Sequence record: PZ452591.1 | DNA: 64,000 nucleotides | Reading direction: 5' to 3' (one strand) | Source of the DNA: a phage | Shown: positions 1-64,000 of the stretch, piece after piece | How positions within the stretch are numbered: the stretch's first letter is position 1 | Layout: every line of letters begins with the position of its first letter | Made by a program: the position numbers and the translations under genes | The notes under the pieces: model-generated | What the model was told of the DNA's origin: nothing | Databases searched by the model: none | Seen by the model: only the letters and a program-made list of their open reading frames with translations

Positions 1-1673
1 ATTTTACGGTTCAGCTGATTTGTGTTAGCAAGTGTAGCCGCTTTTTCACATTCTTCAATCAGACTATTGAGAACGGATTCGGTGTAATTCGATAGTTCAT
101 TTAAGAAATCATCACTGAACTTAACATATCGTTCAACTTCTGGTTTAGTTGAACAGGACCCTGCGCCTTTCATAATAATCTTTTTAATAGCTTCGGCATT
201 CATTTCTTCAGCGAACATTTTCTTTTTCCAATCTTTACGCTGGAAAAATACTTTAGCGATTTCCTTTGGAATGATACCTTCTTGATGCTTATCATACATC
301 CATCCATTCGGAGAACAAGAATATTCATCACTTGGTTTAGGAGCTGTTCCTGCGATATATTCATGAATTGGATGAACTTTAAACTGACCACGAATAGTCT
401 CAGGACTAATGTTAACCTGACGAATAATGCTCGGATACAGAGACGTCAAGTCAAAACTCATAATATATCGACGAGCAATTGGTTTAGGTTCAAATACAAA
501 TGCACCCGGAAAACTTTGTTTAACGTGCGAACCTTGTTGAGGAATAACCTTATGTTCACATTTCAATGAGTTAAAAATAATAGCATCCCAAGTTTTAATA
601 GGACTCATTACACCAGAAAAAGGCATTTTAGCGTAATAAGACATACTTAAAACTAGATCGATAAACCCGCGAATTTTATCAATTGCTTGAACTGATTCTA
701 CGTCAATGATGTTATAACTAATGTATCGTTGATGATTAGTCTCACGGAGTTTATTAATAGGACCGTCGTATGGTAATTTACCTTTTTTGGTTTCATGTTG
801 AGCAACTGATTCCAAAGAGAATGACGGCAAATTAGTAAAAGCGAATTTCTTGTACAAATCTAAATAATCAAGAATAGATACGCCATCAATAGAATAAATT
901 TCTTTGCTACCGTACATATTTTGAATTAGTTTAGATTTTACCCGACCGATTGGAGAGAAACGTTTCATACTGCGTTCACCTAGAATCATTTTAACGCGAT
1001 TCATGATATACGGAACGTCAAATCCCTCAATATTCCAACCAGTAAAAATAGCAGGTCGTTTCTGTTCCCAGAGATTGATATATTCCATGAGCATATCACG
1101 CTCATTATCGAATGGCATATAAATTACTCGGTCAAGAATTTCTTGAGGAACTTCATCACCACCTTCACAGTCAAGCTTAGCAGCTAACTTTGCATCCCAT
1201 TTTGATACTGAACCGTACATTGAATTCAAAAGGTCGAAAACATAAAAACGATCGTCAATTGAATCGTAATGAGTGATAGCATCAATTTCATATTCTGCTT
1301 TCATTGGGTCAGGAAATTTATCACCAGTAACCTCAATGTCACAGTTAGCTACACGAACAAATTTTCGGTCATAAACAATTTCTGAACCATACGTATCACT
1401 GATATAAGCGAGTTTAAAATCGTTCATACCAAGAGCTTCGAGACCGATGTCTTCCATTCGCTTCATCCAATCTCGAGCATCTTTCATTGATGGAAATTTT
1501 TGAGGAGCGCAATTTTTACCATAAATGTCTTTATACTTTGACTCTTCCTTACAATGCCTAAACATAGTCGGAAGATATTCTACTTCACGAGTACGTTCCT
1601 TTCCGTTTTCATCAATATAACGTTCAACAATGTTATTTCCGACTGTTTCAATAGAGATATAAAATTCTTTCAT
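1..1673 (-). CDS. 43: DNA polymerase gp43, N-terminal part (gene continues beyond window start)
   Basis: ATG at 1673; minus-strand translation starts MKEFYISIETVGNNIVER..., matching the T4 polymerase N-terminus as recalled; no listed stop to position 1. Confidence 0.9.
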   Translation of the reverse strand, partial: MKEFYISIETVGNNIVERYIDENGKERTREVEYLPTMFRHCKEESKYKDIYGKNCAPQKFPSMKDARDWMKRMEDIGLEALGMNDFKLAYISDTYGSEIVYDRKFVRVANCDIEVTGDKFPDPMKAEYEIDAITHYDSIDDRFYVFDLLNSMYGSVSKWDAKLAAKLDCEGGDEVPQEILDRVIYMPFDNERDMLMEYINLWEQKRPAIFTGWNIEGFDVPYIMNRVKMILGERSMKRFSPIGRVKSKLIQNMYGSKEIYSIDGVSILDYLDLYKKFAFTNLPSFSLESVAQHETKKGKLPYDGPINKLRETNHQRYISYNIIDVESVQAIDKIRGFIDLVLSMSYYAKMPFSGVMSPIKTWDAIIFNSLKCEHKVIPQQGSHVKQSFPGAFVFEPKPIARRYIMSFDLTSLYPSIIRQVNISPETIRGQFKVHPIHEYIAGTAPKPSDEYSCSPNGWMYDKHQEGIIPKEIAKVFFQRKDWKKKMFAEEMNAEAIKKIIMKGAGSCSTKPEVERYVKFSDDFLNELSNYTESVLNSLIEECEKAATLANTNQLNRK

Positions 1674-1733
1674 AGATATTCCTTAGTTTATAGCCCGAGT
1701 TATTAGGCTCTTGATATATTATACTCCAAATAA

Positions 1734-1747
1734 GGGGCCGAAGCCCC
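1734..1747 (-). terminator. UUCG-tetraloop hairpin
   Basis: GGGGC-UUCG-GCCCC on minus strand between regA and gene 43. Confidence 0.35.
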
Positions 1748-1751
1748 TTGC

Positions 1752-2120
1752 TTAATTACCAATCGTATATTTAGGAACGAGTTTCCATTCATGTTTTTGT
1801 TTAAAAGAAATAACTCGGAAGTTATTAGTTAAATCTTTCATAAAAGTTCTTTGACCAGGAACGATTTCAATCAGTCCCCAATCTTCTAACAACCATGCAA
1901 TCGAATCACGACGAACTTCATCTTCTTCTGTCATTTCAACTTGGCGACCATCCATACGAAGCATTTCTTTAAAATGAACGATATAGTATAGTCCTTTTTT
2001 CTGAAGAATATGACAGGACTGATACAGAACTTTATCTTTATTATTAGCAATTCCCATACGAGTCAAAGTTTCTTTTACTTTCAGAAAATCTTCAGGTTTT
2101 TTAAGAGTAATTTCAATCAT
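1752..2120 (-). CDS. regA: translational repressor RegA
   Basis: 122 aa, MIEITLKKPEDFLKVKETLTRMGIANN...; size and sequence fit T4 RegA; sits between 43 and 62. Confidence 0.9.
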   Translation of the reverse strand: MIEITLKKPEDFLKVKETLTRMGIANNKDKVLYQSCHILQKKGLYYIVHFKEMLRMDGRQVEMTEEDEVRRDSIAWLLEDWGLIEIVPGQRTFMKDLTNNFRVISFKQKHEWKLVPKYTIGN

Positions 2121-2121
2121 T

Positions 2122-2685
2122 TTACCATTCCAATGCTAGTTTTTTGAGTTGTTTCTGTTCTTTTACGTTCTTAGTCACTTCTTTCAAAAAATCATCCGTG
2201 ACTAAACCTTTTAGTTCTTTTAATACTAAAGGAAGTTTTCCATTTTTAGTAAGAATTGATTTATAGTTAATTGCATCATTTGTATTAACTTGATACCGCT
2301 TAGCAAGTAACTTAATAATCAATACTTCGGTGGAATCTTCAACCAATTTTGCCCATTTACCATATCTTTTACCACGAGGAACTGCAGCCATTAGATAATT
2401 AAAATGAGATTCATCACTTAATCCAGAACCGATTAAATTCATTGCATATACAGCTGGCATGCACTCTGGAAATTGTGATAATGCATTTTCAACCATGAAT
2501 TTTGAATAATCTTTTTGAGCAATAGAGCATTTAGTTTTATTATTAATAGCTCCAATTATTTCAAAAAATTCATTTTCAGCTTTTTCCTTAAAAGAATCAG
2601 CAGCGGATTGGACAGCTGTCCAATCTTTTGAATACCAAGCAATCTGATGCTCGTTTAATTGAATATCATCTTCAAATAAGCTCAT
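2122..2685 (-). CDS. 62: clamp loader small subunit gp62
   Basis: 187 aa, directly upstream-coupled to gene 44; T4 synteny. Confidence 0.85.
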
Positions 2686-2686
2686 A

Positions 2687-3646
2687 TCACTTCCACTGCA
2701 TTTCGCATGCTAATTGAATGAAAAGATAAGCTAGATGCAATTCAGTATTAGCTGCAATACCATGATACTGATTATTTTCACCGACAATTTCGTACATACG
2801 AATAATACTCTGTGGAGTTACACGTGAATAGATTTCTTCGGCAAGTTTACCAACGAACCACGAATAATCAGCTGCATATTTTGGTGCTAAAGCTCTGAGT
2901 TGTTTAACATCTTTATTTTTGAGAGACTCAAGAACATCATCAATAGCACCACGATCGTTAGTAACCAGTGATAAAATACCAGCATCCAAAACACCTTTAG
3001 ATGAATAACTATCGAGCTCGCCAATAGTTTTACGAAAATCAGGAAAATTCTTTTTAACCAAAGCTGCTACAACTTTCATATCAGCTATAGCAATTCCTTC
3101 ATGCTTGCAGATTTCAGTCAATCGACGAATCATCTGCTTCATCATTTCAATTTTATCTTCATCAGTTGGTTGACCGAATGTAATAACTCGGCAGCGTGAC
3201 TGAAGTGGTTTAATAATACCATCAATATTGTTAGCAGTAATAATAATACTACAGTTTGAACTATAAGCTTCCATAAAGGAACGAAGATGTCGCTGAGACT
3301 CTGCTAACCCTGAACGGTCAAATTCATCAATAACGATTACTTTTTGTCGACCATCAAATGAAGCTGCACTAGCAAAATTAGTCAAAGGACCACGAACGAA
3401 ATCAATTTTACAGTCTGACCCATTCACAAACATCATATCAGCATTTACATCATGACACAATGCTTTTGCTACAGTTGTTTTACCTGTTCCTGGAGAAGGA
3501 GAATGAAGAATAATATGTGGAATCTTACCTTTACTTGTAATAGATTTAAAGGTTTCTTTATCAAAGGCGGGAAGAATACATTCATCGATAGTAGATGGAC
3601 GATATTTCTGTTCAAGAATGTGTTCTTTTTCATTTACGGTAATCAT
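2687..3646 (-). CDS. 44: clamp loader large subunit gp44 (AAA+ ATPase)
   Basis: Walker [10 protein letters not shown]; track ORF starts at TTG 3661, but ATG at 3646 has SD GAGGAAA and gives 319 aa. Confidence 0.9.
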
Positions 3647-3681
3647 AATTTCCTCATTCAAGTTTTAGTGTAAATTATAAA

Positions 3682-3693
3682 GGGCCGAAGCCC
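3682..3693 (-). terminator. UUCG-tetraloop hairpin
   Basis: GGGC-UUCG-GCCC on minus strand between genes 45 and 44. Confidence 0.3.
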
Positions 3694-3697
3694 TCTA

Positions 3698-4384
3698 TTA
3701 AAAATCGTGGGTAGAATCAGCTTCAAGAGCTACTACATAATTCGCATGTTCACCTTCAAATTTAGCAGCACCTTGTTTACCTTTTGCCCAGAGCAGAAGT
3801 TTATAATTTCCTGGTTGCATTTTCATATTTGCCATATTGATAATGAAATTAAATGTATTTTCACCATCATAATCACCAAGAGTCAAAGAATATTTAACAC
3901 GGGTCAGAGCAGAATCTTCTACTTTATTAAAACCGTTAATTACGATTTTACCTTCTTTTACCGTGATAGCAATTGTATCAATTTGCAGACCACGAGATAC
4001 ACGCAACAGTTGTTGAAGGTCTTCAGCTTTAATTTCAGTAACAACAGATGCTACCGGGAATGGAATTGGTTTATTAGGAGCAACTACTGTACTCGGATCG
4101 GCTGCTGGCCAAAAAATTGTTGAGCGGGCATCAGCAATTTTAATATTTCCATCTTCTGACTGGGAAATTTCTGCATCATCATTAACTAGAGACAGAATAC
4201 CGAGAAAACCGTTCAAATCGTAAATCGCTACATCAAAATCAATAACGTCAGAAATATTTGCTTCCGCATAAGTTGTACCATTAACTGCGCGAGTCATAAT
4301 AAATTGACCGGATTTAAGCATAATACCGGAGTTAATAGTAGCGAAATTTTTAAGCAAAGCAGTAGTATCTTTAGACAGTTTCAT
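3698..4384 (-). CDS. 45: sliding clamp gp45
   Basis: 228 aa, T4 size and synteny downstream of 44/62. Confidence 0.9.
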   Translation of the reverse strand: MKLSKDTTALLKNFATINSGIMLKSGQFIMTRAVNGTTYAEANISDVIDFDVAIYDLNGFLGILSLVNDDAEISQSEDGNIKIADARSTIFWPAADPSTVVAPNKPIPFPVASVVTEIKAEDLQQLLRVSRGLQIDTIAITVKEGKIVINGFNKVEDSALTRVKYSLTLGDYDGENTFNFIINMANMKMQPGNYKLLLWAKGKQGAAKFEGEHANYVVALEADSTHDF

Positions 4385-4439
4385 GTAATTTCCTTCAATT
4401 CAAATGAGATTTAATTTTATAACTAATTTAATAAAGCAA

Positions 4440-4829
4440 TTAACGATTAAAATCAGCCGCAATTGTTTCCGCAACAATTTGAGCAGCAACAATTAGACGT
4501 TCATCTGCATTACCGCAATAATCATCTTCAAGGCGTTCACCACATGAAGTCATAATAAATTTAGCACCGGCGTTTAGGGATTCTGTAGTATGTTTGCGCA
4601 TTAGTTCAATCCATTTATTACTTACTTCACGATCGATAGCTTCATAATACGCATGACGAGCAGGTGCAGATTTAATTTTATTCTGAATAACTTCCATTGC
4701 GTTATCAGAAAGAGACAAAACCCATGCTCGACGAATTTTATTTTGGTTTTGTGGATTTGATTCAGAACGCACGTGTTTTGGCTGAATATCTTTTACATCA
4801 ACGTTATAATTCACAGTAATTTTAGTCAT
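4440..4829 (-). CDS. rpbA: RNA polymerase binding protein RpbA
   Basis: 129 aa ORF at the T4 rpbA position between 45 and 46. Confidence 0.7.
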
Positions 4830-4838
4830 AATACACCT

Positions 4839-5027
4839 TTAGTCATAATAATCAGTAACAGTCCAAGCTTCATTTCTATTGGACATTATTTTTGTATATT
4901 CTGCTTTAAATGCATTCCTAAGCATAGATTCAGTAACTATATGCTCTTCATTAGAAAAATTATTTCTCAGAATATATCGTTTTATTTCAGGAATAGTTAA
5001 TAGATGCTGTCCAGTTGAATATTCCAT
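4839..5027 (-). CDS. small hypothetical protein (T4 45.2 position)
   Basis: 62-aa ORF between rpbA and gene 46. Confidence 0.45.
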   Translation of the reverse strand: MEYSTGQHLLTIPEIKRYILRNNFSNEEHIVTESMLRNAFKAEYTKIMSNRNEAWTVTDYYD

Positions 5028-5082
5028 GTTTTTCCTCCATAGAGATTATACTCTAATAAATTAAAGCATAATCTCTTATAAA

Positions 5083-6765
5083 TTAAACCATTACAGTAAA
5101 TCGACCAACTTTCTTCATTTGAAGATGCTGACCATATTCTTGCGGGTCATGGTCTTTATGCGAAATTATAAAAACATTAGTGTTTTTCATTGAATTTATA
5201 ATATTAGCTACACCTTTAATACCTTCGGCATCAAATGACCCATCAAACACTTCATCGAGTATTAATGTACTAATACTAACACCAGATACAATAGAAGCAA
5301 TATCACGCCAAGTAAATAAAAGAGCAATATCAATTCTTGCTTTTTCACCTTCACTAAATGAAGCATAACTAAAATCTTCGCGACCACGGGATTTAATTGT
5401 CTCATTAAATTCTTCATCTAATGTAAACACATAATCCGCTTCCATTATTTTAAGATAATGGTTAATCTGCTTATTAAATAATGGAATGTACTTTTTAATA
5501 ATAGCACCTTTAATGCCAGAATCTTTGAGCATATCAGTCAAAATTCCTCGGTGGTATTTTTCCATTACTAAATTAGTTTTTGTCTTAACAATTTTATCAA
5601 GTTCTTCTTGAAGCAGTGCTATTTCATCAGCATGGTCAATAAACTCAGAAGATGCTTTTTCTATAGCCGCTTTAACTTTTTTAGCTTTATCTACCGTTGT
5701 GATTAGAGATTGCTTTTTATTGCGAATATCATTTGCCAACGACTGCTGGGTTTTAATATTATCTCGGTATTCATCAACAAGAACTTTTAAATTATCACGA
5801 TGTGTTGAAAGCTGTTCAAACGAATGCGTGCATTCAGAAACTTTATCTTTAATTTTAGAAACAACTTTATCACCGGAACTCAATTGTGACAAACAGGTTG
5901 GACATAATCCACCTTCGTGATACATATTAATGACTTTATTATATGAGTCAATTTTTGATTTAATTAAAACTGCTTCTTGACCGATTTTATTAAATGCATC
6001 AGTCGGGTCTTCATCTAAAACAATATTAACTAATCTTTCATTAGCTTCTTCTATTTCCGATTTTAGCGTTCTAGCTTCTTTTGCCAAATCATCATACATA
6101 TTTTGCAGACGAGTAAGGTTGTCACCCGTTAATTTTTTCTGGCGTTCAACGTTATCATTATATATTTTAATTTGTTGGATAATACTATCTTTTTTAACAT
6201 CAAGCACTTGGTTTTGTGAATTTAATTCGCGTATTAGTGCTTTATTAAGCTTATCCATTTCAGCTAATGTTCCTACCTCGAGCAGGTCTTCCACAAGCTT
6301 TCTTCGCGCAGGGGTCGACAAACCCATGAAAGGGGTATACCCTGCTGTACCAAGGACAACAATCTGCTTGAAACTGGCATATGACATTCCGATAAGCTGT
6401 TCAAATTCTGCTTGGAAATCTTTACTGCTGGCAGATTCATTAAGACGTGTACCGTTAACGGTGATTTCGAAAACGTTCGGTTTTTGTCCTCTTTTGATAT
6501 AGTACTTTTTCTCATCATATTCCATCCACAGTTCAACTAAAAGTTCTTTCTTATTTGTGCTGTTTATTAATTGACCTTTCTTTACATCACGAAATGGCTT
6601 GCCAAAAAGCCCAAATGTGATGGCTTCTAACATAGTAGACTTACCACCGCCATTTCGGCCAGTAATAAGAGTTTTTTGAACCTTATCTAATTGAATGTCA
6701 ATAGGATTTCCACCTACTGACATTATATTTTGATACCTAACTCGGTTTAGTTTAAAATTCTTCAC
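5083..6765 (-). CDS. 46: recombination nuclease subunit gp46 (Rad50/SbcC-like ATPase)
   Basis: 560 aa, Walker A GRNGGGKST, long central coiled coil, C-terminal signature/D-loop region; stop overlaps upstream gene. Confidence 0.9.
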   Translation of the reverse strand: MKNFKLNRVRYQNIMSVGGNPIDIQLDKVQKTLITGRNGGGKSTMLEAITFGLFGKPFRDVKKGQLINSTNKKELLVELWMEYDEKKYYIKRGQKPNVFEITVNGTRLNESASSKDFQAEFEQLIGMSYASFKQIVVLGTAGYTPFMGLSTPARRKLVEDLLEVGTLAEMDKLNKALIRELNSQNQVLDVKKDSIIQQIKIYNDNVERQKKLTGDNLTRLQNMYDDLAKEARTLKSEIEEANERLVNIVLDEDPTDAFNKIGQEAVLIKSKIDSYNKVINMYHEGGLCPTCLSQLSSGDKVVSKIKDKVSECTHSFEQLSTHRDNLKVLVDEYRDNIKTQQSLANDIRNKKQSLITTVDKAKKVKAAIEKASSEFIDHADEIALLQEELDKIVKTKTNLVMEKYHRGILTDMLKDSGIKGAIIKKYIPLFNKQINHYLKIMEADYVFTLDEEFNETIKSRGREDFSYASFSEGEKARIDIALLFTWRDIASIVSGVSISTLILDEVFDGSFDAEGIKGVANIINSMKNTNVFIISHKDHDPQEYGQHLQMKKVGRFTVMV

Positions 6766-7025
6766 AAAAGATTCCTTTTAATGTATCTTTTAGACCATTC
6801 TATCATATCATCATAATCTAAAAAGTATTCATCAAATTCAGCCATGCAAACAACACCTTGTGCTGTTTTTGATGTAATATAAATTATTCCAACATATCTA
6901 GAATCTTCTTCGATATAATCAATATTTGCTATGAATTCATCATTAATGTCAAATGTCGAAAACTTCACAGTATGCATCCTTAATACAAGATACAGCCATA
7001 TCTCGTAATGATTTAGGTGTGTCAT
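6762..7025 (-). CDS. hypothetical protein (46.1 position)
   Basis: 87-aa ORF; stop overlaps gene 46 start (ATGA); start uncertain (alternative M17 at 6977). Confidence 0.5.
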   Translation of the reverse strand: MTHLNHYEIWLYLVLRMHTVKFSTFDINDEFIANIDYIEEDSRYVGIIYITSKTAQGVVCMAEFDEYFLDYDDMIEWSKRYIKRNLL

Positions 7026-7212
7026 TATCTAAAATGTTGAAGTTAAAAGATACAGCCCAGTCAGTGCAGACTGTAACCTTTTTAATACAATTATCTTCAA
7101 CTTCTAGCGGTTCAAACCAGTATTCAATAATTTCTTTATGACCAATATCATCTTTCACTTCACATTTAAAATGCTGACTCATCATAACATTTTTAAATTC
7201 ATCAAAAGTCAT
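6949..7212 (-). CDS. hypothetical protein (46.2 position)
   Basis: 87-aa ORF coupled to gene 47 stop. Confidence 0.5.
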   Translation of the reverse strand: MTFDEFKNVMMSQHFKCEVKDDIGHKEIIEYWFEPLEVEDNCIKKVTVCTDWAVSFNFNILDNDTPKSLRDMAVSCIKDAYCEVFDI

Positions 7213-8228
7213 TGTGTTGCCTCTACATATAGCTGATTTGCATATTGAATAAGTGCTTCACGATCAGAATCAGTGATGTCTGGAATTGCATTAATGTATT
7301 CTTCCATCAACGTCTGAAGCGATTGAACTTCAACTTCTTCACTGTCATCTGACTCGACAGAGTTATCAATCTTTGACACAACTCGTAATGAATGCACAAC
7401 TTTTTCTAGTTCAGATTCGAACTTCGTCAGATTTTTGTCTACTTCAGTTACTATAACACATACTGATAGATTTGTAAAATCTTTATAGTCAATTTTTCCT
7501 TTAAATGGATAATGAATTCTACGATGCCAGGTAGTATTGTTTGGAATAAATTCCATTCGTTCTGTTTCTGTATCAAACATCCAGAACCCACGAGGGTCAT
7601 TCTCGTCACCTGCAGTTAGTGTCCATGGTGTCCCAATATATCTGACGTTTGCAGCCTCAGAAATAGTATGGAAGTGACCAGACCACACTTCTTTATAAGT
7701 CTTAAGGAAATCAGGTTCAAGACCGTGAGATTTCATTCCTTTATAAAAATAAAATCCATTCAGTTCCCAGTGACCGACACAAAAAGAAGCAGATGAAGTT
7801 TTGATGTGCTCAAGAATTTCACCAGTATTTTCTTCGCACATCCAAGGAATCAAATCAATCAAACATCCGTCAAAATCTACTGTAGTAGGCTTATCATATA
7901 CTTTAACATTAGGATATTTAGCCAAAAGCTCAGTAGAGGCATTTGGATGCATTACATTTTTATAGTGGAGATCGTGATTTCCTACAATAGTATGTAATGT
8001 AATTCCAGCATCATCAAGCGTTTGAACTATTTCACGGGCGAACTCCATAGTTTTGTGTGTGATTGCTTTTCGCACATCAAAAATATCACCATATTGAATC
8101 CAGGTAGTAATTCCATTTTTCTTAGAATATTCTATTGCTTGTTTAATTCCATCAATTTGAATACCGCGAATCCACTCATCATCAGCTTTAACGCCTAAAT
8201 GCCAATCACCTAAATTTAAAATTTTCAT
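7209..8228 (-). CDS. 47: recombination nuclease subunit gp47 (Mre11/SbcD-like phosphoesterase)
   Basis: 339 aa, motifs GDWHLG, GNHD, GHWE typical of calcineurin-like nucleases. Confidence 0.9.
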   Translation of the reverse strand: MKILNLGDWHLGVKADDEWIRGIQIDGIKQAIEYSKKNGITTWIQYGDIFDVRKAITHKTMEFAREIVQTLDDAGITLHTIVGNHDLHYKNVMHPNASTELLAKYPNVKVYDKPTTVDFDGCLIDLIPWMCEENTGEILEHIKTSSASFCVGHWELNGFYFYKGMKSHGLEPDFLKTYKEVWSGHFHTISEAANVRYIGTPWTLTAGDENDPRGFWMFDTETERMEFIPNNTTWHRRIHYPFKGKIDYKDFTNLSVCVIVTEVDKNLTKFESELEKVVHSLRVVSKIDNSVESDDSEEVEVQSLQTLMEEYINAIPDITDSDREALIQYANQLYVEATQ

Positions 8229-8365
8229 ATATCAAGAACCGTCATTGAAATGCAAAATAAAATTATTGAAATAAATCCATCTGGAGTACTAAAGAACCCA
8301 ATCCAACATGCTCTAGTGAATAGATAAAATGCAAGAAAAAGTATCACATATCCAAGAAATATCAT
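8225..8365 (-). CDS. small hydrophobic protein (46 aa), not in ORF track
   Basis: Hand translation MIFLGYVILFLAFYLFTRACWIGFF...; stop overlaps gene 47 ATG (ATGA coupling). Confidence 0.3.
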   Translation of the reverse strand: MIFLGYVILFLAFYLFTRACWIGFFSTPDGFISIILFCISMTVLDI

Positions 8366-8391
8366 TATATCAAACTCCGTATAAAGCTAAA

Positions 8392-8403
8392 GGGCCGAAG
8401 CCC
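8392..8403 (-). terminator. UUCG-tetraloop hairpin
   Basis: GGGC-UUCG-GCCC on minus strand directly after the a-gt stop. Confidence 0.35.
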
Positions 8404-8404
8404 T

Positions 8405-9607
8405 TTATTTTGTAATAATGTCAAACTGTTCTTTAAAGCAGAAGCTTGAATCTTGATGCTGATACAAAAATTCATATGCTTTTTCTCGCTCACGGTCATA
8501 AAGAGCTCGGTCAGATGACAGTTCTTTAATACGTTCAAATGTTGATTCCATGTCATTTTCATCAAACCAAATGATACCGCTATCATGCGAGGTCAAAGGA
8601 GTATTATCAACACGGAATTTCAAATTATCACCCGTTGATTTCCAGAAAACAGGAATTGTACCGCAAGCACCTAATTCAAGATGAGTATATTCGAGTGAGC
8701 GTTGTAAGTATTTCTGGTTAAGTTTACTCAACTGATATCCAAAGCCAGATTTACTCATTCGTTCAAGCATTTCACTATTAATATAACAATCTAGGATTTG
8801 TGCCGGTTGATTCGGCGCGAGATTCATTTTATCAATCTCACGATTACCGTAATATTCATACGGAATACCTTTTTCCTTAATTGCAATAAAAGCAGGGGAA
8901 CGTTCAAGACCTTCCATTACAGTGGATTTACCAGCAGGTTTTAAGAATTTTTCGTGAAAATCAAACATCTGGTAAAAACCTTTCCATGTAGTCGTACGAC
9001 CAATCCAACGGTTGATATTCATGTTAATTTCAGAAACATCTTTCCAATAAGTTGACCGAACCTTCGCAATATCCATAGGAGGCTGAAAATTATATACTGT
9101 TGGTGCTTCTTCAATATCATCAAACAGAGAAACAGTTTCTGGATACCATTCTTTCATCAGAACTTTATTAAAATCGCCATTATCAGAATGACTAAAAATA
9201 ACATCAGCTCGACGAACAGTTTCTTCTAATCCCAAATTTCGACGCAAAGAAAGAACAGAATGATCATGCTGATAAACTACAACACGAATAGAAGGTTTAA
9301 TATTATCTAAAAGTTTTTTATAGTTATTAATCGTGGCTTCTTGAACAGAAGTAGCAGGAACAGAATTAATAATTAGAATATCACAATCATTAATCAGTTT
9401 AAGTGCTTTATCGTATTCTTTAGCTAAAATAACTGGAATTGAAAATGATTTGTGGTCATGAGAACTTGTACGAGTAAATGATTTATCTTTAGCATAAACC
9501 AAAGTTACTTCATGACCATTTTTAATAAACCAATCACGCTGCTCAAGAGAAAATTTAGTTACACCGCAACCTTCAAGACCCCGAGCCATAAAAATACATA
9601 CTTTCAT
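8405..9607 (-). CDS. a-gt: DNA alpha-glucosyltransferase
   Basis: 400 aa, same length and position as T4 a-gt; glycosyltransferase-like. Confidence 0.8.
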   Translation of the reverse strand: MKVCIFMARGLEGCGVTKFSLEQRDWFIKNGHEVTLVYAKDKSFTRTSSHDHKSFSIPVILAKEYDKALKLINDCDILIINSVPATSVQEATINNYKKLLDNIKPSIRVVVYQHDHSVLSLRRNLGLEETVRRADVIFSHSDNGDFNKVLMKEWYPETVSLFDDIEEAPTVYNFQPPMDIAKVRSTYWKDVSEINMNINRWIGRTTTWKGFYQMFDFHEKFLKPAGKSTVMEGLERSPAFIAIKEKGIPYEYYGNREIDKMNLAPNQPAQILDCYINSEMLERMSKSGFGYQLSKLNQKYLQRSLEYTHLELGACGTIPVFWKSTGDNLKFRVDNTPLTSHDSGIIWFDENDMESTFERIKELSSDRALYDREREKAYEFLYQHQDSSFCFKEQFDIITK

Positions 9608-9660
9608 TTAATATCCTCTTTGTTTTGGTTTATTTTACCAAAAATTTATAAAGCAATATA

Positions 9661-9674
9661 GGAGCCGAAGCTCC
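9661..9674 (-). terminator. UUCG-tetraloop hairpin
   Basis: GGAGC-UUCG-GCUCC on minus strand directly after a small ORF stop. Confidence 0.35.
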
Positions 9675-9847
9675 TATCCGCATAATACGCCATACAAAGG
9701 CTCATTAGAGCTTCTAAATTTTATGCGCTTATATGTTATAGTTCCTTCTGCTTTAGCTTTATCGTAAGACTCTTTAAAGCGTCTCATCATTTCCTCTTTA
9801 GAGGAACGAATTTTATTATAATCTATTTCAGAAGTCTGGATGTTCAT
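9674..9847 (-). CDS. small hypothetical protein (57 aa), not in ORF track
   Basis: Hand translation MNIQTSEIDYNKIRSSKEEMMRRFKESYDK...; stop abuts a UUCG hairpin. Confidence 0.3.
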   Translation of the reverse strand: MNIQTSEIDYNKIRSSKEEMMRRFKESYDKAKAEGTITYKRIKFRSSNEPLYGVLCG

Positions 9848-9850
9848 CTT

Positions 9851-10057
9851 TCACAGTTGCCACCATTTTTTGACTTGATAAGAATCAACCCACACTTTCA
9901 TATTAGGGTCTGCTCTTACAATAGGAGGATTAACTTCTTTAATTGAACTATCATGGTATTCTTTTTCAGAAATTTTCACACAAAGATGACCATTCAAAGA
10001 TTCAGTAAATCCTGCATTAATTTTAAGACGCTTGAATTTTACGTGTGTAAGCATCAA
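9851..10057 (-). CDS. hypothetical protein
   Basis: 68-aa ORF in the a-gt to 55 interval. Confidence 0.4.
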   Translation of the reverse strand: MMLTHVKFKRLKINAGFTESLNGHLCVKISEKEYHDSSIKEVNPPIVRADPNMKVWVDSYQVKKWWQL

Positions 10058-10340
10058 TCATATCCTCAATCTGCGATCTAGTAGTCTTCCAAAGAATACT
10101 AATGAGTTCATCGTTATATGGCTGTTTTAGAATATCCCGACTTTTCTTGATAGCATATTCGTATTGAGCAAAATTATTATTTTCAGCTGCAATCTGAGCG
10201 TGCTTATAAAGACGATTCAGTTCGCGTTTGTTTTTAGACAATAACTTATTTGCTTTTCTTTCTGCTTCAAGACGGTTCTTTTCTTCAATAGAAGAAATAA
10301 GCTTTTCCACTTCATCATTAATTTCGGGTTTATCAGTCAT
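10023..10340 (-). CDS. hypothetical protein
   Basis: 105-aa charged helical ORF. Confidence 0.5.
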   Translation of the reverse strand: MTDKPEINDEVEKLISSIEEKNRLEAERKANKLLSKNKRELNRLYKHAQIAAENNNFAQYEYAIKKSRDILKQPYNDELISILWKTTRSQIEDMIDAYTRKIQAS

Positions 10341-10341
10341 A

Positions 10342-10560
10342 TTATTTCTCTAATATAAAATAAAAATCATCATCTGTTAAATGATACCGATAGTTTAATT
10401 CTACACCATTAGATTTAAAAGCAGTATCATACGGATTTTCTGGATCAATATCAATGTCAAGAGCTAAAACTTCCCTGAGATACATTTTAAGTAAATAGGG
10501 AATAGCTTCAACTTCAGGTATTTCTTCCAAGAATCCGGAGAGGTTAATCGTTAGCCTCAT
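10342..10560 (-). CDS. hypothetical protein
   Basis: 72-aa ORF, stop overlaps gene 55. Confidence 0.5.
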
Positions 10561-11101
10561 ATAAAAAATCCAAACTAGGAGAATCGTCTACAACACTTTT
10601 CTTTTCAGCCCCCGGTGTTCTATAGGTTGATTCTTCGTAATGCGTCATTTTATCGTAGATGTCTTGAATAAAAGTTTCATCTACTAACGCAACCATATCG
10701 TCGTCACGACTGTCATAGACATTGTGAACGAAGTAACTATATTTCTTTGCAACTTCCTTACGTTCTTTTTTAATACGTTGGACGAATGCATTAAAACAAG
10801 CTTGAGTTATATACGCATGTGGGTTTTTATATTTCGTTTCATCAAAATTATGAAGCCCCTTAATAGAAGCTTCGATACCATCTGCAATCATTTCTTGTTT
10901 CCAAGACTGGGTGTATCCTGAAAAGTTGAAACGTTTAGATAAGCCTTCTGCAATAAGCATAATGGCTAATCCGATAGTATCATTCTGACGAACTACTTTA
11001 TTTGGGTCTTTATTATTTGCTAATTCTGTTTTCCAATCAATAATAGCTTGTAAAAGCTCTTTATTGTTTACGTAATTATATTTAGGCTTAGTTTCTGACA
11101 T
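10544..11101 (-). CDS. 55: late-transcription sigma factor gp55
   Basis: Track start is GTG at 11107; ATG at 11101 preceded by SD AGAGGTG gives 185 aa [23 protein letters not shown]... Confidence 0.85.
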
Positions 11102-11183
11102 TTTCACCTCTTAGCTCAATTCATAGATCTATTATATCATAATATTTGAAGATCTATCTTAAAGCACAGAGGATGAATCAATT

Positions 11184-11399
11184 TCAAGAATTCATCAGCT
11201 TAGCCGCTCCAAGAGCTGCATCTAGTGAATCAAATTGGTCAACATATTCAATCAATTCGCCGTAATTAGCATATAACCACCATTGGCTAAATTCATACTC
11301 AAGGATGAATCCGTTTCCTTCAATTTGAGTTAAACCAATGCCATTTGTATTTACTTCATATCCAGCAAGACGCAAATCGTCAATAAGAGCTTCGTTCAT
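11184..11399 (-). CDS. hypothetical protein
   Basis: 71-aa ORF. Confidence 0.45.
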   Translation of the reverse strand: MNEALIDDLRLAGYEVNTNGIGLTQIEGNGFILEYEFSQWWLYANYGELIEYVDQFDSLDAALGAAKLMNS

Positions 11400-11401
11400 A
11401 A

Positions 11402-11728
11402 TTATACCTTAGTAATTTTCAGGTCTGCAAATTTTTTCTTACGTTGATTTTTCATGCGACGAATAGTTTTATCGGAAATTTCATGCTTTTGATAAGCTTT
11501 AGATTCTACACCAAAAGCTTTAACATCAAATTCTGACAAGATATATTGAACCAGCAATTCACGGATAGTATTGCGTCCAATCTTCTGATCATTCTGTTTC
11601 ATCGTCTGATGAAGCTCTTTTTCCCATTTATCCAAAATTTGAGGAGTTACAATATCGCCTTTTTCTAGCAAAGAAACTACTTTATCATATGCGTAAGAAT
11701 TGATGGCGTTTTTAATTTGAATAGTCAT
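11402..11728 (-). CDS. hypothetical protein
   Basis: 108-aa ORF followed by UUCG hairpin. Confidence 0.5.
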   Translation of the reverse strand: MTIQIKNAINSYAYDKVVSLLEKGDIVTPQILDKWEKELHQTMKQNDQKIGRNTIRELLVQYILSEFDVKAFGVESKAYQKHEISDKTIRRMKNQRKKKFADLKITKV

Positions 11729-11766
11729 ACATTATCCTCAATTACGTTAAAATTTTATTATCCAAA

Positions 11767-11782
11767 AAGGGCCGAAGCCCTT
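11767..11782 (-). terminator. UUCG-tetraloop hairpin (terminator or RNA-stability element)
   Basis: AAGGGC-UUCG-GCCCUU on minus strand with U-rich flank. Confidence 0.4.
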
Positions 11783-11981
11783 AGCTAAACTGTTTGGCAC
11801 CCTTCCAGCCTTCGTACATCATTGCGGCTGATATTAATATTGCTCCTGAGCAACTTGAATATTTGTGATTCCAAAACCAGTTTAGAAAAACTTCATCCTC
11901 AATACCATTGTGTTTCATGTTCTGGAAAAATTTGGCACGTTCTTCAGCAATTCGCTGCGATAATTTAGATTCAGGATTCAT
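11781..11981 (-). CDS. hypothetical protein
   Basis: 66-aa ORF. Confidence 0.45.
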   Translation of the reverse strand: MNPESKLSQRIAEERAKFFQNMKHNGIEDEVFLNWFWNHKYSSCSGAILISAAMMYEGWKGAKQFS

Positions 11982-12197
11982 TTAAATTTCCCAATTGCCA
12001 TTTTCATCAATAAATTTAATCCAGTCATTTACTGACCACTTAGTTGTATCGCCTTTTGGAGCAACATTTAAAGTGTATAGCCCTTGCTTAAAAAGCATGC
12101 GTTTGATATTCATATTTTCCTCAGCTGTAACGATAACACTCGTTTGATTTACGTTTAGCAACTCGTTGAGAAGTATTATAATCAAAATCATCGTCAA
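11982..12197 (-). CDS. hypothetical protein (start uncertain)
   Basis: 71-aa ORF; hydrophobic N-terminus may be artefact, alternative start at M29. Confidence 0.3.
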   Translation of the reverse strand: MTMILIIILLNELLNVNQTSVIVTAEENMNIKRMLFKQGLYTLNVAPKGDTTKWSVNDWIKFIDENGNWEI

Positions 12198-12453
12198 TGT
12201 AAACTGATTTTTTCAACTTTCTTACTTCACCGCGTAATTGACGATTTAACTCATCTTTAACTTCTGAATCAATACCTTTCATTCTACGCCATTTATCTGA
12301 GCGAAAAATGTTTTCAACCATATCTTTATGACTTACACCATCAGGAGCTTTACGCTTTCCGAAATAGTCATAATCACGAACTTTCAAGTCTTTACGACGA
12401 TACGTTTTACCCATGGAGTTTAATTTCCTTAGCAACTGAACTAAATGCAGCAC
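12121..12453 (-). CDS. small basic protein (start uncertain)
   Basis: 110-aa Arg/Lys-rich ORF; likely true start M14 at 12414. Confidence 0.4.
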   Translation of the reverse strand: MLHLVQLLRKLNSMGKTYRRKDLKVRDYDYFGKRKAPDGVSHKDMVENIFRSDKWRRMKGIDSEVKDELNRQLRGEVRKLKKSVYIDDDFDYNTSQRVAKRKSNECYRYS

Positions 12454-12589
12454 GATCGCAAATCATGCGTTTATGTAACTTGAGTATAATATAGCAAACT
12501 TCAAAACTATTTACATGAGTAACACGAACAGCATTACCATTAATGAGATAATACTGTCCCTTTTTAATTTCTTTATCAACTACAACCAT
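12407..12589 (-). CDS. hypothetical protein
   Basis: 60-aa ORF. Confidence 0.35.
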   Translation of the reverse strand: MVVVDKEIKKGQYYLINGNAVRVTHVNSFEVCYIILKLHKRMICDRAAFSSVAKEIKLHG

Positions 12590-12730
12590 ATCAATTCCTC
12601 AAAGGTAATTCATATGTTAATAATACCATGGTTTGAACTTGTTGTAAACAACTTTGTGAAAAATATTTTAGGGAATGATAAGAAAGGAACGATAGCTTAG
12701 AATGGTAATATACAGAATGTGAGAAAGAAA

Positions 12731-12743
12731 GGCCCAGAGGGCC
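12731..12743 (-). terminator. probable intrinsic terminator
   Basis: GGCCC-nnn-GGGCC hairpin followed by U/C-rich tract after the nrdH-like gene. Confidence 0.4.
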
Positions 12744-12747
12744 CGTC

Positions 12748-13071
12748 TTAATCTTCTATGATATCTCTATCATATCCAAGTGAAATGAGAGTTTCTTTGA
12801 AGTGTTTAATGTTCTTTTGTCTAGAATCATTAATGAAAATGACTGGATAACGAATGTTAAGAGATGTGAATCCAGCGCGTTTAGCAAGAGATACAATCAG
12901 TGGACGATCATACTCAATCTTACCATTATTTGTAAGAACTTTATAGAAAGTAAAAGGAGCATTGAGCTCCTTTAGAAGTTTTGTAACTGATTGACATCCA
13001 GGACAACGACCTACTTCATCTGGAATTCCATAGACTTCAATCTTATTCTTTAAGTTCGAGTTTTGTTCCAC
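12748..13071 (-). CDS. NrdH-like glutaredoxin (start uncertain, possibly GTG at 13071)
   Basis: C-terminal ~95 aa of the 150-aa track ORF carries CPGC redox motif and glutaredoxin-like fold; N-terminal part overlaps the 13043-13354 ORF in another frame. Confidence 0.5.
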   Translation of the reverse strand: MEQNSNLKNKIEVYGIPDEVGRCPGCQSVTKLLKELNAPFTFYKVLTNNGKIEYDRPLIVSLAKRAGFTSLNIRYPVIFINDSRQKNIKHFKETLISLGYDRDIIED

Positions 13072-13354
13072 GAGAAATAATTCCTTGGTAAGCCCAATAA
13101 GGAGGATTAACAGAATCCTCGTCAGAGTTTTCTTCAGGAAAATAAACCTGGATAACAAATCCAGATGCATCAAAGGTAAAATAAACCGTAGGCAGTTCAC
13201 CTAACAATTCGGCACGAGCATTAATTTCTTCGAGATCTCGTTCACGTCCAGCCCAAAAACTAGGATTTAGACTACATTCGTAAAAATAATAGTCATTACC
13301 GAACATGTCAAAACCCTTCCAACTCTCTACCACATACCGCTCAAAACTAATCAT
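13043..13354 (-). CDS. hypothetical protein
   Basis: 103-aa ORF. Confidence 0.5.
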   Translation of the reverse strand: MISFERYVVESWKGFDMFGNDYYFYECSLNPSFWAGRERDLEEINARAELLGELPTVYFTFDASGFVIQVYFPEENSDEDSVNPPYWAYQGIISRGTKLELKE

Positions 13355-13356
13355 AA

Positions 13357-13572
13357 TTAAGCCTTTTTATCAAGAACAGAATTCAGCTTGTTAGTAATTT
13401 TATCCAGACGCTCATTGAACTCACTAGAAGATAAGCCCTTTTCTGGAGAAATCAAACTAATCACGAAAAATATAGCAATAAAAGGAATAAGGAAAATAGC
13501 TCCAACTGCCATAAACAGAAAGAATGTTACAGTTGTAAGAAAATCAGCTAAACCTTTACGAAATTTATACAT
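13357..13572 (-). CDS. small membrane protein
   Basis: 71 aa with one long hydrophobic segment. Confidence 0.5.
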   Translation of the reverse strand: MYKFRKGLADFLTTVTFFLFMAVGAIFLIPFIAIFFVISLISPEKGLSSSEFNERLDKITNKLNSVLDKKA

Positions 13573-13687
13573 ATTTTACCCTTAATTAATTAACAAAGCA
13601 TTGATAAGCACTAAACTATATTGGGAATAAAATTCTGGACCAAAATGAAAAATCATATCATTTATAGTATCCATAATGTAATTCAAT

Positions 13688-14158
13688 TTAATCATGTTTC
13701 CACACCCCATCGGTATTTGACCAAAGTCGCTGATTATCTGATCCTCGCCACAGCTTTTTAGTCGGAAGATTTTTCTCATACTTCCCATCAATAATAACAT
13801 CAACATATTTAAGCATTTCTAGTTGTTTAATATCTTCAAACTTATATCCTGTCCACAACCAAATGCTTTTATTGGGATAAAGATTTTTTACTGTTTGAAC
13901 AATGCAATGAATAACATCTCGATTATCAGGATAGAGAGGGTCTCCTCCAGTTATAGTTAATCCTTCTATATAATCATTATTCAAACATTCAATTAATTGC
14001 TCTAGTGTTTCACCAGTGAATGGAATGCCATTTCTAGCATTCCATGTTGATTTATTATAACACCCTTCACATTTATGCAAACAACCTGTAACGAAAAGAA
14101 CGACCCTGCAACCAGGGCCATTCACAAAATCGCAAGGATAAAATCTATCATAATTCAT
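13688..14158 (-). CDS. nrdG: anaerobic ribonucleotide reductase activating protein (radical SAM)
   Basis: 156 aa, Cys cluster GCLHKCEGCYN; coupled to nrdD. Confidence 0.85.
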   Translation of the reverse strand: MNYDRFYPCDFVNGPGCRVVLFVTGCLHKCEGCYNKSTWNARNGIPFTGETLEQLIECLNNDYIEGLTITGGDPLYPDNRDVIHCIVQTVKNLYPNKSIWLWTGYKFEDIKQLEMLKYVDVIIDGKYEKNLPTKKLWRGSDNQRLWSNTDGVWKHD

Positions 14159-15972
14159 TGGTGTTTAACCCTATGCATGATTTCTTTATTTTTACCGAGA
14201 TTAAATCCGCGTTCGTTCGGATTTCCCAAATAACCACATGTTCTTCTTATTGTGTTCATCTTTTTAGGATCAGTTTCTCCACAAATAGAACAAACAAATC
14301 CGTTTTCAGTAGGAGTCATTTCATGGGTACTTCCGCATGTAAAACATTTATCTACCGGCATGTTAACACCAAAATAATCTAAATGTTGTGCAGCATAATC
14401 CCATACGGCCTCAAGACCTTTTAAGTTATTTTTCATATCAGGAAGTTCAACATAAGAAATGTGACCACCTGTCGCAATGAAATGATATGGTGCTTCACGA
14501 GAAATCTTTTCAAACGGAGTAATATTTTCTTCTACTGAAACATGGAAACTGTTAGTGTACCAGCCTTTATCTGTAACATCTTTTACGCTTCCATATTTTT
14601 CTGTATCGAGTTTACAGAAGCGATAACAAAGGTTTTCAGCAGGAGTCGAATATAAACTAAAAGCAAATCCGGTTCTTTCAGTCCACTGTTTAAGATGAGC
14701 ATTCATCTTAGTTAAAATTTCTTGTCCAATATCACGACCGACAAGAATATTCAATTCGTGAATACCAATGTATCCTAAAGACACTGAACTTCTACCGTTT
14801 TTAAATAACTCAATTATGTCGTCATCAGGTTTAAGACGAACCCCAAATGCACCTTCTTGGTAAAGAATAGGAGCAACAGTAGCTTTAACTCCTTTTAAGG
14901 AACTAATTCTACACATCAAAGCTTCAAAACATAAATCCATTCGTTCATTGAACAATTCAACAAATTTCTGTTCATTGAACTGTGTTCCAATATAAGAATC
15001 TAACGCGATGCGAGGAAGATTCAATGTTACAACACCAAGATTATTACGTCCATCAAGAATTTCATTGCCAGTCGAATCTTTCCATACGCCCAAGAAACTA
15101 CGGCAACCCATTGGAGAAACAGGAACAGATGAACCAGTGATAGCTTTATTGTTCTTAGCTGAAATAATATCAGGATACATTCTTTTGCTTGCGCACTCTA
15201 AAGCAAGCTGCTTAATATCATAGTTCGGATCGTCTTTATAAAGATTAACACCTTCTTCAACGAACATAACAAGCTTAGGGAAAATAGGAGTTATCCCATC
15301 ACGACCAAGACCTTTAATACGATTTTTCAGAATTGCTTTCTGAATCATTCGTTCAGTCCAGTCAGTTCCCGTACCAAATGTAATTGTTACAAAAGGAGTC
15401 TGTCCGTTTGAACTAAAGAGAGTATTTACTTCATATTCATAAGCTTGGAATGCATCGTATACGTCTTTTTCTGTTTTAGATTGAGCATAATTCAACGCAT
15501 CAGCGATTTGCCATTTTTCTGCATCCTCAATATGTTTTGCATAGGTGCGTTTAACATAAGGAGAAAGTACTTTATCTACATTCGCAAAAGTCGTTCCGCC
15601 GTATTGGTGAGAAGCAACCTGTGCAGTAATTTGTGCCATAATTGCAGTAGCAACGCCAATTGATTTAGGAGTTTCAATCTGCGCATTACCGAGCTTAAAT
15701 CCGTTCTCAAGCATTCCTTTTAAATCTACTAAACAGCAATTAGTAAATGGAAGAGCAGGGGAATAATCAATATCATGGAAATGAATAATTCCGCTTTCAT
15801 GCGCTTTCATAATAAAAGACGGGACCATATTTTTGGCAATGTGTTTAGACACAATACCAGCCATAAGGTCCCGTTGAGTTGGAAAAACACGAGAATCTTT
15901 ATTAGCATTCTCGTTTAAAAGGTCTTTATTAGTTTTATGAATCAATCCTTCAATTTCTTTTTCAATTGTCAT
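14155..15972 (-). CDS. nrdD: anaerobic ribonucleotide reductase (class III, glycyl radical)
   Basis: 605-aa uninterrupted ORF; C-terminal glycyl radical motif RRTCGYLG and Zn-ribbon cysteines. Confidence 0.9.
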   Translation of the reverse strand: MTIEKEIEGLIHKTNKDLLNENANKDSRVFPTQRDLMAGIVSKHIAKNMVPSFIMKAHESGIIHFHDIDYSPALPFTNCCLVDLKGMLENGFKLGNAQIETPKSIGVATAIMAQITAQVASHQYGGTTFANVDKVLSPYVKRTYAKHIEDAEKWQIADALNYAQSKTEKDVYDAFQAYEYEVNTLFSSNGQTPFVTITFGTGTDWTERMIQKAILKNRIKGLGRDGITPIFPKLVMFVEEGVNLYKDDPNYDIKQLALECASKRMYPDIISAKNNKAITGSSVPVSPMGCRSFLGVWKDSTGNEILDGRNNLGVVTLNLPRIALDSYIGTQFNEQKFVELFNERMDLCFEALMCRISSLKGVKATVAPILYQEGAFGVRLKPDDDIIELFKNGRSSVSLGYIGIHELNILVGRDIGQEILTKMNAHLKQWTERTGFAFSLYSTPAENLCYRFCKLDTEKYGSVKDVTDKGWYTNSFHVSVEENITPFEKISREAPYHFIATGGHISYVELPDMKNNLKGLEAVWDYAAQHLDYFGVNMPVDKCFTCGSTHEMTPTENGFVCSICGETDPKKMNTIRRTCGYLGNPNERGFNLGKNKEIMHRVKHQ

Positions 15973-16442
15973 TTTAAACTCTTTCTAAGCTGCTTCTTGA
16001 ATGAAGCTATTAATTGTGTTTTGGTGTCAGATTCATTATATTCAAATCCTCTTTGAAGCATCTCGGCCATCATTTCCTCTTTTCCTAAACGAGAAAATTC
16101 CTTTGATTTATCTCCAACAAAGTTAGGGTGAATATTATTTTGGGTGTAATCGGATTTTAAGTAAGTAAGTAAATTTTCTAACCATTCAAGATAATCAACG
16201 CCTTGTCCCTTTAAGCCAGAACGATTAAATTTATGCTTCATTTGACCTTCTGCGGCATTGCATAAATTACAAAGCAATCCACGTACCTTTCCTGCTTTTG
16301 GTCCATTTAATTCATGGTCATGGTCGAGGTGATTAGCTTGAACATCAGGATTTAGTTCTCGTTGGCAAATTAAGCATTTACCGTTTTGTGCATCATAAAA
16401 TTTTTGTTTTTCTTCTTTATATAATTTGCCAGTCAATAACAT
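15969..16442 (-). CDS. 49: endonuclease VII (Holliday junction resolvase)
   Basis: 157 aa, MLLTGKLYKEEKQKFYDAQNGKCLICQREL..., H-N-H/Zn motif; matches T4 gp49. Confidence 0.9.
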   Translation of the reverse strand: MLLTGKLYKEEKQKFYDAQNGKCLICQRELNPDVQANHLDHDHELNGPKAGKVRGLLCNLCNAAEGQMKHKFNRSGLKGQGVDYLEWLENLLTYLKSDYTQNNIHPNFVGDKSKEFSRLGKEEMMAEMLQRGFEYNESDTKTQLIASFKKQLRKSLK

Positions 16443-16483
16443 AATAAACCCTTACCTTAAATAGATAAGGGTATTTATTATTT

Positions 16484-16987
16484 TCAAGCATTGTAAAACA
16501 TTTGATGCAATCGCTTATATTGCCGAATCATTCGGTCAGAAAAAGAAATTTGAGTTTCAAGCCATTCAATGTACTCTGCGGCAGCTTGCATTAAATTTCC
16601 TTCATAACCATCGTTATTTTCTTGTGCAGCTAATTTAGCTAATGCGTATGAAATACGTTCACCTTGAAAATCGGCTTTAGGCTTCTGAACAACTTGATTA
16701 GTTCGCTCTACAACTTCTTCAATTTCGCCATTTTCGACTGATTCAGTATTCCACAAACACCAATACGTAATTGGCTTATCGTAGATGTTAATAATCTTTC
16801 CGTCGGAAAGTTCAATTTCAATAATTCCAGTATCAGGTTCTATATCATCTTCACATTCTTTTGCAAGTTCACGAACTTTAAAGACAGTACCTGCACTAAG
16901 TTCCGGCCAGTAATTACACAGCCCTGTATCAGCACGATTAATTCTAAACCACTTATCTACTGTAATCATGTCCCATCTCCATATCAA
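16484..16987 (-). CDS. hypothetical protein at T4 pin position
   Basis: 167-aa ORF (161 aa from M7) downstream of gene 49; pin identity from synteny only. Confidence 0.45.
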   Translation of the reverse strand: MIWRWDMITVDKWFRINRADTGLCNYWPELSAGTVFKVRELAKECEDDIEPDTGIIEIELSDGKIINIYDKPITYWCLWNTESVENGEIEEVVERTNQVVQKPKADFQGERISYALAKLAAQENNDGYEGNLMQAAAEYIEWLETQISFSDRMIRQYKRLHQMFYNA

Positions 16988-17092
16988 TTATGTCATTTAT
17001 TGTAGGTTCATTATATACTGTTTCTTCATCAGTGTAAACCGGTTCTTCCGGCTCTGGCTCTACAGTTTCCCATCTAGCCGCCCACCAAGGTT

Positions 17093-17413
17093 TTATAGCG
17101 TAATCCATTCTCGTACTGTCTGAGTTACTACACGTTCATGGGGCTCGACTAGTTCAACAGTCGGAACTGCATAATACCAGTCAGAATGATAAGAACCTGA
17201 CCGAGATTCATTTACAGCCACATGTACATTATGTTTTGGACTAAAATAAACACACTGACGATATTGGCATTTACCATCTTGCACCCAGTCTTCTATTTCG
17301 ATAGGTTTAAGATAGTCGGAAAAATCGAAATCATAGTTTTCCGAAAATGCATCATGGTCTTCGATGATTTCACTCAGAACTGCATCAACATCTAATTTAT
17401 TTTCAATAGTCAT
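17093..17413 (-). CDS. hypothetical protein
   Basis: 106-aa ORF. Confidence 0.5.
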   Translation of the reverse strand: MTIENKLDVDAVLSEIIEDHDAFSENYDFDFSDYLKPIEIEDWVQDGKCQYRQCVYFSPKHNVHVAVNESRSGSYHSDWYYAVPTVELVEPHERVVTQTVREWITL

Positions 17414-17424
17414 TTTTTCACCAA

Positions 17425-17634
17425 TTAATTTCGCAATTTATTAAGTTCTTCATAATCAATCCAGGATTCTAATCCTGATGGCAAATCAGATTCAATTTCC
17501 CACAGAAGTTCTTCAATTTTATGAAGACGATCTAATTCTTCAGCTGGAATAGTAACCATTGATGGAGCTCTTGATACACTAATATCGTAAATCATATTTA
17601 CCCCAGTTTGACCATACAATCGCCGTATTTCCAC
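17425..17634 (-). CDS. hypothetical protein
   Basis: 69-aa ORF. Confidence 0.45.
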   Translation of the reverse strand: MEIRRLYGQTGVNMIYDISVSRAPSMVTIPAEELDRLHKIEELLWEIESDLPSGLESWIDYEELNKLRN

Positions 17635-17813
17635 TTAGAAATAGACTTTTCGCCGTTAGAATAATAAACTTCGAGTTTAGCACGATTATTTTTAATTTGA
17701 ATAACCTTGGCTGTCATTAAAGTTCCATACCCATAGTAAACTGCAACTTCATCACCTACATATACCGCGCTTCCGCGGTAATCATGGATATAATCAGTTC
17801 CTTCGAGCATCAT
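17598..17813 (-). CDS. hypothetical protein
   Basis: 71-aa ORF coupled to nrdC. Confidence 0.45.
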   Translation of the reverse strand: MMLEGTDYIHDYRGSAVYVGDEVAVYYGYGTLMTAKVIQIKNNRAKLEVYYSNGEKSISKWKYGDCMVKLG

Positions 17814-18073
17814 TTAAAGTATTCCCGCAATTGGTCAAATCCACCAATATGACTTCCATCAGGAGCAAATACCTGAGGCATTGTCAAGCCAATTTGAGTA
17901 TCACGACCTAGTTTAGTCAGAAGCTCAGCAATTTTCTCATCGTCAAAAACACCTTTTTCCGGCATAATGTTGATAAACTCAAACGGCTGTTTCTTCACGG
18001 TCAAAAGACGTTTTGCATTATCGCAATACACACATTTATGGATGTTGCTATCATAACCATATACTTTAAACAT
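17810..18073 (-). CDS. nrdC: glutaredoxin (thioredoxin)
   Basis: 87 aa, CVYC active site, MFKVYGYDSNIHKCVYCDNAKRLL... Confidence 0.85.
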   Translation of the reverse strand: MFKVYGYDSNIHKCVYCDNAKRLLTVKKQPFEFINIMPEKGVFDDEKIAELLTKLGRDTQIGLTMPQVFAPDGSHIGGFDQLREYFK

Positions 18074-18074
18074 A

Positions 18075-18332
18075 TTATTCCTTAATTCCTAGTACTTGTT
18101 TAAAAGTCTCGTCGTAATCAAGACTTTGGCCCGTTTGTTCTTTATGTTTGTATATAATATCACTTACTTCTGATAGCATATTTTTATATGAACGAGTTAA
18201 AGCAGATTTAAGCACGCTGTATCTATCAGGAAATTTACCGTGTTCATTATAATAAGCTATTGCTAATTCACGGACTGCCTTTTCGGCAGTCTCCATATAT
18301 TCTTTACGCTTGGTCATTTTCTTCTCGGTCAA
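18075..18332 (-). CDS. hypothetical protein
   Basis: 85-aa ORF. Confidence 0.5.
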
Positions 18333-18618
18333 ATCGGTGTTTACAATGGCGACATTTATAACGAAGATTATTAGTCTGCCAATGGACTAATTGCACCTGT
18401 TCAGTTCCACATTCAGGGCAATTAGGAACGTTTTTAGAAGCACGTTCGCGGCGTTCAACCATGACCATTACAGAATCCCAATTAATAGGGCTGCTATAAT
18501 CATCACAACCATGAATCTTTCCACGCATTTCCAGATCGTCTTCTTCACCAGCCATAATAATTTTAATTAGACTAGAATTACTTGAAGCTGCAATGTCTTC
18601 TAATAGACGCTTTTTCAT
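18304..18618 (-). CDS. zinc-ribbon protein
   Basis: 104 aa with CPECG...CRHCKH four-Cys motif. Confidence 0.5.
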
Positions 18619-19544
18619 TTCAATACCTCAATAGCATTACGTAAACCATTTGCTTTTGCATTAAGAGCTTTTAACAATTTGGTGTGTTCTTCAATTTGGG
18701 CTTCAACTTCAATCAAACGAGCATTGAGATATTCACGTTCTTCGCTCAAGTTATCAACCTTTTCTACTTTAGGTTCTTTTACAACTGGCTTATACGTATT
18801 AGGGTTCTTCAGTTTAATTAGAATGCGTGAACTGTATAACATTGAACCATTATCTTCGGTTTCATCATACATTTCTACTACGTCCATGATTTTTAACATC
18901 ATGCGAAGTTTATAAGACAACGAACGAATAGTTTTGTTGTGCTTATTAATTTCTCTAGCTGTCATGGTGCCGAGATTACGTGAGTAATAATAAGGAACCT
19001 GGATATTAATTAATACTGATGAACCACCTGGCTTGTGTGTTACTTCATCAGCAATAACCCAGTCCTTAACATGAACTGTATTTGTACGGTCATCGCCCAT
19101 GGTAAACAGTTTGCGAGCATGCTTAAAAAGCATATTCACTTGAGTATTGAATTGACAAGCAAATTTATCAGCAAATTTAGTTTCAGGAATGGTAGATAAC
19201 CAATCAGCCAAATGGGTCTTTTTAACATCGTTAATAATAGTAAATTCAACCAAATCGGTTATAGATGTCGCAGATTTAATGAAGCTCGGCTTCATAAAGT
19301 TTTTAATGTTATCGCGAGCTACAGTAGAAGATAACATACGAGAACGTTTAAACCATTCAAGCAAATTGCCTAACGAATGAGAATAAGCGTTTTGAGTATC
19401 TTTACAGATATGATTTTCCTGGCCAACATATTGAAGGAAATCACGAAGAATATTATTGATTACTGCTCTGTGCCCGATCTGATAATTACGGTGTTTAGTA
19501 ATAAGACTGTCAAAATAATCAATATAATGTTTACGAGTTTTCAT
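18615..19544 (-). CDS. coiled-coil protein, paralog family member 1
   Basis: 309 aa; C-terminal heptad-rich ~40 aa; shares central motif with the next three genes. Confidence 0.6.
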   Translation of the reverse strand: MKTRKHYIDYFDSLITKHRNYQIGHRAVINNILRDFLQYVGQENHICKDTQNAYSHSLGNLLEWFKRSRMLSSTVARDNIKNFMKPSFIKSATSITDLVEFTIINDVKKTHLADWLSTIPETKFADKFACQFNTQVNMLFKHARKLFTMGDDRTNTVHVKDWVIADEVTHKPGGSSVLINIQVPYYYSRNLGTMTAREINKHNKTIRSLSYKLRMMLKIMDVVEMYDETEDNGSMLYSSRILIKLKNPNTYKPVVKEPKVEKVDNLSEEREYLNARLIEVEAQIEEHTKLLKALNAKANGLRNAIEVLK

Positions 19545-19596
19545 GTTCTTCTCACTTGGTTAATGGTTTATACTCCGAGCCATCCTTGGCTTTAAA

Positions 19597-20628
19597 TTAC
19601 TTAATTAACTGTAAAGCTTGTTCAAGACGATCCAGGCGATTAACAGATTCTTCCCAAATCCTTTTAGCCTGCTCATATTCTTTCTGTGCTTTATTAGAAA
19701 TTTCTAGAACTTCTTTATAAGCTTTTTCTAGTGCAATAACTTCTGGACGAATTTCTATCGGTTCAGGTGAATCGTCAAGACATTCCATTAGTTCCTCAAG
19801 GGTAGTTTCTTCTTTAGGAGTATTCACAATTTCATCACATTTTTGTTGGTAAATTTCTTTATCAGTCGGTGAGTACGCACACTTTACTTCACGAAGACTA
19901 ACTACAATTTTATATCCTTCCCAACCGCATATATTCTTAAAAGGATAAGTATGAATATTTTCTACTGTTTCCATACAAAGTAATGCAGTCTCTAACTGAC
20001 GAGTTATATCACTAGCAATTGAGAAAAATTTATTAATGTTCTTTTGATTAGCTTCTGGTGTAAAAAATTCATAATTCACAAAAATAGCTACTTTATTTTT
20101 ATCAAGTTCATATTCTTTTATGATAATCATATCAGAAGCCAAAGGATGAATTTGACGATAATCGCCATAGCATAATTTAGAAGCTGATTTCAAAATTTGC
20201 TTCTTGAAAAGTCTAAAATTACTAACCCAACGACGAGTAAAAATATTCTCAGGGTCTTCTTTAATATTAAGATGATAAGAATTAACATCACCGAACCAAT
20301 TGTATCCTACTACATCTTTAGTTCGTTTAATTTCTTTCCCAAATTTACTAAGAATATCTTGATTAACTAAATATGAAAGAAGACGAGACCCTTTAAAGGT
20401 TTCCTTAATATCATCTTTATCTGCACGACTAGAAATTTTATGAACTTCATGAATAAATTTGCTGGAAGAAACAATACTTGCATCAGTATTATTGAGCCAT
20501 TGATTGATAATGGAAATAACGCTATTCTGACTAGACATAGGTTTAACTTTATCATCAATAACGCTATTGAATGATTTGATATATTCGTTACGAGTCATAT
20601 TAATCTCCTCAGTAGAAAGTAAGAACAT
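19597..20628 (-). CDS. coiled-coil protein, paralog family member 2
   Basis: 343 aa; motif FRLFKKQILKSASKL aligns with FRKQLKQILSTASRL of 20656-21675. Confidence 0.6.
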   Translation of the reverse strand: MFLLSTEEINMTRNEYIKSFNSVIDDKVKPMSSQNSVISIINQWLNNTDASIVSSSKFIHEVHKISSRADKDDIKETFKGSRLLSYLVNQDILSKFGKEIKRTKDVVGYNWFGDVNSYHLNIKEDPENIFTRRWVSNFRLFKKQILKSASKLCYGDYRQIHPLASDMIIIKEYELDKNKVAIFVNYEFFTPEANQKNINKFFSIASDITRQLETALLCMETVENIHTYPFKNICGWEGYKIVVSLREVKCAYSPTDKEIYQQKCDEIVNTPKEETTLEELMECLDDSPEPIEIRPEVIALEKAYKEVLEISNKAQKEYEQAKRIWEESVNRLDRLEQALQLIK

Positions 20629-20655
20629 TATACCACATCCTTGTGGCGAAGTAAA

Positions 20656-21675
20656 CTAGTTTAGTGCATTTAGTGCATTATTCAGTTTAGAACGTTGCTT
20701 TGCCAGATTTTGAACCCTTGACTGAGCTTGTTCTAACACCTTTTCAGCTTCTAGCACTTCATTGGTCGCTTTAACGAGTTCATCATCTACTGCCTTGATA
20801 GACTTCTCAATCGCATCCGCGTGCCATTTTTCAACGGGTTTAAGACTCGGATTTTCAACAGGAAGAAAATTCACTTTATTGAATTTCCATGCATCTTTAT
20901 TACCTGAACTATACATCCAAAATTTAGGATCGTTTGATGAGTAATTAGATAAATTTAAGTTATCTTGCACTTCTTGCTTTTTCTCTTGCGGGACTTCGTC
21001 CTTTCTCAAAAAATCGTATTTAAATGAAACGACCATATCAAGTTCATATGTTGTTGTATGTTCCCAATTTCGCTCAAAACGAGGTAAAATCTTAGAATGA
21101 ACAGCGGCAACAACATCCATATACTTAAATGCTTCTGTCAACTGCGATTTAAGGCATTCACAAATTGAAAGAGAATTTTTTGTATTAGGTTTAAAGCTAA
21201 TTCGCGCAGTTCTATTATTTTCTTTTAATGGTCTTACTTCCATCTGAAGAGTATAACCATCAAATTTCAGGTTCTTTAAGTTAATGTCAGAACCTTTTAA
21301 TCGACTAGCCGTCGACAAAATTTGCTTTAATTGTTTACGGAATAGAGCAATAAATCTCCATTCAATACGATAATGATTTGGATTGAAAAATCCAGATGAT
21401 AAATCGACCTTACTCTGACCAACACCTTGAACAAATAGAGGATTTTTATAATCAATAGTTTTACAGAAATCGGTGAGCTGCTCACGAGCAGTCATTTGTG
21501 TAATATACCCCGCTTTACTAAAATGACGTAATAATTCACTGCTATTTAGATATTTAAAGTGAATAGCACGATTAACTTTATCAGGGTCTAAATTATTTTC
21601 ACACAAAAATGTCATAACATTACGAGTATCGCTGCCAGTACGAACCATATCTTCAATTTGAGAACGAGTTTTCAT
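20656..21675 (-). CDS. coiled-coil protein, paralog family member 3
   Basis: 339 aa; C-terminal coiled coil. Confidence 0.6.
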   Translation of the reverse strand: MKTRSQIEDMVRTGSDTRNVMTFLCENNLDPDKVNRAIHFKYLNSSELLRHFSKAGYITQMTAREQLTDFCKTIDYKNPLFVQGVGQSKVDLSSGFFNPNHYRIEWRFIALFRKQLKQILSTASRLKGSDINLKNLKFDGYTLQMEVRPLKENNRTARISFKPNTKNSLSICECLKSQLTEAFKYMDVVAAVHSKILPRFERNWEHTTTYELDMVVSFKYDFLRKDEVPQEKKQEVQDNLNLSNYSSNDPKFWMYSSGNKDAWKFNKVNFLPVENPSLKPVEKWHADAIEKSIKAVDDELVKATNEVLEAEKVLEQAQSRVQNLAKQRSKLNNALNALN

Positions 21676-21683
21676 GGTGTTCC

Positions 21684-22595
21684 TTAAGATTTAAGTAAAT
21701 CAACAATTTTAATTAACTTTTCACGCTCAGATTTAGCTTTACTACTCAGTCCAGATAGTCTGAAAATTTCATCATCATATTGTTGAATAGAAATATTCAG
21801 CTCTTCAATCTGTTTATTAAAATAATCAATTTGTTCAGAATGTTTTTCGTTACTACGAAATGGTACAGGTTTTGTAGGCAATTTAGTTGAATTGGATTCA
21901 TCCGGGCGATAAATTAAAATACAACTTGAACCAATCGGACATTTAGCACCAGATGAATATTCTAACGTTCCAGCTTCTTTTAAAACTTCAAAAGCTAAAC
22001 AGAGATGATGCCCCATATTAACATAATCAGTAGAGCGAGCTCTGACGTAATAATCATCTCCACGAGTGCTAAATTTAAAGCATTTAAGGTCTTCTGTATT
22101 ATTAGTTTTAAAAATCATTTGTTTATCTAGACCTTTAGCCAATCGAGCGCCTAATGCTAATAATCGTCGTTGATTTTCCCACAAATCCGCAATCATTTGG
22201 TCAAATGATAATTTCGGCATTAGTCGACCATAAAGGTCATATCCTTTATTATAATTGCGAAGGATTTCACTCGCGTTAATACGAGACAATGCTCCAATTT
22301 TATTAAGGGCTTTCATAATACGATTAGATAAACTCATTCCAGATCCGTTTGTTCGCTGCAAATGTTTATCTAATCCAAACCCAATATCAACTTTAAATTT
22401 ATCTAAAATTTCAGCATGAACATCTCTGTCAATAACATTCAAATCCAAAGTTGTGTTAAATCTATGAAAAAATTTATCTGGCTCTCCACGACGAAATACA
22501 GTCCATTCATTCATCATTTTTTTATTAACTAAAGATTTAATTACTGCATTGACATTATTAATTACGACTGACATATTTTCCTCACTCAATTTCAA
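21684..22595 (-). CDS. coiled-coil protein, paralog family member 4
   Basis: 303 aa; C-terminal coiled coil, related central segment. Confidence 0.55.
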   Translation of the reverse strand: MKLSEENMSVVINNVNAVIKSLVNKKMMNEWTVFRRGEPDKFFHRFNTTLDLNVIDRDVHAEILDKFKVDIGFGLDKHLQRTNGSGMSLSNRIMKALNKIGALSRINASEILRNYNKGYDLYGRLMPKLSFDQMIADLWENQRRLLALGARLAKGLDKQMIFKTNNTEDLKCFKFSTRGDDYYVRARSTDYVNMGHHLCLAFEVLKEAGTLEYSSGAKCPIGSSCILIYRPDESNSTKLPTKPVPFRSNEKHSEQIDYFNKQIEELNISIQQYDDEIFRLSGLSSKAKSEREKLIKIVDLLKS

Positions 22596-22989
22596 TTTTA
22601 CTAAATATATAGAATAAGATGGAACAGACTATATAAGCACCACACACAGATTGAACTAATACCATTCCAAAGAACCAAATAATATTATCAAACAGTGTCT
22701 GTTTTACGTCGAAAGGACGTAAACTTACAGTAATATTATCGCCTTTTTCTATTGATGAATACATCTCTGGTGAAATATATTCGCTAAATCTATAACCGTC
22801 TTTGAGTTCATATACGGCAATAAACGATAAACTAGACCCCTTTCCTTGAGTTCCTGTAAGGGTATTAACTACAGTAACATCATAATCTTTATAATGCATA
22901 TAATCATTAATTGCGTAATAACCATATGCAACTACTACACATAAACAACATATCAATAAATTCAATCTTTTAATTATCAACTGTTTCAT
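22582..22989 (-). CDS. membrane protein
   Basis: 135 aa, N-terminal and C-terminal hydrophobic segments. Confidence 0.5.
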   Translation of the reverse strand: MKQLIIKRLNLLICCLCVVVAYGYYAINDYMHYKDYDVTVVNTLTGTQGKGSSLSFIAVYELKDGYRFSEYISPEMYSSIEKGDNITVSLRPFDVKQTLFDNIIWFFGMVLVQSVCGAYIVCSILFYIFSKIEIE

Positions 22990-23044
22990 AATAATCTCAA
23001 TTAAAAGGGCTTAGAACCATTATACCATCCTTGATATAAAGCGG

Positions 23045-23572
23045 TTATGCGAGTACCGTCTTTAACCGTTCTTCAAACTTCCGAAGAGTATTTTGGCGTT
23101 CAGCTCTTTGCTTTTTGTAAGTTTCAATACGCTCTGAAATGAGAGTGTATCGTTCATTTACTGATTCTTTCATAAAATCAGGAATTTCACGAGAAGCTTT
23201 AATCTCGTCAAATTTATCAATAACAGCTTGCTCTTCAGCAATTAAGTTATCATACATTAAAATATCTTTCTTGATGAACTCAATATCTTCTTGAGTTACG
23301 CGAGATAATTTAGATGCTTTATCCTTTTTGTACTGTTCGTTAGTATCACGAGACCAGTGTAATGTACGATTTTTATTCGTATTTTTGTAAATTTCTACAA
23401 TACCGATCTCATCAATAATAACGATCCAATTCCAACGGGATTTGTAAATTTGTCCTCCATCAACAGTGATTTCACCTCCGATTGAGATGTCATTAAAGAA
23501 CTTGCTTTGTGCTTCAGATTTAAATTTACCATCGTTGTAATTTACCAGGTTGAAAATATCTTTAGCGTTCAT
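23045..23572 (-). CDS. hypothetical protein
   Basis: Track ORF extended through the promoter; ATG at 23572 with SD GGAGGAA gives 175 aa. Confidence 0.5.
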   Translation of the reverse strand: MNAKDIFNLVNYNDGKFKSEAQSKFFNDISIGGEITVDGGQIYKSRWNWIVIIDEIGIVEIYKNTNKNRTLHWSRDTNEQYKKDKASKLSRVTQEDIEFIKKDILMYDNLIAEEQAVIDKFDEIKASREIPDFMKESVNERYTLISERIETYKKQRAERQNTLRKFEERLKTVLA

Positions 23573-23600
23573 TTTGTGTTCCTCCGTAGTTGATAGTTGT

Positions 23601-23630
23601 ATAGTACCACAGAGGAACAGTCTTGTAAAC
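23601..23630 (-). promoter_or_regulatory. early (sigma70-type) promoter
   Basis: Minus strand GTTTACA-17 nt-TGGTACTAT; conserved 18-mer TGGTACTATACAACTATC shared with three other sites. Confidence 0.5.
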
Positions 23631-23632
23631 AA

Positions 23633-23947
23633 CTAAAAGAAACTTCTTTCACAATTTTTTCCACTGAACCACGCGCTCACTGCTTTCTTAGTCTCAGGAG
23701 CAGTGTTATCCATAAACCATTCAAAAGCAGCCTTTTTATGATTCTGGAGGGCTTCTCGGGCTTTAATCTGCTCACGGTCTATTAACACTAACATATGAGC
23801 CTTTCTTGTCACCAGGGGCTTCTTATGATTTTTTGAATATTCCCAATCATTTGTCCATCGCATCGTTGTTGCGAATTGAAGTACAGCTTCTTTAATCTTA
23901 GTTTCGTAAATTTCACGAGCCTTTGAGTATAACACCATTACCTCCAT
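23633..23947 (-). CDS. hypothetical protein
   Basis: 104-aa ORF. Confidence 0.5.
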   Translation of the reverse strand: MEVMVLYSKAREIYETKIKEAVLQFATTMRWTNDWEYSKNHKKPLVTRKAHMLVLIDREQIKAREALQNHKKAAFEWFMDNTAPETKKAVSAWFSGKNCERSFF

Positions 23948-24036
23948 TTACCAGTTTAATTCTAGTCATCTTTTTAATGGCAGTCCATATAATCTATTTC
24001 TGAACTGCCTTTTTGTCATAGAAGTCCTCTTATGAA

Positions 24037-25023
24037 TTATTTCAGAAGAGTAACCTCAGCGATTTCTTCCCAACCGTTTTTGTCGGTCATAATAAAGTCA
24101 GCAAGATAAAGAGCAGTACGCAGTGAAACATTGCGTAAACGATTAACATTGACTTTCATCCATGATAATGCTTTATAAGTTTCTTCATCAGAAAGACCGC
24201 GCTTTTGCATCATGTCGGTTGAAAGAATAACATCTTCAACCCTGACCATAATTTCTTCATTAGTGTGAACACCCAAATCTAAATAAACTGAGCGGGACAC
24301 TAATGCTTGTAAATGTGGAGCAAGTTTAGTACCACGGTCTAATTCGCGGTCAATGTCAACGTTTGTGATAAAAACAATCGTTCCTTTAAATTCAAACTCA
24401 CGCTCAATGCCTTTTTCTTCTAAGTAAGAAGATGCAGTGCTCCAGCAGACTTTACGGGTCTCTCCAGTGTCCAGAGCAGCTTTCAGAAGATTAAGAATGT
24501 CCATATCAGAGAAAACATCCACATCATCAATCAAAAGGACAGAATTCTCTTCACGATTATTCCAAAGCTGTTCATAAAGACCGATACCAGAGATTTTACC
24601 ATTAATGCTTTTATATTCAATGTATCCAATATCATTTGCTTTATTTAAAGCTTTATCCAAAGAATACGTTTTACCAATACCTGCTGCTCCCGAGATAATT
24701 AATGAACGAATGTTTCCGTTAATAATACCATTCGTCATCATTCCCATAACATTAAATCTTTTATTAATGCGGGTTTTCATATCTTCATATGATTCTTTAA
24801 CTTCTTCAACTTTTACACCATCATATGAAATGTCTGATTTGTAAACCCAAACACCGCGACGCTTACCGTCAATTTCAACAAAAACTTTACCATCTCCTTG
24901 TGCATCCACCGGAGCATTATCTGGGAACCATTCACCTAAGAGCTCAAAAGTTCCAGAGATTTCTTTACCGAAGTAGATACCCTTATTGATAGTTACAGTT
25001 TTCATTTTATTCTCCAAATCCAT
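24037..25023 (-). CDS. AAA+ family ATPase
   Basis: 328 aa; Walker A GAAGIGKT, Walker B VLLIDDVD, sensor-like FITN. Confidence 0.65.
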   Translation of the reverse strand: MDLENKMKTVTINKGIYFGKEISGTFELLGEWFPDNAPVDAQGDGKVFVEIDGKRRGVWVYKSDISYDGVKVEEVKESYEDMKTRINKRFNVMGMMTNGIINGNIRSLIISGAAGIGKTYSLDKALNKANDIGYIEYKSINGKISGIGLYEQLWNNREENSVLLIDDVDVFSDMDILNLLKAALDTGETRKVCWSTASSYLEEKGIEREFEFKGTIVFITNVDIDRELDRGTKLAPHLQALVSRSVYLDLGVHTNEEIMVRVEDVILSTDMMQKRGLSDEETYKALSWMKVNVNRLRNVSLRTALYLADFIMTDKNGWEEIAEVTLLK

Positions 25024-25039
25024 ATCAGTTGATAGTTGT

Positions 25040-25069
25040 ATAGTACCATAAAGCTTTATGCTTGTAAAC
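25040..25069 (-). promoter_or_regulatory. early promoter upstream of AAA+ ATPase gene
   Basis: GTTTACA-17 nt-TGGTACTAT on minus strand, just downstream of a strong terminator. Confidence 0.55.
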
Positions 25070-25101
25070 CGTTTTGTGAAAAAAAAAATTTAAAATAAAA
25101 A

Positions 25102-25119
25102 GGGAGCCCGAAGGCTCCC
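25102..25119 (-). terminator. intrinsic terminator (UUCG-tetraloop hairpin plus U-run)
   Basis: Minus strand GGGAGCC-UUCG-GGCUCCC followed by UUUUUAUUUUAAAUUUUUUUUU. Confidence 0.7.
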
Positions 25120-25121
25120 TA

Positions 25122-26135
25122 TCATTTATAATAACTTCGATGGTTTTCAAGATAGACTTTCTCAAGGAAGTCATCCCAAAAACCCATGTCCACTTTTTGC
25201 TGCATACCGTTCTTAGAAGCTTCAGTAGATGCTGCTTCTACTTGATCGACCACATCTTCCAAAAACTCTTGAACGGTTTTAAATGGATGTTTACCCAACT
25301 TCACGTCGAGAATAAATGGAGCGTCTTGAAGTGGATAAACCAAGTCGCCAGTTTTGTAAATTTCCAATAGTTGAAGTCCACCACGACAGGCATGGCTCAG
25401 AGCTTTCCAGTCAATGCCTTCGTTGGCTTCGGCCTTACGAGCGCGTTCACCATATTCAGCATCTAATTTGTTCAGTGACTGCTTAATCTCAATAAGAGAA
25501 AGCGTTGTCTGATATTTACGACCCAACACAGTGTAGAACGTTTGTGGGCCTGTTTTCTCATGATTATGGAACACCCATTCACAGAATTCATTTTCTGGAA
25601 GACGATGCTTAATATCTTCAACTTTAGTGCGACGCTGCTTAATAGAACCATCTTCTTGGTAATCAACCCATTGCTCGGGGATTTGATTAACTACTTTCAA
25701 TACATCACGTAATGCAGCCAAACGAGAACCCTTGACACCGTATTTAGAAGCTTGCTTGCGAACATATCCTAAATATGATTTCATGTTAGTCGTATAAAAA
25801 CGAGAACGGTTGTCTTGAATAAACTTCCACACGTCAGGCAAATCAGATTTAACCACTAGTTCAGGTGGAGTGTGAAGCATATCTAATGCTACAGTTTCAC
25901 CATCTGCTGCTAATTTAAAGAAATACTTAAGACTATACAATTCGTGGTCAATATCATCTTTAGTGTTTTTAGATGATGTGTTGTTAGTGTTTTTACTCAT
26001 GTGCTCTTTAACGTTTCCGATAAGAATATCGCGAGCAGGAGGAACAAAAATTTCTTTAAAATCTACATCAGATTCTGGGGTAGAAGTTCCATAAAGATGA
26101 CTACCAAAATAGCTTTTCATTACTGTTTTCATCAT
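25122..26135 (-). CDS. pol-beta-superfamily nucleotidyltransferase-fold protein
   Basis: 337 aa; N-terminal GS-x10-DVD motif (FGSHLYGTSTPESDVDF) with downstream acidic DIDHE. Confidence 0.55.
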   Translation of the reverse strand: MMKTVMKSYFGSHLYGTSTPESDVDFKEIFVPPARDILIGNVKEHMSKNTNNTSSKNTKDDIDHELYSLKYFFKLAADGETVALDMLHTPPELVVKSDLPDVWKFIQDNRSRFYTTNMKSYLGYVRKQASKYGVKGSRLAALRDVLKVVNQIPEQWVDYQEDGSIKQRRTKVEDIKHRLPENEFCEWVFHNHEKTGPQTFYTVLGRKYQTTLSLIEIKQSLNKLDAEYGERARKAEANEGIDWKALSHACRGGLQLLEIYKTGDLVYPLQDAPFILDVKLGKHPFKTVQEFLEDVVDQVEAASTEASKNGMQQKVDMGFWDDFLEKVYLENHRSYYK

Positions 26136-26593
26136 TCAGCCTTATATTCAATAACAGGACATACTTTAGCTTTACGAGCTTTTAAAAATTCAACGATAAC
26201 CGATTTCTTGGGTTGAATAGGAGGTAAACCTTTATACGCCCTATCAATATTTTCTACGTGTAAAGCATAATCCTTTTTCCATTTATAATCTTTATATTTT
26301 TCACGCAAATATGCAGGAATAACAAATGAACCGATAATAAGTAAAACAACCAAAAGCGCAAGTATAAATGCCGATGGAAGAAGAGTCCATAAACTACCGA
26401 AAATAAGCCAACGTTGTAGGCTTTCTGCACAAATAATTGTTAGCCCTACGAGTATAGCACATCCAAAAATAGAAACGAAAAATGTAGGAATGGCAATAGA
26501 CCAAAAATATGCGCATAATGTCTTGGGTCGTTGCCATTCATCGTTAAACAATTTGAATAATTTATAGTGCCAAGAGTTTTCATTAATAATCAT
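26132..26593 (-). CDS. integral membrane protein
   Basis: 153 aa with ~3 predicted TM helices; stop overlaps NTase ATG (ATGA). Confidence 0.55.
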   Translation of the reverse strand: MIINENSWHYKLFKLFNDEWQRPKTLCAYFWSIAIPTFFVSIFGCAILVGLTIICAESLQRWLIFGSLWTLLPSAFILALLVVLLIIGSFVIPAYLREKYKDYKWKKDYALHVENIDRAYKGLPPIQPKKSVIVEFLKARKAKVCPVIEYKAE

Positions 26594-26595
26594 AA

Positions 26596-27117
26596 TTATC
26601 CTTTCATTGAAGGCGTAACGGTTGTTAAATACTTAATCATAGCTTCAGCTTCTGATTTTGACAATGAAATTTCTCCATTGTTTTGACGAATAGAAATAAA
26701 ATCCGGATGACGGTCACCACCAGCTTTTAAAACATACATATAAGTATCAACTTCGCCTTCAATATTTGAAATGATTGAAGCAGTTCCACATGAATGCGGT
26801 TTTTGATAAATCAATACAGCTTTTCTTCCACCGTTTGACTGTTCATAGGCTTTTAATACATCAAACAAATCAGTTCTTTTATCAATAGCTAAAATGTTAT
26901 TTTCATCTTCAATGTTAAATCCTTCGGATACTTCATAAAGTGTCACCCATAAATCGCCAATATCAATAACAGCATTTACGTTTCCACGGCTTTCAAGAGC
27001 ATGACAAATTTTCTTGATTTCGTCATAACTCATTTTAATAATATCATCTCCTTGAATAAGAAAGATGTCATTTTTAAATTCAACACGAATTAAACCACTT
27101 CCACTTGAAATAAACAT
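26596..27117 (-). CDS. hypothetical protein, paralog of 27124-27681
   Basis: 173 aa; shared GFNI and C-terminal EA.A..KYL..V.P.M motifs. Confidence 0.55.
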   Translation of the reverse strand: MFISSGSGLIRVEFKNDIFLIQGDDIIKMSYDEIKKICHALESRGNVNAVIDIGDLWVTLYEVSEGFNIEDENNILAIDKRTDLFDVLKAYEQSNGGRKAVLIYQKPHSCGTASIISNIEGEVDTYMYVLKAGGDRHPDFISIRQNNGEISLSKSEAEAMIKYLTTVTPSMKG

Positions 27118-27123
27118 ATTTCC

Positions 27124-27681
27124 TCACTTTGAAATCATAGTTGGAATAACAGAATCAAGATAAGTCTTTAGCGCAATAGCTTCGTCTTTGGTAAATGTAA
27201 TGATATGTGATCGAAAATCGTCAATTTGGCGAATAGTTAAGACATCTCCCTCTTCATAACATTTTGATACATTTAAAAGAGTTTCATCATTCTGATTGCA
27301 AGCGTTAGTAATAATAGCATTGCAATTTTTGAGCCATTTTAAACTATGTTTTCTTTCATTAGAATAATAAAAATATTTAATCTTAGCTATAAAACTATCC
27401 CAATGGATAACTGATAAACACATTGACTCACTTTTAATATTAAATCCTGGGCATGAAGAATAAAAATGAATTTTGTGCTCATCATTGATGCTTACTATTT
27501 TATCAGTATAAGGATATTCAATTTGGGTTAAATGAATGATTTCACTAGGCGTAAAATATAGCATATCGTCTTCTTGCGTCAAACGATACATGTTATTTAC
27601 TTTTTCTATAGTCAATTCACCAAAAAGCGGACTAACTTCTAATACTAATCGTTTCATATTGATTCTCTTCGACTCACTCAC
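27124..27681 (-). CDS. hypothetical protein, paralog of 26596-27117 (start may be ATG at 27657)
   Basis: 185-aa track ORF begins at GTG; ATG at 27657 preceded by AAGAGAA. Confidence 0.55.
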   Translation of the reverse strand: MSESKRINMKRLVLEVSPLFGELTIEKVNNMYRLTQEDDMLYFTPSEIIHLTQIEYPYTDKIVSINDEHKIHFYSSCPGFNIKSESMCLSVIHWDSFIAKIKYFYYSNERKHSLKWLKNCNAIITNACNQNDETLLNVSKCYEEGDVLTIRQIDDFRSHIITFTKDEAIALKTYLDSVIPTMISK

Positions 27682-27816
27682 AATTACATACTCCTTTGAA
27701 TAATATCAATAATGTTGTTCACCAGATTATAAGTAAACATTGGGTAATTATATTGAATCATCACATACACAACAAACAAAACTTTCATTCTCTTCTCCTT
27801 GGCAGTTGACAAGATT

Positions 27817-27846
27817 ACTATACCATAACCTTGCCAACTTGTAAAC
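27817..27846 (-). promoter_or_regulatory. early promoter of the four-gene NTase operon
   Basis: GTTTACA-17 nt-TATAGT; -10 element lies within inverted repeat GTTGGCAAG/CTTGTCAAC. Confidence 0.5.
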
Positions 27847-28011
27847 CATTAAATGACGTTTTCAATAAAATTCTGAAGCTTTGTGTGAGCATCAACCATG
27901 ATTTTCATTTCTTCCTCTGCGAAAGCTGTACCTCTTTCCCGAGCAGAATACTCATAGTCAGAAACTGCATTAGCATATTCTTCAATTAGCTTCATTAAAA
28001 ACATCTGCTTT

Positions 28012-28206
28012 TCAGTTTTCATTATTCCACCTAATCATTTCAAGATATTGAACTAACTTAGCTTTAGATTTATCCAAATCCTTTTTAGCTGCTTCTATAC
28101 CGTCGTATGAATATCCTTCACAATGCTCAACTGCTAATTGATATGAATCTATTTCAATATCACGTGCTAATTTAATGATTTTTTCAAACTGTTCGCGTGT
28201 TAGCAT
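28012..28206 (-). CDS. small acidic helical protein (family of four)
   Basis: 64 aa, MLTREQFEKIIKL... pattern shared with 28209, 30223, 30408 ORFs. Confidence 0.45.
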   Translation of the reverse strand: MLTREQFEKIIKLARDIEIDSYQLAVEHCEGYSYDGIEAAKKDLDKSKAKLVQYLEMIRWNNEN

Positions 28207-28208
28207 AA

Positions 28209-28412
28209 TTAAACTCTCGTATTATGATCGATAATTTCATCAAGAAACATATCTAACGCTTCTAAAGCATTATCAACTTTAGCTTCAAGTTCATCAATGC
28301 CTTTATTTGCAATGCCTGACGAAAACCAAGCAAAGTCACTAAGTTCCTCGTCTGCTTTACGAATTAAAGCTACCAATTCTTTAATCTTATCCGCTTGTTC
28401 GATACTAATCAT
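28209..28412 (-). CDS. small acidic helical protein (family of four)
   Basis: Likely start M13 ([14 protein letters not shown]...), 67 aa; track ORF extends to 28448. Confidence 0.45.
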   Translation of the reverse strand: MISIEQADKIKELVALIRKADEELSDFAWFSSGIANKGIDELEAKVDNALEALDMFLDEIIDHNTRV

Positions 28413-28600
28413 TATTCCACCACATATGAAAGAGAGAATATTGCACACGCCATGTGAGTTGCAACTTCATCACACATATTATAACGTTTCTTAAGAAGTT
28501 CTACAAGTTCTTCACTAGTAACTTCATCCATGTCGACGAAAAAATCACCATTAATGATGACGTAGATATTTCCTTCTTGATTAAGTGCTTCAATTTTCAT
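28412..28600 (-). CDS. hypothetical protein
   Basis: ATG at 28600 after SD GAGGAG, 62 aa; track ORF extends through promoter to 28645. Confidence 0.45.
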
Positions 28601-28628
28601 GATGTTCTCCTCTTTATCCGATAGTTGT

Positions 28629-28658
28629 ATAGTACCACAGCTCAAACGGAAAGTAAAC
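28629..28658 (-). promoter_or_regulatory. early promoter
   Basis: GTTTACT-17 nt-TGGTACTAT on minus strand following a terminator hairpin. Confidence 0.5.
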
Positions 28659-28674
28659 CGGTAAAATGAAAAAA

Positions 28675-28690
28675 GTCTCCCGAAGGAGAC
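28675..28690 (-). terminator. intrinsic terminator
   Basis: Minus strand GUCUCC-UUCG-GGAGAC followed by UUUUUUCAUUUU, after rI.-1-position gene. Confidence 0.65.
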
Positions 28691-28695
28691 TAATG

Positions 28696-29082
28696 TTATT
28701 CGAGGGAAAGAAGATATTTACTCTGGTAAAACATTCCAGTAATATCATCTATCGTGCTTTGGATGGCTGGAGGCATTTCTTTATAAATGCTGTTAGATTG
28801 GTCTAGTATGCGATCAATCATTTTAATTGTGTCGGTAGGAAGTTTACTGGCATCTGGAATTGAAGGTGTGTATTTTCTACCAGAATACCCCAAATATTGC
28901 TCACCAAATTTATCAATCAAATCTGGCAACTCGGAGAAAATAAAATCGTATGCTTTGTGTCTAGCATAATTTTTAGTTTCAAAATGTGCAGAATGAAAAT
29001 AAGCTTGTGCAGCCATTAATAAACCTAAGTATTCATCTGCCTTTGAAGGTTTTCCACTTTGTGAAAAGTCGCTGAATTTCAT
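28696..29082 (-). CDS. hypothetical protein (rI.-1 position)
   Basis: 128-aa ORF immediately downstream of rI, followed by terminator. Confidence 0.5.
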
Positions 29083-29372
29083 TCAGTCTCCAATTTAATG
29101 TTCATAATTCTAGCGTATGATTGTGCCATCTCCGCGCCTCGTTCTATACATTCAAAATCAGAAGAGCACGGGTCATTTTTATAGGTCGTTCTCATAAAAC
29201 TATAGAATTGTTCAGACGATTCTACGCTTTTATTTTCAAAAAGCATATAAACGTGCCTAATACCAGATTCCATAAATTTATCAAAATGAGGATCGACATT
29301 CGCTTCAATCGATGGAGATAAAACAAATGACAATCCTAGCATGGCAAATAGTGCCGTTGCTTTTAAGGCCAT
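29079..29372 (-). CDS. rI: lysis inhibition regulator rI
   Basis: 97 aa, N-terminal signal-anchor MALKATALFAMLGLSFVLSPSIEA; T4 rI size and position. Confidence 0.8.
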   Translation of the reverse strand: MALKATALFAMLGLSFVLSPSIEANVDPHFDKFMESGIRHVYMLFENKSVESSEQFYSFMRTTYKNDPCSSDFECIERGAEMAQSYARIMNIKLETE

Positions 29373-29384
29373 AAAGGCCTCCTA

Positions 29385-29597
29385 TCATTTTTGTCCTGTA
29401 TTTACTTTATGCCGATGCACGGCCTTAACTTTATCAAGGTATTTTTCAAAATTTCGCAATCTAGTATAGTCTGCCGGAGATTGGTTGAGTGATACTTCTC
29501 GACGCAAAGCTGAAATGATATTTCCAACTTCCCTACGAATTTCATCTAATTGAAGAACAGTAAGATTGCGAAGTTGCTTTTCAGTTAATTGTAGCAT
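29385..29597 (-). CDS. hypothetical protein (rI.1 position)
   Basis: 70-aa ORF with late promoter TATAAATA upstream. Confidence 0.5.
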
Positions 29598-29622
29598 ATA
29601 TACCCCTTTAGTTAGATAAACC

Positions 29623-29630
29623 TATTTATA
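29623..29630 (-). promoter_or_regulatory. late promoter (TATAAATA) for rI.1/rI
   Basis: Exact TATAAATA on minus strand ~25 nt upstream of the 29597 start. Confidence 0.55.
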
Positions 29631-29639
29631 ACTTTTGCA

Positions 29640-30221
29640 CTAACCGAGCTTTTTAGTTAATTCATTCCAATGTTTTCTACACAAGGAAACATAAATTTCA
29701 TCACCAATACAGATTTGATTACCTTCTTTAACTGGTGTTCCATCTTCCATTAATCGAGCTGTCATAATCGCTTTTTTGCCGCAATGACAAACTGCCTTTA
29801 GTTCAATAAGTTTATCTGCAATCGCTAAAAGTTCTTTAGAACCTTCAAACAATTTTCCAGCGAAATCAGTCCTTAATCCATAAGCCATAACAGGAACATT
29901 ATATGTATCAACAATTCGGCTCAATTGATGCACCTGTTCAGTTTTTAAAAACTGGGCTTCATCTACAAATACGCAATGAATATCTTTTTGTGCTTCAGCC
30001 CATTTATAGAACTCGAAAATATCCATATCATCTGTAATAATATTTGCTTCCTGCCTAATTCCAATGCGAGAAACGACTTCACAGACAGAATCGCGAGTAT
30101 CAATAGCAGGCTTAAGAACTAATACACTCATTCCACGTTCTTTATAATTGTGCGCAGCAGTCAAAAGAGAAGCAGATTTTCCAGCATTCATTGCTGCATA
30201 AGTAAAAATTAAACTCGCCAT
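29640..30221 (-). CDS. tk: thymidine kinase
   Basis: 193 aa, P-loop AAMNAGKSASLL, Zn-ribbon CxxC...CxxH near C-terminus. Confidence 0.9.
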   Translation of the reverse strand: MASLIFTYAAMNAGKSASLLTAAHNYKERGMSVLVLKPAIDTRDSVCEVVSRIGIRQEANIITDDMDIFEFYKWAEAQKDIHCVFVDEAQFLKTEQVHQLSRIVDTYNVPVMAYGLRTDFAGKLFEGSKELLAIADKLIELKAVCHCGKKAIMTARLMEDGTPVKEGNQICIGDEIYVSLCRKHWNELTKKLG

Positions 30222-30222
30222 C

Positions 30223-30411
30223 TTAGTCCTTAGTTAAATTTTCTAAATATGTTTCTAAATCATTTTCAGCTTTATCGATAGATTTTACTAATTCGTAATA
30301 TGTTTCGGCATCTCCATAATCAGAAGATAATTCAAAAGACAAATCCTTTTCTAAACTAATAATTTCACCAACTAAAAATAATATTTCGTTCTTTTGTTCG
30401 CGAGTAATCAT
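30223..30411 (-). CDS. small acidic helical protein (family of four)
   Basis: 62 aa, MITREQKNEILFLVGEI... Confidence 0.45.
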   Translation of the reverse strand: MITREQKNEILFLVGEIISLEKDLSFELSSDYGDAETYYELVKSIDKAENDLETYLENLTKD

Positions 30412-30593
30412 AAGGAATTTATATAATCAATGAGTTCTTGTTCTTTATTATCGAATTCTTTAGAAAGTTCTTCGTACTCGTTTGCACTAAAAGGACCGCA
30501 TTCATTACAAACTTTTTCCAATTCACTATTTTTATCCATAACTTCGTGGATAAGAGAAAAGAGTTTATCTTTTTGTTCTTTGCTTAAACTCAT
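30408..30593 (-). CDS. small acidic helical protein (family of four)
   Basis: 61 aa, MSLSKEQKDKLFSLIHEV... Confidence 0.45.
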   Translation of the reverse strand: MSLSKEQKDKLFSLIHEVMDKNSELEKVCNECGPFSANEYEELSKEFDNKEQELIDYINSL

Positions 30594-30763
30594 ATATTAA
30601 TTTCCAAAAGTTTTAAAATAATTCGCTTTTGCTTAAATATTTCCACAGTTAAATGATCAGTATCTTTTTGACCAATTCCAATGGCAAAACCTTTATTAAC
30701 AGCGAGTTCAATTAAATTATCAAGTTCACGTAACACTTCATATTGTAACTCAGAACTATTCAT
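30590..30763 (-). CDS. small hypothetical protein (57 aa), not in ORF track
   Basis: Hand translation MNSSELQYEVLRELDNLIELAVNKGF...; ATGA overlaps at both ends with neighbouring genes. Confidence 0.4.
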   Translation of the reverse strand: MNSSELQYEVLRELDNLIELAVNKGFAIGIGQKDTDHLTVEIFKQKRIILKLLEINI

Positions 30764-30972
30764 TTTGGTTTACCTTCTTTAACGAAATCTGGATAAGGAT
30801 AAAATCCCGAATAAAATCCTTCACCTTTATGATTGATGCATCCTTTATTCGAACAATAGCACCAATAATCGAAATCACAAGCCATTTCATCGTTGCATAA
30901 AGCAAAAACAACCGGCCATTTACACTTTTCACAGTGGGCATTTTTAAGAATACTAGTTTGGCTCATAACCAT
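30760..30972 (-). CDS. Cys-rich zinc-finger-like protein
   Basis: 70 aa with 9 Cys (CEKCKW...CNDEMAC...WCYCSNKGC). Confidence 0.5.
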   Translation of the reverse strand: MVMSQTSILKNAHCEKCKWPVVFALCNDEMACDFDYWCYCSNKGCINHKGEGFYSGFYPYPDFVKEGKPK

Positions 30973-31190
30973 GTCACCTTTAAGCAGTATTCTTCTACAT
31001 GCTGTTTACGACCTTTCTTATCAATAAAGGTATATTCAACGAATGTTCCAATGTAGTCTTTATCTACATCATGTGGACTATTAATTGGACATTTAGTACG
31101 GCAAATGCGTTCCCATTGACGAATAATTACTGCCTTATTCTTTGGGTCATACGGATGTGGATAATGTATATTCATAATAATGGTTCCCAA
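30963..31190 (-). CDS. hypothetical protein
   Basis: 75-aa ORF. Confidence 0.45.
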   Translation of the reverse strand: MGTIIMNIHYPHPYDPKNKAVIIRQWERICRTKCPINSPHDVDKDYIGTFVEYTFIDKKGRKQHVEEYCLKVTWL

Positions 31191-31639
31191 TCAACAATCA
31201 CAATTTCTAATTTAGAGGAATATGTATCTAAAATCCCCTCAATAATATCCCAGTTCCCTTTACCTATGCCTGCACCAATCCTAGGCATATAGATTGTAGG
31301 TTTAATTAGTTTATTTTCACCAAACTCATTTAATTCTAACATACAATTCATTAAAGCGGAATACTCAAAATTTGGCCCTGGTTGAAATTGAGTATAAAGA
31401 TTAAAGCAGTAAGCTTTATGAGTCCTAAAGTATTTTTCATAGACTGAATAAGAACCAAGTTTAGTTACATCACCCCATTCAGTCTGTAATTTATCAGCTT
31501 CCAAAATTTTAGGGAAAGCTTTAGTTAATTGACCTGCGACTCCAGCTTTCATCGTGTGAAAACAATTACATCCATGCGCAATATTTTTACCTTCAGCGAA
31601 AAGGGCGACAATATCGCCCTTGATATATTTTACAATCAT
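31172..31639 (-). CDS. TARG1/OARD1-like macrodomain protein (putative ADP-ribose processing enzyme)
   Basis: 155 aa; KGDIVALF...IAHGCNC...KAGVAGQ and YMPRIGAGIGKGNW resemble the TARG1 macrodomain motifs as recalled. Confidence 0.6.
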   Translation of the reverse strand: MIVKYIKGDIVALFAEGKNIAHGCNCFHTMKAGVAGQLTKAFPKILEADKLQTEWGDVTKLGSYSVYEKYFRTHKAYCFNLYTQFQPGPNFEYSALMNCMLELNEFGENKLIKPTIYMPRIGAGIGKGNWDIIEGILDTYSSKLEIVIVDWEPLL

Positions 31640-31983
31640 CTAGTACTCAATCCTCGATTATAAGAATCTACCAAACGGTCAACCATTGAATGACAAGCGG
31701 CTTTATCTTTCTCCTCCGCAACTGAACATTCTAAGGTATTCCACTTTTTAGCATATCGTTTTAATAATGTATCGTTTTTGTATCTACTTGATTTATCTCT
31801 TTCTCCGTCTTTATATGCATATATTAATTTCTGTGCAAATTCAGCTTGACATGCTTTATTTTTCCCACAATAATCTGCCGCAGTGCGGTTTACATATTCT
31901 CTAATTTCAGTATATGATGTATCTGCTGACGCAGAAGCAGAAAATGAAATTAATCCTATACATAAAACCAAAATTTTAGTCAT
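31636..31983 (-). CDS. small secreted protein (T4 vs position)
   Basis: 115 aa with N-terminal signal peptide MTKILVLCIGLISFSASASA and 4 Cys. Confidence 0.5.
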   Translation of the reverse strand: MTKILVLCIGLISFSASASADTSYTEIREYVNRTAADYCGKNKACQAEFAQKLIYAYKDGERDKSSRYKNDTLLKRYAKKWNTLECSVAEEKDKAACHSMVDRLVDSYNRGLSTR

Positions 31984-32521
31984 TTACTATTTCCAAAAGT
32001 TTATTATTTTTAAGGTAATTAGCCTTTTCTAGGACTTCAGAAGCATATTTAGAACCAGCTTTAACATTCCATCCCGAATTATAAGAGGATATTGCTTTTC
32101 TTATATCGCCCTTATGTATATTTAACCAATAAGAAAGTTCAATGTACGCCCAGGAAGCTGAATTGGATCGTTTATTCAACATTCTTTTTATTTCAGCATC
32201 GGTCATATTATAACCAAGTTCCTTAACTCTTGCTCGCATAGTAGGCAAATAATTTTGGAACATTCCATAAGCGTGATGCTTTGGTTTAGATTTTAAATTA
32301 ACTCCGCCAGAGCTTTCTTGCCATAAAATAGCAGCCATTATATGACCTAATCCGCTCTTGTGGATATTTTTGTGTGTTTTATATTTTCCATCCTTAGAAA
32401 ATTGTTCCCCGAATTGATACGCGTAACGCATGTTATCGAGTTGGACATTACTGAAAGTATGCTCGGAGCTATGTGCCATCATAGAAATGGCCAATAGACC
32501 AGCGAGTAGTGCTTTTCTCAT
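31976..32521 (-). CDS. lytic transglycosylase-like protein (SLT domain) with signal peptide
   Basis: 181 aa; ESSGG, YGMFQ and SYNSG motifs typical of SLT/family 1 transglycosylases. Confidence 0.6.
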   Translation of the reverse strand: MRKALLAGLLAISMMAHSSEHTFSNVQLDNMRYAYQFGEQFSKDGKYKTHKNIHKSGLGHIMAAILWQESSGGVNLKSKPKHHAYGMFQNYLPTMRARVKELGYNMTDAEIKRMLNKRSNSASWAYIELSYWLNIHKGDIRKAISSYNSGWNVKAGSKYASEVLEKANYLKNNKLLEIVND

Positions 32522-32528
32522 GCTTACC

Positions 32529-32990
32529 TCATTGAGTTTTAATTACTGCTTTAGAAGCCTTTCCTGGTAAACGGCGACTGTTGATAATTGCCATCCTACA
32601 TTGAAGCGACGGGTCTTTGAACTTCGCATTAGGTTTACAAACTGTAAATCCAAGCCAAAGATTTCCATCTGTGATTTCTAAACGTCCAGGACGATATTCA
32701 ACCCCATCAATAAAATCCTCGTCAATGTCAGGACGCGGAGGCATACTCAGGAATTCATTAACTTCTAAAACATGGTCTTTTATTTTATGGAATAATTCAA
32801 AAACGTATGTCTCATCAATCTCCCGTTGAATTGCGCGATCAAGAAGATGCTGAGAATATTTTAGATGAAACGATGAGACTCCTGCTGCTTTTGATGCCTC
32901 ACGAATCTCATTGTTAATTTGACGAAACTCCGACTCAAAGTGACGACGAAGCTTATTTCGACGGATAAAAACTTCTGTGTTGATAGTCAT
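32529..32990 (-). CDS. regB: endoribonuclease RegB
   Basis: 153 aa at the T4 regB position with strong early promoter upstream. Confidence 0.65.
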   Translation of the reverse strand: MTINTEVFIRRNKLRRHFESEFRQINNEIREASKAAGVSSFHLKYSQHLLDRAIQREIDETYVFELFHKIKDHVLEVNEFLSMPPRPDIDEDFIDGVEYRPGRLEITDGNLWLGFTVCKPNAKFKDPSLQCRMAIINSRRLPGKASKAVIKTQ

Positions 32991-33018
32991 GTTATTCTCC
33001 TCTTAACTGATAGAAAAA

Positions 33019-33047
33019 TTATACCACAGTCAAGAGGAAAAGTAAAC
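33019..33047 (-). promoter_or_regulatory. early promoter upstream of regB
   Basis: GTTTACT-17 nt-TGGTATAAT (extended -10 consensus) on minus strand. Confidence 0.6.
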
Positions 33048-33049
33048 AG

Positions 33050-33328
33050 TTATTCTTTAAATCTAATCAATTTATTCATAGACTTTGAAACTTCTGCACG
33101 AACCTCATGTAGATTTTTGAGCTGCTCAAGACGCTGCGCATAGTAAGCAATTTCATCTTCTTCGAGACAGTCCTGTGAATCTTCTTTAAGATAACGCGCA
33201 TAGTCCTGGAAAGCGTTACGAACTACTTCCTGGAAGTCATCAAGACTTTGAATTTTCTTAGGAGCAACAGATACACGACGAGGGGCAGTATAATACTCAT
33301 AACCAAACCCTGCGCTTAATTGAGCCAT
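33050..33328 (-). CDS. hypothetical protein (vs.3/vs.4 region)
   Basis: Likely start M15 ([13 protein letters not shown]...), 92 aa; coupled to upstream ORF. Confidence 0.45.
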
Positions 33329-33630
33329 TAGTATTTTTCCTCTGGTTGGAACACTGCACGACAAGCCCACATACTGGCTTCTTTGAGTTTCGTTTTAGCA
33401 ATAGTTAACTGATCGAGGCTTTCAGCATAATTCTTCGCGAATTCACAGTCTTCACAATTATCTAGTGCTTCCCAGAATTCATCATATAAAGCATCAAAGA
33501 TAAGCCCTAAACGAACTTCAGCATCTTTGATAGCATTCACTTTACTGATTTTATCGTCAGTATGTGGCTTATAACCTTTAATGTCTTCAATCATATTTGA
33601 CTTCCTCACCAGTACATAAATCGTATTCAA
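33328..33630 (-). CDS. hypothetical protein (vs.3/vs.4 region)
   Basis: 100-aa ORF (88 aa from M13). Confidence 0.45.
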
Positions 33631-33808
33631 CTAAACGAATAGGTTCATGAATGCCATATCCCTGAACAGAAATTTCTGTCGTAGGATAAATTCCATCAAT
33701 ATCACCCATATTCCAGGATTCATTAAATTGTTGTTCGCCTGAATTACTAAACCACTCGGCGAAAGCATTTAGCACATCTTCAGAACCTTCAATAATTATC
33801 TTTGCCAT
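33587..33808 (-). CDS. hypothetical protein
   Basis: 73-aa acidic ORF. Confidence 0.45.
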   Translation of the reverse strand: MAKIIIEGSEDVLNAFAEWFSNSGEQQFNESWNMGDIDGIYPTTEISVQGYGIHEPIRLVEYDLCTGEEVKYD

Positions 33809-34170
33809 TACAAACTCTCGGTAAAGGTACGAGCGATAACGTCGCGCTGCTGTTCCGGAGTCAGAGAGTTAAAGCGAACTGCATAACCGGATACACGGAT
33901 GGTCAGCTGCGGATATTTTTCCGGATGCTTAACTGCATCTTCCAGAGTTTCACGACGCAGAACGTTAACGTTCAGGTGTTGACCACCTTCAATTTTAACT
34001 GTAGGCTGTGGCTCAATTTCAATTTCACGGGCATGCAAACCATAGAAAATTTCTGGGTCTACAAAAGAGTCCTCTTTAAAGGTTTTAGAAACGATAATTC
34101 GTGCTTGAATACCATCTTCAAAATAAATAGTGCCTTTGTGTGTGCCTTCAAGAATTTGATATGCTTTCAT
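33808..34170 (-). CDS. autonomous glycyl radical cofactor (GrcA/YfiD-like)
   Basis: 120 aa; C-terminal [25 protein letters not shown] is the pyruvate formate-lyase glycyl radical signature. Confidence 0.7.
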
Positions 34171-34177
34171 ATAAACC

Positions 34178-34507
34178 TCAATTAGAAAATAAATTTATCC
34201 AGGATTGTTCTTTAATTAAAAACGGCTCAGAATCATATGCCATTAAACTTTGGGTAATTAATCCTTTAAAAGGTCCATCAATAAATTCCATGGTAAAATA
34301 TGGAATTTTATTCATTAGCCGTGCATTAGGAGCAGTGCACAAAACTCTGCATCCTTTGAATACACCTTTTTGTAATTTGTATTGCTTGGGATAAAATTCG
34401 CTTAAAATGTTGTTATTTGCCAAAATTTCAAAATGATTCACCAATTTATTTTTAATAGTTTTTGGCGAAAAATAAAGATATTCGAAAAGCTGAGTGTCTG
34501 TCATCAT
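34178..34507 (-). CDS. hypothetical protein
   Basis: ATG at 34507 overlaps stop of upstream gene (ATGA), 109 aa. Confidence 0.45.
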
Positions 34508-35043
34508 TGCATTCCAATTACGAAAAACTGTGGACGAGTAATACCACCAATACAACATTTAATATTACAGCAGCAGTGTACAGTGTCAATATGGACACTA
34601 TAAATCTTATCCATATCAGGAGATTTGACAGGCTCATCAATTATATATAAAATTCGCGAAAGCGATAAACCTCTGAACTTGCTTCCTTTATTACCAATAA
34701 AACTGCGCACAGAATCAGTAAATAAACGAAAACGTATATCATCATTAGAATAACGCGAAAATTCCTTTTTAATGTTATTTGCAGAAATTTTAGCGTAAGC
34801 TGAAGTATTAGAAAGAACAATAACTGTTCCGCCATCATATAACCAATTAGCAGCAAAGTTAGTCACAGCAATTGATTTACCGGATTGACGTCCACCATCT
34901 ATACGAAGTGTGCAATACTGTTTAAGTAAGTCTTCAAATGGTGGGATATAATCGTTTTTACAAATTTCTTCTACTCTAGCATCAGAATGGTGTGTAAAAG
35001 CATTCATCAGGGATAGATAAGGACCAGTTAAAAATGTTCTCAT
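34504..35043 (-). CDS. small P-loop NTPase with C-terminal Cys cluster
   Basis: Walker A GGRQSGKS, Walker B ILYIIDE, C-terminal HCCCNIKCC; ATG at 35043 has SD GAGAGAA (track start 35091 lies in a repeat). Confidence 0.55.
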   Translation of the reverse strand: MRTFLTGPYLSLMNAFTHHSDARVEEICKNDYIPPFEDLLKQYCTLRIDGGRQSGKSIAVTNFAANWLYDGGTVIVLSNTSAYAKISANNIKKEFSRYSNDDIRFRLFTDSVRSFIGNKGSKFRGLSLSRILYIIDEPVKSPDMDKIYSVHIDTVHCCCNIKCCIGGITRPQFFVIGMQ

Positions 35044-35079
35044 TTTATTCTCTCTAGGTTTGGGCCATTCCGTGGCGCA

Positions 35080-35111
35080 TGAATTGTCCATTTCTGTATT
35101 TACCCATTACC
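35080..35111. repeat. 32-bp repeat copy A (flanks 157-aa internal-protein gene)
   Basis: TGAATTGTCCATTTCTGTATTTACCCATTACC; 30/32 identical to copy B. Confidence 0.7.
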
Positions 35112-35196
35112 GCACTTGGGCTCGACCTTATTACAGGTTGGCGGGAATCCCTCACAGAATCATGAGGTCCAGGTTGTTCCCATATTTCTTATTTGC

Positions 35197-35670
35197 TTAT
35201 TTGAACGATTTAACGTACTGAATAGAACCTTTACTATTCACGAAAGCGATTTTACCATTTTTATTATACATGGTAGCAGTACGCTGATAGCCATAAGTTT
35301 GCTTACCAGATTGATAACCAACTAATGCAAAATTATCTTCACCCATTTTATTCTGTTTAGCGCGAATGCGTTCATGACCATGTGCCATAAGAACCTTAGC
35401 ATCACCAGTTGCAATGGATCGACGAGTTTTTTCATCTTCAACTGTATTAACAAAGTCGTCAAATGAATCAAATTTAGCATGAGATTTATTATACAGTTTT
35501 CCATCTACTGCATAATTATATCCTTGTACATCCATCTCAACTTCTGTACCATCATCTAATACAGCAGTAATTTTCTGTCCTTTTTTAAATTTCAAAAGAT
35601 CAGTAAAAGATTCAGCAATAATTTGAGAATTAATAGCTGCCTCAGTAATAAATTCTTGATATGTTTTCAT
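35197..35670 (-). CDS. internal-protein-like capsid-targeted protein (157 aa)
   Basis: N-terminal capsid targeting sequence MKTYQEFITE shared with T4 internal proteins. Confidence 0.6.
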   Translation of the reverse strand: MKTYQEFITEAAINSQIIAESFTDLLKFKKGQKITAVLDDGTEVEMDVQGYNYAVDGKLYNKSHAKFDSFDDFVNTVEDEKTRRSIATGDAKVLMAHGHERIRAKQNKMGEDNFALVGYQSGKQTYGYQRTATMYNKNGKIAFVNSKGSIQYVKSFK

Positions 35671-35727
35671 GTATATCCTTTAAATGTAAATAGTTTTATT
35701 CTTTAAGTTTTGGACAATTCATGCGTG

Positions 35728-35759
35728 TGAATTGTCCGTTTCTATATTTACCCATTACC
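35728..35759. repeat. 32-bp repeat copy B
   Basis: TGAATTGTCCGTTTCTATATTTACCCATTACC; here preceded by a perfect 10-bp inverted repeat GGACAATTCA/TGAATTGTCC. Confidence 0.7.
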
Positions 35760-35778
35760 AGGTTCGAACTCGGCTTTA

Positions 35779-36360
35779 TTAAGAATTACCGCGGGCTGCA
35801 TTAGCAACGGCGTAAGCGTACTGAACATTAGCGTCTTTAAACGTACCTTTAGAGGTATCTATTTCTGCCTTAAAGCCGCCTTTAGTCATAACATCGGCAA
35901 ATTCTTTACGGAAAGCCATTGCATCAAGACCTTTCCATGATGATTTATGCTTGGCAAATTCAAGACCGGCAAAGTTAACAGCCTTAGCTAATTTATTATC
36001 AATAACCCATTTACCTGCTTTGGGCACAAACACCGGACCTTTCTGTTTGGAGAACAGTTTTAAATTCCATCGGCGAAGGTCTGCATCGGCTTTAACAAAT
36101 TCTGAGTCTAAATTACTAGCAACAACATCTTGAATATGGGCAAATTTAAGTCCATCAACTTCAATATTTAGATCGTTACGCCAGCGAAGTCCTTCCCATG
36201 CGAAGGCTTTAAAGTCGGAAGCCTTTGTAGCTAAGTACCGTTCAATAGGAGCTGTTTTAGGGTCAAAGCCGTTTCCCGATCGGTAGGTCCACTCATCTTT
36301 GTTAATGCCTTTGGCCTTTACTACAGAAGCTTCGGCAATAAATTCTTGATAGGTTTTCAT
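35779..36360 (-). CDS. ipIII: internal protein III
   Basis: 193 aa, MKTYQEFIAEASVVKAKGINKDEW...; CTS and size fit T4 IPIII, adjacent to e. Confidence 0.7.
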   Translation of the reverse strand: MKTYQEFIAEASVVKAKGINKDEWTYRSGNGFDPKTAPIERYLATKASDFKAFAWEGLRWRNDLNIEVDGLKFAHIQDVVASNLDSEFVKADADLRRWNLKLFSKQKGPVFVPKAGKWVIDNKLAKAVNFAGLEFAKHKSSWKGLDAMAFRKEFADVMTKGGFKAEIDTSKGTFKDANVQYAYAVANAARGNS

Positions 36361-36414
36361 GTATTTCCTTTAAATATTTTAATTAGTAATTTGTCTATTC
36401 AAGTAACTGTGAAT

Positions 36415-36444
36415 ATACTATCACAATTCCAAGAGAAAGTAAAC
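36415..36444 (-). promoter_or_regulatory. early promoter upstream of ipIII
   Basis: GTTTACT-17 nt-TAGTAT on minus strand. Confidence 0.45.
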
Positions 36445-36448
36445 AACT

Positions 36449-37417
<969 letters not shown>

Positions 37418-37421
<4 letters not shown>

Positions 37422-37906
37422 TTTAATTTCCTACATTCAGTGATAAAGTTATTTAAATTTTGAGCATATTTCTTTTCATCAAAAATCTTTTGCTGTCTGC
37501 GTAACCGCCATGGCATTTCAATGAACATGCGCCATATTCCTGATAATACTGCTGTTGTAAAAATATTAACAAGTATAGTTAAAAGAATCCAATCTCCTAT
37601 TCTGTCCATTGGATTTTTTATAAAAAAGTAAAATACGAACGATGATATAGGAAGACTAATGATATACCACAGAAGAACCTTCTTATCTGTGAACCACTCG
37701 GCATTCGTTAGCTTAGCGCGACCATTTTGAATACACACGAATTTATCATCTGTTACAGTAAATGGCTTAGCTGCTTGATATCCCATTCTAAACTCCCTAA
37801 TTAATCGTTTCTTTGTGTCTTCAGAACAACCATTCCAGTCAACTCTATCAACTGGAATGCCATCATCCCCATCGTCTAAGTCATACCAGCGAGTTTTTAA
37901 AATCAT
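37418..37906 (-). CDS. membrane protein
   Basis: ATG at 37906 overlaps upstream stop; two hydrophobic helices. Confidence 0.5.
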
Positions 37907-38265
37907 CTGATTTTCCTGCAATCACTCACAAACTCTTTCATTGCTTCATTTTCAATATAAGAAATGTAGCTATTATATTCTTTTAATTGTATTTTGTAAT
38001 CCTTTTTTCTTTGCCAATTTATTTTAAAGTTATCATAATGAAAATATAAAATGATACCAAAGAATGAAAACAATGAAATAATTTTAGTATAACAAAGCTC
38101 ACTCCAAACTTCTATTATATCTACTGTACCACTGATTTTTAAAATAAAACAGTCAATTAACAGTCCAATAAGACTACCTGTAAAAGCTGCAGCCAGCGAC
38201 ACTGCAAAAATTAAAAATGACTCAGAAAACGAATATTTGACTTTATTTAGTTTTGGCTTTTGCAT
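37903..38265 (-). CDS. membrane protein
   Basis: 120 aa with 2-3 TM segments. Confidence 0.5.
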   Translation of the reverse strand: MQKPKLNKVKYSFSESFLIFAVSLAAAFTGSLIGLLIDCFILKISGTVDIIEVWSELCYTKIISLFSFFGIILYFHYDNFKINWQRKKDYKIQLKEYNSYISYIENEAMKEFVSDCRKIR

Positions 38266-38639
38266 CGTGATTCCTTAACAAATTTCATAATTTCATTAAA
38301 TTCATACATATTTAGTTTAAGCTGGTGTTCCTTTTTAATCTTTTTGCACTGGGCTTTCCAATCACGTACGCGTTTACGATAATGTCTTCCTTGATACCAG
38401 TATCCTACCCAATTTACAGGTACTAATAAAAATGGAACTACCAATGGAAGAGTTAGCATTAACATAATTATTACACCAGATTCAATATCAGTCATAACAT
38501 CTAAAACACCTCCAATAATCAATAGAATTACAAATGATATGAGTATCACAGGACCTATTAATACGTCAGTAGGAATTATCTGACGCTTTAATTCATACTT
38601 CAACGGTTTACTTGGAAGGTATAGTGATGGTTTTGACAT
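38247..38639 (-). CDS. membrane protein
   Basis: ATG at 38639 (MSKPSLYLPSK...) after embedded SD AAGGAA; 2 TM segments. Confidence 0.5.
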   Translation of the reverse strand: MSKPSLYLPSKPLKYELKRQIIPTDVLIGPVILISFVILLIIGGVLDVMTDIESGVIIMLMLTLPLVVPFLLVPVNWVGYWYQGRHYRKRVRDWKAQCKKIKKEHQLKLNMYEFNEIMKFVKESRCKSQN

Positions 38640-39216
38640 ATTCTCTACATTCCTTAACAAATTTTTCTAATAATAAATCGCTTTCAAAATTGGGATTTTC
38701 CACTAATTTATCAAAAAGATCATCAACAATATTCAAGATATTCCTTTTACTAAGAATACGTTTATTTTCATGCTTCGTTTCAGAGTCAACTATAAGAGTA
38801 AAGAAATATTTCTTTCCCTGAAATTTTACCGTAGTATCAATATAAAATAAATTTGACTTTTGTAAATTACGTTTAAACCATGCGTCGCTTAAACTATAAA
38901 CACCGAGATAATCAAAATCGTCGTTTAAATAACATACGGTCCATTCAGGAGAAATGAAATCAGTAAATTCAACATCAAAATCGCATGTTAATAAATAAAT
39001 TGATTCAATACTGTTAATAAGTATTCCAGGACGTATTAAAGACTTTTTACCTCTAGAAAATCTTCCAGAAAGACTTTCATCAGTTTCATATGAAGAACCC
39101 CAATAATAATTACGTCCTTCTGCCATATGTTTAAGAGCATTTAATAATTGGTCTGGAACATCAACCTGTCTTTGAAACTCTTCAAACATTGAATTGAAAT
39201 CACTTTGCATTTTCAT
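38608..39216 (-). CDS. hypothetical protein
   Basis: 202-aa ORF. Confidence 0.5.
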   Translation of the reverse strand: MKMQSDFNSMFEEFQRQVDVPDQLLNALKHMAEGRNYYWGSSYETDESLSGRFSRGKKSLIRPGILINSIESIYLLTCDFDVEFTDFISPEWTVCYLNDDFDYLGVYSLSDAWFKRNLQKSNLFYIDTTVKFQGKKYFFTLIVDSETKHENKRILSKRNILNIVDDLFDKLVENPNFESDLLLEKFVKECREYVKTITIPSK

Positions 39217-39237
39217 TCCTATTTACTCCAAGTAATA

Positions 39238-39251
39238 GGGGCCGAAGCCCC
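39238..39251 (-). terminator. UUCG-tetraloop hairpin
   Basis: GGGGC-UUCG-GCCCC on minus strand after the 39258-39851 gene. Confidence 0.35.
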
Positions 39252-39257
39252 TTATCA

Positions 39258-39851
39258 TTATTTCAGAGAATTAATATATTCCTGAACATCGGCAGAGGTA
39301 GTTTCAACCCCAGAAATATTACCATTAAAGGTTTCAACTCGAGCGAGAGTGTCTTCAATATCAACCTTAGTCAGTGCTGCAATTTCAACTACATCATCAG
39401 CAGTACTAATTCCAAGGGCATTCGCTGCACGAGTTTCACGGATATATTCCAATTTAACCGCAAGTTCTTGGCGTGCATCATCCAATTCAACTACTTTCTT
39501 AGCGATTTCAATTCGCATTTCAGCATAACCATCAGCTTTAGTAGTCAACTGCTCAGCTGTTCGACGATATAGTAAACCGAGTTTAGCATGCATTGTTACA
39601 TCTTGACCTTCGGAAAGAAGCTTGCGAATTTCACGCTCTTTTGATTCAGCCTGCTTATTCTTTTCGACAATAAGTTCACGAATACGCTTTTCTTCATTAA
39701 TAGATTTAACGGAAGCAGTTTTTAGATCTTTAATCTTATCAAGTAGTTTTGCTGCCGCAGCAGTATACTGTTCTTCAACAGATAGATTTTTAGCCATAGC
39801 AGAACCAAGTTTAGTGCGAATAAACTCAACAATTTTCTTCAGTGTGTTCAT
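39258..39851 (-). CDS. coiled-coil protein
   Basis: 197-aa ORF, largely helical and charged. Confidence 0.5.
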
Positions 39852-39908
39852 AGTATTTCCTTAGGTTGATACAATTAGATAATATCACGTTTTTAATAGA
39901 TTGTAAAC

Positions 39909-40244
39909 TTATTCTTCGTCTAGCTCATCAATAAAGACATCAATGGCCTCGATAACGGCATCATTGATAGCCAATAAAGTAAAATCATCGTCAGTGCCTT
40001 TAGAAGATTCTAAAGCATTGATATATGCTTGGTTAGCAAGTTCCCAAGCCTTTTTAAAATAAGGAGCTTCATCATCAGGACAAATATCCCGCACGCCTTC
40101 AAAGATACGTTTGGCATAATCTAACACCCATTGTACAGGCATGTTTTGAGAGCGTTCGTTAAACTCTTTAAATTCCTTAGATTCAAAAAGCTCTTCAGGA
40201 TAATAATTTCGATTACAAAAAGCTTTACTAAAGTTACGTTTCAT
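39909..40244 (-). CDS. hypothetical protein
   Basis: 111-aa acidic ORF. Confidence 0.5.
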   Translation of the reverse strand: MKRNFSKAFCNRNYYPEELFESKEFKEFNERSQNMPVQWVLDYAKRIFEGVRDICPDDEAPYFKKAWELANQAYINALESSKGTDDDFTLLAINDAVIEAIDVFIDELDEE

Positions 40245-40299
40245 AATGTTCTCCTCAAATTATAGGCTCATAATATCTCAATCATGAGCCTATGTAAAC

Positions 40300-40563
40300 T
40301 TATTTCATATTATTGAAATATTCTTCTGCGATTTCGTCGTTATCATGGTAAACTTTAGAAGACAGTTTAACATAACCTTCTGCCGTGAACATGTTAATCA
40401 CAACCTTTACAGTATACCACTGACCATCTTCATTACCCATTACTGCGTAAGTTTCAAACATCGGATGATCAGGACCGATAACTTTAATATCATTCACTGT
40501 ACGACCGAAATCTTCTGAAACACATTTCATAAAGAAGTTGAACAGTTCGCCGTAATTATCCAT
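40300..40563 (-). CDS. hypothetical protein
   Basis: ATG at 40563 after SD GGAGA, 87 aa; first gene after an early promoter. Confidence 0.5.
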   Translation of the reverse strand: MDNYGELFNFFMKCVSEDFGRTVNDIKVIGPDHPMFETYAVMGNEDGQWYTVKVVINMFTAEGYVKLSSKVYHDNDEIAEEYFNNMK

Positions 40564-40606
40564 TTCATTCTCCAAGTTGTTTTCTGTATCAGTAGTTGAT
40601 AGTTGT

Positions 40607-40636
40607 ATAGTACCATGGAAGAACAGGGATGTAAAC
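40607..40636 (-). promoter_or_regulatory. early promoter
   Basis: GTTTACA-17 nt-TGGTACTAT on minus strand upstream of 40300-40563 gene. Confidence 0.5.
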
Positions 40637-40744
40637 AGTTTTGTGAAAAAATTTTTAAAAAGTTTTAGGGAATTCTAGGGTCAGGAGGGGCAATTAAAAG
40701 GTAGGATAATATATTATAAAGGGTATAAACTAAATGATGCCTAG

Positions 40745-41110
40745 AGAGGCCCGGAAAGGCCTAGATACCAAAAAGCCCCAACCTTTCGGCCAGGGCTAAG
40801 CCTTGCGGCAACCTTGTCGGGGTTCCACCTGCTAAGGCAAGTGTTTGTACGAAACGCCGGGACTTGAACCCGGTTATTAAGTAGTTGACGCTACTCAATA
40901 TTTTTAAAAGGCCATATCTCGACCATATCCGAACGTTCCGTCAAAAACGCTACTCGGCTTACGGCAAAGATATTTCCTCGAATCGATAATTCGGCGCGCC
41001 GTTTCTGCTGTGATATAAGGGGACATTAACAAAACATAAAGATTTATTAATGCCAGTCCTTAAACAGGGAACATCAGTCCGACGACTTGCCGGTAGCGAC
41101 CCGGCTTCTT
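40745..41110 (-). ncRNA. probable small stable RNA region (position of T4 species 1/2 RNAs)
   Basis: ~360 nt with no credible ORF, GC-rich hairpins (e.g. GGCCTTTCCGGGCC, GCCGGgtcgctaCCGGC) immediately 3' of tRNA-Arg. Confidence 0.35.
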
Positions 41111-41113
41111 GTC

Positions 41114-41190
<77 letters not shown>

Positions 41191-41193
41191 TAA

Positions 41194-41859
41194 TTAAAAT
41201 TTCATTTTTCGACCTTTAAACCATCCTTCTGGAATTGGGTCAGTTTTCTTAATACGTTTAGAAACTTTTTCATCTAATGAATGAATCCACATCATACCAA
41301 ATTGGGAATTCTTTTCGCCCTGTTGGTGTTTATTTCTGGCGTGAGATTCTTTCATTTTATTAATAGTTTCAGGAGTATGATGCTTATTTAAAAATCTGCT
41401 ATTATTTAAAAATTTTTCCCTGTATTCAGGAGTTGACCACAAGCGTTTAAATACATTTGAACCATGTTTACGATATTTTTCTTGAAGTAAAATATCATTT
41501 TTAAAACGTGACTTAAACGATTTAGCTCCTTTTAAACTAGCGTCTTTCTTCTGGTTTAGCATCCCAGGAATATTTATATGGTCCCATCCACCTTCACCTC
41601 CAAGTTTTAAATTATACACATCTGGTCTATTTAAAAACTCTTCTGTGACAATATTTTTCTCGGCTTCAAGCATAGATTCTTTATCATCAAAATACTCTAA
41701 TATTTCTTTAGAAAAATTTTCTATACCATATTTATCTTGGGCTCTTTTTAATAATTTACCAGAACCCATATATCCATCATCTAAATTTTCGGTAGAATGC
41801 ACACCAATATAAATTTTATTATTAATTTTATTTGTTATTTTATAAGTGTAATGGAACAT
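41194..41859 (-). CDS. segB: GIY-YIG homing endonuclease
   Basis: 221 aa, N-terminal YTYKITNKINNKIYIGVHS GIY-YIG module; inserted between tRNA-Ile and tRNA-Arg as T4 segB. Confidence 0.8.
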   Translation of the reverse strand: MFHYTYKITNKINNKIYIGVHSTENLDDGYMGSGKLLKRAQDKYGIENFSKEILEYFDDKESMLEAEKNIVTEEFLNRPDVYNLKLGGEGGWDHINIPGMLNQKKDASLKGAKSFKSRFKNDILLQEKYRKHGSNVFKRLWSTPEYREKFLNNSRFLNKHHTPETINKMKESHARNKHQQGEKNSQFGMMWIHSLDEKVSKRIKKTDPIPEGWFKGRKMKF

Positions 41860-41899
41860 AAATATCTCCTATTTCTAAGAGTATTTATGTTCCCAAAAT

Positions 41900-41971
41900 A
41901 TGGCCCTGGGTGGAATTGAACCACCATCTGGCGATTATGAGTCGCTTGCTTGAACCTTCCAGCTACAGGGC
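41900..41971 (-). tRNA. tRNA-Ile (anticodon CAU, lysidine type)
   Basis: Anticodon arm GCGACTCATAATCGC as in tRNA-Ile2; no encoded CCA. Confidence 0.7.
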
Positions 41972-41972
41972 C

Positions 41973-42048
41973 TTGGTGCTGATTGACGGAATCGAACCGC
42001 CGACGTCCTCATTACAAGTGAGGTGCTCTACCTACTGAGCTAAATCAG
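41973..42048 (-). tRNA. tRNA-Thr (anticodon UGU)
   Basis: Cloverleaf with anticodon loop CTTGTAA, T-loop TTCGATT, CCA encoded. Confidence 0.85.
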
Positions 42049-42050
42049 CA

Positions 42051-42137
42051 ACGGAGGCGATAGGATTTGAACCTATGAGTCGCCGGAGCGACTGCCGGTT
42101 TTCAAGACCGGTGCATTAAACCACTCTGCCACGCCTC
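42051..42137 (-). tRNA. tRNA-Ser (anticodon UGA)
   Basis: Type II tRNA with long variable arm, anticodon loop CTTGAAA; no encoded CCA. Confidence 0.85.
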
Positions 42138-42139
42138 CA

Positions 42140-42213
42140 GTCTCCGTGGCAGGATTTGAACCTACGACATTCTGCTCCCAAAGCAGACGCTCTACCAAAC
42201 TGAGCTACACGGA
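42140..42213 (-). tRNA. tRNA-Pro (anticodon UGG)
   Basis: Anticodon loop TTTGGGA, D-arm GCTC-AGTTTGGTA-GAGC; no encoded CCA. Confidence 0.85.
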
Positions 42214-42223
42214 GTAAATTAAA

Positions 42224-42297
<74 letters not shown>

Positions 42298-42302
42298 CAA
42301 AT

Positions 42303-42389
42303 TTGGTGCGAGAAGTGGGACTCGAACCCACAAGGAAATCATTCCGCAGCATTTTAAGTGCTGTGCCTTTACCAATTTGACCATTCTCG
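42303..42389 (-). tRNA. tRNA-Leu (anticodon UAA)
   Basis: Type II tRNA, anticodon loop CTTAAAA, long variable arm, CCA encoded. Confidence 0.85.
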
Positions 42390-42390
42390 C

Positions 42391-42463
42391 GCTGGGAATA
42401 AAGGACTCGAACCTTTGCATCCTGGAATCAAAATCCAGTGCCTTACCAACTTGGCTAATTCCC
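42391..42463 (-). tRNA. tRNA-Gln (anticodon UUG)
   Basis: Anticodon loop TTTTGAT, acceptor TGGGAAT/ATTCCCA; no encoded CCA, 1 nt from tRNA-Leu. Confidence 0.85.
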
Positions 42464-42561
42464 AATTATTAACAAAGGCTCTCTAACAAGAACCCTTGAT
42501 GATAGAGGGTATTAATCAGTGCAGTATGAGTTAATAATAACAAATAATTCTTAAAGCATAT

Positions 42562-42849
42562 TTACCATTTATGATAATACATATTTACGATGCATTCAAG
42601 ACCCAAAGGATTCTTGAAAATATCATATTCAAGAGGACCTTTTTCCGTTTCAATAAAGAAATCAAAATTTACTGTATTAAATTTACGGTCTTCCTTCACT
42701 AATTTAACCTGAGAAAATGAACGGTCAATGTAAACCTTTTCAACTTCAAAACATGTTAAAATGCCATAATCATCAATCAAGGCTTTAGCTGCGTCTTGAT
42801 CATATTTATATCCATTTTCAATGGATGATACTTTAGCATAAAGAATCAT
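42562..42849 (-). CDS. hypothetical protein
   Basis: 95-aa ORF downstream of tRNA cluster. Confidence 0.5.
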   Translation of the reverse strand: MILYAKVSSIENGYKYDQDAAKALIDDYGILTCFEVEKVYIDRSFSQVKLVKEDRKFNTVNFDFFIETEKGPLEYDIFKNPLGLECIVNMYYHKW

Positions 42850-42851
42850 TA

Positions 42852-43262
42852 TCAGCCTCTATCAACGATAGTATGAGTATGGGCATTTACGATTTGCCAC
42901 CAGTCGAAACGATTGGAACCATAATCTGGTTTATTTTCATTCTCTTTAATGATATCACGCAGTTTATCTTCTGTTTCAGCATACGCAATTAAATCATCAT
43001 ATCCACCGCAAGGATAATAATTATCACCTGCGAATAAAAGAAAATTTACCTTAGATGGATTTACGTAATAATGGTCTTTAGGATATTTAGTTCCTCTCCA
43101 ATCAGTTACTTCAACATAACGGTAAGAAAATCCATTTTTACTTTCAATCCAACTCCACGCTTCAAAAGGAGTATTAAAAACTTTATCAGGTATTAAATTA
43201 CCTTCAAAATGAGAAGGATTTGCATAATCCCCGGCATAAACATAATATTCGTTAATACTCAT
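42852..43262 (-). CDS. hypothetical protein
   Basis: 136-aa ORF rich in Tyr/Asp. Confidence 0.5.
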   Translation of the reverse strand: MSINEYYVYAGDYANPSHFEGNLIPDKVFNTPFEAWSWIESKNGFSYRYVEVTDWRGTKYPKDHYYVNPSKVNFLLFAGDNYYPCGGYDDLIAYAETEDKLRDIIKENENKPDYGSNRFDWWQIVNAHTHTIVDRG

Positions 43263-43448
43263 TTATTCACCTTTAGAAATTTTATCCATAACAATAGCAA
43301 TTAAACCAATTAAAAATGCTACTACAAGTGAAAACACATTTTCTGCTGTAGTCAATAATCCACATATAAATCCAACAAACATTGAAAAACTAAAAGCGGA
43401 AGCAGAAATTGCAATAGCAACATTTCGAATTAATTCACAACGTTTCAT
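43263..43448 (-). CDS. small membrane protein
   Basis: 61 aa with two hydrophobic helices; own promoter-hairpin unit upstream. Confidence 0.45.
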   Translation of the reverse strand: MKRCELIRNVAIAISASAFSFSMFVGFICGLLTTAENVFSLVVAFLIGLIAIVMDKISKGE

Positions 43449-43467
43449 TTTATTCTCCTCAGTAGTA

Positions 43468-43495
43468 GATAGGGTAATAGTATCACTACCCTATC
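43468..43495. repeat. inverted repeat (hairpin) in ipI-locus cassette 1
   Basis: GATAGGGTA-atagtatcac-TACCCTATC, 9-bp perfect stem. Confidence 0.7.
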
Positions 43496-43506
43496 TAAAA
43501 GTAAAC
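43477..43506 (-). promoter_or_regulatory. early promoter with embedded hairpin (ipI-locus cassette 1)
   Basis: GTTTAC then 9-bp stem flanking GTGATACTAT; -10 TACTAT sits in the loop. Confidence 0.5.
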
Positions 43507-43740
43507 TTATTTTTTACGAAAAATTGATTTATTTTCTGCTGCCCATTTTTCAATAACTGCAGCAGGACCAGTAACAACAATTTTATCACCGTAATCTTCT
43601 GCGGCGAGTTGACCGAAATTATCTAATGCATCACGAAGAACTCCATGAGGCATTTCACCCATTTTATCTTTCTTGCCAGTGTAAATAAACTCAACTTTTA
43701 CATCAGCAGTTTCAGCAATAAATTCTTGGTAAGTTTTCAT
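43507..43740 (-). CDS. internal-protein-like capsid-targeted protein (77 aa)
   Basis: ATG at 43740 gives MKTYQEFIAETADVK... with canonical CTS; track ORF adds 4 residues. Confidence 0.6.
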   Translation of the reverse strand: MKTYQEFIAETADVKVEFIYTGKKDKMGEMPHGVLRDALDNFGQLAAEDYGDKIVVTGPAAVIEKWAAENKSIFRKK

Positions 43741-43766
43741 TTTGATTTCCATTTGGTTTTGTTTTG

Positions 43767-43798
43767 ATAGGGTAATAGTATCACAACTAAAACCCTAT
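43767..43798. repeat. inverted repeat (hairpin) in ipI-locus cassette 2
   Basis: ATAGGGT-(18 nt incl. atagtatcac)-ACCCTAT, 7-bp stem. Confidence 0.6.
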
Positions 43799-43804
43799 GT
43801 AAAC
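43775..43804 (-). promoter_or_regulatory. early promoter with embedded hairpin (ipI-locus cassette 2)
   Basis: GTTTACA-17 nt-TACTAT; 7-bp inverted repeat ATAGGGT/ACCCTAT around -10. Confidence 0.5.
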
Positions 43805-43816
43805 AACTTTGTGAAA

Positions 43817-44074
43817 TTATTTTAAATCTTCTAATCGTTTCTTCATCTTAGAACCATTTTTAGCAATTTCTCCTGCATCGGAGCATAATGCTAAAAGTGC
43901 TTTAACTTTAGTTTGGTCTCCTTTAAAAGATGAAGGATCGACCGCAGCAGCAAGTTCTTTAATACGAGAGAAAAGACGCTCAGCTTCAGCTAAAGCCATT
44001 CCAAGCTTTACTTCCATACCGTGGGAAGATTCAGTGATAGTAGTTTTTGTAGCAAACTCTTTGAAAGTTTTCAT
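43817..44074 (-). CDS. internal-protein-like protein with variant targeting sequence (85 aa)
   Basis: Starts MKTFKEFATKTTITE, a variant of the MKTYQEFIAE CTS. Confidence 0.5.
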   Translation of the reverse strand: MKTFKEFATKTTITESSHGMEVKLGMALAEAERLFSRIKELAAAVDPSSFKGDQTKVKALLALCSDAGEIAKNGSKMKKRLEDLK

Positions 44075-44096
44075 TTTTATTTTCCTAATTAATTTT

Positions 44097-44124
44097 GATG
44101 AGGTAATAGTATCACTACCTCATC
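44097..44124. repeat. inverted repeat (hairpin) in ipI-locus cassette 3
   Basis: GATGAGGTA-atagtatcac-TACCTCATC; stem differs from cassette 1 by compensatory changes. Confidence 0.7.
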
Positions 44125-44135
44125 AGTATGTAAAC
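44106..44135 (-). promoter_or_regulatory. early promoter with embedded hairpin (ipI-locus cassette 3)
   Basis: GTTTACA-17 nt-TACTAT; 9-bp inverted repeat GATGAGGTA/TACCTCATC around -10. Confidence 0.5.
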
Positions 44136-44147
44136 AACTTTGTGAAA

Positions 44148-44832
<685 letters not shown>

Positions 44833-44833
<1 letters not shown>

Positions 44834-45558
44834 TATAGTACCTTTAGTGTATTTTTAATTTTAGAAAAAAGTTCTTCAAGAGAACCATCGTTTGTAATTA
44901 CTAAATCGCCATCACGAATTGGCAATCCAGCTTCTGTAATATGTGTATCATTGGATTTTTGACCAGGACGAACTACATGAATTACTGTAGCACCCATCGC
45001 CCTAGCCGCATCCATTTCATGATCTTGACGGGTATCAGGAACGATATAATAATCATAACCTGAGTTAAATTTATCAAGATAATCTAAAGCAAATAATTTT
45101 ACCCAGTACATGCGGTCGAAGTTATTAACAATCAAATCCGTACCTAGGGCTTGCATCAGACGACGGACTGACCATTGATCTTCAATATTATTTATAACGT
45201 CAGTAATTTTGTTAAATGCTACGAAATTAACTGATTCTTTTCCTTCGTCATCAAAAACAAACACACCTTTAATTGGGCTTTTACCATTAAGATAGCAAAA
45301 TGCTTGTTCCATAATCGTGATTACTTCTAATTTAGTCAGATTTAAATTAGTCTCACGATCATAGTCAATTCCTTCAAACTCTTTACGAGTTAAGCAAGGA
45401 TAGTCGGTGTTTGCTGCAAATACTCCCCATGCATAAGCCAATGCATCCTTAATAGGACCAGCAAGTTGGTATTTAACTGCAGAATAATTACTCATGATAA
45501 AATCAGCAGTAGTATCTTTTCCACTACGCTTTACACCGCTTAAAAAGATTAGTTTCAT
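44833..45558 (-). CDS. 1: deoxynucleoside monophosphate kinase
   Basis: ATG at 45558 after SD GAGGAG gives 241 aa, MKLIFLSGVKRSGKDT P-loop. Confidence 0.85.
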
Positions 45559-45607
45559 GTGTTTCTCCTCAAATTTAATTAAGATTATAACACACAAAAC
45601 TGAAGCA

Positions 45608-46138
45608 TTAAACTTCTGCTATAATTTTACCATCTTTTTCTACTTGAAAATAGGTGTAAGGAATCGTTGCTGTACATACTAAAGCCGGGTCTGAATCTTC
45701 CGTGTAGCTAAATTCTACTTCAGACAGGTCAGAAACCCAAGGCTTATAAAAATTTATTGACATCACGATTTCAGTTTTGCTATTATCTAAGATGTAAAGC
45801 GTAATGTATTCAGGACCTGTTTTTTGGGCAGTATTTTCACCTGTAAGATAGTTGCTAGTTCCTAGCATCCATTCATACATTCCTATCCATGACTTAAGTT
45901 CTTCATCAACTATAAATCTCACGATGAGTGGATCGTACTCAAATGTAGCACCTGGACGTTGTGCTCGACCAAGTCCAAACGGCCCAGTCACGGTATCAGT
46001 AACAGGTATTCTAATTCCTGGAATAGGAACTGACTGAGCATTTAAAGTAAAAGCAGATGTAGTATTACTATGTGGTATTGATACTACAAAGTTAGTTGTA
46101 TTTGCTTGGTTAAAAATTTGTTGCAGAGCTTGCGACAT
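45608..46138 (-). CDS. 3: tail completion / sheath stabiliser gp3
   Basis: ATG at 46138 after SD GAGGAA gives 176 aa; T4 synteny 1-3-2-4. Confidence 0.8.
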   Translation of the reverse strand: MSQALQQIFNQANTTNFVVSIPHSNTTSAFTLNAQSVPIPGIRIPVTDTVTGPFGLGRAQRPGATFEYDPLIVRFIVDEELKSWIGMYEWMLGTSNYLTGENTAQKTGPEYITLYILDNSKTEIVMSINFYKPWVSDLSEVEFSYTEDSDPALVCTATIPYTYFQVEKDGKIIAEV

Positions 46139-46235
46139 ATATTCCTCATAATGCTTTATAACTGTTGGTGGTATAATGGGTCTAAGTCCCTTCCATTCAA
46201 TTCCATTTAGAACAAACAACAGAAAAGAATGGAAG

Positions 46236-46264
46236 ATAATAGAATTAGATAATAGAATTAGATA
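46236..46264. repeat. tandem 13-bp direct repeat (2.2 copies)
   Basis: ATAATAGAATTAG ATAATAGAATTAG ATA at gene 2 stop / gene 2-3 intergenic. Confidence 0.6.
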
Positions 46265-47082
46265 TTTGACCAGACTTTGTTTGCAGAGAAACGTTTTCCT
46301 TTTGAAACGAACTGCTGAAGTGGCATTAACACAACGTTCGCCCAGTCTTTCGGGGCGATTTCAACAAGGCTACCCATAACATTACCAGGTATATATGCCT
46401 TAATCATTTGGTCTGCACCCCTAAATCCTTTCACTTGACTCCAATCAATTTTTAATTTCGTTTTATTAGTAATAGTCGGTGTATTTGCATATTGCTTTAA
46501 AAGCTCTTCTAGGAATTGCTGGCGAGCTTTAGGTGGAATATAGTGCAAGTTCAATCCGTACATTAAATTATGCTTACCTAAACCAAGGTAAATTATTAAA
46601 GGAAATTTATCCCAGTAAGGAAGAGTTTCCTTGTGTTTAGCATCATAAGCAAAAGCATATATTCGTCCCGGCTGCGGGCGAACAACTTTATGTCCTTTTA
46701 CTTGCTTAATAGTTTCAGCAAACCACTTTCTGGTTTTATTATTAATTGCTGCACCTTCATTACGAATTTTATCACGCAATGTTTGTCTGAATGAATTTAT
46801 CATAAGCAGTTGTCTTTCTTGCTTATTGAGTTTATTCATTGGTTTTGATTCAAGCTTTTGAATCTTTTCAGCCGTTTTAATTCCTGAAGCATATTTTGAC
46901 ATTGCCGAAGTAAACGTAGAGTATTTAATTCCTCTTTCTTCAGCAAATTGCTTTCCTGTCATTCCTTTTGCTTTGGCCTTTTTATATTCAAGACCTATCT
47001 GAATCCATTTCTTTTCGTTTAATGATTGCTTAACCTTTGGAACTTGGGGAGTGCTTTCATTAATTATTTGAAAAATAGCCAT
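46258..47082 (-). CDS. 2: DNA end protector protein gp2
   Basis: 274 aa, same size as T4 gp2; coupled to gene 4. Confidence 0.8.
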
Positions 47083-47534
47083 TATGCCCCCTTAAAGCCA
47101 AGAGCTCGTAATCCATCTTCTGTTAGAATTCTAAATTTTATTCCACGCTTTTCAGCTAAAGATTGTGCTGCTTTCCATTTGTCGGTGTTCACAGACCAGG
47201 TATAAATTTCATTCATAAATCTTTTCTTCGCTGCTGTTGTTAGATGCGCCGGTTTAACTGGTGGTTGTGTTTCTTTTTTAGGTTTTATTTCAATAAAAAA
47301 TTCTTGTCCAGAAGAATCTTTCATCCAAATATCCATGAAGTATCTACGTTTTTTCCCTTCTGCATTACAAAAATAAGGAATTACTGCTGTTTCACTACCC
47401 CATGCAATAATTTCTGGATTTTTATCTAACCATTCAAAAAAGAATTTTTCCCAATTTGATCTATACGTAATTTTTTTAGGGTCACCTCTATACTTTGATA
47501 TATTTTTAGGAACCCATTTTCCAGAATATGCCAT
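47082..47534 (-). CDS. 4: head completion protein gp4
   Basis: 150 aa, late promoter TATAAATA 27 nt upstream. Confidence 0.8.
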
Positions 47535-47545
47535 TGGATTCTCCT

Positions 47546-47553
47546 TATAAATA
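47546..47553 (+). promoter_or_regulatory. late promoter (TATAAATA) for gene 53
   Basis: Exact TATAAATA 28 nt upstream of gene 53 ATG. Confidence 0.65.
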
Positions 47554-47560
47554 GATAATA

Positions 47561-47568
47561 TATTTATA
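47561..47568 (-). promoter_or_regulatory. late promoter (TATAAATA) for gene 4
   Basis: Exact TATAAATA on minus strand 27 nt upstream of gene 4 ATG; divergent from gene 53 promoter. Confidence 0.65.
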
Positions 47569-47581
47569 AACAGGAGGGCCC

Positions 47582-48172
47582 ATGCTCTTTACATTTTTTG
47601 ATCCGATTGAATATGCGGCCAAAACGGTGAATAAAAACGCGCCGACTATTCCTATGACAGATATTTTTAGAAACTATAAAGACTATTTTAAACGCGCTCT
47701 TGCGGGATACCGCTTACGTACTTATTATATCAAAGGTTCACCACGCCCGGAAGAATTAGCAAATACTATATATGGAAATCCACAGCTGTATTGGGTTTTA
47801 TTGATGTGTAATGATAATTATGATCCGTATTATGGATGGATTACTTCACAAGAAGCAGCTTATCAAGCATCTATACAAAAATACAAAAATGTAGGTGGAG
47901 ACCAGATAGTATATCATGTGAATGAGAATGGTGAAAAATTTTATAATTTAATATCATACGATGATAATCCATATGTTTGGTATGATAAAGGTGATAAAGC
48001 TAGAAAATATCCTCAATATGAAGGAGCACTTGCTGCTGTTAATACGTATGAAGATGCTGTTCTTGAAAATGAAAAACTTCGTCAAATAAAAATAATAGCA
48101 AAATCAGACATTAATTCATTTATGAACGACCTTATACGTATAATGGAGAAATCTTATGGAAATGATAAGTAA
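47582..48172 (+). CDS. 53: baseplate wedge protein gp53
   Basis: 196 aa, late promoter upstream; T4 size and synteny. Confidence 0.85.
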   Translation: MLFTFFDPIEYAAKTVNKNAPTIPMTDIFRNYKDYFKRALAGYRLRTYYIKGSPRPEELANTIYGNPQLYWVLLMCNDNYDPYYGWITSQEAAYQASIQKYKNVGGDQIVYHVNENGEKFYNLISYDDNPYVWYDKGDKARKYPQYEGALAAVNTYEDAVLENEKLRQIKIIAKSDINSFMNDLIRIMEKSYGNDK

Positions 48173-49883
48173 TAACCTTAATTGGTTTGTTGGTGTTGTT
48201 GAAGATAGAATGGACCCATTAAAATTAGGTCGTGTTCGTGTTCGTGTGGTTGGTCTGCATCCACCTCAAAGAGCACAAGGCGATGTAATGGGTATTCCAA
48301 CTGAAAAATTACCATGGATGTCAGTTATTCAACCTATAACTTCTGCAGCAATGTCTGGAATTGGAGGTTCTGTTACTGGACCGGTAGAAGGAACTAGAGT
48401 TTATGGTCATTTTTTAGACAAATGGAAAACTAACGGAATTGTCCTTGGCACGTATGGTGGAATAGTTCGCGAAAAACCGAATAGACTTGAAGGATTTTCT
48501 GACCCAACTGGGCAATATCCTAGACGTTTAGGAAATGATACTAATGTATTAAACCAAGGCGGAGAAGTAGGATATGATTCGTCTTCTAACATTATCCAAG
48601 ATAGTAACTTAGACACTGCAATAAATCCCGATGATAGACCACTATCAGAGATTCCAACCGATGATAATCCAAATATGTCAATGGCTGACATGCTTCGCCG
48701 TGATGAAGGATTAAGACTAAAAGTTTATTGGGATACTGAAGGATATCCGACAATTGGTATTGGTCATCTTATCATGAAGCAGCCAGTTCGTGATATGGCT
48801 CAAATTAATAAAGTTTTATCAAAACAAGTTGGTCGTGAAATTACTGGAAACCCAGGTTCTATTACGATGGAAGAGGCGACGACTTTATTTGAACGTGATT
48901 TGGCTGATATGCAACGGGACATTAAATCACATTCTAAAGTAGGACCAGTCTGGCAAGCTGTCAACCGTTCTCGTCAAATGGCGTTAGAAAATATGGCATT
49001 TCAAATGGGTGTTGGCGGTGTAGCTAAATTTAACACAATGTTAACTGCTATGTTAGCCGGAGATTGGGAAAAAGCATATAAAGCAGGTCGTGATTCATTG
49101 TGGTATCAACAAACAAAAGGCCGTGCATCCCGTGTTACCATGATTATTCTTACGGGGAATTTGGAATCATATGGTGTTGAAGTGAAAACCCCAGCTAGGT
49201 CTCTATCAGCAATGGCTGCTACTGTAGCTAAATCTTCTGACCCGGCTGACCCTCCTATTCCAAATGACTCGAGAATTTTATTCAAAGAACCAGTTTCTTC
49301 ATATAAAGGTGAATATCCTTATGTGCATACAATGGAAACTGAAAGCGGACATATTCAGGAATTTGATGATACTCCTGGGCAAGAACGATACAGATTAGTT
49401 CATCCGACTGGAACTTATGAAGAAGTATCACCGTCAGGAAGAAGAACAAGAAAAACTGTTGATAATTTGTATGATATAACCAACGCTGATGGTAATTTTT
49501 TGGTAGCCGGTGATAAAAAGACTAACGTCGGTGGATCAGAAATTTATTACAACATGGATAATCGTCTTCACCAAATAGATGGAAGCAATACAATATTTGT
49601 ACGTGGCGATGAAACTAAGACGGTTGAAGGTAATGGAACTATCCTAGTTAAAGGTAATGTTACTATTGTAGTTGAAGGTAATGCTGACATCACAGTTAAA
49701 GGAGATGCTACCACTTTAGTTGAAGGTAATCAAACTAATACAGTAAATGGAAATCTTTCTTGGAAAGTTGCTGGGACAGTTGATTGGGACGTTGGTGGTG
49801 ATTGGACAGAAAAAATGGCATCTATGAGTTCTATTTCATCCGGTCAATACACAATTGATGGATCGAGGATTGACATTGGCTAA
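48156..49883 (+). CDS. 5: baseplate hub / tail-associated lysozyme gp5
   Basis: 575 aa; central lysozyme domain DEGLRLKVYWDTEGYPTIGIGHL; C-terminal VxGxxxxx beta-helix repeats. Confidence 0.9.
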   Translation: MEMISNNLNWFVGVVEDRMDPLKLGRVRVRVVGLHPPQRAQGDVMGIPTEKLPWMSVIQPITSAAMSGIGGSVTGPVEGTRVYGHFLDKWKTNGIVLGTYGGIVREKPNRLEGFSDPTGQYPRRLGNDTNVLNQGGEVGYDSSSNIIQDSNLDTAINPDDRPLSEIPTDDNPNMSMADMLRRDEGLRLKVYWDTEGYPTIGIGHLIMKQPVRDMAQINKVLSKQVGREITGNPGSITMEEATTLFERDLADMQRDIKSHSKVGPVWQAVNRSRQMALENMAFQMGVGGVAKFNTMLTAMLAGDWEKAYKAGRDSLWYQQTKGRASRVTMIILTGNLESYGVEVKTPARSLSAMAATVAKSSDPADPPIPNDSRILFKEPVSSYKGEYPYVHTMETESGHIQEFDDTPGQERYRLVHPTGTYEEVSPSGRRTRKTVDNLYDITNADGNFLVAGDKKTNVGGSEIYYNMDNRLHQIDGSNTIFVRGDETKTVEGNGTILVKGNVTIVVEGNADITVKGDATTLVEGNQTNTVNGNLSWKVAGTVDWDVGGDWTEKMASMSSISSGQYTIDGSRIDIG

Positions 49884-49917
49884 TATACTTCCAATGAGCG
49901 CTGATTTAGGAGAATCC

Positions 49918-50412
49918 ATGGAAGGTTCTTCTATCGACGTCACCTTTACCGCTCAATTAGAAACAGGTGAAACGTTAGTATCTATAAATATAACTAGTTA
50001 CGAAGAAACTCCTGGGGTTTTAGTAGAAGAAAATCGCTTATATGGAACATATGAATCTGTGTTTGGATTTGGAAATGACGCGTTGAAATATCGTTTAGGC
50101 GATGAATTTAAAACTGCTGCTTCATGGGAAGAACTTCCTACTGATTCTGATACTCAGTTGTATTTGTGGAAAGCTCCTCAGAACCTCCAGAAGACATTCA
50201 CTTACGAAGTAACATTAATATATGACTACCAAGAACAAAATGAATCTGGAGGTTCTGGCAGTAATTCTAGGTCATCCTCTGATACTACTGAACCGACGGA
50301 TCCTCCTGCTCCAGTAAGAAAAACTCTAGTTAAAAATTACACAAAAACTATAGTTGGAAATTGGAGTCGTTGGGCTAATAAATTAAGAAGCTATGTATAT
50401 GAGAGGTCATAA
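49918..50412 (+). CDS. 5.1: baseplate-associated protein gp5.1 (start uncertain)
   Basis: ORF opens at TTG 49855; ATG at 49918 has strong SD GGAGA. Confidence 0.5.
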
Positions 50413-50706
50413 ATGTCAGGATTGAGTTATGATAAGTGTGTTACTGCTGGCCATGAAGCGTGGCCTCCAACAGTTGTGAATGCTACGCAAAGTAAAGTAT
50501 TCACTGGAGGAATTGCTGTTCTAGTAGCAGGCGATCCAATTACAGAACATACAGAAATTAAAAAGCCATATGAAACACATGGCGGAGTGACACAACCTAG
50601 AACTTCTAAGGTATATGTCACTGGAAAGAAAGCTGTTCAAATGGCTGATCCAATATCATGCGGTGATACTGTGGCTCAGGCATCATCTAAAGTATTCATT
50701 AAATAG
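50413..50706 (+). CDS. 5.4: PAAR-repeat spike tip protein gp5.4
   Basis: 97 aa Gly/Val-rich with conserved Cys/His, T4 gp5.4 size and position. Confidence 0.8.
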
Positions 50707-50714
50707 GATTTAAA

Positions 50715-52697
50715 ATGGCAAATACCCCTGTAAATTATCAATTAACAAGAACAGCAAATGCTATTCCCGAGATATTCGTCGGGGGTACGTTTGCTGAAAT
50801 AAAACAAAACCTCATTGAATGGCTTAATGGCCAAAATGAATTTTTGGATTATGATTTTGAAGGCTCAAGATTAAACGTTCTGTGTGACCTTTTAGCTTAT
50901 AATACATTGTACATTCAACAGTTTGGTAATGCTGCTGTGTATGAAAGCTTTATGCGTACTGCTAACTTACGAAGTTCAGTTGTTCAAGCTGCACAAGATA
51001 ATGGATATTTACCTACTTCAAAATCCGCTGCGCAGACCGAAATTATGTTAACATGTACTGACGCATTGAATAGGAATTACATCACAATTCCTCGCGGAAC
51101 TCGCTTTTTAGCATATGCAAAAGATACTTCTGTTAATCCATATAACTTCGTTTCTACCGAAGACGTTATTGCTATTCGTGATAAAAATAACCAATATTTT
51201 CCGCGTTTAAAATTGGCCCAGGGACGTATAGTAAGAACTGAAATCATTTATGATAAATTGACACCTATTATCATTTATGATAAAAATATTGATAGAAACC
51301 AGGTTAAATTATATGTTGATGGAGCGGAATGGATTAACTGGACGAGAAAGTCAATGGTTCATGCTGGTTCAACATCAACGATTTACTATATGCGTGAAAC
51401 TATTGATGGAAACACTGAATTCTATTTTGGTGAAGGTGAAATTTCTGTTAATGCTTCTGAAGGAGCTTTGACCGCTAATTATATCGGAGGTCTCAAACCT
51501 ACTCAGAACTCTACGATTGTTATTGAGTACATTAGTACTAATGGTGCTGACGCGAACGGAGCAGTCGGATTTTCATACGCAGATACATTAACAAATATAA
51601 CTATCATCAATATTAATGAAAATCCAAACGGTGACCCAGATTTTGTTGGGGCAGATGGTGGCGGTGATCCAGAAGATATTGAGCGTATTCGCGAATTGGG
51701 TACTATTAAACGCGAAACCCAGCAACGATGCGTAACTGCAACTGACTATGATACATTCGTTTCAGAGAGATTTGGTTCTATTATTCAAGCTGTTCAGACT
51801 TTCACTGATTCTACTAAACCTGGGTATGCATTTATTGCTGCTAAACCTAAATCAGGATTGTATTTAACTACTGTACAACGTGAAGATATTAAAAATTATC
51901 TCAAAGACTATAATTTAGCTCCTATTACGCCATCAATTATTTCTCCTAATTATCTTTTTATTAAGACTAATTTAAAAGTCACATATGCTTTAAATAAACT
52001 GCAAGAATCCGAGCAGTGGCTTGAAGGTCAAATAATTGATAAAATTGATCGCTATTATACCGAAGATGTAGAAATTTTTAACTCGTCTTTCGCTAAATCT
52101 AAGATGTTGACATATGTAGATGATGCAGATCATTCTGTCATTGGTTCATCAGCGACTATTCAAATGGTTCGTGAAGTACAAAACTTCTATAAAACGCCTG
52201 AAGCGGGTATTAAATACAATAATCAAATAAAAGATCGTTCTATGGAATCTAATACGTTTTCATTTAATTCTGGACGAAAGGTTGTAAATCCTGATACTGG
52301 TTTAGAAGAAGATGTATTATATGATGTTCGTATAGTATCAACAGACCGAGATTCTAAAGGAATTGGTAAAGTTATTATTGGTCCATTTGCTTCTGGCGAT
52401 GTTACAGAAAATGAAAACATTCAGCCATATACAGGCAATGATTTTAATAAATTAGCAAATTCTGATGGACGCGACAAATACTATGTTATCGGTGAAATAA
52501 ATTATCCGGCTGGCATGATTTATTGGAATATCGCTAAAATTAATTTAACATCTGAAAAATTTGAGGTTCAGACTATTGAATTATATTCTGACCCAACCGA
52601 TGATGTTATCTTTACCCGTGATGGTTCACTGATTGTATTTGAAAATGATTTACGTCCGCAATACTTAACTATCGATTTGGAGCCTATATCACAATGA
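50715..52697 (+). CDS. 6: baseplate wedge protein gp6
   Basis: 660 aa, T4 size and synteny. Confidence 0.85.
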   Translation: MANTPVNYQLTRTANAIPEIFVGGTFAEIKQNLIEWLNGQNEFLDYDFEGSRLNVLCDLLAYNTLYIQQFGNAAVYESFMRTANLRSSVVQAAQDNGYLPTSKSAAQTEIMLTCTDALNRNYITIPRGTRFLAYAKDTSVNPYNFVSTEDVIAIRDKNNQYFPRLKLAQGRIVRTEIIYDKLTPIIIYDKNIDRNQVKLYVDGAEWINWTRKSMVHAGSTSTIYYMRETIDGNTEFYFGEGEISVNASEGALTANYIGGLKPTQNSTIVIEYISTNGADANGAVGFSYADTLTNITIININENPNGDPDFVGADGGGDPEDIERIRELGTIKRETQQRCVTATDYDTFVSERFGSIIQAVQTFTDSTKPGYAFIAAKPKSGLYLTTVQREDIKNYLKDYNLAPITPSIISPNYLFIKTNLKVTYALNKLQESEQWLEGQIIDKIDRYYTEDVEIFNSSFAKSKMLTYVDDADHSVIGSSATIQMVREVQNFYKTPEAGIKYNNQIKDRSMESNTFSFNSGRKVVNPDTGLEEDVLYDVRIVSTDRDSKGIGKVIIGPFASGDVTENENIQPYTGNDFNKLANSDGRDKYYVIGEINYPAGMIYWNIAKINLTSEKFEVQTIELYSDPTDDVIFTRDGSLIVFENDLRPQYLTIDLEPISQ

Positions 52698-55600
52698 CAG
52701 TAAAAGCACCTTCAGTCACTAGTCTCAGAATTTCCAAGTTATCCGCAAATCAGGTGCAAGTACGCTGGGATGACGTTGGTGCTAATTTCTACTATTTTGT
52801 AGAAATCGCTGAGACAAAAACAGACTCGGGGGAAAATCTCCCGAGTGATCAATATCGTTGGATTAATTTAGGATATACAGCAAACAATAGTTTCTTTTTT
52901 GATGATGCTGATCCACTAACATCATACATCATTAGAGTAGCTACAGCTGCACAAGATTTTGAGCAATCTGATTGGGTTTATACGGAAGAGTTTGAAACTT
53001 TTGCTACGAATGCTTACACATTTCAAAACATGATTGAAATGCAATTAGCCAATAAATTCATTCAGGAAAAATTTACTCTTAACAATTCTAATTATGTCAA
53101 TTTTAATAATGACACTATAATGGCTGCATTGATGAATGAATCGTTCCAATTCAGCCCATCATATGTTGATGTTTCATCAATCAGTAATTTTATTATTGGT
53201 GAAAATGAGTATCATGAAATACAAGGTTCCATTCAGCAAGTATGTAAGGATATTAACCGAGTTTATTTGATGGAATCAGAAGGGATTCTATATCTTTTTG
53301 AGCGTTATCAACCCGTGGTTAAAGTATCTAATGATAAAGGACAAACCTGGAAAGCTGTAAAGCTCTTCAATGACCGTGTAGGATATCCTTTATCTAAGAC
53401 AGTATATTACCAATCTGCAAACACAACATACGTTCTAGGATACGACAAGATTTTCTACGGCCGTAAATCTACTGATGTTAGATGGTCAGCTGATGATGTC
53501 AGATTTAGTTCGCAGGATATAACATTTGCTAAACTTGGTGACCAATTGCATCTAGGATTTGATGTAGAAATTTTTGCCACTTACGCGACTTTACCAGCGA
53601 ATGTATACCGCATTGCAGAAGCTATTACTTGCACCGATGATTACATTTACGTTGTCGCCAGAGATAAAGTTAGATACATAAAAACGAGTAATGCACCTAT
53701 AGATTCTGATCCATTATCTCCAACATATTCGGAAAGACTTTTTGAACCTGATACAATGACTATAACTGGAAATCCTAAAGCAGTATGCTATAAAATGGAT
53801 TCTATCGGTGATAAAGTTTTTGCTCTTATTATTGGTGAAGTTGAAACATTAAATGCCAATCCGAGAACTTCAAAAATAATTGATTCTGCTGATAAAGGAA
53901 TATATGTTTTAAATCATGACGAAAAAACATGGAAAAGAGTTTTCGGTAATACCGAAGAAGAAAGAAGACGTATTCAACCCGGATATGCGAATATGTCAAC
54001 TGACGGTAAATTAGTTTCTCTATCTTCGAGTAATTTTAAATTTTTAAGTGATAACATTGTTAATGACCCTGAAACTGCAGCAAAATATCAGTTAATCGGT
54101 GCTGTTAAATATGAATTTCCTCGTGAATGGTTAGCTGATAAGCATTATCATATGATGGCATTTATAGCGGATGAAAAATCTGATTGGGAGACTTTTACTC
54201 CTCAACCAATGAAATACTACGCAGAACCGTTCTTTAACTGGTCTAAAAAATCTAACACACGCTGTTGGATAAACAATTCTGATAGAGCTGTAGTAGTTTA
54301 TGCTGATTTAAAATACACTAAAGTTATAGAAAATATTCCGGAAACATCACCAGATAGATTAGTTCATGAATACTGGGATGATGGTGATTGCACTATAGTA
54401 ATGCCAAATGTTAAATTCACTGGATTTAAAAAATATGCATCAGGAATGCTTTTCTATAAAGCCTCTGGTGAAATAATTTCTTACTATGATTTTAACTATC
54501 GTGTGAGAGATACAGTAGAAATTATTTGGAAGCCGACTGGAGTATTTTTAAAAGCATTTTTACAAAACCAAGAGCATGAGACTCCTTGGTCACCAGAAGA
54601 AGAGCATGGATTAGCTGATCCTGATTTAAGACCATTAATTGGCACAATGATGCCTGATTCTTATTTGTTGCAGGATTCGAATTTTGAGGCATTTTGCGAA
54701 GCATATATTCAGTATCTTTCTGATGGATATGGAACTCAGTATAACAATTTACGAAATTTAATTCGTAATCAGTATCCACGAGAAGAGCATGCATGGGAAT
54801 ATTTGTGGTCAGAGATATATAAAAGAAACATTTATTTGAACGCGGATAAGCGAGATGCTGTTGCAAGATTTTTTGAATCACGTAGCTATGATTTTTATTC
54901 TACTAAAGGAATTGAAGCATCATACAAGTTTCTTTTTAAAGTTCTTTATAATGAAGAAGTTGAAATTGAAATTGAATCTGGGGCTGGTACTGAATATGAC
55001 ATAATCGTTCAATCTGATTCTTTGACTGAAGATTTAGTAGGACAAACGATTTATACAGCCACAGGAAGATGTAATGTTACTTATATAGAAAGAAGTTATT
55101 CTAATGGTAAATTGCAATGGACCGTAACTATTCATAATCTTTTGGGAAGATTAATTGCTGGTCAAGAAGTTAAAGCAGAAAGACTCCCTAGTTTTGAAGG
55201 CGAAATTATTCGTGGAGTTAAAGGAAAGGATTTGCTTCAAAACAATATAGACTATATTAATAGAAGTAGATCATACTATGTAATGAAAATTAAATCCAAT
55301 TTACCTTCTTCCCGCTGGAAATCTGACGTTATTCGTTTTGTTCATCCAGTAGGATTTGGATTTATAGCAATTACCCTTTTAACGATGTTTATTAATGTTG
55401 GTTTAACTCTTAAACATACAGAGACTATAATTAATAAATACAAAAACTATAAATGGGATTCTGGATTGCCTACTGAATATGCTGATAGAGTAGCTAAATT
55501 AACTCCAACCGGTGAAATTGAGCATGATTCAGTAACAGGCGAAGCAATTTATGAGCCTGGCTCAATGGCTGGTGTAGAATATCCTCTTCCTGATGACTAT

Positions 55601-55792
55601 AATGCTGAAAATAATAATTCAATATTTCAAGGTCAATTGCCGTCTGAACGACGTAAATTAATGAGTCCCCTATTTGATGCTTCTGGAACAACATTTGCGC
55701 AATTTAGGGATTTAGTTAATAAACGTCTAAAAGATAATATAGGAAATCCAAGAGACCCTGAAAATCCAACACAGGTTAAAATAGATGAATGA
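52694..55792 (+). CDS. 7: baseplate wedge protein gp7
   Basis: 1032 aa, ATGA overlap with gene 6. Confidence 0.85.
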   Translation: MTVKAPSVTSLRISKLSANQVQVRWDDVGANFYYFVEIAETKTDSGENLPSDQYRWINLGYTANNSFFFDDADPLTSYIIRVATAAQDFEQSDWVYTEEFETFATNAYTFQNMIEMQLANKFIQEKFTLNNSNYVNFNNDTIMAALMNESFQFSPSYVDVSSISNFIIGENEYHEIQGSIQQVCKDINRVYLMESEGILYLFERYQPVVKVSNDKGQTWKAVKLFNDRVGYPLSKTVYYQSANTTYVLGYDKIFYGRKSTDVRWSADDVRFSSQDITFAKLGDQLHLGFDVEIFATYATLPANVYRIAEAITCTDDYIYVVARDKVRYIKTSNAPIDSDPLSPTYSERLFEPDTMTITGNPKAVCYKMDSIGDKVFALIIGEVETLNANPRTSKIIDSADKGIYVLNHDEKTWKRVFGNTEEERRRIQPGYANMSTDGKLVSLSSSNFKFLSDNIVNDPETAAKYQLIGAVKYEFPREWLADKHYHMMAFIADEKSDWETFTPQPMKYYAEPFFNWSKKSNTRCWINNSDRAVVVYADLKYTKVIENIPETSPDRLVHEYWDDGDCTIVMPNVKFTGFKKYASGMLFYKASGEIISYYDFNYRVRDTVEIIWKPTGVFLKAFLQNQEHETPWSPEEEHGLADPDLRPLIGTMMPDSYLLQDSNFEAFCEAYIQYLSDGYGTQYNNLRNLIRNQYPREEHAWEYLWSEIYKRNIYLNADKRDAVARFFESRSYDFYSTKGIEASYKFLFKVLYNEEVEIEIESGAGTEYDIIVQSDSLTEDLVGQTIYTATGRCNVTYIERSYSNGKLQWTVTIHNLLGRLIAGQEVKAERLPSFEGEIIRGVKGKDLLQNNIDYINRSRSYYVMKIKSNLPSSRWKSDVIRFVHPVGFGFIAITLLTMFINVGLTLKHTETIINKYKNYKWDSGLPTEYADRVAKLTPTGEIEHDSVTGEAIYEPGSMAGVEYPLPDDYNAENNNSIFQGQLPSERRKLMSPLFDASGTTFAQFRDLVNKRLKDNIGNPRDPENPTQVKIDE

Positions 55793-56789
55793 TTCAAGTG
55801 TTATCTATCGTGCGATAGTTACTTCAAAATTTAGAACAGAAAAAATGTTGAATTTTTATAATTCAATTGGAAGTGGTCCGGATAAAAACACTATCTTTAT
55901 CACATTTGGAAGATCAGAACCGTGGTCATCAAATGAAAATGAGGTGGGCTTTGCCCCACCTTATCCAACCGATTCTGTATTAGGCGTAACTGACATGTGG
56001 ACGCATATGATGGGAACAGTAAAGGTTCTTCCATCAATGCTTGACGCAGTTATTCCTCGTCGAGATTGGGGAGATACTAGATATCCGGATCCATACACAT
56101 TTAGAATTAACGATATTGTAGTGTGTAACTCAGCTCCTTACAACGCTACTGAATCAGGCGCAGGCTGGTTAGTATATCGTTGTTTAGATGTTCCTGATAC
56201 TGGAATGTGTTCAATCGCATCTTTAACTGATAAGGATGAATGCCTTAAATTAGGCGGAAAATGGACACCTTCTGTTAGGTCAATGACTCCTCCTGAAGGT
56301 CGAGGAGATGCTGAAGGAACAATTGAACCTGGGGACGGGTATGTATGGGAATATCTTTTTGAGATTCCGCCTGATGTATCTATAAATAGATGCACGAATG
56401 AATATATCGTGGTTCCTTGGCCTGAGGAATTAAAAGAAGACCCGACTAGATGGGGATATGAAGATAATCTCACTTGGCAACAAGATGATTTTGGATTAAT
56501 TTACCGGGTTAAGGCAAATACTATCCGTTTTAAAGCATATTTAGATTCAGTTTATTTTCCTGATGCTGCATTGCCAGGAAATAAAGGATTTAGACAAATA
56601 TCAATAATCACGAATCCTCTTGAAGCTAAAGCTCATCCAAATGACCCAAACGTTAAAGCTGAAAAGGATTATTATGATCCAGAAGATTTAATGAGGCATT
56701 CGGGCGAAATGATTTATATGGAAAATAGGCCACCTATTATCATGGCAATGGATCAAACAGAAGAAATCAATATTCTGTTTACATTTTAA
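55785..56789 (+). CDS. 8: baseplate wedge protein gp8
   Basis: 334 aa; followed by hairpin terminator. Confidence 0.85.
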   Translation: MNDSSVIYRAIVTSKFRTEKMLNFYNSIGSGPDKNTIFITFGRSEPWSSNENEVGFAPPYPTDSVLGVTDMWTHMMGTVKVLPSMLDAVIPRRDWGDTRYPDPYTFRINDIVVCNSAPYNATESGAGWLVYRCLDVPDTGMCSIASLTDKDECLKLGGKWTPSVRSMTPPEGRGDAEGTIEPGDGYVWEYLFEIPPDVSINRCTNEYIVVPWPEELKEDPTRWGYEDNLTWQQDDFGLIYRVKANTIRFKAYLDSVYFPDAALPGNKGFRQISIITNPLEAKAHPNDPNVKAEKDYYDPEDLMRHSGEMIYMENRPPIIMAMDQTEEINILFTF

Positions 56790-56795
56790 ATTAAG

Positions 56796-56818
56796 GGAGC
56801 CCATGGCTCCCTTTTTTC
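56796..56818 (+). terminator. intrinsic terminator after gene 8
   Basis: GGGAGCC-CATG-GCTCCC hairpin followed by TTTTTT on plus strand. Confidence 0.7.
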
Positions 56819-56820
56819 TT

Positions 56821-56828
56821 TATAAATA
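56821..56828 (+). promoter_or_regulatory. late promoter (TATAAATA) for gene 9
   Basis: Exact TATAAATA 25 nt upstream of gene 9 ATG, just after terminator. Confidence 0.65.
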
Positions 56829-56852
56829 TTATAAACTCATAAGGAAACCGCT

Positions 56853-57719
56853 ATGTTCATTCAAGAACCAAAGAAATTGATTGATACCGGCGAAATTGGT
56901 AACGCTTCTACTGGTGATATCTTATTCGACGGTGGTAATAAAATTAATAGTGATTTTAACGCAATTTATAATGCGTTTGGCGATCAGCGTAAAATGGCAG
57001 TAGCAAATGGCACTGGAGCAGATGGTCAAATTATCCATGCTACTGGGTATTATCAAAAACACTCTATTACAGAGTACGCAACTCCAGTGAAAGTTGGCAC
57101 TAGACATGATATTGATACCTCTACTGTAGGTGTTAAAGTTATTATTGAAAGAGGCGAACTCGGCGATTGTGTTGAATTCATTAACTCTAATGGATCAATA
57201 TCAGTTACTAATCCTTTAACAATTCAAGCTATTGATTCAATTAAAGGTGTTTCAGGTAATTTAGTAGTAACTAGCCCATATAGTAAAGTAACTTTACGCT
57301 GTATTTCATCTGATAATTCTACATCGGTTTGGAATTATTCTATTGAAAGTATGTTTGGACAAAAGGAATCACCAGCTGAAGGTACATGGAATATTTCTAC
57401 ATCCGGATCAGTTGATATTCCACTATTTCATCGCACTGAATACAATATGGCTAAATTGTTAGTTACGTGCCAATCGGTAGATGGAAGAAAAATTAAAACG
57501 GCAGAAATAAATATTCTTGTAGATACTGTTAATTCAGAAGTCATTTCTTCTGAATATGCTGTCATGCGGGTTGGAAATGAAACAGAAGAAGACGAAATCG
57601 CTAATATTGCATTTAGTATTAAAGAAAATTATGTAACGGCAACTATAAGTTCTTCAACTGTCGGTATGAGAGCAGCAGTTAAAGTTATCGCTACGCAGAA
57701 AATCGGGGTGGCTCAATAA
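56853..57719 (+). CDS. 9: baseplate wedge / long tail fibre socket protein gp9
   Basis: 288 aa, late promoter upstream. Confidence 0.85.
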   Translation: MFIQEPKKLIDTGEIGNASTGDILFDGGNKINSDFNAIYNAFGDQRKMAVANGTGADGQIIHATGYYQKHSITEYATPVKVGTRHDIDTSTVGVKVIIERGELGDCVEFINSNGSISVTNPLTIQAIDSIKGVSGNLVVTSPYSKVTLRCISSDNSTSVWNYSIESMFGQKESPAEGTWNISTSGSVDIPLFHRTEYNMAKLLVTCQSVDGRKIKTAEINILVDTVNSEVISSEYAVMRVGNETEEDEIANIAFSIKENYVTATISSSTVGMRAAVKVIATQKIGVAQ

Positions 57720-59524
57720 TGAAACAAAATATTAATATCGGTAATGTTGTAGATGATGGTACCGGTGACTACCTGCGTAAAGGTGGTATAAAAATAAATG
57801 AAAACTTTGATGAGCTTTATTACGAGCTTGGTGATGGAGATGTTCCATATTCAGCCGGTGCCTGGAAAACTTATAATGCTTCATCAGGACAAACATTAAC
57901 AGCAGAATGGGGAAAATCATATGCTATTAACACTTCATCTGGAAGAGTAACTCTACAACTTCCTAAAGGAACCGTTAATGATTATAATAAAGTAATTAAA
58001 GCTAGGGATGTATTTGCAACATGGAATGTTAATCCAGTTACTCTAGTAGCCGCTTCTGGTGATACTATTAAAGGATCATCGTCATCAGTTGAAATTAATG
58101 TTCAATTTAGCGATTTAGAGTTAGTTTATTGTGCTCCAGGACGTTGGGAATATGTCAAAAACAAACAAATTGACAAAATTATTAGTTCAGATATTAGTAA
58201 TGTAGCACGTAAAGAATTTTTAGTCGAAGTTCAAGGACAAACAGACTTTTTAGATGTTTTCCGCGGAACTAGCTATAATGTTAATAACATCCGAGTAAAA
58301 CACCGTGGTAATGAATTATATTACGGCGATGTATTTAGTGAAAACAGTGACTTTGGCTCTCCTGGGGAAAATGAAGGAGAATTGATTCCTCTTGATGGAT
58401 TTAATATTAGGTTAAGACAGCCTTGTAATATTGGTGACACTGTTCAAATTGAAACATTTATGGATGGTATATCACAATGGAGAAGTTCATATACAAGACG
58501 CCAAATAAAAGTATTAGATTCAAAATTAACGTCAAAAACTTCTTTAGAAGGAAGTATTTACGTTACTGATTTATCAACAATGAAATCAATTCCATTCTCT
58601 GCATTTGGATTAATTCCTGGAGAACCTATTAATCCTAATTCTCTTGAAGTTCGTTTTAATGGAATTTTACAACAACAAGCTGGAACAGCAGGATATCCTC
58701 TGTTTTTGTGTGAAGGTGCTAACTCAGATACGCAAGCAGGATGTATATCTCTTGGTGGTGAATGGAAAGAATCGAACACAGATTATTCTATAGAATATGA
58801 AGATGGAAAACCTGTCAGTCTTTTATTTGATAGAAAATTTGAATCAGGTGATATAATCGTTATAACATGGTTTAATAATGATTTAGGAACTCTTTTAGAA
58901 AAAGATGACATTATTGAATTAACTGATGACCGTTATGTTAGTAAAGGATCATCTACTGAAGTTACTGGTGATGTAGCCTTAACAGATTTTGATAAAATCG
59001 GTTGGCCAAATGTTGAAAAAGTTGATTCTTATACTAGAACGTATAATTCAATATCATCTATTTTCGATAGCATTTATCCTGTTGGTTCAATTTATGAAAA
59101 TGCTATAAACCCAAATAATCCGGTGACTTATATGGGATTTGGTTCATGGAAATTATTTGGTAAAGGGCAGGTTTTAGTAGGATGGAATGATGATGTTACA
59201 GATCCAAACTTTGCATTGAACAATAATGATTTAGATTCTAGCGGAAATCCTTCACATACCGCCGGTGGAACAGTTGGTACAACATCAGTAACGCTTGAAA
59301 ACGCAAATCTTCCTGCGACTAAAACTGATGAAAGAGTTTTAATTGAAGACGAAAATGGATCAGTTATTATTGGAGGATGTCAATATGACCCAGACGAAAC
59401 TGGTCCTATGTATACAAAATATCGTGAAGACTACGCAACAACAAACTCTTCACATACTCCTCCTACTAATATTAGTAATATTCAACCGTCTATTACTGTA
59501 TACCGTTGGATAAGGATTGCATAA
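57719..59524 (+). CDS. 10: baseplate wedge protein gp10
   Basis: 601 aa, TAATG overlap with gene 9. Confidence 0.85.
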
Positions 59525-60183
59525 TGAGTTTACTTAATAATAAAGCGGGAGTTATTTCCCGCTTAGCAGATTTTCTTGGTTTTAGAACTAAGAAAAATGA
59601 TATTTCGGTTATGAATAATCAGCCGGTAGGCGCTGTAACAATTTCACAAATAGCAAAAGGTTTTTATGACCCAAATGTAGAATCTGCTATCAATGATGTT
59701 AGAAATATGGCAGAGCAACAGGTTGGAGCTGTATTAATTAATATAAGCGGCGTATCTCCTACTGGAGTGCAACAAACAGACTATTGGTCATTTGAAGGAA
59801 CTGTTACTGATACTTCAGCCAAACCAGGTGACCCAGTTATTGTTAACATGTTTGGTATTCCAGTTAAAGCTACTAACGGAATGACTTCAATCGAATTTAC
59901 CAGTGCCGTTAGAACAGCTCTGCAGGAAATGGTTGCAAAATTTATTGCAATTGATTCATTTGAAGACCATCCTACCATAGGAAATAAAATACAAGTTAAG
60001 TATTTAGATAACCAAGAACATATCTTAGAACAATACTCTGATAAAGGAATTACTTTCAAACAAGAAATAATTTCTCCTTCTAAACCTGGATATGGAACTT
60101 GGCAATTATTAGGTGCGCAAACTGTCACGTTAGATAGTCACACACAACCTACAGTATTTTATTATTTTGAGAGAATAGCATGA
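59524..60183 (+). CDS. 11: baseplate wedge protein gp11 (short tail fibre attachment)
   Basis: ATG at 59524 overlapping gp10 stop gives 219 aa. Confidence 0.85.
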
Positions 60184-61730
60184 GTAATAATACATATCAG
60201 CACGTATCAAATGAATCAAAATATGTTAAATTCGATCCAGTAGGATCGAATTTTCCTGACACTGTCACGACAGTGCAGTCTGCATTATCAAAAATAAGTG
60301 ATATCGGTGTAAATGGTATTCCTGATGCAACTATGGAAGTTAAAGGAATAGCAATGATTGCGTCAGAGCAAGAGGTTTTAGATGGAACTAATAATTCTAA
60401 AATCGTTACACCAGCTACATTAGCAACAAGATTATTGTATCCAAATGCTACTGAAACTAAGTATGGTTTAACGCGCTATTCAACAAATGAAGAAACATTA
60501 GAAGGCTCAGATAATAATTCATCAATAACGCCGCAAAAACTGAAATACCATACTGACGATGTGTTCCAAAATAGATATTCGTCTGAGTCATCAAACGGGG
60601 TTATTAAAATATCATCAACACCTGCAGCTTTAGCTGGTGTTGATGATACTACGGCAATGACTCCATTAAAAACGCAAAAACTTGCAATAAAATTAATTTC
60701 ACAAATAGCTCCTTCCGAAGATACTGCATCAGAATCTGTGAGAGGTGTAGTTCAATTATCTACTGTTGCGCAAACTCGTCAAGGAACTCTCCGCGAAGGA
60801 TATGCAATTTCTCCGTATACCTTTATGAATTCTGTTGCAACACAAGAATATAAGGGTGTTATACGTTTAGGAACACAATCGGAAATTAACAGTAATTTGG
60901 GAGATGTTGCAGTAACGGGTGAAACGCTAAATGGTCGAGGAGCTACTGGTTCTATGCGTGGAGTAGTTAAATTAACGACGCAAGCCGGTATTGCCCCTGA
61001 AGGTGATAGCTCTGGTGCATTAGCATGGAACGCAGATGTAATTAATACTCGTGGTGGACAAACTATTAATGGTTCTTTAAATTTAGATCATCTCACAGCA
61101 AATGGAATTTGGTCGCGCGGCGGAATGTGGAAAAATGGCAATCAACCTGTTGCCACGGAAAGATACGCGTCCGAAAGAGTTCCAGTTGGAACTATTATGA
61201 TGTTTGCGGGTGATTCAGCACCTCCAGGTTGGATTATGTGTCATGGTGGAACAGTGTCAGGTAGCCAATTTCCTGATTATAGAAACGTAGTTGGAACAAG
61301 ATTTGGTGGCGATTGGAATAATCCTGGCATTCCTGATATGCGGGGTCTTTTCGTCAGAGGAGCTGGCACAGGCGGTCATATTTTAAATCAACGAGGAAAA
61401 GATGGTTATGGAAAGGATAGACTTGGCGTAGGATGTGACGGAATGCATGTTGGTGGTGTTCAAGCACAACAAATGTCATACCATAAACACGCTGGTGGTT
61501 GGGGAGAACATAACAGAAGTAAAGGTCCATTTGGCGCGTCTGTTTATCAAGGATATCTTGGAACTAGAAAATATTCCGACTGGGATAATGCTTCATACTT
61601 CACTAATGATGGATTTGAATTAGGCGGATCGAGAGACGCACGTGGTACACTTAATCGTGAAGGATTAATTGGTTATGAAACTAGACCATGGAATATATCA
61701 TTAAACTATATTATTAAAGTTCATTACTAA
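60180..61730 (+). CDS. 12: short tail fibre protein gp12
   Basis: 516 aa, repeat-rich fibrous sequence with C-terminal His/Cys-containing head domain. Confidence 0.85.
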
Positions 61731-63197
<1,467 letters not shown>

Positions 63198-63200
63198 CAT

Positions 63201-63216
63201 AGGGCCGCAAGGCCCT
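63201..63216 (+). terminator. hairpin after wac (weak terminator or stability element)
   Basis: AGGGCC-GCAA-GGCCCT GNRA-loop hairpin, weak downstream U tract. Confidence 0.35.
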
Positions 63217-63228
63217 AAAGGATTTTAA

Positions 63229-64000
<772 letters not shown>

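Follow-up and report, generated by a model that had tools for sequence, protein, structure and literature searches.

Two questions are raised by a compact operon in phage PZ452591.1: whether its genes serve a common function, and what is done by the nucleotidyltransferase encoded at its 3′ end. The window analysed here is a stretch of 64,000 nt, in which the operon comprises five closely spaced genes on the minus strand that share one promoter and one terminator.

Layout and transcription signals of the operon

Read from 5′ to 3′, the genes encode MobD.2 (34 aa, 27684..27788), MobD.1 (185 aa, 27124..27681), a paralogue of MobD.1 (173 aa, 26596..27117), a 153-aa membrane protein (26132..26593) and the 337-aa NrdC.11 (25122..26135). 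From MobD.1 onwards, the junctions consist of a 6-nt gap, a 2-nt gap and a 4-nt ATGA overlap. Upstream lies a T4-type early promoter (27817..27846, minus strand; GGTTTACAAG...TATGG TATAGT), which a consensus scan resolved as TTTACA-17-TATAGT with a TG extension (27845-27817; 10/12 matches). The extended T4 early core, GTTTACA-N12-TATGGTA, has exact matches at 27846-27821 and 25069-25044. In all, nine copies are present across the window, every one on the minus strand, against a chance expectation of 0.83. The copy at 25069-25044 falls within the next T4-type early promoter (25040..25069, minus strand; exact motif match and consensus scan), which lies outside the operon and marks its boundary, starting a separate unit for the AAA ATPase NrdC.10. 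The NrdC.11 unit itself is closed by an intrinsic terminator (25101..25120, minus strand) with an 8-bp stem, six pairs of which are GC, a UUCG loop and a U-run (-18.4 kcal/mol, z = -4.35). A preliminary description of this DNA had seen tightly packed genes bracketed by a promoter and a terminator and forming one unit. This was confirmed, with the ORFs at the minus-strand positions given above and both signals recovered by scanning.

The operon promoter and terminator are already annotated in the near-identical public record SA21RB, and the region shares 97-98% identity with AR1, G10400 and T2. The operon is an early transcription unit of many Tequatrovirus (T-even) phages and sits within the variable nrdC-rI accessory region. 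It would be transcribed by the host RNA polymerase immediately after infection, with transcription ending at the hairpin terminator, and the early promoter fits a role that is required as infection begins.

Proteins encoded upstream of NrdC.11

The first gene carries a GGAG Shine-Dalgarno sequence and its product (phrog_3515, E = 6.5e-22) is 91% identical to T4 MobD.2 and 62% identical to the Mosigvirus copy. The earlier reading as a hydrophobic mini-ORF was half right: this is a real gene, annotated in T4 as MobD.2, but its hydrophobicity is only moderate (maximum 19-residue Kyte-Doolittle score of 1.02).

The next two proteins had been taken for paralogues, and the comparison bears this out. 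MobD.1 and the 173-aa protein align over their full length at 27% identity (E = 5e-8), with the GFNI and C-terminal EA.A...YL..V.P.M motifs present in the alignment. Both contain the Pfam domains PF24449 (133.2 bits in MobD.1 and 115.4 bits in the paralogue, gathering cutoff 24.9) and PF24448 (74.8 and 78.2 bits respectively, cutoff 27) of the y05I family. MobD.1 starts at a GTG codon; an ATG eight codons downstream would give a 177-aa form, as annotated in AR1. The y05I family is small and genus-restricted, with 34 clusters from Tequatrovirus and Mosigvirus-like phages. Copies of the paralogue are present in 444 phage records, with identities of 90% or higher in nearly all of them, and the gene is missing from the T4 locus; it is a duplication restricted to Tequatrovirus, of which T4 has no copy. 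A structure model of MobD.1, built from a 14-row alignment, gives the N-terminal domain a Whirly/PUR-like fold with a beta4-alpha repeat, and both proteins are accordingly predicted to bind single-stranded nucleic acid through this domain. Sequence identity to Whirly, PUR-repeat and MRP1-MRP2 proteins is just 5-13%, and unlike these binders MobD.1 and its paralogue carry an additional C-terminal domain (PF24448) of uncertain structure. Literature searches returned no functional study of MobD.1 or y05I.

The 153-aa protein (phrog_944 'membrane protein', E = 2.4e-50) is predicted from its sequence to be a small inner-membrane protein. It had been credited with about three transmembrane helices. 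Its membrane character stands, but the two long hydrophobic stretches, at residues 25-60 and 62-98, allow anything from two to four helices. In Mosigvirus, Moon and Ac42, as well as in metagenomic Acinetobacter-phage-like contigs, homologous genes are located a short way upstream of NrdC.11.

NrdC.11 and its relatives

The preliminary description knew of no T4 protein matching the 337-aa enzyme. This proved false, as it is T4 NrdC.11 at 98.5% identity across all 337 residues (phrog_388, E = 8.5e-137). The T4 protein has been known as a nucleotidyltransferase since 2006 (PMC1524935), and a 2025 preprint lists it in cluster 5 of the RlaP family (PMC12776372). The RlaP model PF10127 matches NrdC.11 with 44.2 bits (E = 2.5e-11), above its gathering cutoff of 23, the match being limited to the nucleotidyltransferase (NTase) domain (residues 7-135). 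All of 57 diverse homologues, 34-55% identical to NrdC.11, also match PF10127 (best E = 2.2e-19). Across these sequences no substitution occurs at G11, S12 or D63, and conservation reaches 90% or more at D23, D25 and D85; in the closer homologue set D23 and D25 do not vary either. In an hhalign comparison the GS, DxD, D63 and D85 positions align with the invariant GS, D49/D51, D88 and E110 of short RlaPs. The proposed NTase signature and Pol-beta fold therefore held, with G11 S12 and D23xD25 invariant or nearly so. The downstream acidic DIDHE supplies D63 as the conserved third catalytic carboxylate, and the suggested check on the catalytic acidic residues found them conserved throughout the 57 sequences.

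An AF2 model (pLDDT 93.9) divides the protein into an N-terminal NTase domain, a beta-rich insert (~155-209) and a helical C-terminal domain (214-336). Alignment with canonical RlaP is limited to the N-terminal ~95 residues (hhalign probability 72%). The C-terminal half, including the insert, is specific to the long form and unaligned to short RlaPs; therefore, substrate choice could differ from that of canonical RlaP. The solved structures nearest to the model are HalB, the NTase-like protein 3c18, kanamycin nucleotidyltransferase and HEPN-like bundles. Hailong HalB, kanamycin nucleotidyltransferase and 3c18 share 9-15% identity with NrdC.11 and are relatives at the level of the fold only; HalB makes an oligo-dA signal and kanamycin nucleotidyltransferase acts on an aminoglycoside, unlike the substrate proposed below. 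Searches of PDB sequences with NrdC.11 alone and with the 57-sequence profile gave no meaningful match, and no RlaP structure was recovered from the PDB by sequence or by structure.

NrdC.11 is thus a long-form RlaP-family nucleotidyltransferase of the Pol-beta type, and by analogy would have the corresponding activity. It shares with the canonical RlaPs of P. fluorescens and P. aeruginosa the PF10127 domain, the GS/DxD/third-Asp catalytic set, and homologues associated with RtcB, Pnkp and Hen1. In the PfRlaP crystal structure an N-terminal NTase domain and a C-terminal helical domain form a cleft, and the modelled succession of an NTase and a helical domain in NrdC.11 may correspond to this arrangement. 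However, NrdC.11 is about 330 aa long rather than about 270 aa, adds the beta-rich insert, falls in cluster 5 rather than 1a of the preprint's sequence similarity network (PMC12776372) and, in this phage, lies outside an RNA ligase operon.

The enzyme families put forward at the outset (CD-NTase/cGAS, AbiEii, MNT and CCA-adding enzymes) found no support, PF10127 being the sole Pfam family above threshold and PADLOC empty. No Pfam or PADLOC match to cGAS/CD-NTase was obtained, and none of these enzymes is among the top structural neighbours. The AbiEii/MenT toxin NTases were likewise unmatched in both collections, and the genes alongside encode y05I and membrane proteins rather than regulators resembling AbiEi. 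For the MNT antitoxin of HEPN-MNT, no match to an NTP_transf_2/MNT model partnered by a HEPN toxin gene was obtained, and a CCA-adding enzyme is without family or fold support. For six proteins searched against NCBIfam and PADLOC nothing useful emerged; faint PADLOC hits to PDC-M39A and PbeA (E about 2-4e-3) were judged to be noise.

The genome scan for NrdC.11-type homologues used a closer set of 13 sequences, and neighbourhoods were sampled at 80 bacterial and archaeal loci with full-length homologues over a range of 6 kb. RtcB, Pnkp or a Pnk-phosphatase-Rnl1 fusion, Hen1 or Ro60/TROVE was encoded within 6 kb at 25 of the 80 loci, often adjoining, and a canonical short RlaP lay immediately downstream at 29. 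Neither a repair gene nor a second RlaP was nearby at 38/80. The long-form RlaP clade itself occurs in bacterial RtcB, Pnkp-Hen1 and Ro60 operons, an observation that is new here. Several clusters of apparently recurrent neighbours at high-GC bacterial loci were discarded as spurious ORFs in other frames, overlapping the NTase gene. Among phages, two genes for RNA ligases lie within ~5 kb of NrdC.11 in Sinorhizobium phage phiM7, and no RNA ligase or kinase gene lies inside the NrdC.11 operon of the present phage. In jumbo phages the distribution of RlaP parallels that of RNA ligases (PMC7824862).

Proposed role and alternatives

The characterised enzymes PfRlaP and PaRlaP add one to two NMP to an RNA 3′-OH in a Mn2+-dependent reaction and favour mimics of cleaved tRNA; they also partly restore the aminoacylation of tRNA that is short of one anticodon-loop nucleotide (PMC12776372). 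NrdC.11 is the only component of the operon with an assignable mechanism, and its enzymatic activity, tRNA substrate and role against nucleotide-excising nucleases can be proposed by analogy. D23, D25 and D63 would hold two divalent metal ions, probably Mn2+, and the enzyme would extend the 3′-OH of a broken RNA by one or two nucleotides in a template-independent manner, as the characterised RlaPs do. Its likely substrate would be the 5′ fragment left when an RloC-type host anticodon nuclease cleaves the anticodon loop of a tRNA and removes a nucleotide from it. Once the gap had been filled, the ends would be sealed by the phage's Pnk and RNA ligases, encoded elsewhere in T-even genomes. Some functional tRNA would be regained and translation would continue, making NrdC.11 a counter-defence addition to the classic T4 tRNA-repair pathway. 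We consider it reasonably probable that this explains the locus, namely as an early unit in which NrdC.11 repairs cut tRNA as a counter-defence, and the earlier suggestion of a phage counter-defence is plausibly right in this broad sense.

The action of T4 Pnk and Rnl1 against PrrC is a proposed parallel, in that a phage likewise repairs tRNA after cleavage by a suicide nuclease of its host (PMC12776372). However, classic Pnk and Rnl1 heal and seal a simple cut, whereas NrdC.11 would first replace the excised nucleotides, and the Pnk and Rnl1 genes are unlinked to nrdC.11. RloC-type nucleases are thought to have evolved specifically against the heal-and-seal tRNA repair of T4. If NrdC.11 replaces the nucleotides that they remove, an old question would be answered, namely whether phages are able to overcome such nucleases. 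We know of no natural E. coli nucleotide-excising nuclease shown to restrict T-even phages. The idea is readily testable, as more than 1,500 sequenced phages encode NrdC.11 and the gene can be deleted without difficulty. In T4, the nrdC.11-mobD.3 block is dispensable under laboratory conditions (PMC9825161).

Alternatively, the operon could act as one integrated module, in which the MobD.1 paralogues would capture single-stranded RNA ends such as tRNA halves (or other single-stranded RNA or DNA), the membrane protein would localise or regulate the complex and NrdC.11 would modify the bound ends. The common promoter and terminator, the 2-6 nt spacers and the ATGA overlap coupling the membrane gene to NrdC.11 are consistent with this, as is the modelled resemblance of the MobD.1 N-terminal domain to binders of single-stranded DNA and RNA. 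Moreover, the order of y05I, membrane and NTase genes is kept in Mosigvirus, and in Moon with a y05I gene reduced to the C-terminal domain, while in Acinetobacter-type phages the RlaP gene is still preceded, at a distance of one or two genes, by a membrane homologue, even at 26-30% identity. However, the vs-rI-nrdC region is syntenic throughout the Straboviridae, and gene adjacency is therefore weak evidence for integration. NrdC.11 was found in 1,518 phage records, and its partner genes in 855, 727 and 444. T4 works without the paralogue and the membrane gene: directly upstream of nrdC.11 their slot is occupied by the HNH homing endonuclease mobD, whereas the present phage, AR1, RB32 and T2 carry the two genes there, the position upstream of NrdC.10, the terminator and the early promoter being alike in all. 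RB43 and the Vibrio (PVA23) and Sinorhizobium (phiM7) phages have NrdC.11 without any operon partner, y05I or membrane-protein homologues accompany it at none (0/80) of the bacterial NrdC.11-type loci, and the y05I family is tiny and confined in its range. The operon genes are transcribed together but do not constitute a conserved functional module, and the 'self-contained module' of the preliminary description is unsupported as a functional unit. We regard an integrated module as unlikely. It is also improbable that the MobD.1 paralogues, possibly with the membrane protein, hand broken tRNA or single-stranded RNA ends to NrdC.11 within a phage module for RNA-end repair or editing that would extend Pnk/Rnl to nucleotide-excising nucleases.

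NrdC.11 might instead be offensive, tailing the 3′ ends of host tRNA or mRNA in the manner of MenT/AbiEii toxins and thereby causing an early shut-off of translation or marking RNA for decay. In vitro RlaPs do extend a broad range of cellular RNAs, full-length tRNA and rRNA among them, and discriminate little between NTPs (PMC12776372), the promoter points to early expression, and nucleotides added to intact or simply cut tRNA would be expected to reduce its activity. Nevertheless, RlaPs act preferentially on the broken end of the anticodon loop, and less so on the acceptor end (PMC12776372), the bacterial homologues are found in repair operons with RtcB, Pnkp-Hen1 and Ro60 and not in toxin-antitoxin pairs, and AbiEii/MenT is absent from the Pfam and PADLOC results, so that an attack on host RNA seems doubtful at best. 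A signalling or decoy enzyme resembling cGAS/CD-NTase or HalB, whose short oligonucleotides would either set off a host immune pathway or block it, is very unlikely indeed. The identity to HalB is just 15% and confined to the common NTase core, the top structural matches and the Pfam and PADLOC searches returned no cGAS/CD-NTase, and family membership and gene neighbourhoods indicate RNA-end repair instead.

The repair of RNA ends by NrdC.11 is already an idea in the literature, where the RlaP concept is credited to Burroughs and Aravind and the 2025 preprint names T4 NrdC.11 (PMC12776372), and the present analysis supplies supporting detail rather than a new system. To this idea are added the assignment of the catalytic triad to D23, D25 and D63, the presence of the long-form clade in repair operons, where a short RlaP frequently accompanies it in tandem, and the modelled resemblance of the upstream MobD.1 paralogues to single-stranded nucleic-acid binders of the Whirly/PUR type.

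Gene content and transcription of the unit

The window is a segment of a T-even (Tequatrovirus) phage genome, and the 5-kb stretch around the unit is 97-98% identical to AR1, G10400, T2 and hundreds of other phages. All genes of the unit are catalogued T-even genes, and the ORF positions in the preliminary description proved exact. On the minus strand they are T4 MobD.2 (34 aa, 27788-27684); MobD.1 (185 aa, GTG start, 27681-27124), 87.5% identical to its T4 counterpart and annotated in AR1 as a 177-aa form starting at an internal ATG; a 173-aa protein (27117-26596); a 153-aa membrane protein (phrog_944, 26593-26132) marked by a pair of long hydrophobic stretches; and the 337-aa NrdC.11 (26135-25122). 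Spacers of 2, 6 and 2 nt separate the first four ORFs in turn, and the last two ORFs overlap by 4 nt (ATGA). The suspected paralogy of the 185- and 173-aa proteins was confirmed: they share 27% identity (E = 5e-8) and both match PF24449 and PF24448, domains that Pfam labels 'y05I-like putative transcription factor'. The statement that no T4 protein matches was incorrect, as the 337-aa protein is 98.5% identical to T4 NrdC.11; orthologs have been assigned a nucleotidyltransferase COG match since 2006 (PMC1524935). In T4 the genes run MobD.2, MobD.1, MobD (an HNH homing endonuclease), NrdC.11, NrdC.10, so that the 173-aa paralog and the membrane gene are absent there and mobD fills their slot (our comparison; PMC2988022).

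The unit is preceded by a promoter, TTTACA-17-TATAGT with a TG extension, which is an exact extended T4 early-promoter core (GTTTACA-N12-TATGGTA). With up to 2 mismatches this core matches nine times in the window, 9/9 on the minus strand against a chance expectation of 0.83. These matches (12649, 20656, 23630, 25069, 27846, 28658, 33047, 40636 and 43804) outline the early transcription units of the 12624-43804 region. The unit ends in a GC-rich hairpin of 8 bp, closed by a UUCG loop and trailed by a U-run (-18.4 kcal/mol, z = -4.35), directly followed by a second exact early-promoter match that starts the NrdC.10 unit. All three signals, both promoters and the terminator, are also annotated in a near-identical public record. 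The genes therefore form a genuine promoter-to-terminator early transcription unit, as had been claimed, although read-through from promoters further upstream may also enter it. Another UUCG-loop hairpin terminator of the same architecture lies at 28674-28691 (minus strand; AGTCTCCTTCGGGAGACT then a T-run), upstream of the mobD.2a-mobD.5 small-gene block.

NrdC.10 (328 aa, 24037-25023, minus strand, own early promoter 25040-25069) usually lies just downstream of NrdC.11. It belongs to phrog_1250, of unknown function, and resembles an AAA/STAND ATPase through sub-threshold AAA_14/nSTAND3 matches. In Acinetobacter phage Ac42 it is better conserved than NrdC.11 (68% vs 54% identity). Misannotation through gene-name bleed is widespread in public records (window 25122-26135, 27124-27681): NrdC.11 is named 'thioredoxin' in many, from the nrdC locus name, and HNH homing endonuclease in one, while MobD.1 and MobD.5 are named 'molybdopterin-guanine dinucleotide biosynthesis protein MobD'.

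NrdC.11 as an RlaP nucleotidyltransferase

NrdC.11 is detectable in 1,518 phage records, from Escherichia, Klebsiella, Acinetobacter, Aeromonas, Vibrio and Sinorhizobium phages. It matches the RlaP family PF10127 (Pfam), as do 57/57 diverse relatives sampled. The family is large, with 3,424 clusters at 50% identity (E <= 1e-3), and the best-scoring 150 of these are mostly full-length matches. In an alignment of sequences with 34-55% identity to NrdC.11, residues G11, S12, G16, D63, Y124, Y132, K244, H248, R251, P268 and K279 are invariant, and D23, D25, D61, D85 and K131 are conserved in at least 90%. The AlphaFold model, which has high confidence (pLDDT 93.9), runs from strand 3-10 through a GS turn/helix to strand 24-31, which starts just past D23/D25, and strand 62-68, which bears D63; helices, a beta-rich insert (~155-209) and a helical C-terminal domain follow. 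Profile-profile alignment with canonical short RlaPs pairs GS with GS, D23/D25 with D49/D51, D63 with the invariant D88 and D85 with the invariant E110. Because of this pairing, D23, D25 and D63 are the predicted catalytic triad. The preliminary description was right to place a catalytic acidic site at DIDHE, and the acidic residues are conserved in homologs. Its assignment of the protein to the Pol-beta type was likewise right.

The families it had put forward, namely CD-NTase, AbiEii, MNT and CCA-adding enzymes, are unsupported, since no cGAS/CD-NTase structure was near the top of the structural matches and PADLOC and NCBIfam searches found nothing. Structural neighbours of the model include HEPN-like helical bundles, which match its C-domain. 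The supported family is RlaP, and both this assignment and the identity of the protein as NrdC.11 are practically certain.

RNA-repair neighbourhoods and proposed role

Since NrdC.11 and canonical RlaPs are alignable in the N-terminal domain only, the neighbourhoods of the long-form clade were surveyed for a link of this clade itself to RNA repair. With one genome scanned for each prokaryotic species, 172 relatives were found, of which the best 80 (full-length, 33-54% identity) were used; neighbours were clustered and representatives scanned against Pfam. Within 6 kb of the nucleotidyltransferase gene, RtcB occurred at 14 of these 80 loci, Pnkp or a Pnk-phosphatase-ligase fusion at 13, Hen1 at 8 and Ro60/TROVE at 7, with at least one of them at 25/80. 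Examples from the Pnkp group are an 841-aa Pnkp immediately upstream of the nucleotidyltransferase gene and a kinase-phosphatase-T4-Rnl1-type ligase fusion ending 7 nt ahead of it. In Sinorhizobium phage phiM7, two RNA ligase genes lie no more than ~5 kb from NrdC.11. These neighbourhoods are direct guilt-by-association evidence that NrdC.11-type enzymes act in RNA repair, and are the supporting evidence new in the present analysis.

A canonical short RlaP (~270 aa; full-length PF10127 match, 211 bits) lies directly downstream at 29 of the best 80 loci. This tandem of long (~325 aa) and short RlaP is found in L057:6001-7799, L069:2077-7787, L079, L077, L044 and 24 other bacterial loci; in Asticcacaulis the genes run Hen1, Pnkp, long RlaP, short RlaP. 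Long and short RlaPs may do different jobs in RNA-end repair that complement each other.

The feature is real yet already known: annotations of its genes exist for T4 and for hundreds of relatives, and RlaP is a named and biochemically characterised family. The concept is credited to a bioinformatic analysis by Burroughs and Aravind (as cited in PMC12776372), and was restated for jumbo phages, where RlaP distribution mirrors that of RNA ligases (PMC7824862). In a December 2025 preprint, two Pseudomonas RlaPs added 1 or 2 NMPs to RNA 3'-OH ends, did not extend DNA or protein, worked best with Mn2+ and, on a mimic of cleaved tRNA, favoured the broken end in the anticodon loop (PMC12776372). A tRNA that lacked one nucleotide of its anticodon loop partly regained aminoacylation when RlaP was applied before ligation, and the authors proposed that RlaP counteracts 'smart' ribotoxins, RloC among them, that cut and then excise a nucleotide. 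T4 NrdC.11 is explicitly listed as a member (cluster 5); both its assignment and the counter-RloC hypothesis are already published (PMC12776372).

The analysis shows the early promoter and terminator, the gene identities, RlaP membership, the conserved triad, the nucleotidyltransferase fold and the RNA-repair neighbourhoods of homologs, whereas the mechanism is inferred. We consider it fairly probable that NrdC.11 would extend the 3'-OH of damaged RNA by 1-2 nucleotides. Its likeliest substrates would be tRNA 5' halves that host anticodon nucleases have trimmed; phage Pnk and RNA ligases would then seal the RNA, and a fraction of functional tRNA would be regained. The genes for Pnk and the RNA ligases lie elsewhere in T-even genomes. 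T4 grows in the laboratory without the nrdC.11-mobD.3 block (PMC9825161), which fits an accessory counter-defence role. An eight-tRNA gene cluster (41117-42464, minus strand), which corresponds to the T4 tRNA region, may give the phage another, independent means of withstanding host tRNA nucleases.

Partner genes and alternative readings

The unit had been described as a self-contained operon and possible module, and the evidence is mostly against its being a functional module. The partners are rarer in phage records than NrdC.11 (1,518): 855 for the membrane protein, 727 for MobD.1-like proteins and 444 for the 173-aa paralog, the last nearly all from Tequatrovirus at >=90% identity. RB43, Vibrio phage PVA23 and phiM7 have NrdC.11 without any partner, and two partners are absent in T4. 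Profile searches found y05I or membrane homologs at 0/80 bacterial loci. The y05I family is very small, making up 34 clusters among 5.8 billion at 90% identity. Linkage does persist: Mosigvirus retains the order y05I, membrane, nucleotidyltransferase; Moon has a y05I C-domain-only gene, a membrane homolog, one unrelated gene and the nucleotidyltransferase; and in Acinetobacter-type phages membrane homologs lie 1-2 genes upstream of RlaP, even at 26-30% identity. Synteny in these phages nevertheless extends over the whole vs-rI-nrdC region, which makes the linkage weak evidence for a module. An integrated Whirly-membrane-nucleotidyltransferase system is improbable. Offensive tailing of RNA by NrdC.11 is likewise improbable next to a role in repair, and synthesis of signalling or decoy oligonucleotides highly so.

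The MobD.1 model, built from a 14-row alignment with 1/5 models confident, is reliable only over residues ~10-110 (pLDDT ~90), the C-domain being poorly predicted. Its Whirly/PUR-like N-domain probably explains the 'putative transcription factor' label of Pfam and suggests binding of single-stranded DNA or RNA. A literature search found no paper on MobD.1 or y05I function. The y05I domains can exist separately, since Moon107 of Citrobacter phage Moon (L005:2470-2757), two genes upstream of the membrane-protein homolog, is a small stand-alone C-terminal domain (phrog_7763-like). In the 179-aa y05I-family protein P0291 the N-terminal two-thirds are those of MobD.1 and the C-terminal third is that of the 173-aa paralog, an arrangement that points to recombination, or to a deletion, between the two tandem genes in some phages. 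Two Acinetobacter-phage-like metagenomic contigs (L010:4495-5390, L011:2963-3849) carry two paralogs of the small membrane protein in tandem (165 and 129 aa), with a 94-aa gene and the RlaP gene downstream.

What the first reader, a model, noticed from the sequence alone, without database searches (positions are those of the whole stretch)
28012..30593. Family of four small acidic helical proteins in two tandem pairs
The ORFs at 28012-28206, 28209-28412, 30223-30411 and 30408-30593 are all 61-67 aa and share an N-terminal (T/S)(R/K)EQ..K(I/L)..L helix, a central aromatic-Gly turn and a C-terminal acidic helix ending ..YL(E/I)N(L/I). They sit on either side of rI and tk as adjacent pairs. Small acidic helical phage proteins often act as DNA mimics or protein inhibitors.
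Basis: seen in the sequence. Interest (0 to 1): 0.4.

Follow-up and report, generated by a model that had tools for sequence, protein, structure and literature searches.

The report
T4 small helical-hairpin paralogues (DUF7438)
The four small proteins are true paralogues, with a fifth next to them, and belong to a catalogued T4-type phage family (Pfam DUF7438) of roughly 60-residue two-helix hairpins made early in infection, whose function is still unknown.

Summary
The window is a T4-like phage (Tequatrovirus, about 98.5% identical to RB18/T6/RB32). The four ORFs are the annotated genes mobD.3, mobD.4, tk.1 and tk.2.

All four match Pfam DUF7438 (56-69 bits against a 25-bit cut-off) and PHROG 653. 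A profile built without a given paralogue still finds it, at E 2e-5 to 2e-8, well ahead of every other ORF in the window.

So the layout is a pair plus a triplet, not two pairs.

AlphaFold2 predicts an antiparallel two-helix hairpin for tk.2 (pLDDT 91) and mobD.2a (pLDDT 95).

The family is small: 36 clusters among 1.84 billion representatives, all stand-alone proteins of about 60 aa. Copy number ranges from 1 to 6 per genome in T-even-type phages. The copy just upstream of tk is shared across genera.

In published T4 data the genes are transcribed early, four of the proteins are detected, and knock-down has no fitness effect.

No function is known. My best guess, at low confidence, is a set of stoichiometric protein binders aimed at host or defence factors. 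The DNA-mimic idea has no specific support. This is a known family of unknown function, and of modest interest.

The parts
30408..30593 (-). tk.2, 61 aa, DUF7438 helical hairpin
   Evidence: ORF. RB32 annotation tk.2. Pfam DUF7438 68.6 bits. AF2 model with helices 5-30 and 37-60, pLDDT 90.9. Its start overlaps the stop of the upstream ORF by 4 nt, and its stop overlaps the tk.1 start by 4 nt (ATGA).
30223..30411 (-). tk.1, 62 aa, DUF7438 helical hairpin
   Evidence: ORF. RB32 annotation tk.1. Pfam DUF7438 56.2 bits. Closest paralogue of tk.2, z = 8.5. Ends 1 nt before the tk start. Absent from some close relatives: ACG-C40, L008-L010, L013.
28209..28412 (-). mobD.4, 67 aa, DUF7438 helical hairpin with the longest and most variable loop
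   Evidence: ORF; the ATG at 28412 is preceded by GGTGGA. RB32 annotation mobD.4. Pfam 57.0 bits. In 46 orthologues the loop-proximal part varies, including 7-residue indels, while the C-terminal EALDMFLDEII is invariant.
28012..28206 (-). mobD.3, 64 aa, DUF7438 helical hairpin
   Evidence: ORF. RB32 annotation mobD.3. Pfam 64.1 bits. z = 6.3 and 7.0 against tk.1 and tk.2.
   Evidence: ORF overlapping mobD.3 by 11 nt. Pfam DUF7438 60.9 bits. It falls in PHROG 2758 rather than 653. Leave-one-out E is only 0.12, but it still ranks first among non-training ORFs. AF2 model with helices 4-29 and 32-55, pLDDT 95.3.
28629..28658 (-). T4-early-type promoter-like site (GTTTAC-18-TACTAT, or TTTACT-17-TACTAT) upstream of mobD.5, mobD.4, mobD.3 and mobD.2a
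   Evidence: Pattern search on the minus strand. Consensus match only, not tested. T4 orthologues are classed as early transcripts.
28674..28691 (-). Intrinsic-terminator-like hairpin (AGTCTCCTTCGGGAGACT followed by a T run) after rI.-1. It separates the tk.4..rI.-1 unit from the mobD.5..mobD.2a unit.
   Evidence: Terminator scan.
27817..27846 (-). Second early-type promoter-like site (GTTTAC-18-TATAGT with TG), just downstream of mobD.2a. It marks the end of the triplet's unit.

Best explanation
Shown. The window carries five diverged paralogues of one small protein family, Pfam DUF7438: tk.2, tk.1, mobD.4, mobD.3 and mobD.2a.
- Each is a stand-alone cytoplasmic protein of 57-67 residues. Each is predicted to fold as an antiparallel two-helix coiled-coil hairpin.
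- Helix 1 begins with a (T/S)-x-E-Q cap. Both helices show a/d heptad hydrophobics. A short Gly-containing loop joins them.
- The genes are packed with overlapping or abutting stop and start codons, in two early-transcribed units on either side of rI and tk.
- In T4 the orthologues are transcribed early, four of the proteins are detected, and knock-down has no fitness effect in laboratory E. coli.

Inferred. These proteins have no catalytic, membrane or nucleic-acid-binding features, so they most likely act by stoichiometric protein-protein binding.
- The conserved, more hydrophobic open end of the hairpin (the N-terminus of helix 1 and the C-terminus of helix 2) would be a common packing or oligomerisation surface. 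It could, for instance, pair two hairpins into a four-helix bundle.
- The variable loop-proximal half would carry paralogue-specific recognition.
- Copy number varies from 1 to 6. The genes sit in an accessory region that also holds proven counter-defence genes (tk.4 = adfM, vs.4 = acb2). This points to host-factor or defence-system modulation, with each paralogue possibly having its own target.

The confidence given (0.38) is for the inferred mechanism. The identity part (five DUF7438 hairpin paralogues, expressed early, dispensable in the laboratory) I hold at about 0.95.
For: Family and homology.

Fold. PDB structure matches are all generic helical hairpins that pack into helical bundles, such as Rop, CsoR/FrmR, histidine-kinase DHp and 2js5, with TM 0.5-0.9 but E >= 0.5.

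Heptad pattern and open-end conservation: columns 10, 18, 21, 22, 25 and 62, 65, 66, 69 are 97-100% hydrophobic, and E13 is 97% conserved. The loop region is variable.

Gene packing and promoter or terminator-like sites.

Expression in T4: mobD.3 and mobD.4 have early RNA and early protein. tk.1 and tk.2 have early RNA and middle protein (PMC9697503 supplement).

Dispensability: the genes are 'Not Fit' in CRISPRi-ART (PMC11879866 supplement). The nrdC.11-mobD.3 fragment is deletable (PMC9825161).

Copy-number flux: 1-6 copies across Tequatrovirus, Mosigvirus, Gaprivervirus, Kanagawavirus and Moonvirus.

Neighbourhood: tk.4, a macro-domain gene at 31172-31639, is AdfM, an anti-DarTG2 factor (bioRxiv 10.1101/2025.11.20.689424). 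vs.4 is acb2 (PMC12657218), at window 33328-33594.
Against: There is no direct functional evidence for any member.
- No partner, phenotype or toxicity is reported.
- T4 transposon screens against RexAB, RnlAB, CBASS, DarTG1 and DarTG2 each singled out known or other anti-defence genes, not these. Redundancy among paralogues could mask an effect.
- Conservation at the open end may reflect folding only.
- Proximity to anti-defence genes is weak evidence in a region packed with unrelated small early genes.
- Two distant single-copy members sit in unrelated high-GC phage contigs, so the family is not tied to one host or one defence repertoire.
Confidence: 0.38

Rival explanations
1. DNA mimics. 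The acidic hairpins, perhaps as dimers, imitate the phosphate backbone and block DNA-binding host proteins such as restriction enzymes or nucleoid proteins. Ocr and Arn work this way.
For: tk.1, tk.2 and mobD.4 are strongly acidic, with net charge -8 to -10 and 24-26% D+E. They are small early phage proteins.
Against: Acidity is not conserved. mobD.3 is -3 and mobD.2a is -4, and family members range up to +1. The conserved positions are hydrophobic core residues and the N-cap, not an acidic array. No structural match to a known DNA mimic appeared in PDB or BFVD.
Confidence: 0.08
2. Phage-internal accessory factors. The hairpins would act as adaptors or regulators for neighbouring phage functions, for example nucleotide metabolism (Tk, the dNTP-synthesis complex) or lysis inhibition (RI), rather than acting on host proteins.
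For: One copy lies immediately upstream of tk in every T-even-type genus examined: RB69, PEi20, Moon (separated by a homing-endonuclease insert), VR25-like and Tequatrovirus. The two distant members lie within 3.5 kb of a dCMP-deaminase gene. Start and stop codons overlap or abut within the tk operon.
Against: The mobD-side copies are not next to nucleotide-metabolism genes. Synteny in T-even phages is generally conserved, so position is weak evidence. Knock-down of tk.1 or tk.2 gives no fitness effect, but neither does knock-down of tk.
Confidence: 0.12
3. Rop-like four-helix-bundle nucleic-acid binders. Dimers of hairpins would bind RNA or DNA and regulate gene expression.
For: The fold resembles Rop (TM 0.84-0.90, rmsd 1.2 Å) and other dimeric hairpins.
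Against: Foldseek E-values are 0.5 or worse, so this is generic hairpin geometry. The proteins are acidic (pI 4.2-5.0) and have no conserved basic patch. There is no sequence similarity to Rop or to any solved structure.
Confidence: 0.04
4. Largely dispensable evolutionary passengers. These would be duplicated small ORFs kept by drift and recombination in a hyperplastic region, with little or no present function.
For: No fitness effect on knock-down or deletion. Frequent loss, for example tk.1 missing in several relatives, mobD.2a truncated to 38 aa in T4, and 2 copies in L013.
Against: The family is conserved across at least five genera, and in two unrelated high-GC phages, with intact reading frames. 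Helix cores are near-invariant in dozens of orthologues. The proteins are detected in infected cells.
Confidence: 0.1
5. Chance resemblance of low-complexity acidic helices, with no common ancestry.
For: Pairwise identities are only 22-31%. mobD.4 pairs reach only z of about 3.5-3.8, and mobD.2a is weak in leave-one-out (E 0.12).
Against: Leave-one-out profiles recover each of the four at E 2e-5 to 2e-8, with no other window ORF below 0.4. Other small acidic ORFs nearby do not match. rI.1 is rejected by profile-profile comparison. Independent curated models, Pfam and PHROGs, group them.
Confidence: 0.01

Closest known systems
Pfam DUF7438 (PF24219) / PHROG 653: T4 Tk.1, Tk.2, MobD.3, MobD.4
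   Same: The window proteins are near-identical orthologues of these T4-type genes. They score 56-69 bits on the Pfam model and have the same length, position and order.
   Different: Nothing substantive. mobD.2a is placed by PHROGs in a separate family (2758), although Pfam includes it. This window's mobD.4 is the 67-aa long-loop form and its mobD.2a is full length, whereas T4 itself has a 60-aa mobD.4 and a 38-aa mobD.2a.
Rop (ColE1) and other dimeric helical-hairpin four-helix bundles (CsoR/FrmR, histidine-kinase DHp)
   Same: An antiparallel hairpin of about 60 residues with heptad a/d cores. TM-scores reach 0.84-0.90.
   Different: No sequence relationship, and Foldseek E >= 0.5. Dimerisation is untested here. 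The proteins are acidic rather than RNA- or DNA-binding.
Small early phage inhibitor proteins and DNA mimics (Ocr, Arn, and T4 AsiA as a helical host-protein binder); comparison from general knowledge
   Same: Small, early-expressed, non-essential, often acidic, and acting by binding rather than catalysis.
   Different: No homology or specific structural match was found. No target is known. Acidity is not conserved across the family.

Membership tests
Pfam DUF7438 (PF24219) | Whole-protein score above the curated gathering threshold (25 bits), covering the whole 57-position model | tested here: met
   mobD.3 64.1, mobD.4 57.0, tk.1 56.2, tk.2 68.6 and mobD.2a 60.9 bits. Model coverage is 1-56 or 1-57 of 57 positions.
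Pfam DUF7438 (PF24219) | Homology that does not depend on the member itself being in the model | tested here: met
   Leave-one-paralogue-out HMMs give E 2e-5 (tk.2), 2.4e-8 (tk.1), 2e-6 (mobD.3) and 4.2e-7 (mobD.4). mobD.2a reaches only 0.12 but is still the top non-training ORF.
Pfam DUF7438 (PF24219) | Stand-alone protein of about 60 aa with a two-helix hairpin fold | tested here: met
   Lengths are 57-67 aa. AF2 predicts hairpins for tk.2 (pLDDT 90.9) and mobD.2a (pLDDT 95.3). All 36 representative hits are 38-76 aa. The other three paralogues were not modelled separately.
PHROG 653 | Significant match to the PHROG profile | tested here: met
mobD.2a instead matches phrog_2758 (9e-35), and phrog_653 only at 0.058.
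DNA-mimic proteins (Ocr/Arn type) | Dense, conserved surface array of acidic residues mimicking DNA phosphates | tested here: inconclusive
   Net charge is -3 to -10 in the window and +1 to -11 across the family. Conserved columns are hydrophobic or N-cap residues, not acidic. Surface geometry was not computed.
DNA-mimic proteins (Ocr/Arn type) | Binds and inhibits a DNA-binding protein | not testable with these tools
   Needs biochemistry.
Rop-like four-helix bundle | Homodimer of hairpins that binds RNA through a basic or polar face | tested here: not met
   The resemblance is generic fold only (E about 2). There is no sequence match. The proteins are acidic, pI 4.2-5.0. A dimer prediction could not be run.
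Phage counter-defence proteins | Required for growth on a host carrying a given defence system | not tested
   Literature only. These genes are not among the hits of T4 transposon screens against RexAB, RnlAB, CBASS, DarTG1 and DarTG2. The neighbours tk.4/adfM and vs.4/acb2 are proven counter-defence genes.
'Helicase loader' (label of PHROG 4859 and some RefSeq records) | Similarity to a characterised helicase-loading protein | tested here: not met
   phrog_4859 matches mobD.4 at only 7e-6 and mobD.2a at 1.4e-3. The proteins carrying this label in T6 and ACG-C40 are plain DUF7438 (57.8 bits) with no other Pfam domain. No helicase-loader structure appeared in the PDB searches.

The most novel reading that the evidence does not exclude
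The DUF7438 hairpins could be a diversifying toolkit of counter-defence or host-takeover inhibitors. A conserved open end would mediate homo- or hetero-oligomerisation among paralogues. The hypervariable loop-proximal half would give each paralogue, or each combination, a different host target. That would explain the 1-6 copy flux and the position beside adfM and acb2.
Probability: 0.2. Interest if true: 0.55.

Novelty: already known. Interest (0 to 1): 0.22.

Why it matters
T4 is the best-studied large lytic phage, yet roughly half of its genes, mostly small early ones like these, still have no function. A five-fold paralogue expansion of an early-expressed hairpin, sitting beside two proven counter-defence genes, is a reasonable and cheap target for multi-gene deletion and interaction screens. 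As a sequence observation it adds nothing new, because the family is already in Pfam and PHROGs. The practical gain here is a corrected member list of five, a fold, a map of conserved versus variable parts, and the clearing away of misleading database labels.

Tried and rejected
1. Further members in the window. An HMM scan of all 684 six-frame segments found none beyond the five.

2. rI.1 (29385-29597). It looked similar by eye (LTEKQ......YLDKV) and gave z = 4.5 against tk.1. Profile-profile comparison gave probability 0.9% and Pfam found nothing, so it is not a member. mobD.5 and the ORF at 30590-30763 are also not members.

3. A natural tk.2/tk.1 chimera (P0023, UniRef entry for phage UFV-AREG1). 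This looked like evidence of unequal recombination. No current phage record encodes it: the best identity is 65.6%, and the present UFV-AREG1 record has two separate genes. I treat it as an artefact of an older record.

4. Structure searches against PDB and BFVD. These returned only generic hairpins and uncharacterised T4-like phage proteins, with no functional lead. A sequence profile against the PDB gave only a weak, implausible Nrf2 match at E 0.003.

5. PADLOC and NCBIfam returned nothing meaningful.

The single-protein run gave only 7 loci.

8. Literature searches by gene names, DUF and PHROG numbers, and T4 early toxic proteins found no functional study.

9. A DNA-level repeat search found no nucleotide similarity between paralogues, so the duplications are old.
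Full report
**Identity of the region.** The stretch 27800-30800 is 98.5% identical over its full length to Tequatrovirus genomes such as RB18, Sf24, T6 and RB32. All genes here run on the minus strand. By the RB32 annotation the order, in the direction of transcription, is: tk.4, tk.3, two small ORFs, tk.2, tk.1, tk, rI.1, rI, rI.-1, mobD.5, mobD.4, mobD.3, mobD.2a, mobD.2, mobD.1.

**Is the similarity real?** Yes.
- Pairwise identities are low, 22-31%.
- Local alignment scores exceed 1000 composition-preserving shuffles with z = 8.5 (tk.1/tk.2), 7.0 and 6.3 (mobD.3 against tk.2 and tk.1), and 3.5-3.8 for pairs involving mobD.4.
- Neighbouring small acidic ORFs (mobD.5 and the ORF at 30590-30763) score z of about -1.0 to 2.7 against the four.
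- I built profiles that left out one paralogue group at a time and searched all 684 six-frame segments of the window. Each omitted member was recovered at E = 2e-5 to 2.4e-8, and the best unrelated segment never scored below E = 0.4.
- Two independently curated libraries group them. Pfam DUF7438 (PF24219) gives 56-69 bits against a 25-bit threshold. PHROG 653 gives E 1e-22 to 2e-25.
It is much better than that.

**A fifth member.** mobD.2a (27849-28022, 57 aa) overlaps the end of mobD.3 by 11 nt.
- It matches DUF7438 at 60.9 bits.
- It is predicted with pLDDT 95.3 to be the same two-helix hairpin.
- It is the most divergent member: leave-one-out E is 0.12, and it sits in PHROG 2758 rather than 653.
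- No sixth member exists in the window.
- rI.1 looks similar by eye but is rejected (hhalign probability 0.9%).
- The layout is therefore a pair (tk.2-tk.1) and a triplet (mobD.4-mobD.3-mobD.2a).

**Anatomy.**
- AlphaFold2 on a 12-sequence family alignment gives tk.2 as helix 5-30, a loop, then helix 37-60, with pLDDT 90.9.
- A 34-sequence alignment shows a clean heptad pattern. Columns equivalent to a/d positions, plus one e position per helix, are 97-100% hydrophobic. Ala is favoured at two d positions.
- The (T/S)-x-E-Q motif sits exactly at the N-cap of helix 1. E is 97% conserved and Q 79%. A Gly and a Ser mark the loop and the cap of helix 2.
- Conservation is strongest at the open end of the hairpin, meaning the start of helix 1 and the end of helix 2.
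- Among 46 mobD.4 orthologues from near-identical genomes, the loop-proximal part varies and carries indels of up to 7 residues. The C-terminal EALDMFLDEII is invariant.
- Net charge is -3 to -10 in the window and +1 to -11 across the family, so acidity is common but not defining.
- There is no nucleotide-level repeat between paralogues, so the duplications are old.

**Gene organisation.**
- Start and stop codons overlap or abut. tk.2 and tk.1 overlap by 4 nt (ATGA). mobD.5 and mobD.4 overlap by 1 nt. mobD.4 and mobD.3 are 2 nt apart. mobD.3 and mobD.2a overlap by 11 nt.
- A terminator-like hairpin follows rI.-1 (28691-28674).
- After it comes a T4-early-type promoter-like site, GTTTAC-18-TACTAT, at 28658-28629, ahead of mobD.5.
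- A second such site lies just after mobD.2a, at 27846-27817.
- These are consensus matches only and are untested.

**Distribution.**
- A word-indexed search found 102 clusters, essentially all on T4-like contigs of about 165-170 kb.
- An exhaustive HMMER scan of 1.84 billion representatives found only 36 hits at E <= 1e-3. All are stand-alone proteins of 38-76 aa.
- Named members come from Tequatrovirus, Mosigvirus, Gaprivervirus-type (VR25), Kanagawavirus and Moonvirus, among others.
- Scanning the syntenic region in fetched loci gives these copy numbers:

| Genome or locus | Copies |
|---|---|
| This window, RB32, L011 | 5 |
| T6 | 6 |
| ACG-C40, L008 (no tk.1, but an extra copy beyond mobD.2) | 5 |
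| L007, L009, L010 | 4 |
| RB69, L012 | 3 |
| L013 | 2 |
| PEi20, Moon (one clear copy each) | 1 |

- The copy directly upstream of tk, downstream of the macro-domain gene tk.4, is the one present in all genera.
- Two distant single-copy members lie on unrelated high-GC phage contigs. L014 has 58% GC and carries DpdA, PolA and an integrase. L015 has 53% GC. The family therefore extends beyond T-even phages, but it expanded in them.

**What is known experimentally (T4 orthologues).**
- mobD.3 and mobD.4 have early RNA and early protein. tk.1 and tk.2 have early RNA, with protein classed as middle. mobD.2a has early RNA and no detected protein, and T4's own copy is a 38-aa truncation (PMC9697503 supplement).
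- Genome-wide dCas13d knock-down scored all of them 'Not Fit', meaning no fitness effect. The same table lists the four under phrog_653 (PMC11879866 supplement).
- A fragment spanning nrdC.11 to mobD.3 can be deleted (PMC9825161).
- T4 transposon screens against RexAB, RnlAB, CBASS, DarTG1 and DarTG2 singled out other genes. Among them is the neighbour tk.4, now named adfM, an anti-DarTG2 macrodomain (bioRxiv 10.1101/2025.11.20.689424).
- vs.4, about 2.7 kb upstream at window 33328-33594, is acb2 (PMC12657218).
- No paper in the library addresses the function of DUF7438 proteins.

**Most likely mechanism (inference).**
- The proteins are about 60-residue soluble hairpins. They have no catalytic motif, no membrane segment, no basic patch and no relative with another domain.
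- The only plausible mode of action is binding.
- Structure matches are all generic hairpins that pack into helical bundles, at non-significant E-values. This is compatible with dimerisation into a four-helix bundle but does not demonstrate it. I could not run a multimer prediction.
- The split between a conserved open end and a variable loop end, early expression, dispensability in the laboratory, copy-number flux and a location among counter-defence genes all fit a set of host-factor or defence modulators with paralogue-specific targets.
- I put this at roughly 0.35-0.4.
- Rivals and my estimates: phage-internal adaptors tied to tk or nucleotide metabolism (0.12), near-neutral passengers (0.10), DNA mimics (0.08), Rop-like nucleic-acid binders (0.04), and chance similarity (0.01, refuted).

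**Comparison with known families and novelty.**
- These are members of Pfam DUF7438 and PHROG 653, and all defining features tested were met.
- Labels attached to family members in public records are annotation noise. These include 'helicase loader', 'kilA anti-repressor', 'molybdopterin-guanine dinucleotide biosynthesis protein MobD' and 'rI antiholin'. The proteins that carry such labels and that I checked are plain DUF7438.

**Verdict.** This is a catalogued family of unknown function, of modest interest as a candidate for multi-gene deletion and interaction screens.

Noticed in passing
window 26596-27117 and 27124-27657 (minus strand): A second tandem paralogue pair lies just downstream: two mobD.1-type proteins of 173 and 177 aa. 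Both carry the Pfam domains T4_y05I_N and T4_y05I_C, described as a putative transcription factor. RB32 annotates the first as 'similar to mobD.1'.
   Followed up: partly
window 31172-31639 (minus strand): tk.4 is a macro-domain protein (Pfam Macro, 25 bits). Its T4 orthologue was recently named AdfM, an anti-DarTG2 counter-defence factor (bioRxiv 10.1101/2025.11.20.689424).
   Followed up: partly
window 33328-33594 (minus strand): vs.4, the T4 acb2 anti-CBASS sponge gene (PMC12657218), lies about 2.7 kb upstream of tk.2. The ORF is seen, and its position follows the RB32 annotation.
   Followed up: partly
L002 (T6) 1200-1385; L003 (ACG-C40) 4004-4189; L004 (RB69) 7001-7180: A sixth DUF7438 paralogue group (MTSEQAFKLRELIETYSK...) is present next to mobD.2 and mobD.1 in T6, ACG-C40, RB18 and RB69 but absent from this window. 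It is variously mislabelled 'kilA anti-repressor', 'helicase loader' and 'tk.1'.
   Followed up: yes
L003, L008, L009, L010 compared with window 30223-30593: tk.2 occurs as two allelic types that are only about 57% identical, in otherwise closely related genomes. In the Tequatrovirus loci examined, the 'ELIHELLDEH...' type goes with absence of tk.1 and the window's 'SLIHEVMDKN...' type with its presence. This suggests cassette replacement.
   Followed up: partly
window 28413-28423 and 28023-28033 (minus strand, just upstream of the mobD.4 and mobD.2a starts): mobD.4 and mobD.2a share an identical 13-nt ribosome-binding and start context, GGTGGAATAATGA. This could be a relic of the duplication or a convergent RBS.
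   Followed up: no
window 28209-28448 (minus strand): The mechanical ORF for mobD.4 extends to an upstream GTG, adding 12 residues ([12 protein letters not shown]...). At least one public record (P0081, 72 aa) annotates that longer form. The ATG at 28412, which has an RBS, is the usual and more plausible start.
   Followed up: partly
public records of DUF7438 proteins (P0027, P0062, P0074, P0075, P0090): Several NCBI entries name these phage proteins 'molybdopterin-guanine dinucleotide biosynthesis protein MobD'. This is apparently a name collision with the T4 locus name mobD, a homing endonuclease.
   Followed up: no
L014 (JGI contig Ga0642625_01650), gene at 8001-8213: A distant single-copy DUF7438 gene sits in a 62.7-kb, 58% GC phage contig. 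The contig encodes QueD/PTPS, DpdA (7-deazaguanine DNA modification), PolA, a DNA methyltransferase, dCMP deaminase and an integrase, so it is a quite different phage type from T4.
   Followed up: partly
window 30760-30972 and 30963-31190 (minus strand): The small ORFs between tk.2 and tk.4 belong to other catalogued phage families: Phage_zn_bind (PF23895) and DUF7202 (PF23832). Canonical T4 lacks two of the ORFs found here between tk.2 and tk.3. T4 coordinates put tk.3 directly after tk.2, whereas RB32 has ORF110c and ORF111c in between.
   Followed up: no

What the first reader, a model, noticed from the sequence alone, without database searches (positions are those of the whole stretch)
31172..31639. 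TARG1/OARD1-like macrodomain gene in the tk-regB accessory block
The 155-aa ORF has KGDIVALF...IAHGCNC...KAGVAGQ near the N-terminus and YMPRIGAGIGKGNW near the C-terminus. These align with the two signature regions of the TARG1-type macrodomain (KGDLF...LAHCIS...MGAGIA and PRIGCGLDRLQW) as I recall them. The Lys in THKAY aligns with the catalytic Lys, but the Asp of the GLDR loop is not conserved, so the chemistry may differ. Macrodomains of this type remove ADP-ribose from proteins and from ADP-ribosylated DNA (as the DarG antitoxin does). A phage copy could counter an ADP-ribosylating defence such as DarT, or edit the phage's own Alt/Mod ADP-ribosylation marks.
Basis: partly seen in the sequence, partly recalled or inferred. 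Interest (0 to 1): 0.65.

Follow-up and report, generated by a model that had tools for sequence, protein, structure and literature searches.

The report
T-even phage tk.4 (AdfM) macrodomain gene
This 155-residue gene is the T-even phage gene tk.4, a macrodomain enzyme recently shown in phage T4 to protect the phage from the bacterial DarTG2 DNA-ADP-ribosylating defence, so the finding is real but already known.

Summary
It is tk.4 of a T-even phage, 100% identical to T6/RB51/RB68 Tk.4 and 98.7% to T4 Tk.4.

A 2025 preprint found tk.4 as the only T4 transposon-screen hit under DarTG2. A clean knockout became DarTG2-sensitive, and the gene was named adfM.

The catalytic detail is wrong. The Lys of THKAY (K75) is unconserved. 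TARG1 K84 and DarG K80 align to Gln84, which is invariant in 147 of 147 relatives. TARG1 D125 aligns to Gly126. This is the Gln-type site of SCO6735, a thymidine-ADP-ribose DNA hydrolase in which Gln85 is essential.

Bacterial relatives are stand-alone genes with no DarT2-like neighbour detected. PhiKZ "AdfM" is a different, Lys-type, DarG-like macrodomain.

This window's allele differs from T4's at two residues of the GxG binding loop (K31-A32 versus G31-S32) and is untested.

The parts
31172..31639 (-). tk.4 / adfM coding sequence, 155 aa plus stop: a stand-alone macrodomain
31562..31576 (-). Codons 22-26, HGCNC motif. His22 corresponds to SCO6735 His24, TARG1 His32 and Poa1p His23. Asn25 corresponds to SCO6735 Asn27 and DarG Asn22, the distal-ribose Asn.
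   Evidence: hhalign to SCO6735, TARG1 and DarG. Asn25 is present in 67/67 phage-rich and 80/80 bacterial relatives; His22 in 62/67 and 80/80. SCO6735 N27S and DarG N22A lose activity.
31535..31552 (-). Codons 30-35, M-K-A-G-V-A, the GxG ADP-ribose-binding loop. This allele has K31-A32 where T4 has G31-S32.
   Evidence: Protein and DNA comparison with T4. The family consensus is M-G-A-G-I-A, with G at position 31 in 59/67 and K in 3/67. 11 of 16 nucleotide differences from T4 fall in nt 84-105 of the gene.
31388..31402 (-). Codons 80-84, NLYTQ. Gln84 occupies the position of TARG1 Lys84, DarG Lys80 and SCO6735 Gln85.
   Evidence: hhalign alignments. Gln84 is present in 67/67 and 80/80 relatives. 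SCO6735 Q85A and Q85E are inactive.
31250..31285 (-). Codons 119-130, PRIGAGIGKGNW, the diphosphate-binding loop. Gly122 and Gly124 correspond to SCO6735 Gly126 and Gly128. Gly126 occupies the position of TARG1 Asp125.
   Evidence: hhalign. P119, I121, G122 and G124 are invariant, and position 126 is Ala or Gly only.
31651..31655 (-). GAGGA Shine-Dalgarno-like sequence 11 nt upstream of the tk.4 ATG, inside the end of vs
   Evidence: Read directly from the sequence. Its function is inferred.
31636..31983 (-). vs, the upstream neighbour (context). Its stop overlaps the tk.4 start (ATGA).
   Evidence: ORF list and T4 annotation.
30963..31175 (-). tk.3, the downstream neighbour (context). Its ATG overlaps the tk.4 stop (ATGA).
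   Evidence: ORF list and T4 annotation, 70-aa tk.3.

Best explanation
The gene is tk.4 (adfM), a stand-alone macrodomain made by T-even phages to defeat the bacterial DarTG2 toxin-antitoxin defence. DarT2 attaches ADP-ribose to thymidine in single-stranded phage DNA and blocks replication. Tk.4 most likely binds the ADP-ribose in its macro cleft (the GxG loop at residues 30-35 and the PRIGAG loop at 119-124) and hydrolyses the ribose-thymine bond, which restores the DNA. It would do this by the lysine-independent route described for SCO6735, not by the TARG1 Lys/Asp or DarG Lys mechanism. In that route Gln84, held in place by Asn25, positions the distal ribose, and a water molecule starts the cleavage. 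What is shown: gene identity and orthology, the macro fold, the active-site residue mapping, and (from the literature, for the T4 allele) the requirement for resistance to DarTG2. What is inferred: hydrolase activity on ADP-ribosyl-thymidine DNA, the Gln-type mechanism, and that the T6-type K31-A32 allele in this window behaves like the T4 allele.
Against: No biochemical assay of T4 or T6 Tk.4 is reported; the preprint says only that enzymatic removal 'seems likely'. Tk.4 lacks the 5-residue-longer 'mobile loop' that the SCO6735 authors link to high DNA activity: Gln84 to Tyr92 is 9 residues, against 15-16 in SCO6735 and BT1257. It also lacks the Lys equivalent to SCO6735 Lys34 and DarG Lys29, which falls on Ala32. 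This window's allele replaces the first Gly of the GxG loop with Lys and has not been tested. The genetic evidence is a preprint that used one DarTG2 system.
Confidence: 0.75

Rival explanations
1. Tk.4 protects mainly without catalysis, by binding and blocking DarT2 or by shielding modified DNA.
For: Catalytically dead SCO6735 Q85A inhibits DarT in vitro more strongly than dead DarG or TARG1 (PMC9411070). Other anti-DarT factors such as AdfB act by direct binding.
Against: The full set of ADP-ribose-binding and catalytic-site residues is invariant across 147 phage and bacterial relatives. The 80 sampled bacterial relatives have no DarT2-like gene within the roughly 4 kb of flank fetched on each side. 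This pattern fits an enzyme better than a toxin-specific binder. Tk.4 also lacks the DarG C-terminal DarT-binding domain.
Confidence: 0.08
2. Its main job is small-molecule ADP-ribose metabolism, with the anti-DarT2 effect as a side activity. This would be Poa1p-like ADP-ribose-1''-phosphate phosphatase or O-acetyl-ADP-ribose deacetylase activity, perhaps feeding NAD+ recycling.
Against: The 'phosphatase' name is propagated annotation and has not been tested. In the T4 screen the only reported conditional phenotype of tk.4 was under DarTG2. T-even phages do not have these NAD salvage genes next to tk.4. Poa1p has Ser, not Gln, at the key position.
Confidence: 0.1
3. It erases the phage's own ADP-ribosylation or RNAylation marks, which Alt, ModA and ModB place on host proteins.
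For: T4 encodes three ADP-ribosyltransferases. A phage-encoded eraser would be a logical partner.
Against: From established knowledge, Alt and Mod modify arginine. The characterised ALC1/TARG1-like macrodomains act on Asp/Glu esters and on thymidine, not on Arg-ADP-ribose. tk.4 is not linked to alt or mod. No phenotype was reported without DarTG2.
Confidence: 0.04

Closest known systems
T4 Tk.4 = AdfM (anti-DarT factor Macrodomain), bioRxiv 10.1101/2025.11.20.689424
   Same: Orthologue: same locus between vs and tk.3, 153 of 155 residues identical, and all conserved active-site residues identical.
   Different: Two adjacent substitutions in the GxG loop: K31-A32 here and in T6, RB51 and RB68, against G31-S32 in T4 and T2. 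Only the T4 allele has been tested, and only genetically.
SCO6735 (Streptomyces coelicolor) and Bt_1257 (PDB 5E3B, 2FG1/2AFC), the Gln-type ALC1-like macrodomains
   Different: Only 21-29% identity. Tk.4 lacks the extended mobile loop and the Lys34 equivalent. SCO6735 is a cellular, damage-induced genome protector, whereas Tk.4 is a phage counter-defence gene.
DarG antitoxin macrodomain (Thermus aquaticus 5M31/5M3E, M. tuberculosis 5M3I)
   Different: DarG Lys80 is replaced by Gln84. There is no C-terminal DarT-binding domain. NCBIfam DarG scores 25 bits against a cutoff of 250. The gene is not paired with DarT.
Human TARG1/OARD1 (PDB 4J5R, 2LGR)
   Same: Top Foldseek hit, hhalign probability 98.2%, and shared KGD...AH...GAG...PRIGxG...W framework. 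TARG1 also removes thymidine ADP-ribose.
   Different: Both catalytic residues are absent: Lys84 aligns to Gln84 and Asp125 to Gly126.
PhiKZ gp104, also named AdfM (Cell Rep 2026, PMC13309987)
   Same: A phage-encoded stand-alone macrodomain that counters DarTG2. Removal of ADP-ribose from DarT2-modified DNA was shown in vitro.
   Different: A different subfamily. It is Lys-type (FPTKDNW) and close to DarG (E 9e-25 to Mtb DarG). It is only remotely related to Tk.4: hhalign E 7e-10, and BLASTP finds 30% identity over 23 residues. The shared name covers two independent recruitments.
Yeast Poa1p ADP-ribose-1''-phosphate phosphatase (PDB 6LFQ)
   Different: Poa1p has Ser, not Gln, at the key position. 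It acts on a small-molecule phosphatase substrate, which is not known to be relevant in T-even infection.

Membership tests
Macro domain (Pfam PF01661) | Profile score above Pfam's gathering cutoff | tested here: met
   25.0 bits against a cutoff of 22, E 1.9e-5, residues 22-132.
Macro domain (Pfam PF01661) | Three-layer alpha/beta/alpha macro fold | tested here: met
ALC1/TARG1-like macrodomain class | Closer in structure and sequence to TARG1, DarG, SCO6735 and Poa1p than to MacroD, viral or PARG types | tested here: met
TARG1/OARD1 | Catalytic Lys84 | tested here: not met
   It aligns to Gln84, which is invariant in 147 relatives.
TARG1/OARD1 | Catalytic Asp125 | tested here: not met
   It aligns to Gly126. 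Only Ala or Gly occur at this position in the family.
DarG antitoxin (NCBIfam NF048014) | Equivalog score cutoff and two-domain architecture (macro domain plus C-terminal DarT-binding domain) | tested here: not met
   25.1 bits against a cutoff of 250. The match covers profile positions 2-146 of 338 only, and the protein is 155 aa.
DarG antitoxin (NCBIfam NF048014) | Catalytic Lys80 | tested here: not met
   hhalign pairs FNFPTK with FNLYTQ, so Lys80 aligns to Gln84. DarG numbering was checked against published residues.
DarG antitoxin (NCBIfam NF048014) | Encoded next to a DarT toxin gene | tested here: not met
   The phage locus has no DarT. In 80 bacterial relatives, tblastn with P. aeruginosa DarT2 found nothing better than E 2 in the roughly 4 kb of flank fetched per side, and there is no recurrent neighbour. 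A single-sequence search could miss very divergent DarT genes.
SCO6735/Bt_1257 Gln-type subclass | Gln at the catalytic-Lys position, with the supporting Asn, His and Gly-x-Gly residues | tested here: met
   Gln84, Asn25, His22, Gly122 and Gly124 align to SCO6735 Gln85, Asn27, His24, Gly126 and Gly128.
SCO6735/Bt_1257 Gln-type subclass | Extended 'mobile loop' after the Gln, about 5 residues longer than in DarG and TARG1 | tested here: not met
   hhalign places 5-6-residue gaps in Tk.4. The Gln84-to-Tyr92 span is 9 residues in T-even-type proteins and 12 in most bacterial relatives.
SCO6735/Bt_1257 Gln-type subclass | Hydrolysis of DarT-made thymidine ADP-ribose on DNA | not testable with these tools
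   This needs an enzyme assay. It is supported indirectly by the T4 knockout phenotype.
T4 AdfM (Tk.4) | Orthology: same locus and near-identical sequence | tested here: met
   98.7% identity, with the gene order vs - tk.4 - tk.3.
T4 AdfM (Tk.4) | Required for plating on DarTG2 hosts | not testable with these tools
   Shown for the T4 allele only. The K31-A32 allele in this window is untested.
Poa1p-like ADP-ribose-1''-phosphate phosphatase | Residues mutated in the solved structures (His23, Ser30, Phe152) and phosphatase activity | tested here: inconclusive
   His23 aligns to His22 and Ser30 to Thr29. Phe152 was not mapped and activity cannot be tested here.

The most novel reading that the evidence does not exclude
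The GxG binding loop of Tk.4 may be an arms-race hot spot. The T6-type allele in this window (K31-A32, carried on a short mosaic patch of 11 nucleotide changes within 22 nt) may have a different substrate range or DarT2-variant range from the tested T4 allele (G31-S32). That would parallel the single-residue on/off alleles of AdfA and AdfB. More broadly, T-even AdfM would be a lysine-independent, short-loop variant of the Gln-type macrodomain, recruited independently of the DarG-like PhiKZ AdfM.
Probability: 0.2. Interest if true: 0.5.

Novelty: already known. Interest (0 to 1): 0.25.

Why it matters
The gene shows how T-even phages stack enzymatic erasers against DNA ADP-ribosylating defences: AdfA, the NADAR protein AdfN against DarTG1, and the macrodomain Tk.4/AdfM against DarTG2. 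The function is already published for T4, so this finding mainly confirms it. This analysis adds four points. First, Tk.4 has a Gln-type active site like SCO6735, not the Lys-type site of DarG or TARG1. Second, it descends from stand-alone cellular macrodomains and not from a DarG antitoxin. Third, the two phage proteins named AdfM belong to different subfamilies. Fourth, T-even phages carry at least two alleles of the substrate-binding loop. All four are modest refinements that can be tested at the bench.

Tried and rejected
The sigma-70 promoter scan of 29300-35500 was uninformative: 24 sites found against 23.9 expected. No statement about expression is based on it.

A first regular-expression count of the YTQ motif in bacterial relatives was unreliable because it matched earlier YS/YT dipeptides. 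I replaced it with a MAFFT alignment.

I looked for DarT next to bacterial relatives, to test an 'orphan DarG antitoxin' origin, and found none. I rejected that origin.

I tried to read LeRoux et al. 2022 for T6 sensitivity to DarTG2, but the paper is not held.

The HMMER pairwise alignment to BT1257 misplaces the NLYTQ strand by several residues. The profile alignment corrects this.

I considered and rejected strict TARG1 or DarG membership, because the catalytic residues are absent.

Full report
**Observation.** The window carries an ATG-started ORF of 155 codons at 31172..31639 on the minus strand. The 1.2-kb surrounding stretch is 99.3% identical to phage AR1 and 99.2% to T6. The protein is 100% identical to Tk.4 of T6, RB51, RB68 and others, and 98.7% to Tk.4 of T4 and T2. 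In T4 the same gene lies between vs and tk.3, in the order regB, vs.1, vs, tk.4, tk.3, tk.2, tk.1, tk. The window shows the same order, with ATGA start/stop overlaps on both sides of tk.4.

**What it is.** Pfam Macro (PF01661) matches at 25 bits, above its cutoff of 22. PHROG 335, labelled 'phosphatase', matches at 1.4e-64.
- Sequence matches among solved structures are BT1257 (2e-8), yeast Poa1p (3e-5), human TARG1/OARD1 (3e-3), SCO6735 (4e-3) and Thermus DarG (1e-2).
- An AlphaFold model built on 67 diverse relatives has mean pLDDT 95.5.
- Foldseek ranks TARG1, Poa1p, BT1257 and DarG first, at E 1e-9 to 7e-7.

So the protein is a macrodomain of the ALC1/TARG1-like class. The A1pp/macro assignment of tk.4 dates from 2006 (PMC1524935).

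**Active site.** I confirmed my recalled TARG1 sequence against PDB 2LGR. I recovered the BT1257, SCO6735 and Taq DarG sequences from printed PDB alignments. I checked their numbering against residues named in the papers.

Profile alignments of the Tk.4 family all place the strand-end motif NLYTQ opposite the same segment in each reference:
- TARG1 YLITK
- DarG FNFPTK
- SCO6735 and BT1257 NMIGQ

Gln84 therefore occupies the position of TARG1 Lys84, DarG Lys80 and SCO6735 Gln85. TARG1 Asp125 aligns to Gly126. Gln84 is invariant in 67 of 67 mostly phage relatives and in 80 of 80 bacterial relatives. So are Asn25, Gly122 and Gly124. Position 126 is only Ala or Gly.

**Published mechanism for this active-site type.** SCO6735 lacks the TARG1 Lys/Asp pair and the DarG Lys. 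It still removes DarT-made ADP-ribose from thymidine in DNA, in vitro and in cells. Q85A and Q85E are inactive, and N27S is nearly inactive. The authors propose that Gln85, locked by Asn27, positions the distal ribose while a water molecule starts the cleavage (PMC9411070).

Tk.4 keeps these residues but differs in two ways. It lacks the 5-residue-longer mobile loop of SCO6735 and BT1257. It also lacks the Lys34 equivalent, which falls on Ala32.

**Function.** A November 2025 preprint reports a T4 transposon screen on a DarTG2-expressing host. It gave tk.4 as the single significant hit. A clean tk.4 knockout became sensitive to DarTG2. The gene was named adfM, and enzymatic removal of ADP-ribose from DNA was described as likely but was not assayed (bioRxiv 10.1101/2025.11.20.689424). 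An earlier paper had shown that T4 lacking adfA and adfN remains DarTG2-resistant, and it predicted a further factor (PMC11825919).

The hydrolase step, and the Gln-type chemistry I propose for it, are inferences.

**Relation to DarG and to the other AdfM.** Tk.4 hits the PADLOC DarG model (1.1e-7) and the NCBIfam DarG model (25 bits against a cutoff of 250). Both matches cover only the N-terminal macro part.

In the genome collection at least 501 stretches encode relatives. The best 80 are stand-alone ORFs of about 150 residues. None has a DarT2-like gene within the roughly 4 kb of flank fetched on each side. No neighbour family recurs in more than 10 of the 80 loci. This argues that Tk.4 came from stand-alone cellular macrodomains, not from a DarG antitoxin.

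PhiKZ gp104 is also named AdfM, and it removes DarT2-made ADP-ribose in vitro (PMC13309987). It is a close DarG relative with the FPTK Lys motif (E 9e-25 to Mtb DarG). It is only remotely related to Tk.4. The two AdfM proteins are separate recruitments with different catalytic residues.

**Allele in this window.** The protein differs from T4 Tk.4 only at residues 31-32: K-A here against G-S in T4. These lie in the GxG ADP-ribose-binding loop. Eleven of the 16 nucleotide differences in the gene lie within nt 84-105, which looks like a short mosaic patch. Lys at position 31 is rare in the family: 3 of 67 and 3 of 80. The exact protein occurs in 20 phage records, including T6, RB51 and RB68, so it is not a sequencing artefact. 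Its activity has not been tested.

**Rivals.**
- Non-catalytic inhibition of DarT2 is possible, because dead SCO6735 inhibits DarT. It fits poorly with invariant catalytic residues in relatives that show no DarT2-like neighbour.
- A Poa1p-like small-molecule role is suggested by the propagated 'phosphatase' label and by adjacency to PRPP synthetase and NAMPT genes in two unrelated phages. It has no support in T-even phages.
- Erasure of Alt/Mod marks has no support, and the linkage chemistry is unfavourable. That last point rests on established knowledge and was not tested here.

**Verdict.** The feature is real and correctly recognised as a TARG1-class macrodomain, and its anti-DarT role is already published. 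Novelty is 'already known'. The residue-level refinements and the allele difference are minor additions.

Noticed in passing
window 31636..31983 (-) and 31976..32521 (-): The vs product, annotated 'valyl-tRNA synthetase modifier', begins MTKILVLCIGLISFSASASA followed by DT. This looks like a cleavable Sec signal peptide, which is odd for a protein said to act on a cytoplasmic enzyme. vs.1 also starts with a signal-like segment, and a 2006 survey gave it only a weak SLT transglycosylase match. The HIDEN-SEQ preprint reports vs as the T4 gene most depleted in minimal medium.
   Followed up: no
L082:404-3974 and L083:2632-5662: In Acinetobacter phage B09_Aci05 and Vibrio phage GRLPWR, the Tk.4-family macrodomain gene directly abuts PRPP synthetase and nicotinamide/nicotinate phosphoribosyltransferase genes, with start/stop overlaps and an RNA ligase gene upstream. 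This hints at a link to NAD+ salvage in those phages.
   Followed up: partly
window 31535..31556 (-), nt 84-105 of tk.4: Eleven of the 16 nucleotide differences from T4 tk.4 cluster in 22 nt around the GxG loop. Synonymous changes flank the two replaced codons, which looks like a micro-mosaic recombination patch. A paper on T4 laboratory stocks also lists a Ser36Gly polymorphism in tk.4, four residues away (PMC8573959).
   Followed up: partly
literature; PhiKZ gp104 versus window 31172..31639: Two independent reports use the name AdfM for different proteins. T4 Tk.4 is Gln-type and BT1257/SCO6735-like. PhiKZ gp104 is Lys-type and DarG-like. They are only remotely related.
   Followed up: yes
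window 31172..31639 (annotation in public records): Public records label this gene in many ways: phosphatase, hypothetical protein, macro domain protein, Poa1p-like family protein, or high-affinity ADP-ribose binding module. The 'phosphatase' label is propagated from PHROG 335 and Poa1p and is probably misleading.
   Followed up: partly
window 31601..31621 (+): A terminator-like hairpin (8 pairs, 5 of them GC, followed by a T-rich tail) lies on the plus strand, antisense to the 5' end of tk.4. Seven such sites were found in the scanned region against 3.8 expected, so it may be chance.
   Followed up: no

Follow-up and report, generated by a model that had tools for sequence, protein, structure and literature searches.

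The e-to-vs.8 internal-protein locus of a Tequatrovirus: a catalogued ip4 module beside a candidate structured RNA

Which gene occupies the place of denV and ipII in a T4-like phage that carries neither, and did it arrive by way of the repeats that surround it? T-even phages have two internal-protein loci, one between e and vs.8 and the other, the ipI locus, beside 57B. In the 64-kb window studied here (64,000 nucleotides of phage record PZ452591.1), denV and the body of ipII are gone from the former relative to T4, and another gene with a capsid targeting sequence stands in their place. The initial annotation of this stretch took that gene for a novel one, exchanged at two flanking 32-bp repeats. 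The features that it described were all recovered where it had placed them, while its interpretation was borne out only in part. As detailed below, we consider it probable that the region is the e-to-vs.8 internal-protein locus of Tequatrovirus in one of its many known module combinations, with a boundary element that is an RNA and with one repeat copy, copy B, as a scar.

Gene content of the locus

The window is about 96.6% identical to ECML-134 over its length, and its module order, e / ipIII / ip4 / vs.8 (Table 1), is also that of ECML-134, Shfl2 and PST. At least 95% of the locus is covered in 14 records, including VEc74, SA21RB and PST; VEc74 features two additional internal-protein ORFs, one of them with a frameshift. 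The neighbors ipIII and e, anticipated from the order in T4, are both present and closely similar to their T4 counterparts. At least nine module combinations are known between e and vs.8, and the mosaic architectures found across T4-like phages agree with the earlier proposal that the locus evolves by cassette shuffling. The gene content of the present phage is ordinary, namely a catalogued ip4 in a known shuffling hotspot.

Table 1. Features of the internal-protein locus, in coordinates of the window.
Feature	Position	Strand	Basis or remark
vs.8, 179-aa P-loop ATPase	34504..35043	(-)	T4 vs.8 orthologue; PHROG 1488
vs.8 start codon	35041-35043		
Boundary element, candidate RNA, ~141 nt	35041..35181	(-)	covariance-model match, 147 bits, E 4e-34
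Element, Box 2	35062-35080		
Element, Box 1	35102-35138		followed by linker hairpin
Element, P1 helix	35177-35181 with 35143-35147		encloses hairpin 35163-35167 / 35150-35154
ip4, 157-aa internal head protein precursor	35197..35670	(-)	Pfam DUF7412; PHROG 3155
Internal-protein leader (TATTTACATTTAAAGGA, ribosome-binding site) and targeting-sequence codons	35639..35685	(-)	T4 homology resumes at 35639
Copy B, putative decayed partial boundary element	35691..35808	(-)	from ipIII stop TAATAA; perfect hairpin 35711-35738
ipIII, 193-aa internal protein III	35779..36360	(-)	97.4% identical to T4 IpIII; PHROG 5341
T4-type early promoter GTTTAC-N14-GTGATAGTAT, overlapping AT-rich stem-loop	36415..36444	(-)	pattern match, fold; between e and ipIII
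e, lysozyme	36449..36943	(-)	97% identical to T4 e; fixed upstream border of array
Two late promoters (TATAAATA) upstream of e	36957..36977	(-)	exact matches; equivalent site annotated in SA21RB

In agreement with the initial annotation, a tblastn search with T4 DenV gave no match in the 64-kb window (best E 3.8), and in ECML-134, a phage of identical layout, neither DenV nor IpII was found anywhere in the complete genome. T4 IpII matches the window solely over the 10-residue targeting sequence. denV and ipII are modules that the present phage simply does not carry. Ip4 and denV occur together in many phages, e.g., RB51 and wV7, and a simple displacement of denV by Ip4 is therefore not the case. 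Scars of ip4 deletion, TATTTACATT[T/C]AAATAA, are present in CM8, VIPECOOM01 and two further loci.

The 157-aa ORF starting with MKTYQEFITE was correctly described as unlike IpII outside the targeting sequence, but it is not novel: it encodes the known Ip4, identical (100%) to that of T2, RB18 and RB33. The DUF7412 profile matches over its full length (residues 1-157 on profile positions 1-158, E 5.7e-96, 319.4 bits compared to a cut-off of 27), and PHROG 3155, "internal virion protein", matches as well (6e-102). Ip4 was found in 471 phage records, including T2, and identity reached 99% or more in 291 of these; it is named in T2, RB70, K3, RB14, RB32 and RB51. In T2, K3, RB14, RB32 and RB51 it has the same place directly upstream of the vs.8 boundary and the same targeting sequence. 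Compared to T2, RB18 and RB33 there is no difference in the protein; the neighbors differ in that ipIII is present and denV absent here. The targeting sequence comprises residues 1-10, with predicted cleavage at ITE|A, and is identical to that of T4 IpII/IpIII in nine of ten positions. It is thus of the internal-protein type (MKTYQEFIAE-like with an (L/I)xE end), and the position between ipIII/e and vs.8 is likewise that of an internal-protein gene. Another conserved site of the form [LIVM]xE|[SA] is found at E20, a residue conserved to 90% or more, and 64 positions are invariant across phages of Escherichia, Klebsiella, Salmonella and Serratia.

A first structure model of Ip4 based on 13 close homologues was unusable (pLDDT 52); with three distant homologues from an exhaustive search added, AlphaFold2 gave a model with a pLDDT of 83.8, in which residues 10-18 are disordered. 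The sole match of this model in a viral structure library was Ip4 itself, i.e., UniProt Q38388 ("Ip4") of phage K3 with a TM score of 0.96. Sequence searches of the PDB with Ip4 and vs.8 returned nothing significant, and PADLOC gave no match. A match to P0019, a 1879-aa repeat protein, spanned 20 profile positions and was regarded as spurious.

The 179-aa ORF with GGRQSGKS, ILYIIDE and HCCCNIKCC is likewise present, but it had been counted as part of the remodelling and is not a replacement of denV. It is T4 vs.8, about 96% identical (95.6% to residues 38-219 of NP_049732), and PHROG 1488 matches it at E 1.5e-79 over profile positions 2-177 of 177. Weak matches link it to the terminase large-subunit ATPase, AAA_14 and HerA. 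Around the Walker A (DGGRQSGKS) and Walker B (ILYIIDEP) motifs, seven homologues share DGGRQxGK[ST] and IIxEP without variation, as befits Walker motifs, whereas the cysteine cluster near the C-terminus is not invariant among homologues 38-64% identical to the window protein. The ORF extends over 34504-35091 (-) and encodes 195 aa if read from the first ATG or 179 aa if read from MRTF at 35043; the extension to 195 aa is not conserved. The gap of 105 bp given earlier between ip4 and this gene applies to the ATG at 35091; measured to the start of the 179-aa form, it amounts to 153 bp.

Delivery and possible role of Ip4

Ip1, Ip2 and Ip3 are inhibitors of GmrSD enzymes, a different one for each (PMC12373910), and a fourth targeting-sequence protein, Bas37_0260, inhibits McrBC (bioRxiv 10.1101/2025.11.20.689424). 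Injected proteins of this class are anti-restriction factors, in agreement with the initial annotation, which saw in the 157-aa protein a candidate anti-restriction or anti-defense effector. Ip4 has the N-terminal targeting sequence, the protease site, the two loci and the mosaic of presence and absence in common with these four proteins, and by analogy it probably also has their delivery route and general role. Past the first 10 residues, likeness between Ip4 and Ip1, Ip2 or Ip3 was found neither in sequence nor in fold. Judged from its sequence, the Ip4 precursor would enter the prohead by means of the targeting sequence, and the gp21 protease would cut it after E10 and probably also after E20, leaving a basic protein of 15-16.5 kDa. 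This processed form may be injected together with the DNA and block a host nuclease that attacks modified DNA. The analogy with its relatives leads us to infer that injected Ip4 inhibits a nuclease dependent on DNA modification.

The classical view of internal proteins would instead make Ip4 a dispensable basic protein that fills the head or condenses DNA, with no part in anti-defense. The mature protein is indeed basic, with a pI of about 9.1, and its fold does not offer a functional hint. In addition, a target did not emerge when Silas et al. screened ip4-10 against 15 GmrSD groups, where inhibition was not reproducible (PMC12373910, Supplementary Fig. 9); beyond this screen, we found no literature on the function of Ip4 or vs.8. 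We nevertheless judge the classical view unlikely for Ip4, as all of the characterized proteins, Ip1, Ip2, Ip3 and Bas37_0260, inhibit modification-dependent restriction enzymes, as the presence/absence mosaic suits accessory genes in an arms race, and as conservation is strong across the phages of four host genera. The target of the putative inhibitor Ip4 is worth finding because four of four characterized relatives disarm modification-dependent nucleases, and Ip4 is encoded in hundreds of phages, therapy candidates among them.

The 32-bp repeats and the signals for transcription

The 32-bp repeats are real. Copy A (35080-35111) and copy B (35728-35759) agree in 30 of 32 positions and can be extended to 59 nt at 78% identity (35075-35133 and 35723-35781); two copies occur in 64 kb, with none expected from shuffled sequence. 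A perfect 10-bp inverted repeat, GGACAATTCA/TGAATTGTCC, is located at 35712-35737 next to copy B, as described, and reaches 12 pairs when G-U is allowed. Copy A lies within a boundary element upstream of vs.8 and was found in T4 and in every architecture examined. Copy B, which scores 24.9 bits (E 4e-4) under the covariance model of that element, is present in Shfl2, VEc74 and VIPECOOM01, but not in T4, SA21RB and PST.

Could the repeats be nothing more than ordinary promoter/terminator cassettes, i.e., the reported elements that combine an early promoter with an AT-rich stem-loop? Elements of this kind were seen at both internal-protein loci by Repoila 1994, as related by Arbiol 2010 (PMC2839356), and the site at 36415-36444 between e and ipIII is a genuine example of the type cited there; an equivalent early promoter site is annotated in SA21RB. 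This spacer has the PeSL-like combination of early promoter consensus and stem-loop. Moreover, on the plus strand the hairpin in copy B, with the T-run behind it, is scored as a terminator and folds at -16 kcal/mol (z -4.1). Neither repeat copy, however, contains GTTTAC-N14-TAnnaT, TATAAATA or a MotA box, and neither is PeSL-like. The T-run follows the hairpin on the antisense strand only, and a sense-strand terminator at this place was ruled out for the same reason. In addition, the element around copy A is far more conserved than the flanking genes and shows compensatory changes in helices that are unrelated to a terminator. We therefore hold it improbable that the repeats are merely such cassettes, a possibility that the initial annotation had itself named as an objection.

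Some resemblance exists all the same. The PeSL cassettes of RB49/phi1 and their T-even analogues (Arbiol 2010; Repoila 1994) are short conserved non-coding blocks beside accessory genes that provide homology for shuffling, as does the boundary element. The latter differs in having no promoter consensus, in being three times longer and in showing covariation in several helices, and also in its occurrence once per locus at a fixed place with conservation at the nucleotide level across genera.

As to transcription of the array, the two late promoters upstream of e are the likely source of a late transcript covering e, ipIII and ip4. ip4 appears to lack a promoter of its own; transcription would reach it by read-through from these late promoters and from the early promoter that follows e.

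The block upstream of vs.8 and the movement of modules

In 39 of 40 diverse T4-like loci, the boundary element lies between vs.8 and the internal-protein/denV array; it is on the sense strand throughout and measures roughly 140-165 nt. In T4 the corresponding 141 nt are at about 64798-64938 (complement) of NC_000866.4. In the proposed fold, the element comprises a P1 domain, Box 1 (ACCUGUAAUAAGGUCGAGCCCNAGNGCGGUAA), which is nearly invariant, a variable hairpin with an AUGGA loop, and a hairpin in Box 2 (GCCANGGAAYGGC). In the larger covariation test, performed on a structure-fitted alignment of related sequences, 95.5% of cells were paired compared to 82.9% in shuffles, twelve pairs had changed on both sides, a number reached in none of 500 shuffles, and the pairing collapsed once the partners were slid. 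With MAFFT alone, five of five P1 pairs covary and one P2 pair is seen as AU, UG, UA and CG; in this small alignment, both count-based measures were not significant. Pairing in Box 1 and in Box 2, most of which never varies, is putative, and the inner fold of Box 1 is ambiguous. Invariant G-U pairs favor an RNA of the sense strand. Rfam 15 gave no match at E values up to 1 for the window region and five divergent loci, and T4-like phages find no mention in the text of PMC10690425, a large automated catalogue of candidate viral RNAs.

The element would fold as sense-strand RNA and might serve either as a cis-regulatory leader of vs.8 or as an insulator where upstream transcripts end; the intact copy is not adjacent to vs.8 in four loci, which weakens the leader reading. 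The fuller proposal, which we regard as evenly poised, is that of an apparently undescribed structured RNA of ~140-165 nt that is linked to vs.8 and functions either in cis-regulation or in the binding of a protein or ligand, that forms the fixed downstream border of the array in T4-like phages of several genera as well as a landing pad for new genes of injected proteins, and that has been mis-annotated in T4 as the first 40 codons of vs.8. T4 vs.8 is annotated with 219 aa, whereas the conserved protein has 175-181 aa; the first 40 annotated codons coincide with the element and are best read as non-coding.

That the block encodes protein, either as the N-terminal extension annotated in T4 or as a small coupled upstream ORF, is very improbable. 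Apart from the T4 annotation, it has in its favor that some phages (locus L018) have a single frame that spans Box 1 and Box 2 and continues into vs.8, and that in other phages the frame stops at an ATGA that overlaps the start of vs.8. However, Box 1 and Box 2 are in different frames among phages, the window differs from T4 by an indel of 8 nt and by a TAG, a TAG lies within Box 1 in two loci, and there is no conserved start codon. Furthermore, about 35 consecutive nucleotides are devoid of third-position variation while the adjacent protein falls to 37% identity, and the profile of PHROG 1488 does not reach beyond the 179-aa form. Since neither frames nor stops are conserved, we rejected every coding reading considered upstream of vs.8: a sense uORF, the T4-style extension, an ORF on the antisense strand and a bypass of the gene-60 type at GGG-TAA.

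Full and partial copies of the element flank inserted internal-protein genes in four other loci (L051, L052, L054 and L066), and tandem copies occur in two more (L046 and L057). Because independent lineages show full and partial copies around internal-protein genes, the repeats are true footprints of module insertion. Ectopic recombination within the element may leave such partial duplicates, since the element is the one invariant block beside a variable array, and copy B would be a scar of this kind. The earlier view of the repeats as the signature of a cassette exchange accordingly holds insofar as they are insertion footprints, a full and a decayed copy of the element, but they are not the edges of the swap relative to T4.

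Those edges fall outside both repeats, at 35185/35186, i.e., at the stop codon, and at 35638/35639, at the targeting-sequence codons. Modules are bounded 5' by the shared block of leader and targeting sequence and 3' by the stop codon. Every phage compared has this same leader in front of ip4, ipII and ipIII. As a separate observation absent from the initial annotation, a 47-nt repeat of leader and targeting-sequence codons (35639-35685 and 36329-36375, 89% identical), whose partner lies upstream of and inside ipIII, brackets ip4 on its other side. The junction of copy B and leader is nearly identical before ip4 in Shfl2 and before ipII in VIPECOOM01, and the exchange therefore took place downstream of it. 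That a novel internal-protein gene replaced denV and ipII through the two 32-bp repeats, with the P-loop NTPase arriving alongside, is barely credible even though the repeats are non-random and both copies bracket ipII and denV instead of ip4 in VIPECOOM01, given that the gene was already known as Ip4, that vs.8 is a T4 gene, that copy A is universal and that breakpoints and shared junction lie as described.

Previous work already covers Ip4, the denV loss of T2-like phages and the mosaic nature of the internal-protein locus, and the boundary RNA may matter more than the gene finding. Should it prove real, it would add a new regulatory element to the best-studied phage, would correct the annotation of T4 vs.8 and would provide a concrete anchor for the gain and loss of anti-defense cassettes in T4-like phages.

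Gene content and mosaicism of the e-to-vs.8 interval

Every gene in this part of the window is located on the minus strand, and gene identities were assigned by tblastn of T4 proteins against the window. T4 DenV had no match within the 64-kb window and similarity to T4 IpII was confined to the 10-residue targeting sequence, in agreement with the initial annotation. A perfect 10-bp inverted repeat and two copies of a 32-nt repeat, termed A and B, that match at 30 of 32 positions are likewise present as described there. The two copies are 78% identical when extended to 59 nt, with none expected by chance. One value of the initial annotation needs correction: the gap of 105 bp next to the 157-aa ORF (ip4) is that to the 195-aa reading of the neighboring ORF, and the gap to the start of its 179-aa form is 153 bp.

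Features of the locus (window positions) and their relation to T4
Feature	Position	Strand	Relation to T4
vs.6	33808-34170	-	99%
vs.7	34178-34507	-	99%
vs.8	34504-35043	-	95.6% across T4 residues 38-219
Candidate structured RNA	35041-35181	-	NC_000866.4 about 64798-64938 (complement)
Repeat copy A	35080-35111
157-aa ORF (ip4)	35197-35670	-	targeting sequence only
Repeat copy B	35728-35759
ipIII	35779-36360	-	97.4%
e	36449-36943	-	97%
nudE	36981-37421	-	98.7%
Targeting-sequence ORF, ipI position	43507-43740	-
Targeting-sequence ORF, ipI position	43817-44074	-

The P-loop NTPase, previously counted as part of the remodeling, was misread in this respect: it is vs.8 (PHROG 1488), which T4 carries at the same place. 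Weak profile matches link it to terminase and to ATPases of the HerA type. Seven homologues that are 38-64% identical to the window protein share invariant Walker A and Walker B motifs, but the C-terminal cysteine cluster pointed out in the initial annotation varies among them. In the phage T2 escape mutant PV648364.1, vs.8 is annotated in three fragments of 102, 108 and 333 nt (3004-3650), which suggests that it is disrupted or mis-called in this record.

Homology to T4 reaches 35185, exactly the DenV stop, and resumes at 35639 within the targeting-sequence codons, so that 744 bp of T4 comprising the ipII body and denV correspond to the ip4 body of the window. With these edges, the proposed cassette exchange stands as shuffling in general but not as a crossover at the 32-bp repeats. 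At least nine arrangements of the interval occur among annotated relatives. In 40 IMG/VR loci the variation goes further, the arrays combining denV and one to four targeting-sequence genes without a fixed order.

Arrangements between e and vs.8
Phages	Content
T4	ipIII, ipII, denV
VIPECOOM01	ipIII, copy B, ipII, denV
Window, Shfl2, ECML-134	ipIII, copy B, ip4
SA21RB, PST	ipIII, ip4
RB32, T2	ip4
RB51, wV7	denV, ip4
CM8	denV
SH7	105-aa internal protein, ip4
VEc74	105-aa internal protein, frameshifted ipIII, copy B, ip4

The absence of the v gene from T2 is classical. ECML-134 shares the layout of the window (96.6% identity across 63 kb), and its complete genome contains neither a DenV nor an IpII homologue anywhere. 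Judging from the sequences, ip4 was lost precisely and left visible scars: TATTTACATT[T/C]AAATAA, an internal-protein leader joined to the final ip4 codons, follows denV in CM8 and VIPECOOM01 and ipIII in loci L037 and L040. Plasticity of the locus and its associated promoter and stem-loop elements are already in the literature (PMC2839356, citing Repoila 1994), and the remodeled locus as such is already known.

ECML-134, the closest complete relative, encodes an alpha-glucosyltransferase and a beta-glucosyl-HMC-alpha-glucosyltransferase (21789-22631 and 34889-36091 of its record), a pair representing the T2/T6-type sugar pattern. The set of internal proteins may vary with the type of DNA modification, and an alpha-gt orthologue should be found in the window near 8.6-9.8 kb. 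At the ipI position, the second internal-protein locus, the window contains two further targeting-sequence ORFs, one of 77 aa (MKTYQEFIAETADVKVEF...) and one of 85 aa with the divergent signal MKTFKEFATKTTITE↓S...; the region of the latter is not alignable to ECML-134, where a 96-aa internal protein is present instead.

Identity, expression and processing of Ip4

The 157-aa protein, originally considered novel, is Ip4. Its match to Pfam DUF7412 (5.7e-96) spans the whole protein, and it also matches PHROG 3155, "internal virion protein" (6e-102); orthologues are annotated as Ip4 in Shfl2, RB32, RB51 and PST, and a viral structure library holds the same protein as UniProt Q38388 ("Ip4", phage K3). 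By tblastn, ip4 was matched in 471 phage records, 291 of them at ≥99% identity; copies from T2, RB18 and RB33 are 100% identical to the window protein. About 160 copies, from T4-like phages of Klebsiella, Salmonella and Serratia, are at 60-80% identity. Three distant relatives (P0015, P0016 and P0017; 34-36% identity) start with MNFEQFLNES or MNFKDFLNES in place of MKTYQEF, which looks like a variant capsid-targeting signal of more remote T4-like phages; in one of the three proteins, LNE↓S occurs twice at a spacing of 10 residues.

Pattern matching placed two TATAAATA late promoters upstream of e; the e-ipIII spacer has an early promoter of the T4 type together with a stem-loop. No promoter consensus was found between ipIII and ip4, and ip4 would therefore be transcribed by readthrough from upstream promoters. 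In addition to ITE↓A at residue 10, a second [LIVM]xE↓[SA] site, at E20, is conserved in the family. In the AlphaFold2 model (pLDDT 83.8), residues 10-18 are below pLDDT 50, and Ser21 is probably the first residue of the mature protein; cut at E10, Ip4 is basic (computed pI 9.1). Structure comparison, including the viral structure library, yielded no informative relative of the predicted fold. A function may be proposed by analogy with the injected restriction inhibitors Ip1, Ip2 and Ip3, which inhibit one GmrSD-type enzyme each (PMC12373910); another targeting-sequence protein inhibits McrBC (bioRxiv 10.1101/2025.11.20.689424). Screening of ip4-10, Ip4 included, against 15 GmrSD groups gave no reproducible inhibition (PMC12373910).

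A candidate structured RNA before vs.8

An unexpected result of the analysis is a candidate structured RNA, positioned between vs.8 and the array of internal-protein genes and denV. Copy A is not unique to the window phage and is located in a block of ~150 nt before vs.8 in every architecture compared. Its nucleotide sequence is conserved even in IMG/VR contigs with vs.8 proteins only ~37% identical, and likewise in a Klebsiella phage. Reading frames of its two conserved segments, Box 1 (35102-35138) and Box 2 (35062-35080), differ between phages, TAG occurs within Box 1 in one lineage, an 8-nt indel and a stop distinguish the window from T4, and ~35 consecutive nucleotides are without third-position variation. 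By these sequence criteria the block is non-coding, and the 219-aa annotation of T4 vs.8, whose first 40 codons represent the element, is therefore probably over-extended; the conserved vs.8 protein has 175-181 aa.

RNAalifold on a plain MAFFT alignment predicted a helix P1 with covariation at each of its five pairs (GGGAA/UUCCC, GGGAG/CUCCC, AAAGG/CCUUU, AAAGC/GCUUU, AAAGA/UCUUU), a Box 2 hairpin, and a Box 1 hairpin with a single variable pair (AU, UG, UA, CG). Between the boxes, the linker folds into a further hairpin, whose stem is lineage-specific and whose loop usually contains AUGGA. A covariance model derived from this alignment and structure found one full-length copy (68-180 bits), always on the sense strand, in 39 of 40 vs.8 loci; the sole exception, L074 (IMGVR_UViG_2974544603_000001), has one of the most divergent vs.8 proteins (32-33% identity). 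In a larger covariation test on a structure-fitted alignment of related sequences, 95.5% of cells were paired vs. 82.9% in shuffles, 12 pairs had changed on both sides, a number reached by no shuffle, and sliding the partners reduced pairing to 28-54%. Several invariant G-U pairs favor a sense-strand RNA. Much of the core is invariant, and the inner fold of Box 1 is ambiguous. CAACCUG occurs twice (35143-35181 and 35138-35144, minus strand), in the P1 internal loop and as the 5' strand of Box 1. With one 3' strand, GGU...GG, as a possible partner of both copies, this hints at mutually exclusive, switch-like folds. The element had no match in Rfam 15 and was not found described in the searchable literature.

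Partial copies of the element

The region around copy B (35691-35808) scores 24.9 bits with the covariance model (E 4e-4). It starts at the ipIII stop TAATAA, a sequence also present in Box 1, and ends with AGAATAAAA directly before the ip4 leader. Lacking the 5' strand, copy B is unable to build the Box 1 helix, and its Box 2 is mutated to a perfect complement of the linker, from which the 10-bp inverted repeat arises. The junction of copy B and leader is nearly the same before ipII (VIPECOOM01) and ip4 (Shfl2), and the exchange between ip4 and ipII plus denV therefore occurred downstream of copy B. Loci L051, L052, L054 and L066 feature a full element, then an internal-protein gene, then, directly before vs.8, a partial copy with Box 2 retained, while L046 and L057 have tandem copies. 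The partial copies would represent scars of ectopic recombination within the only invariant block beside the array.
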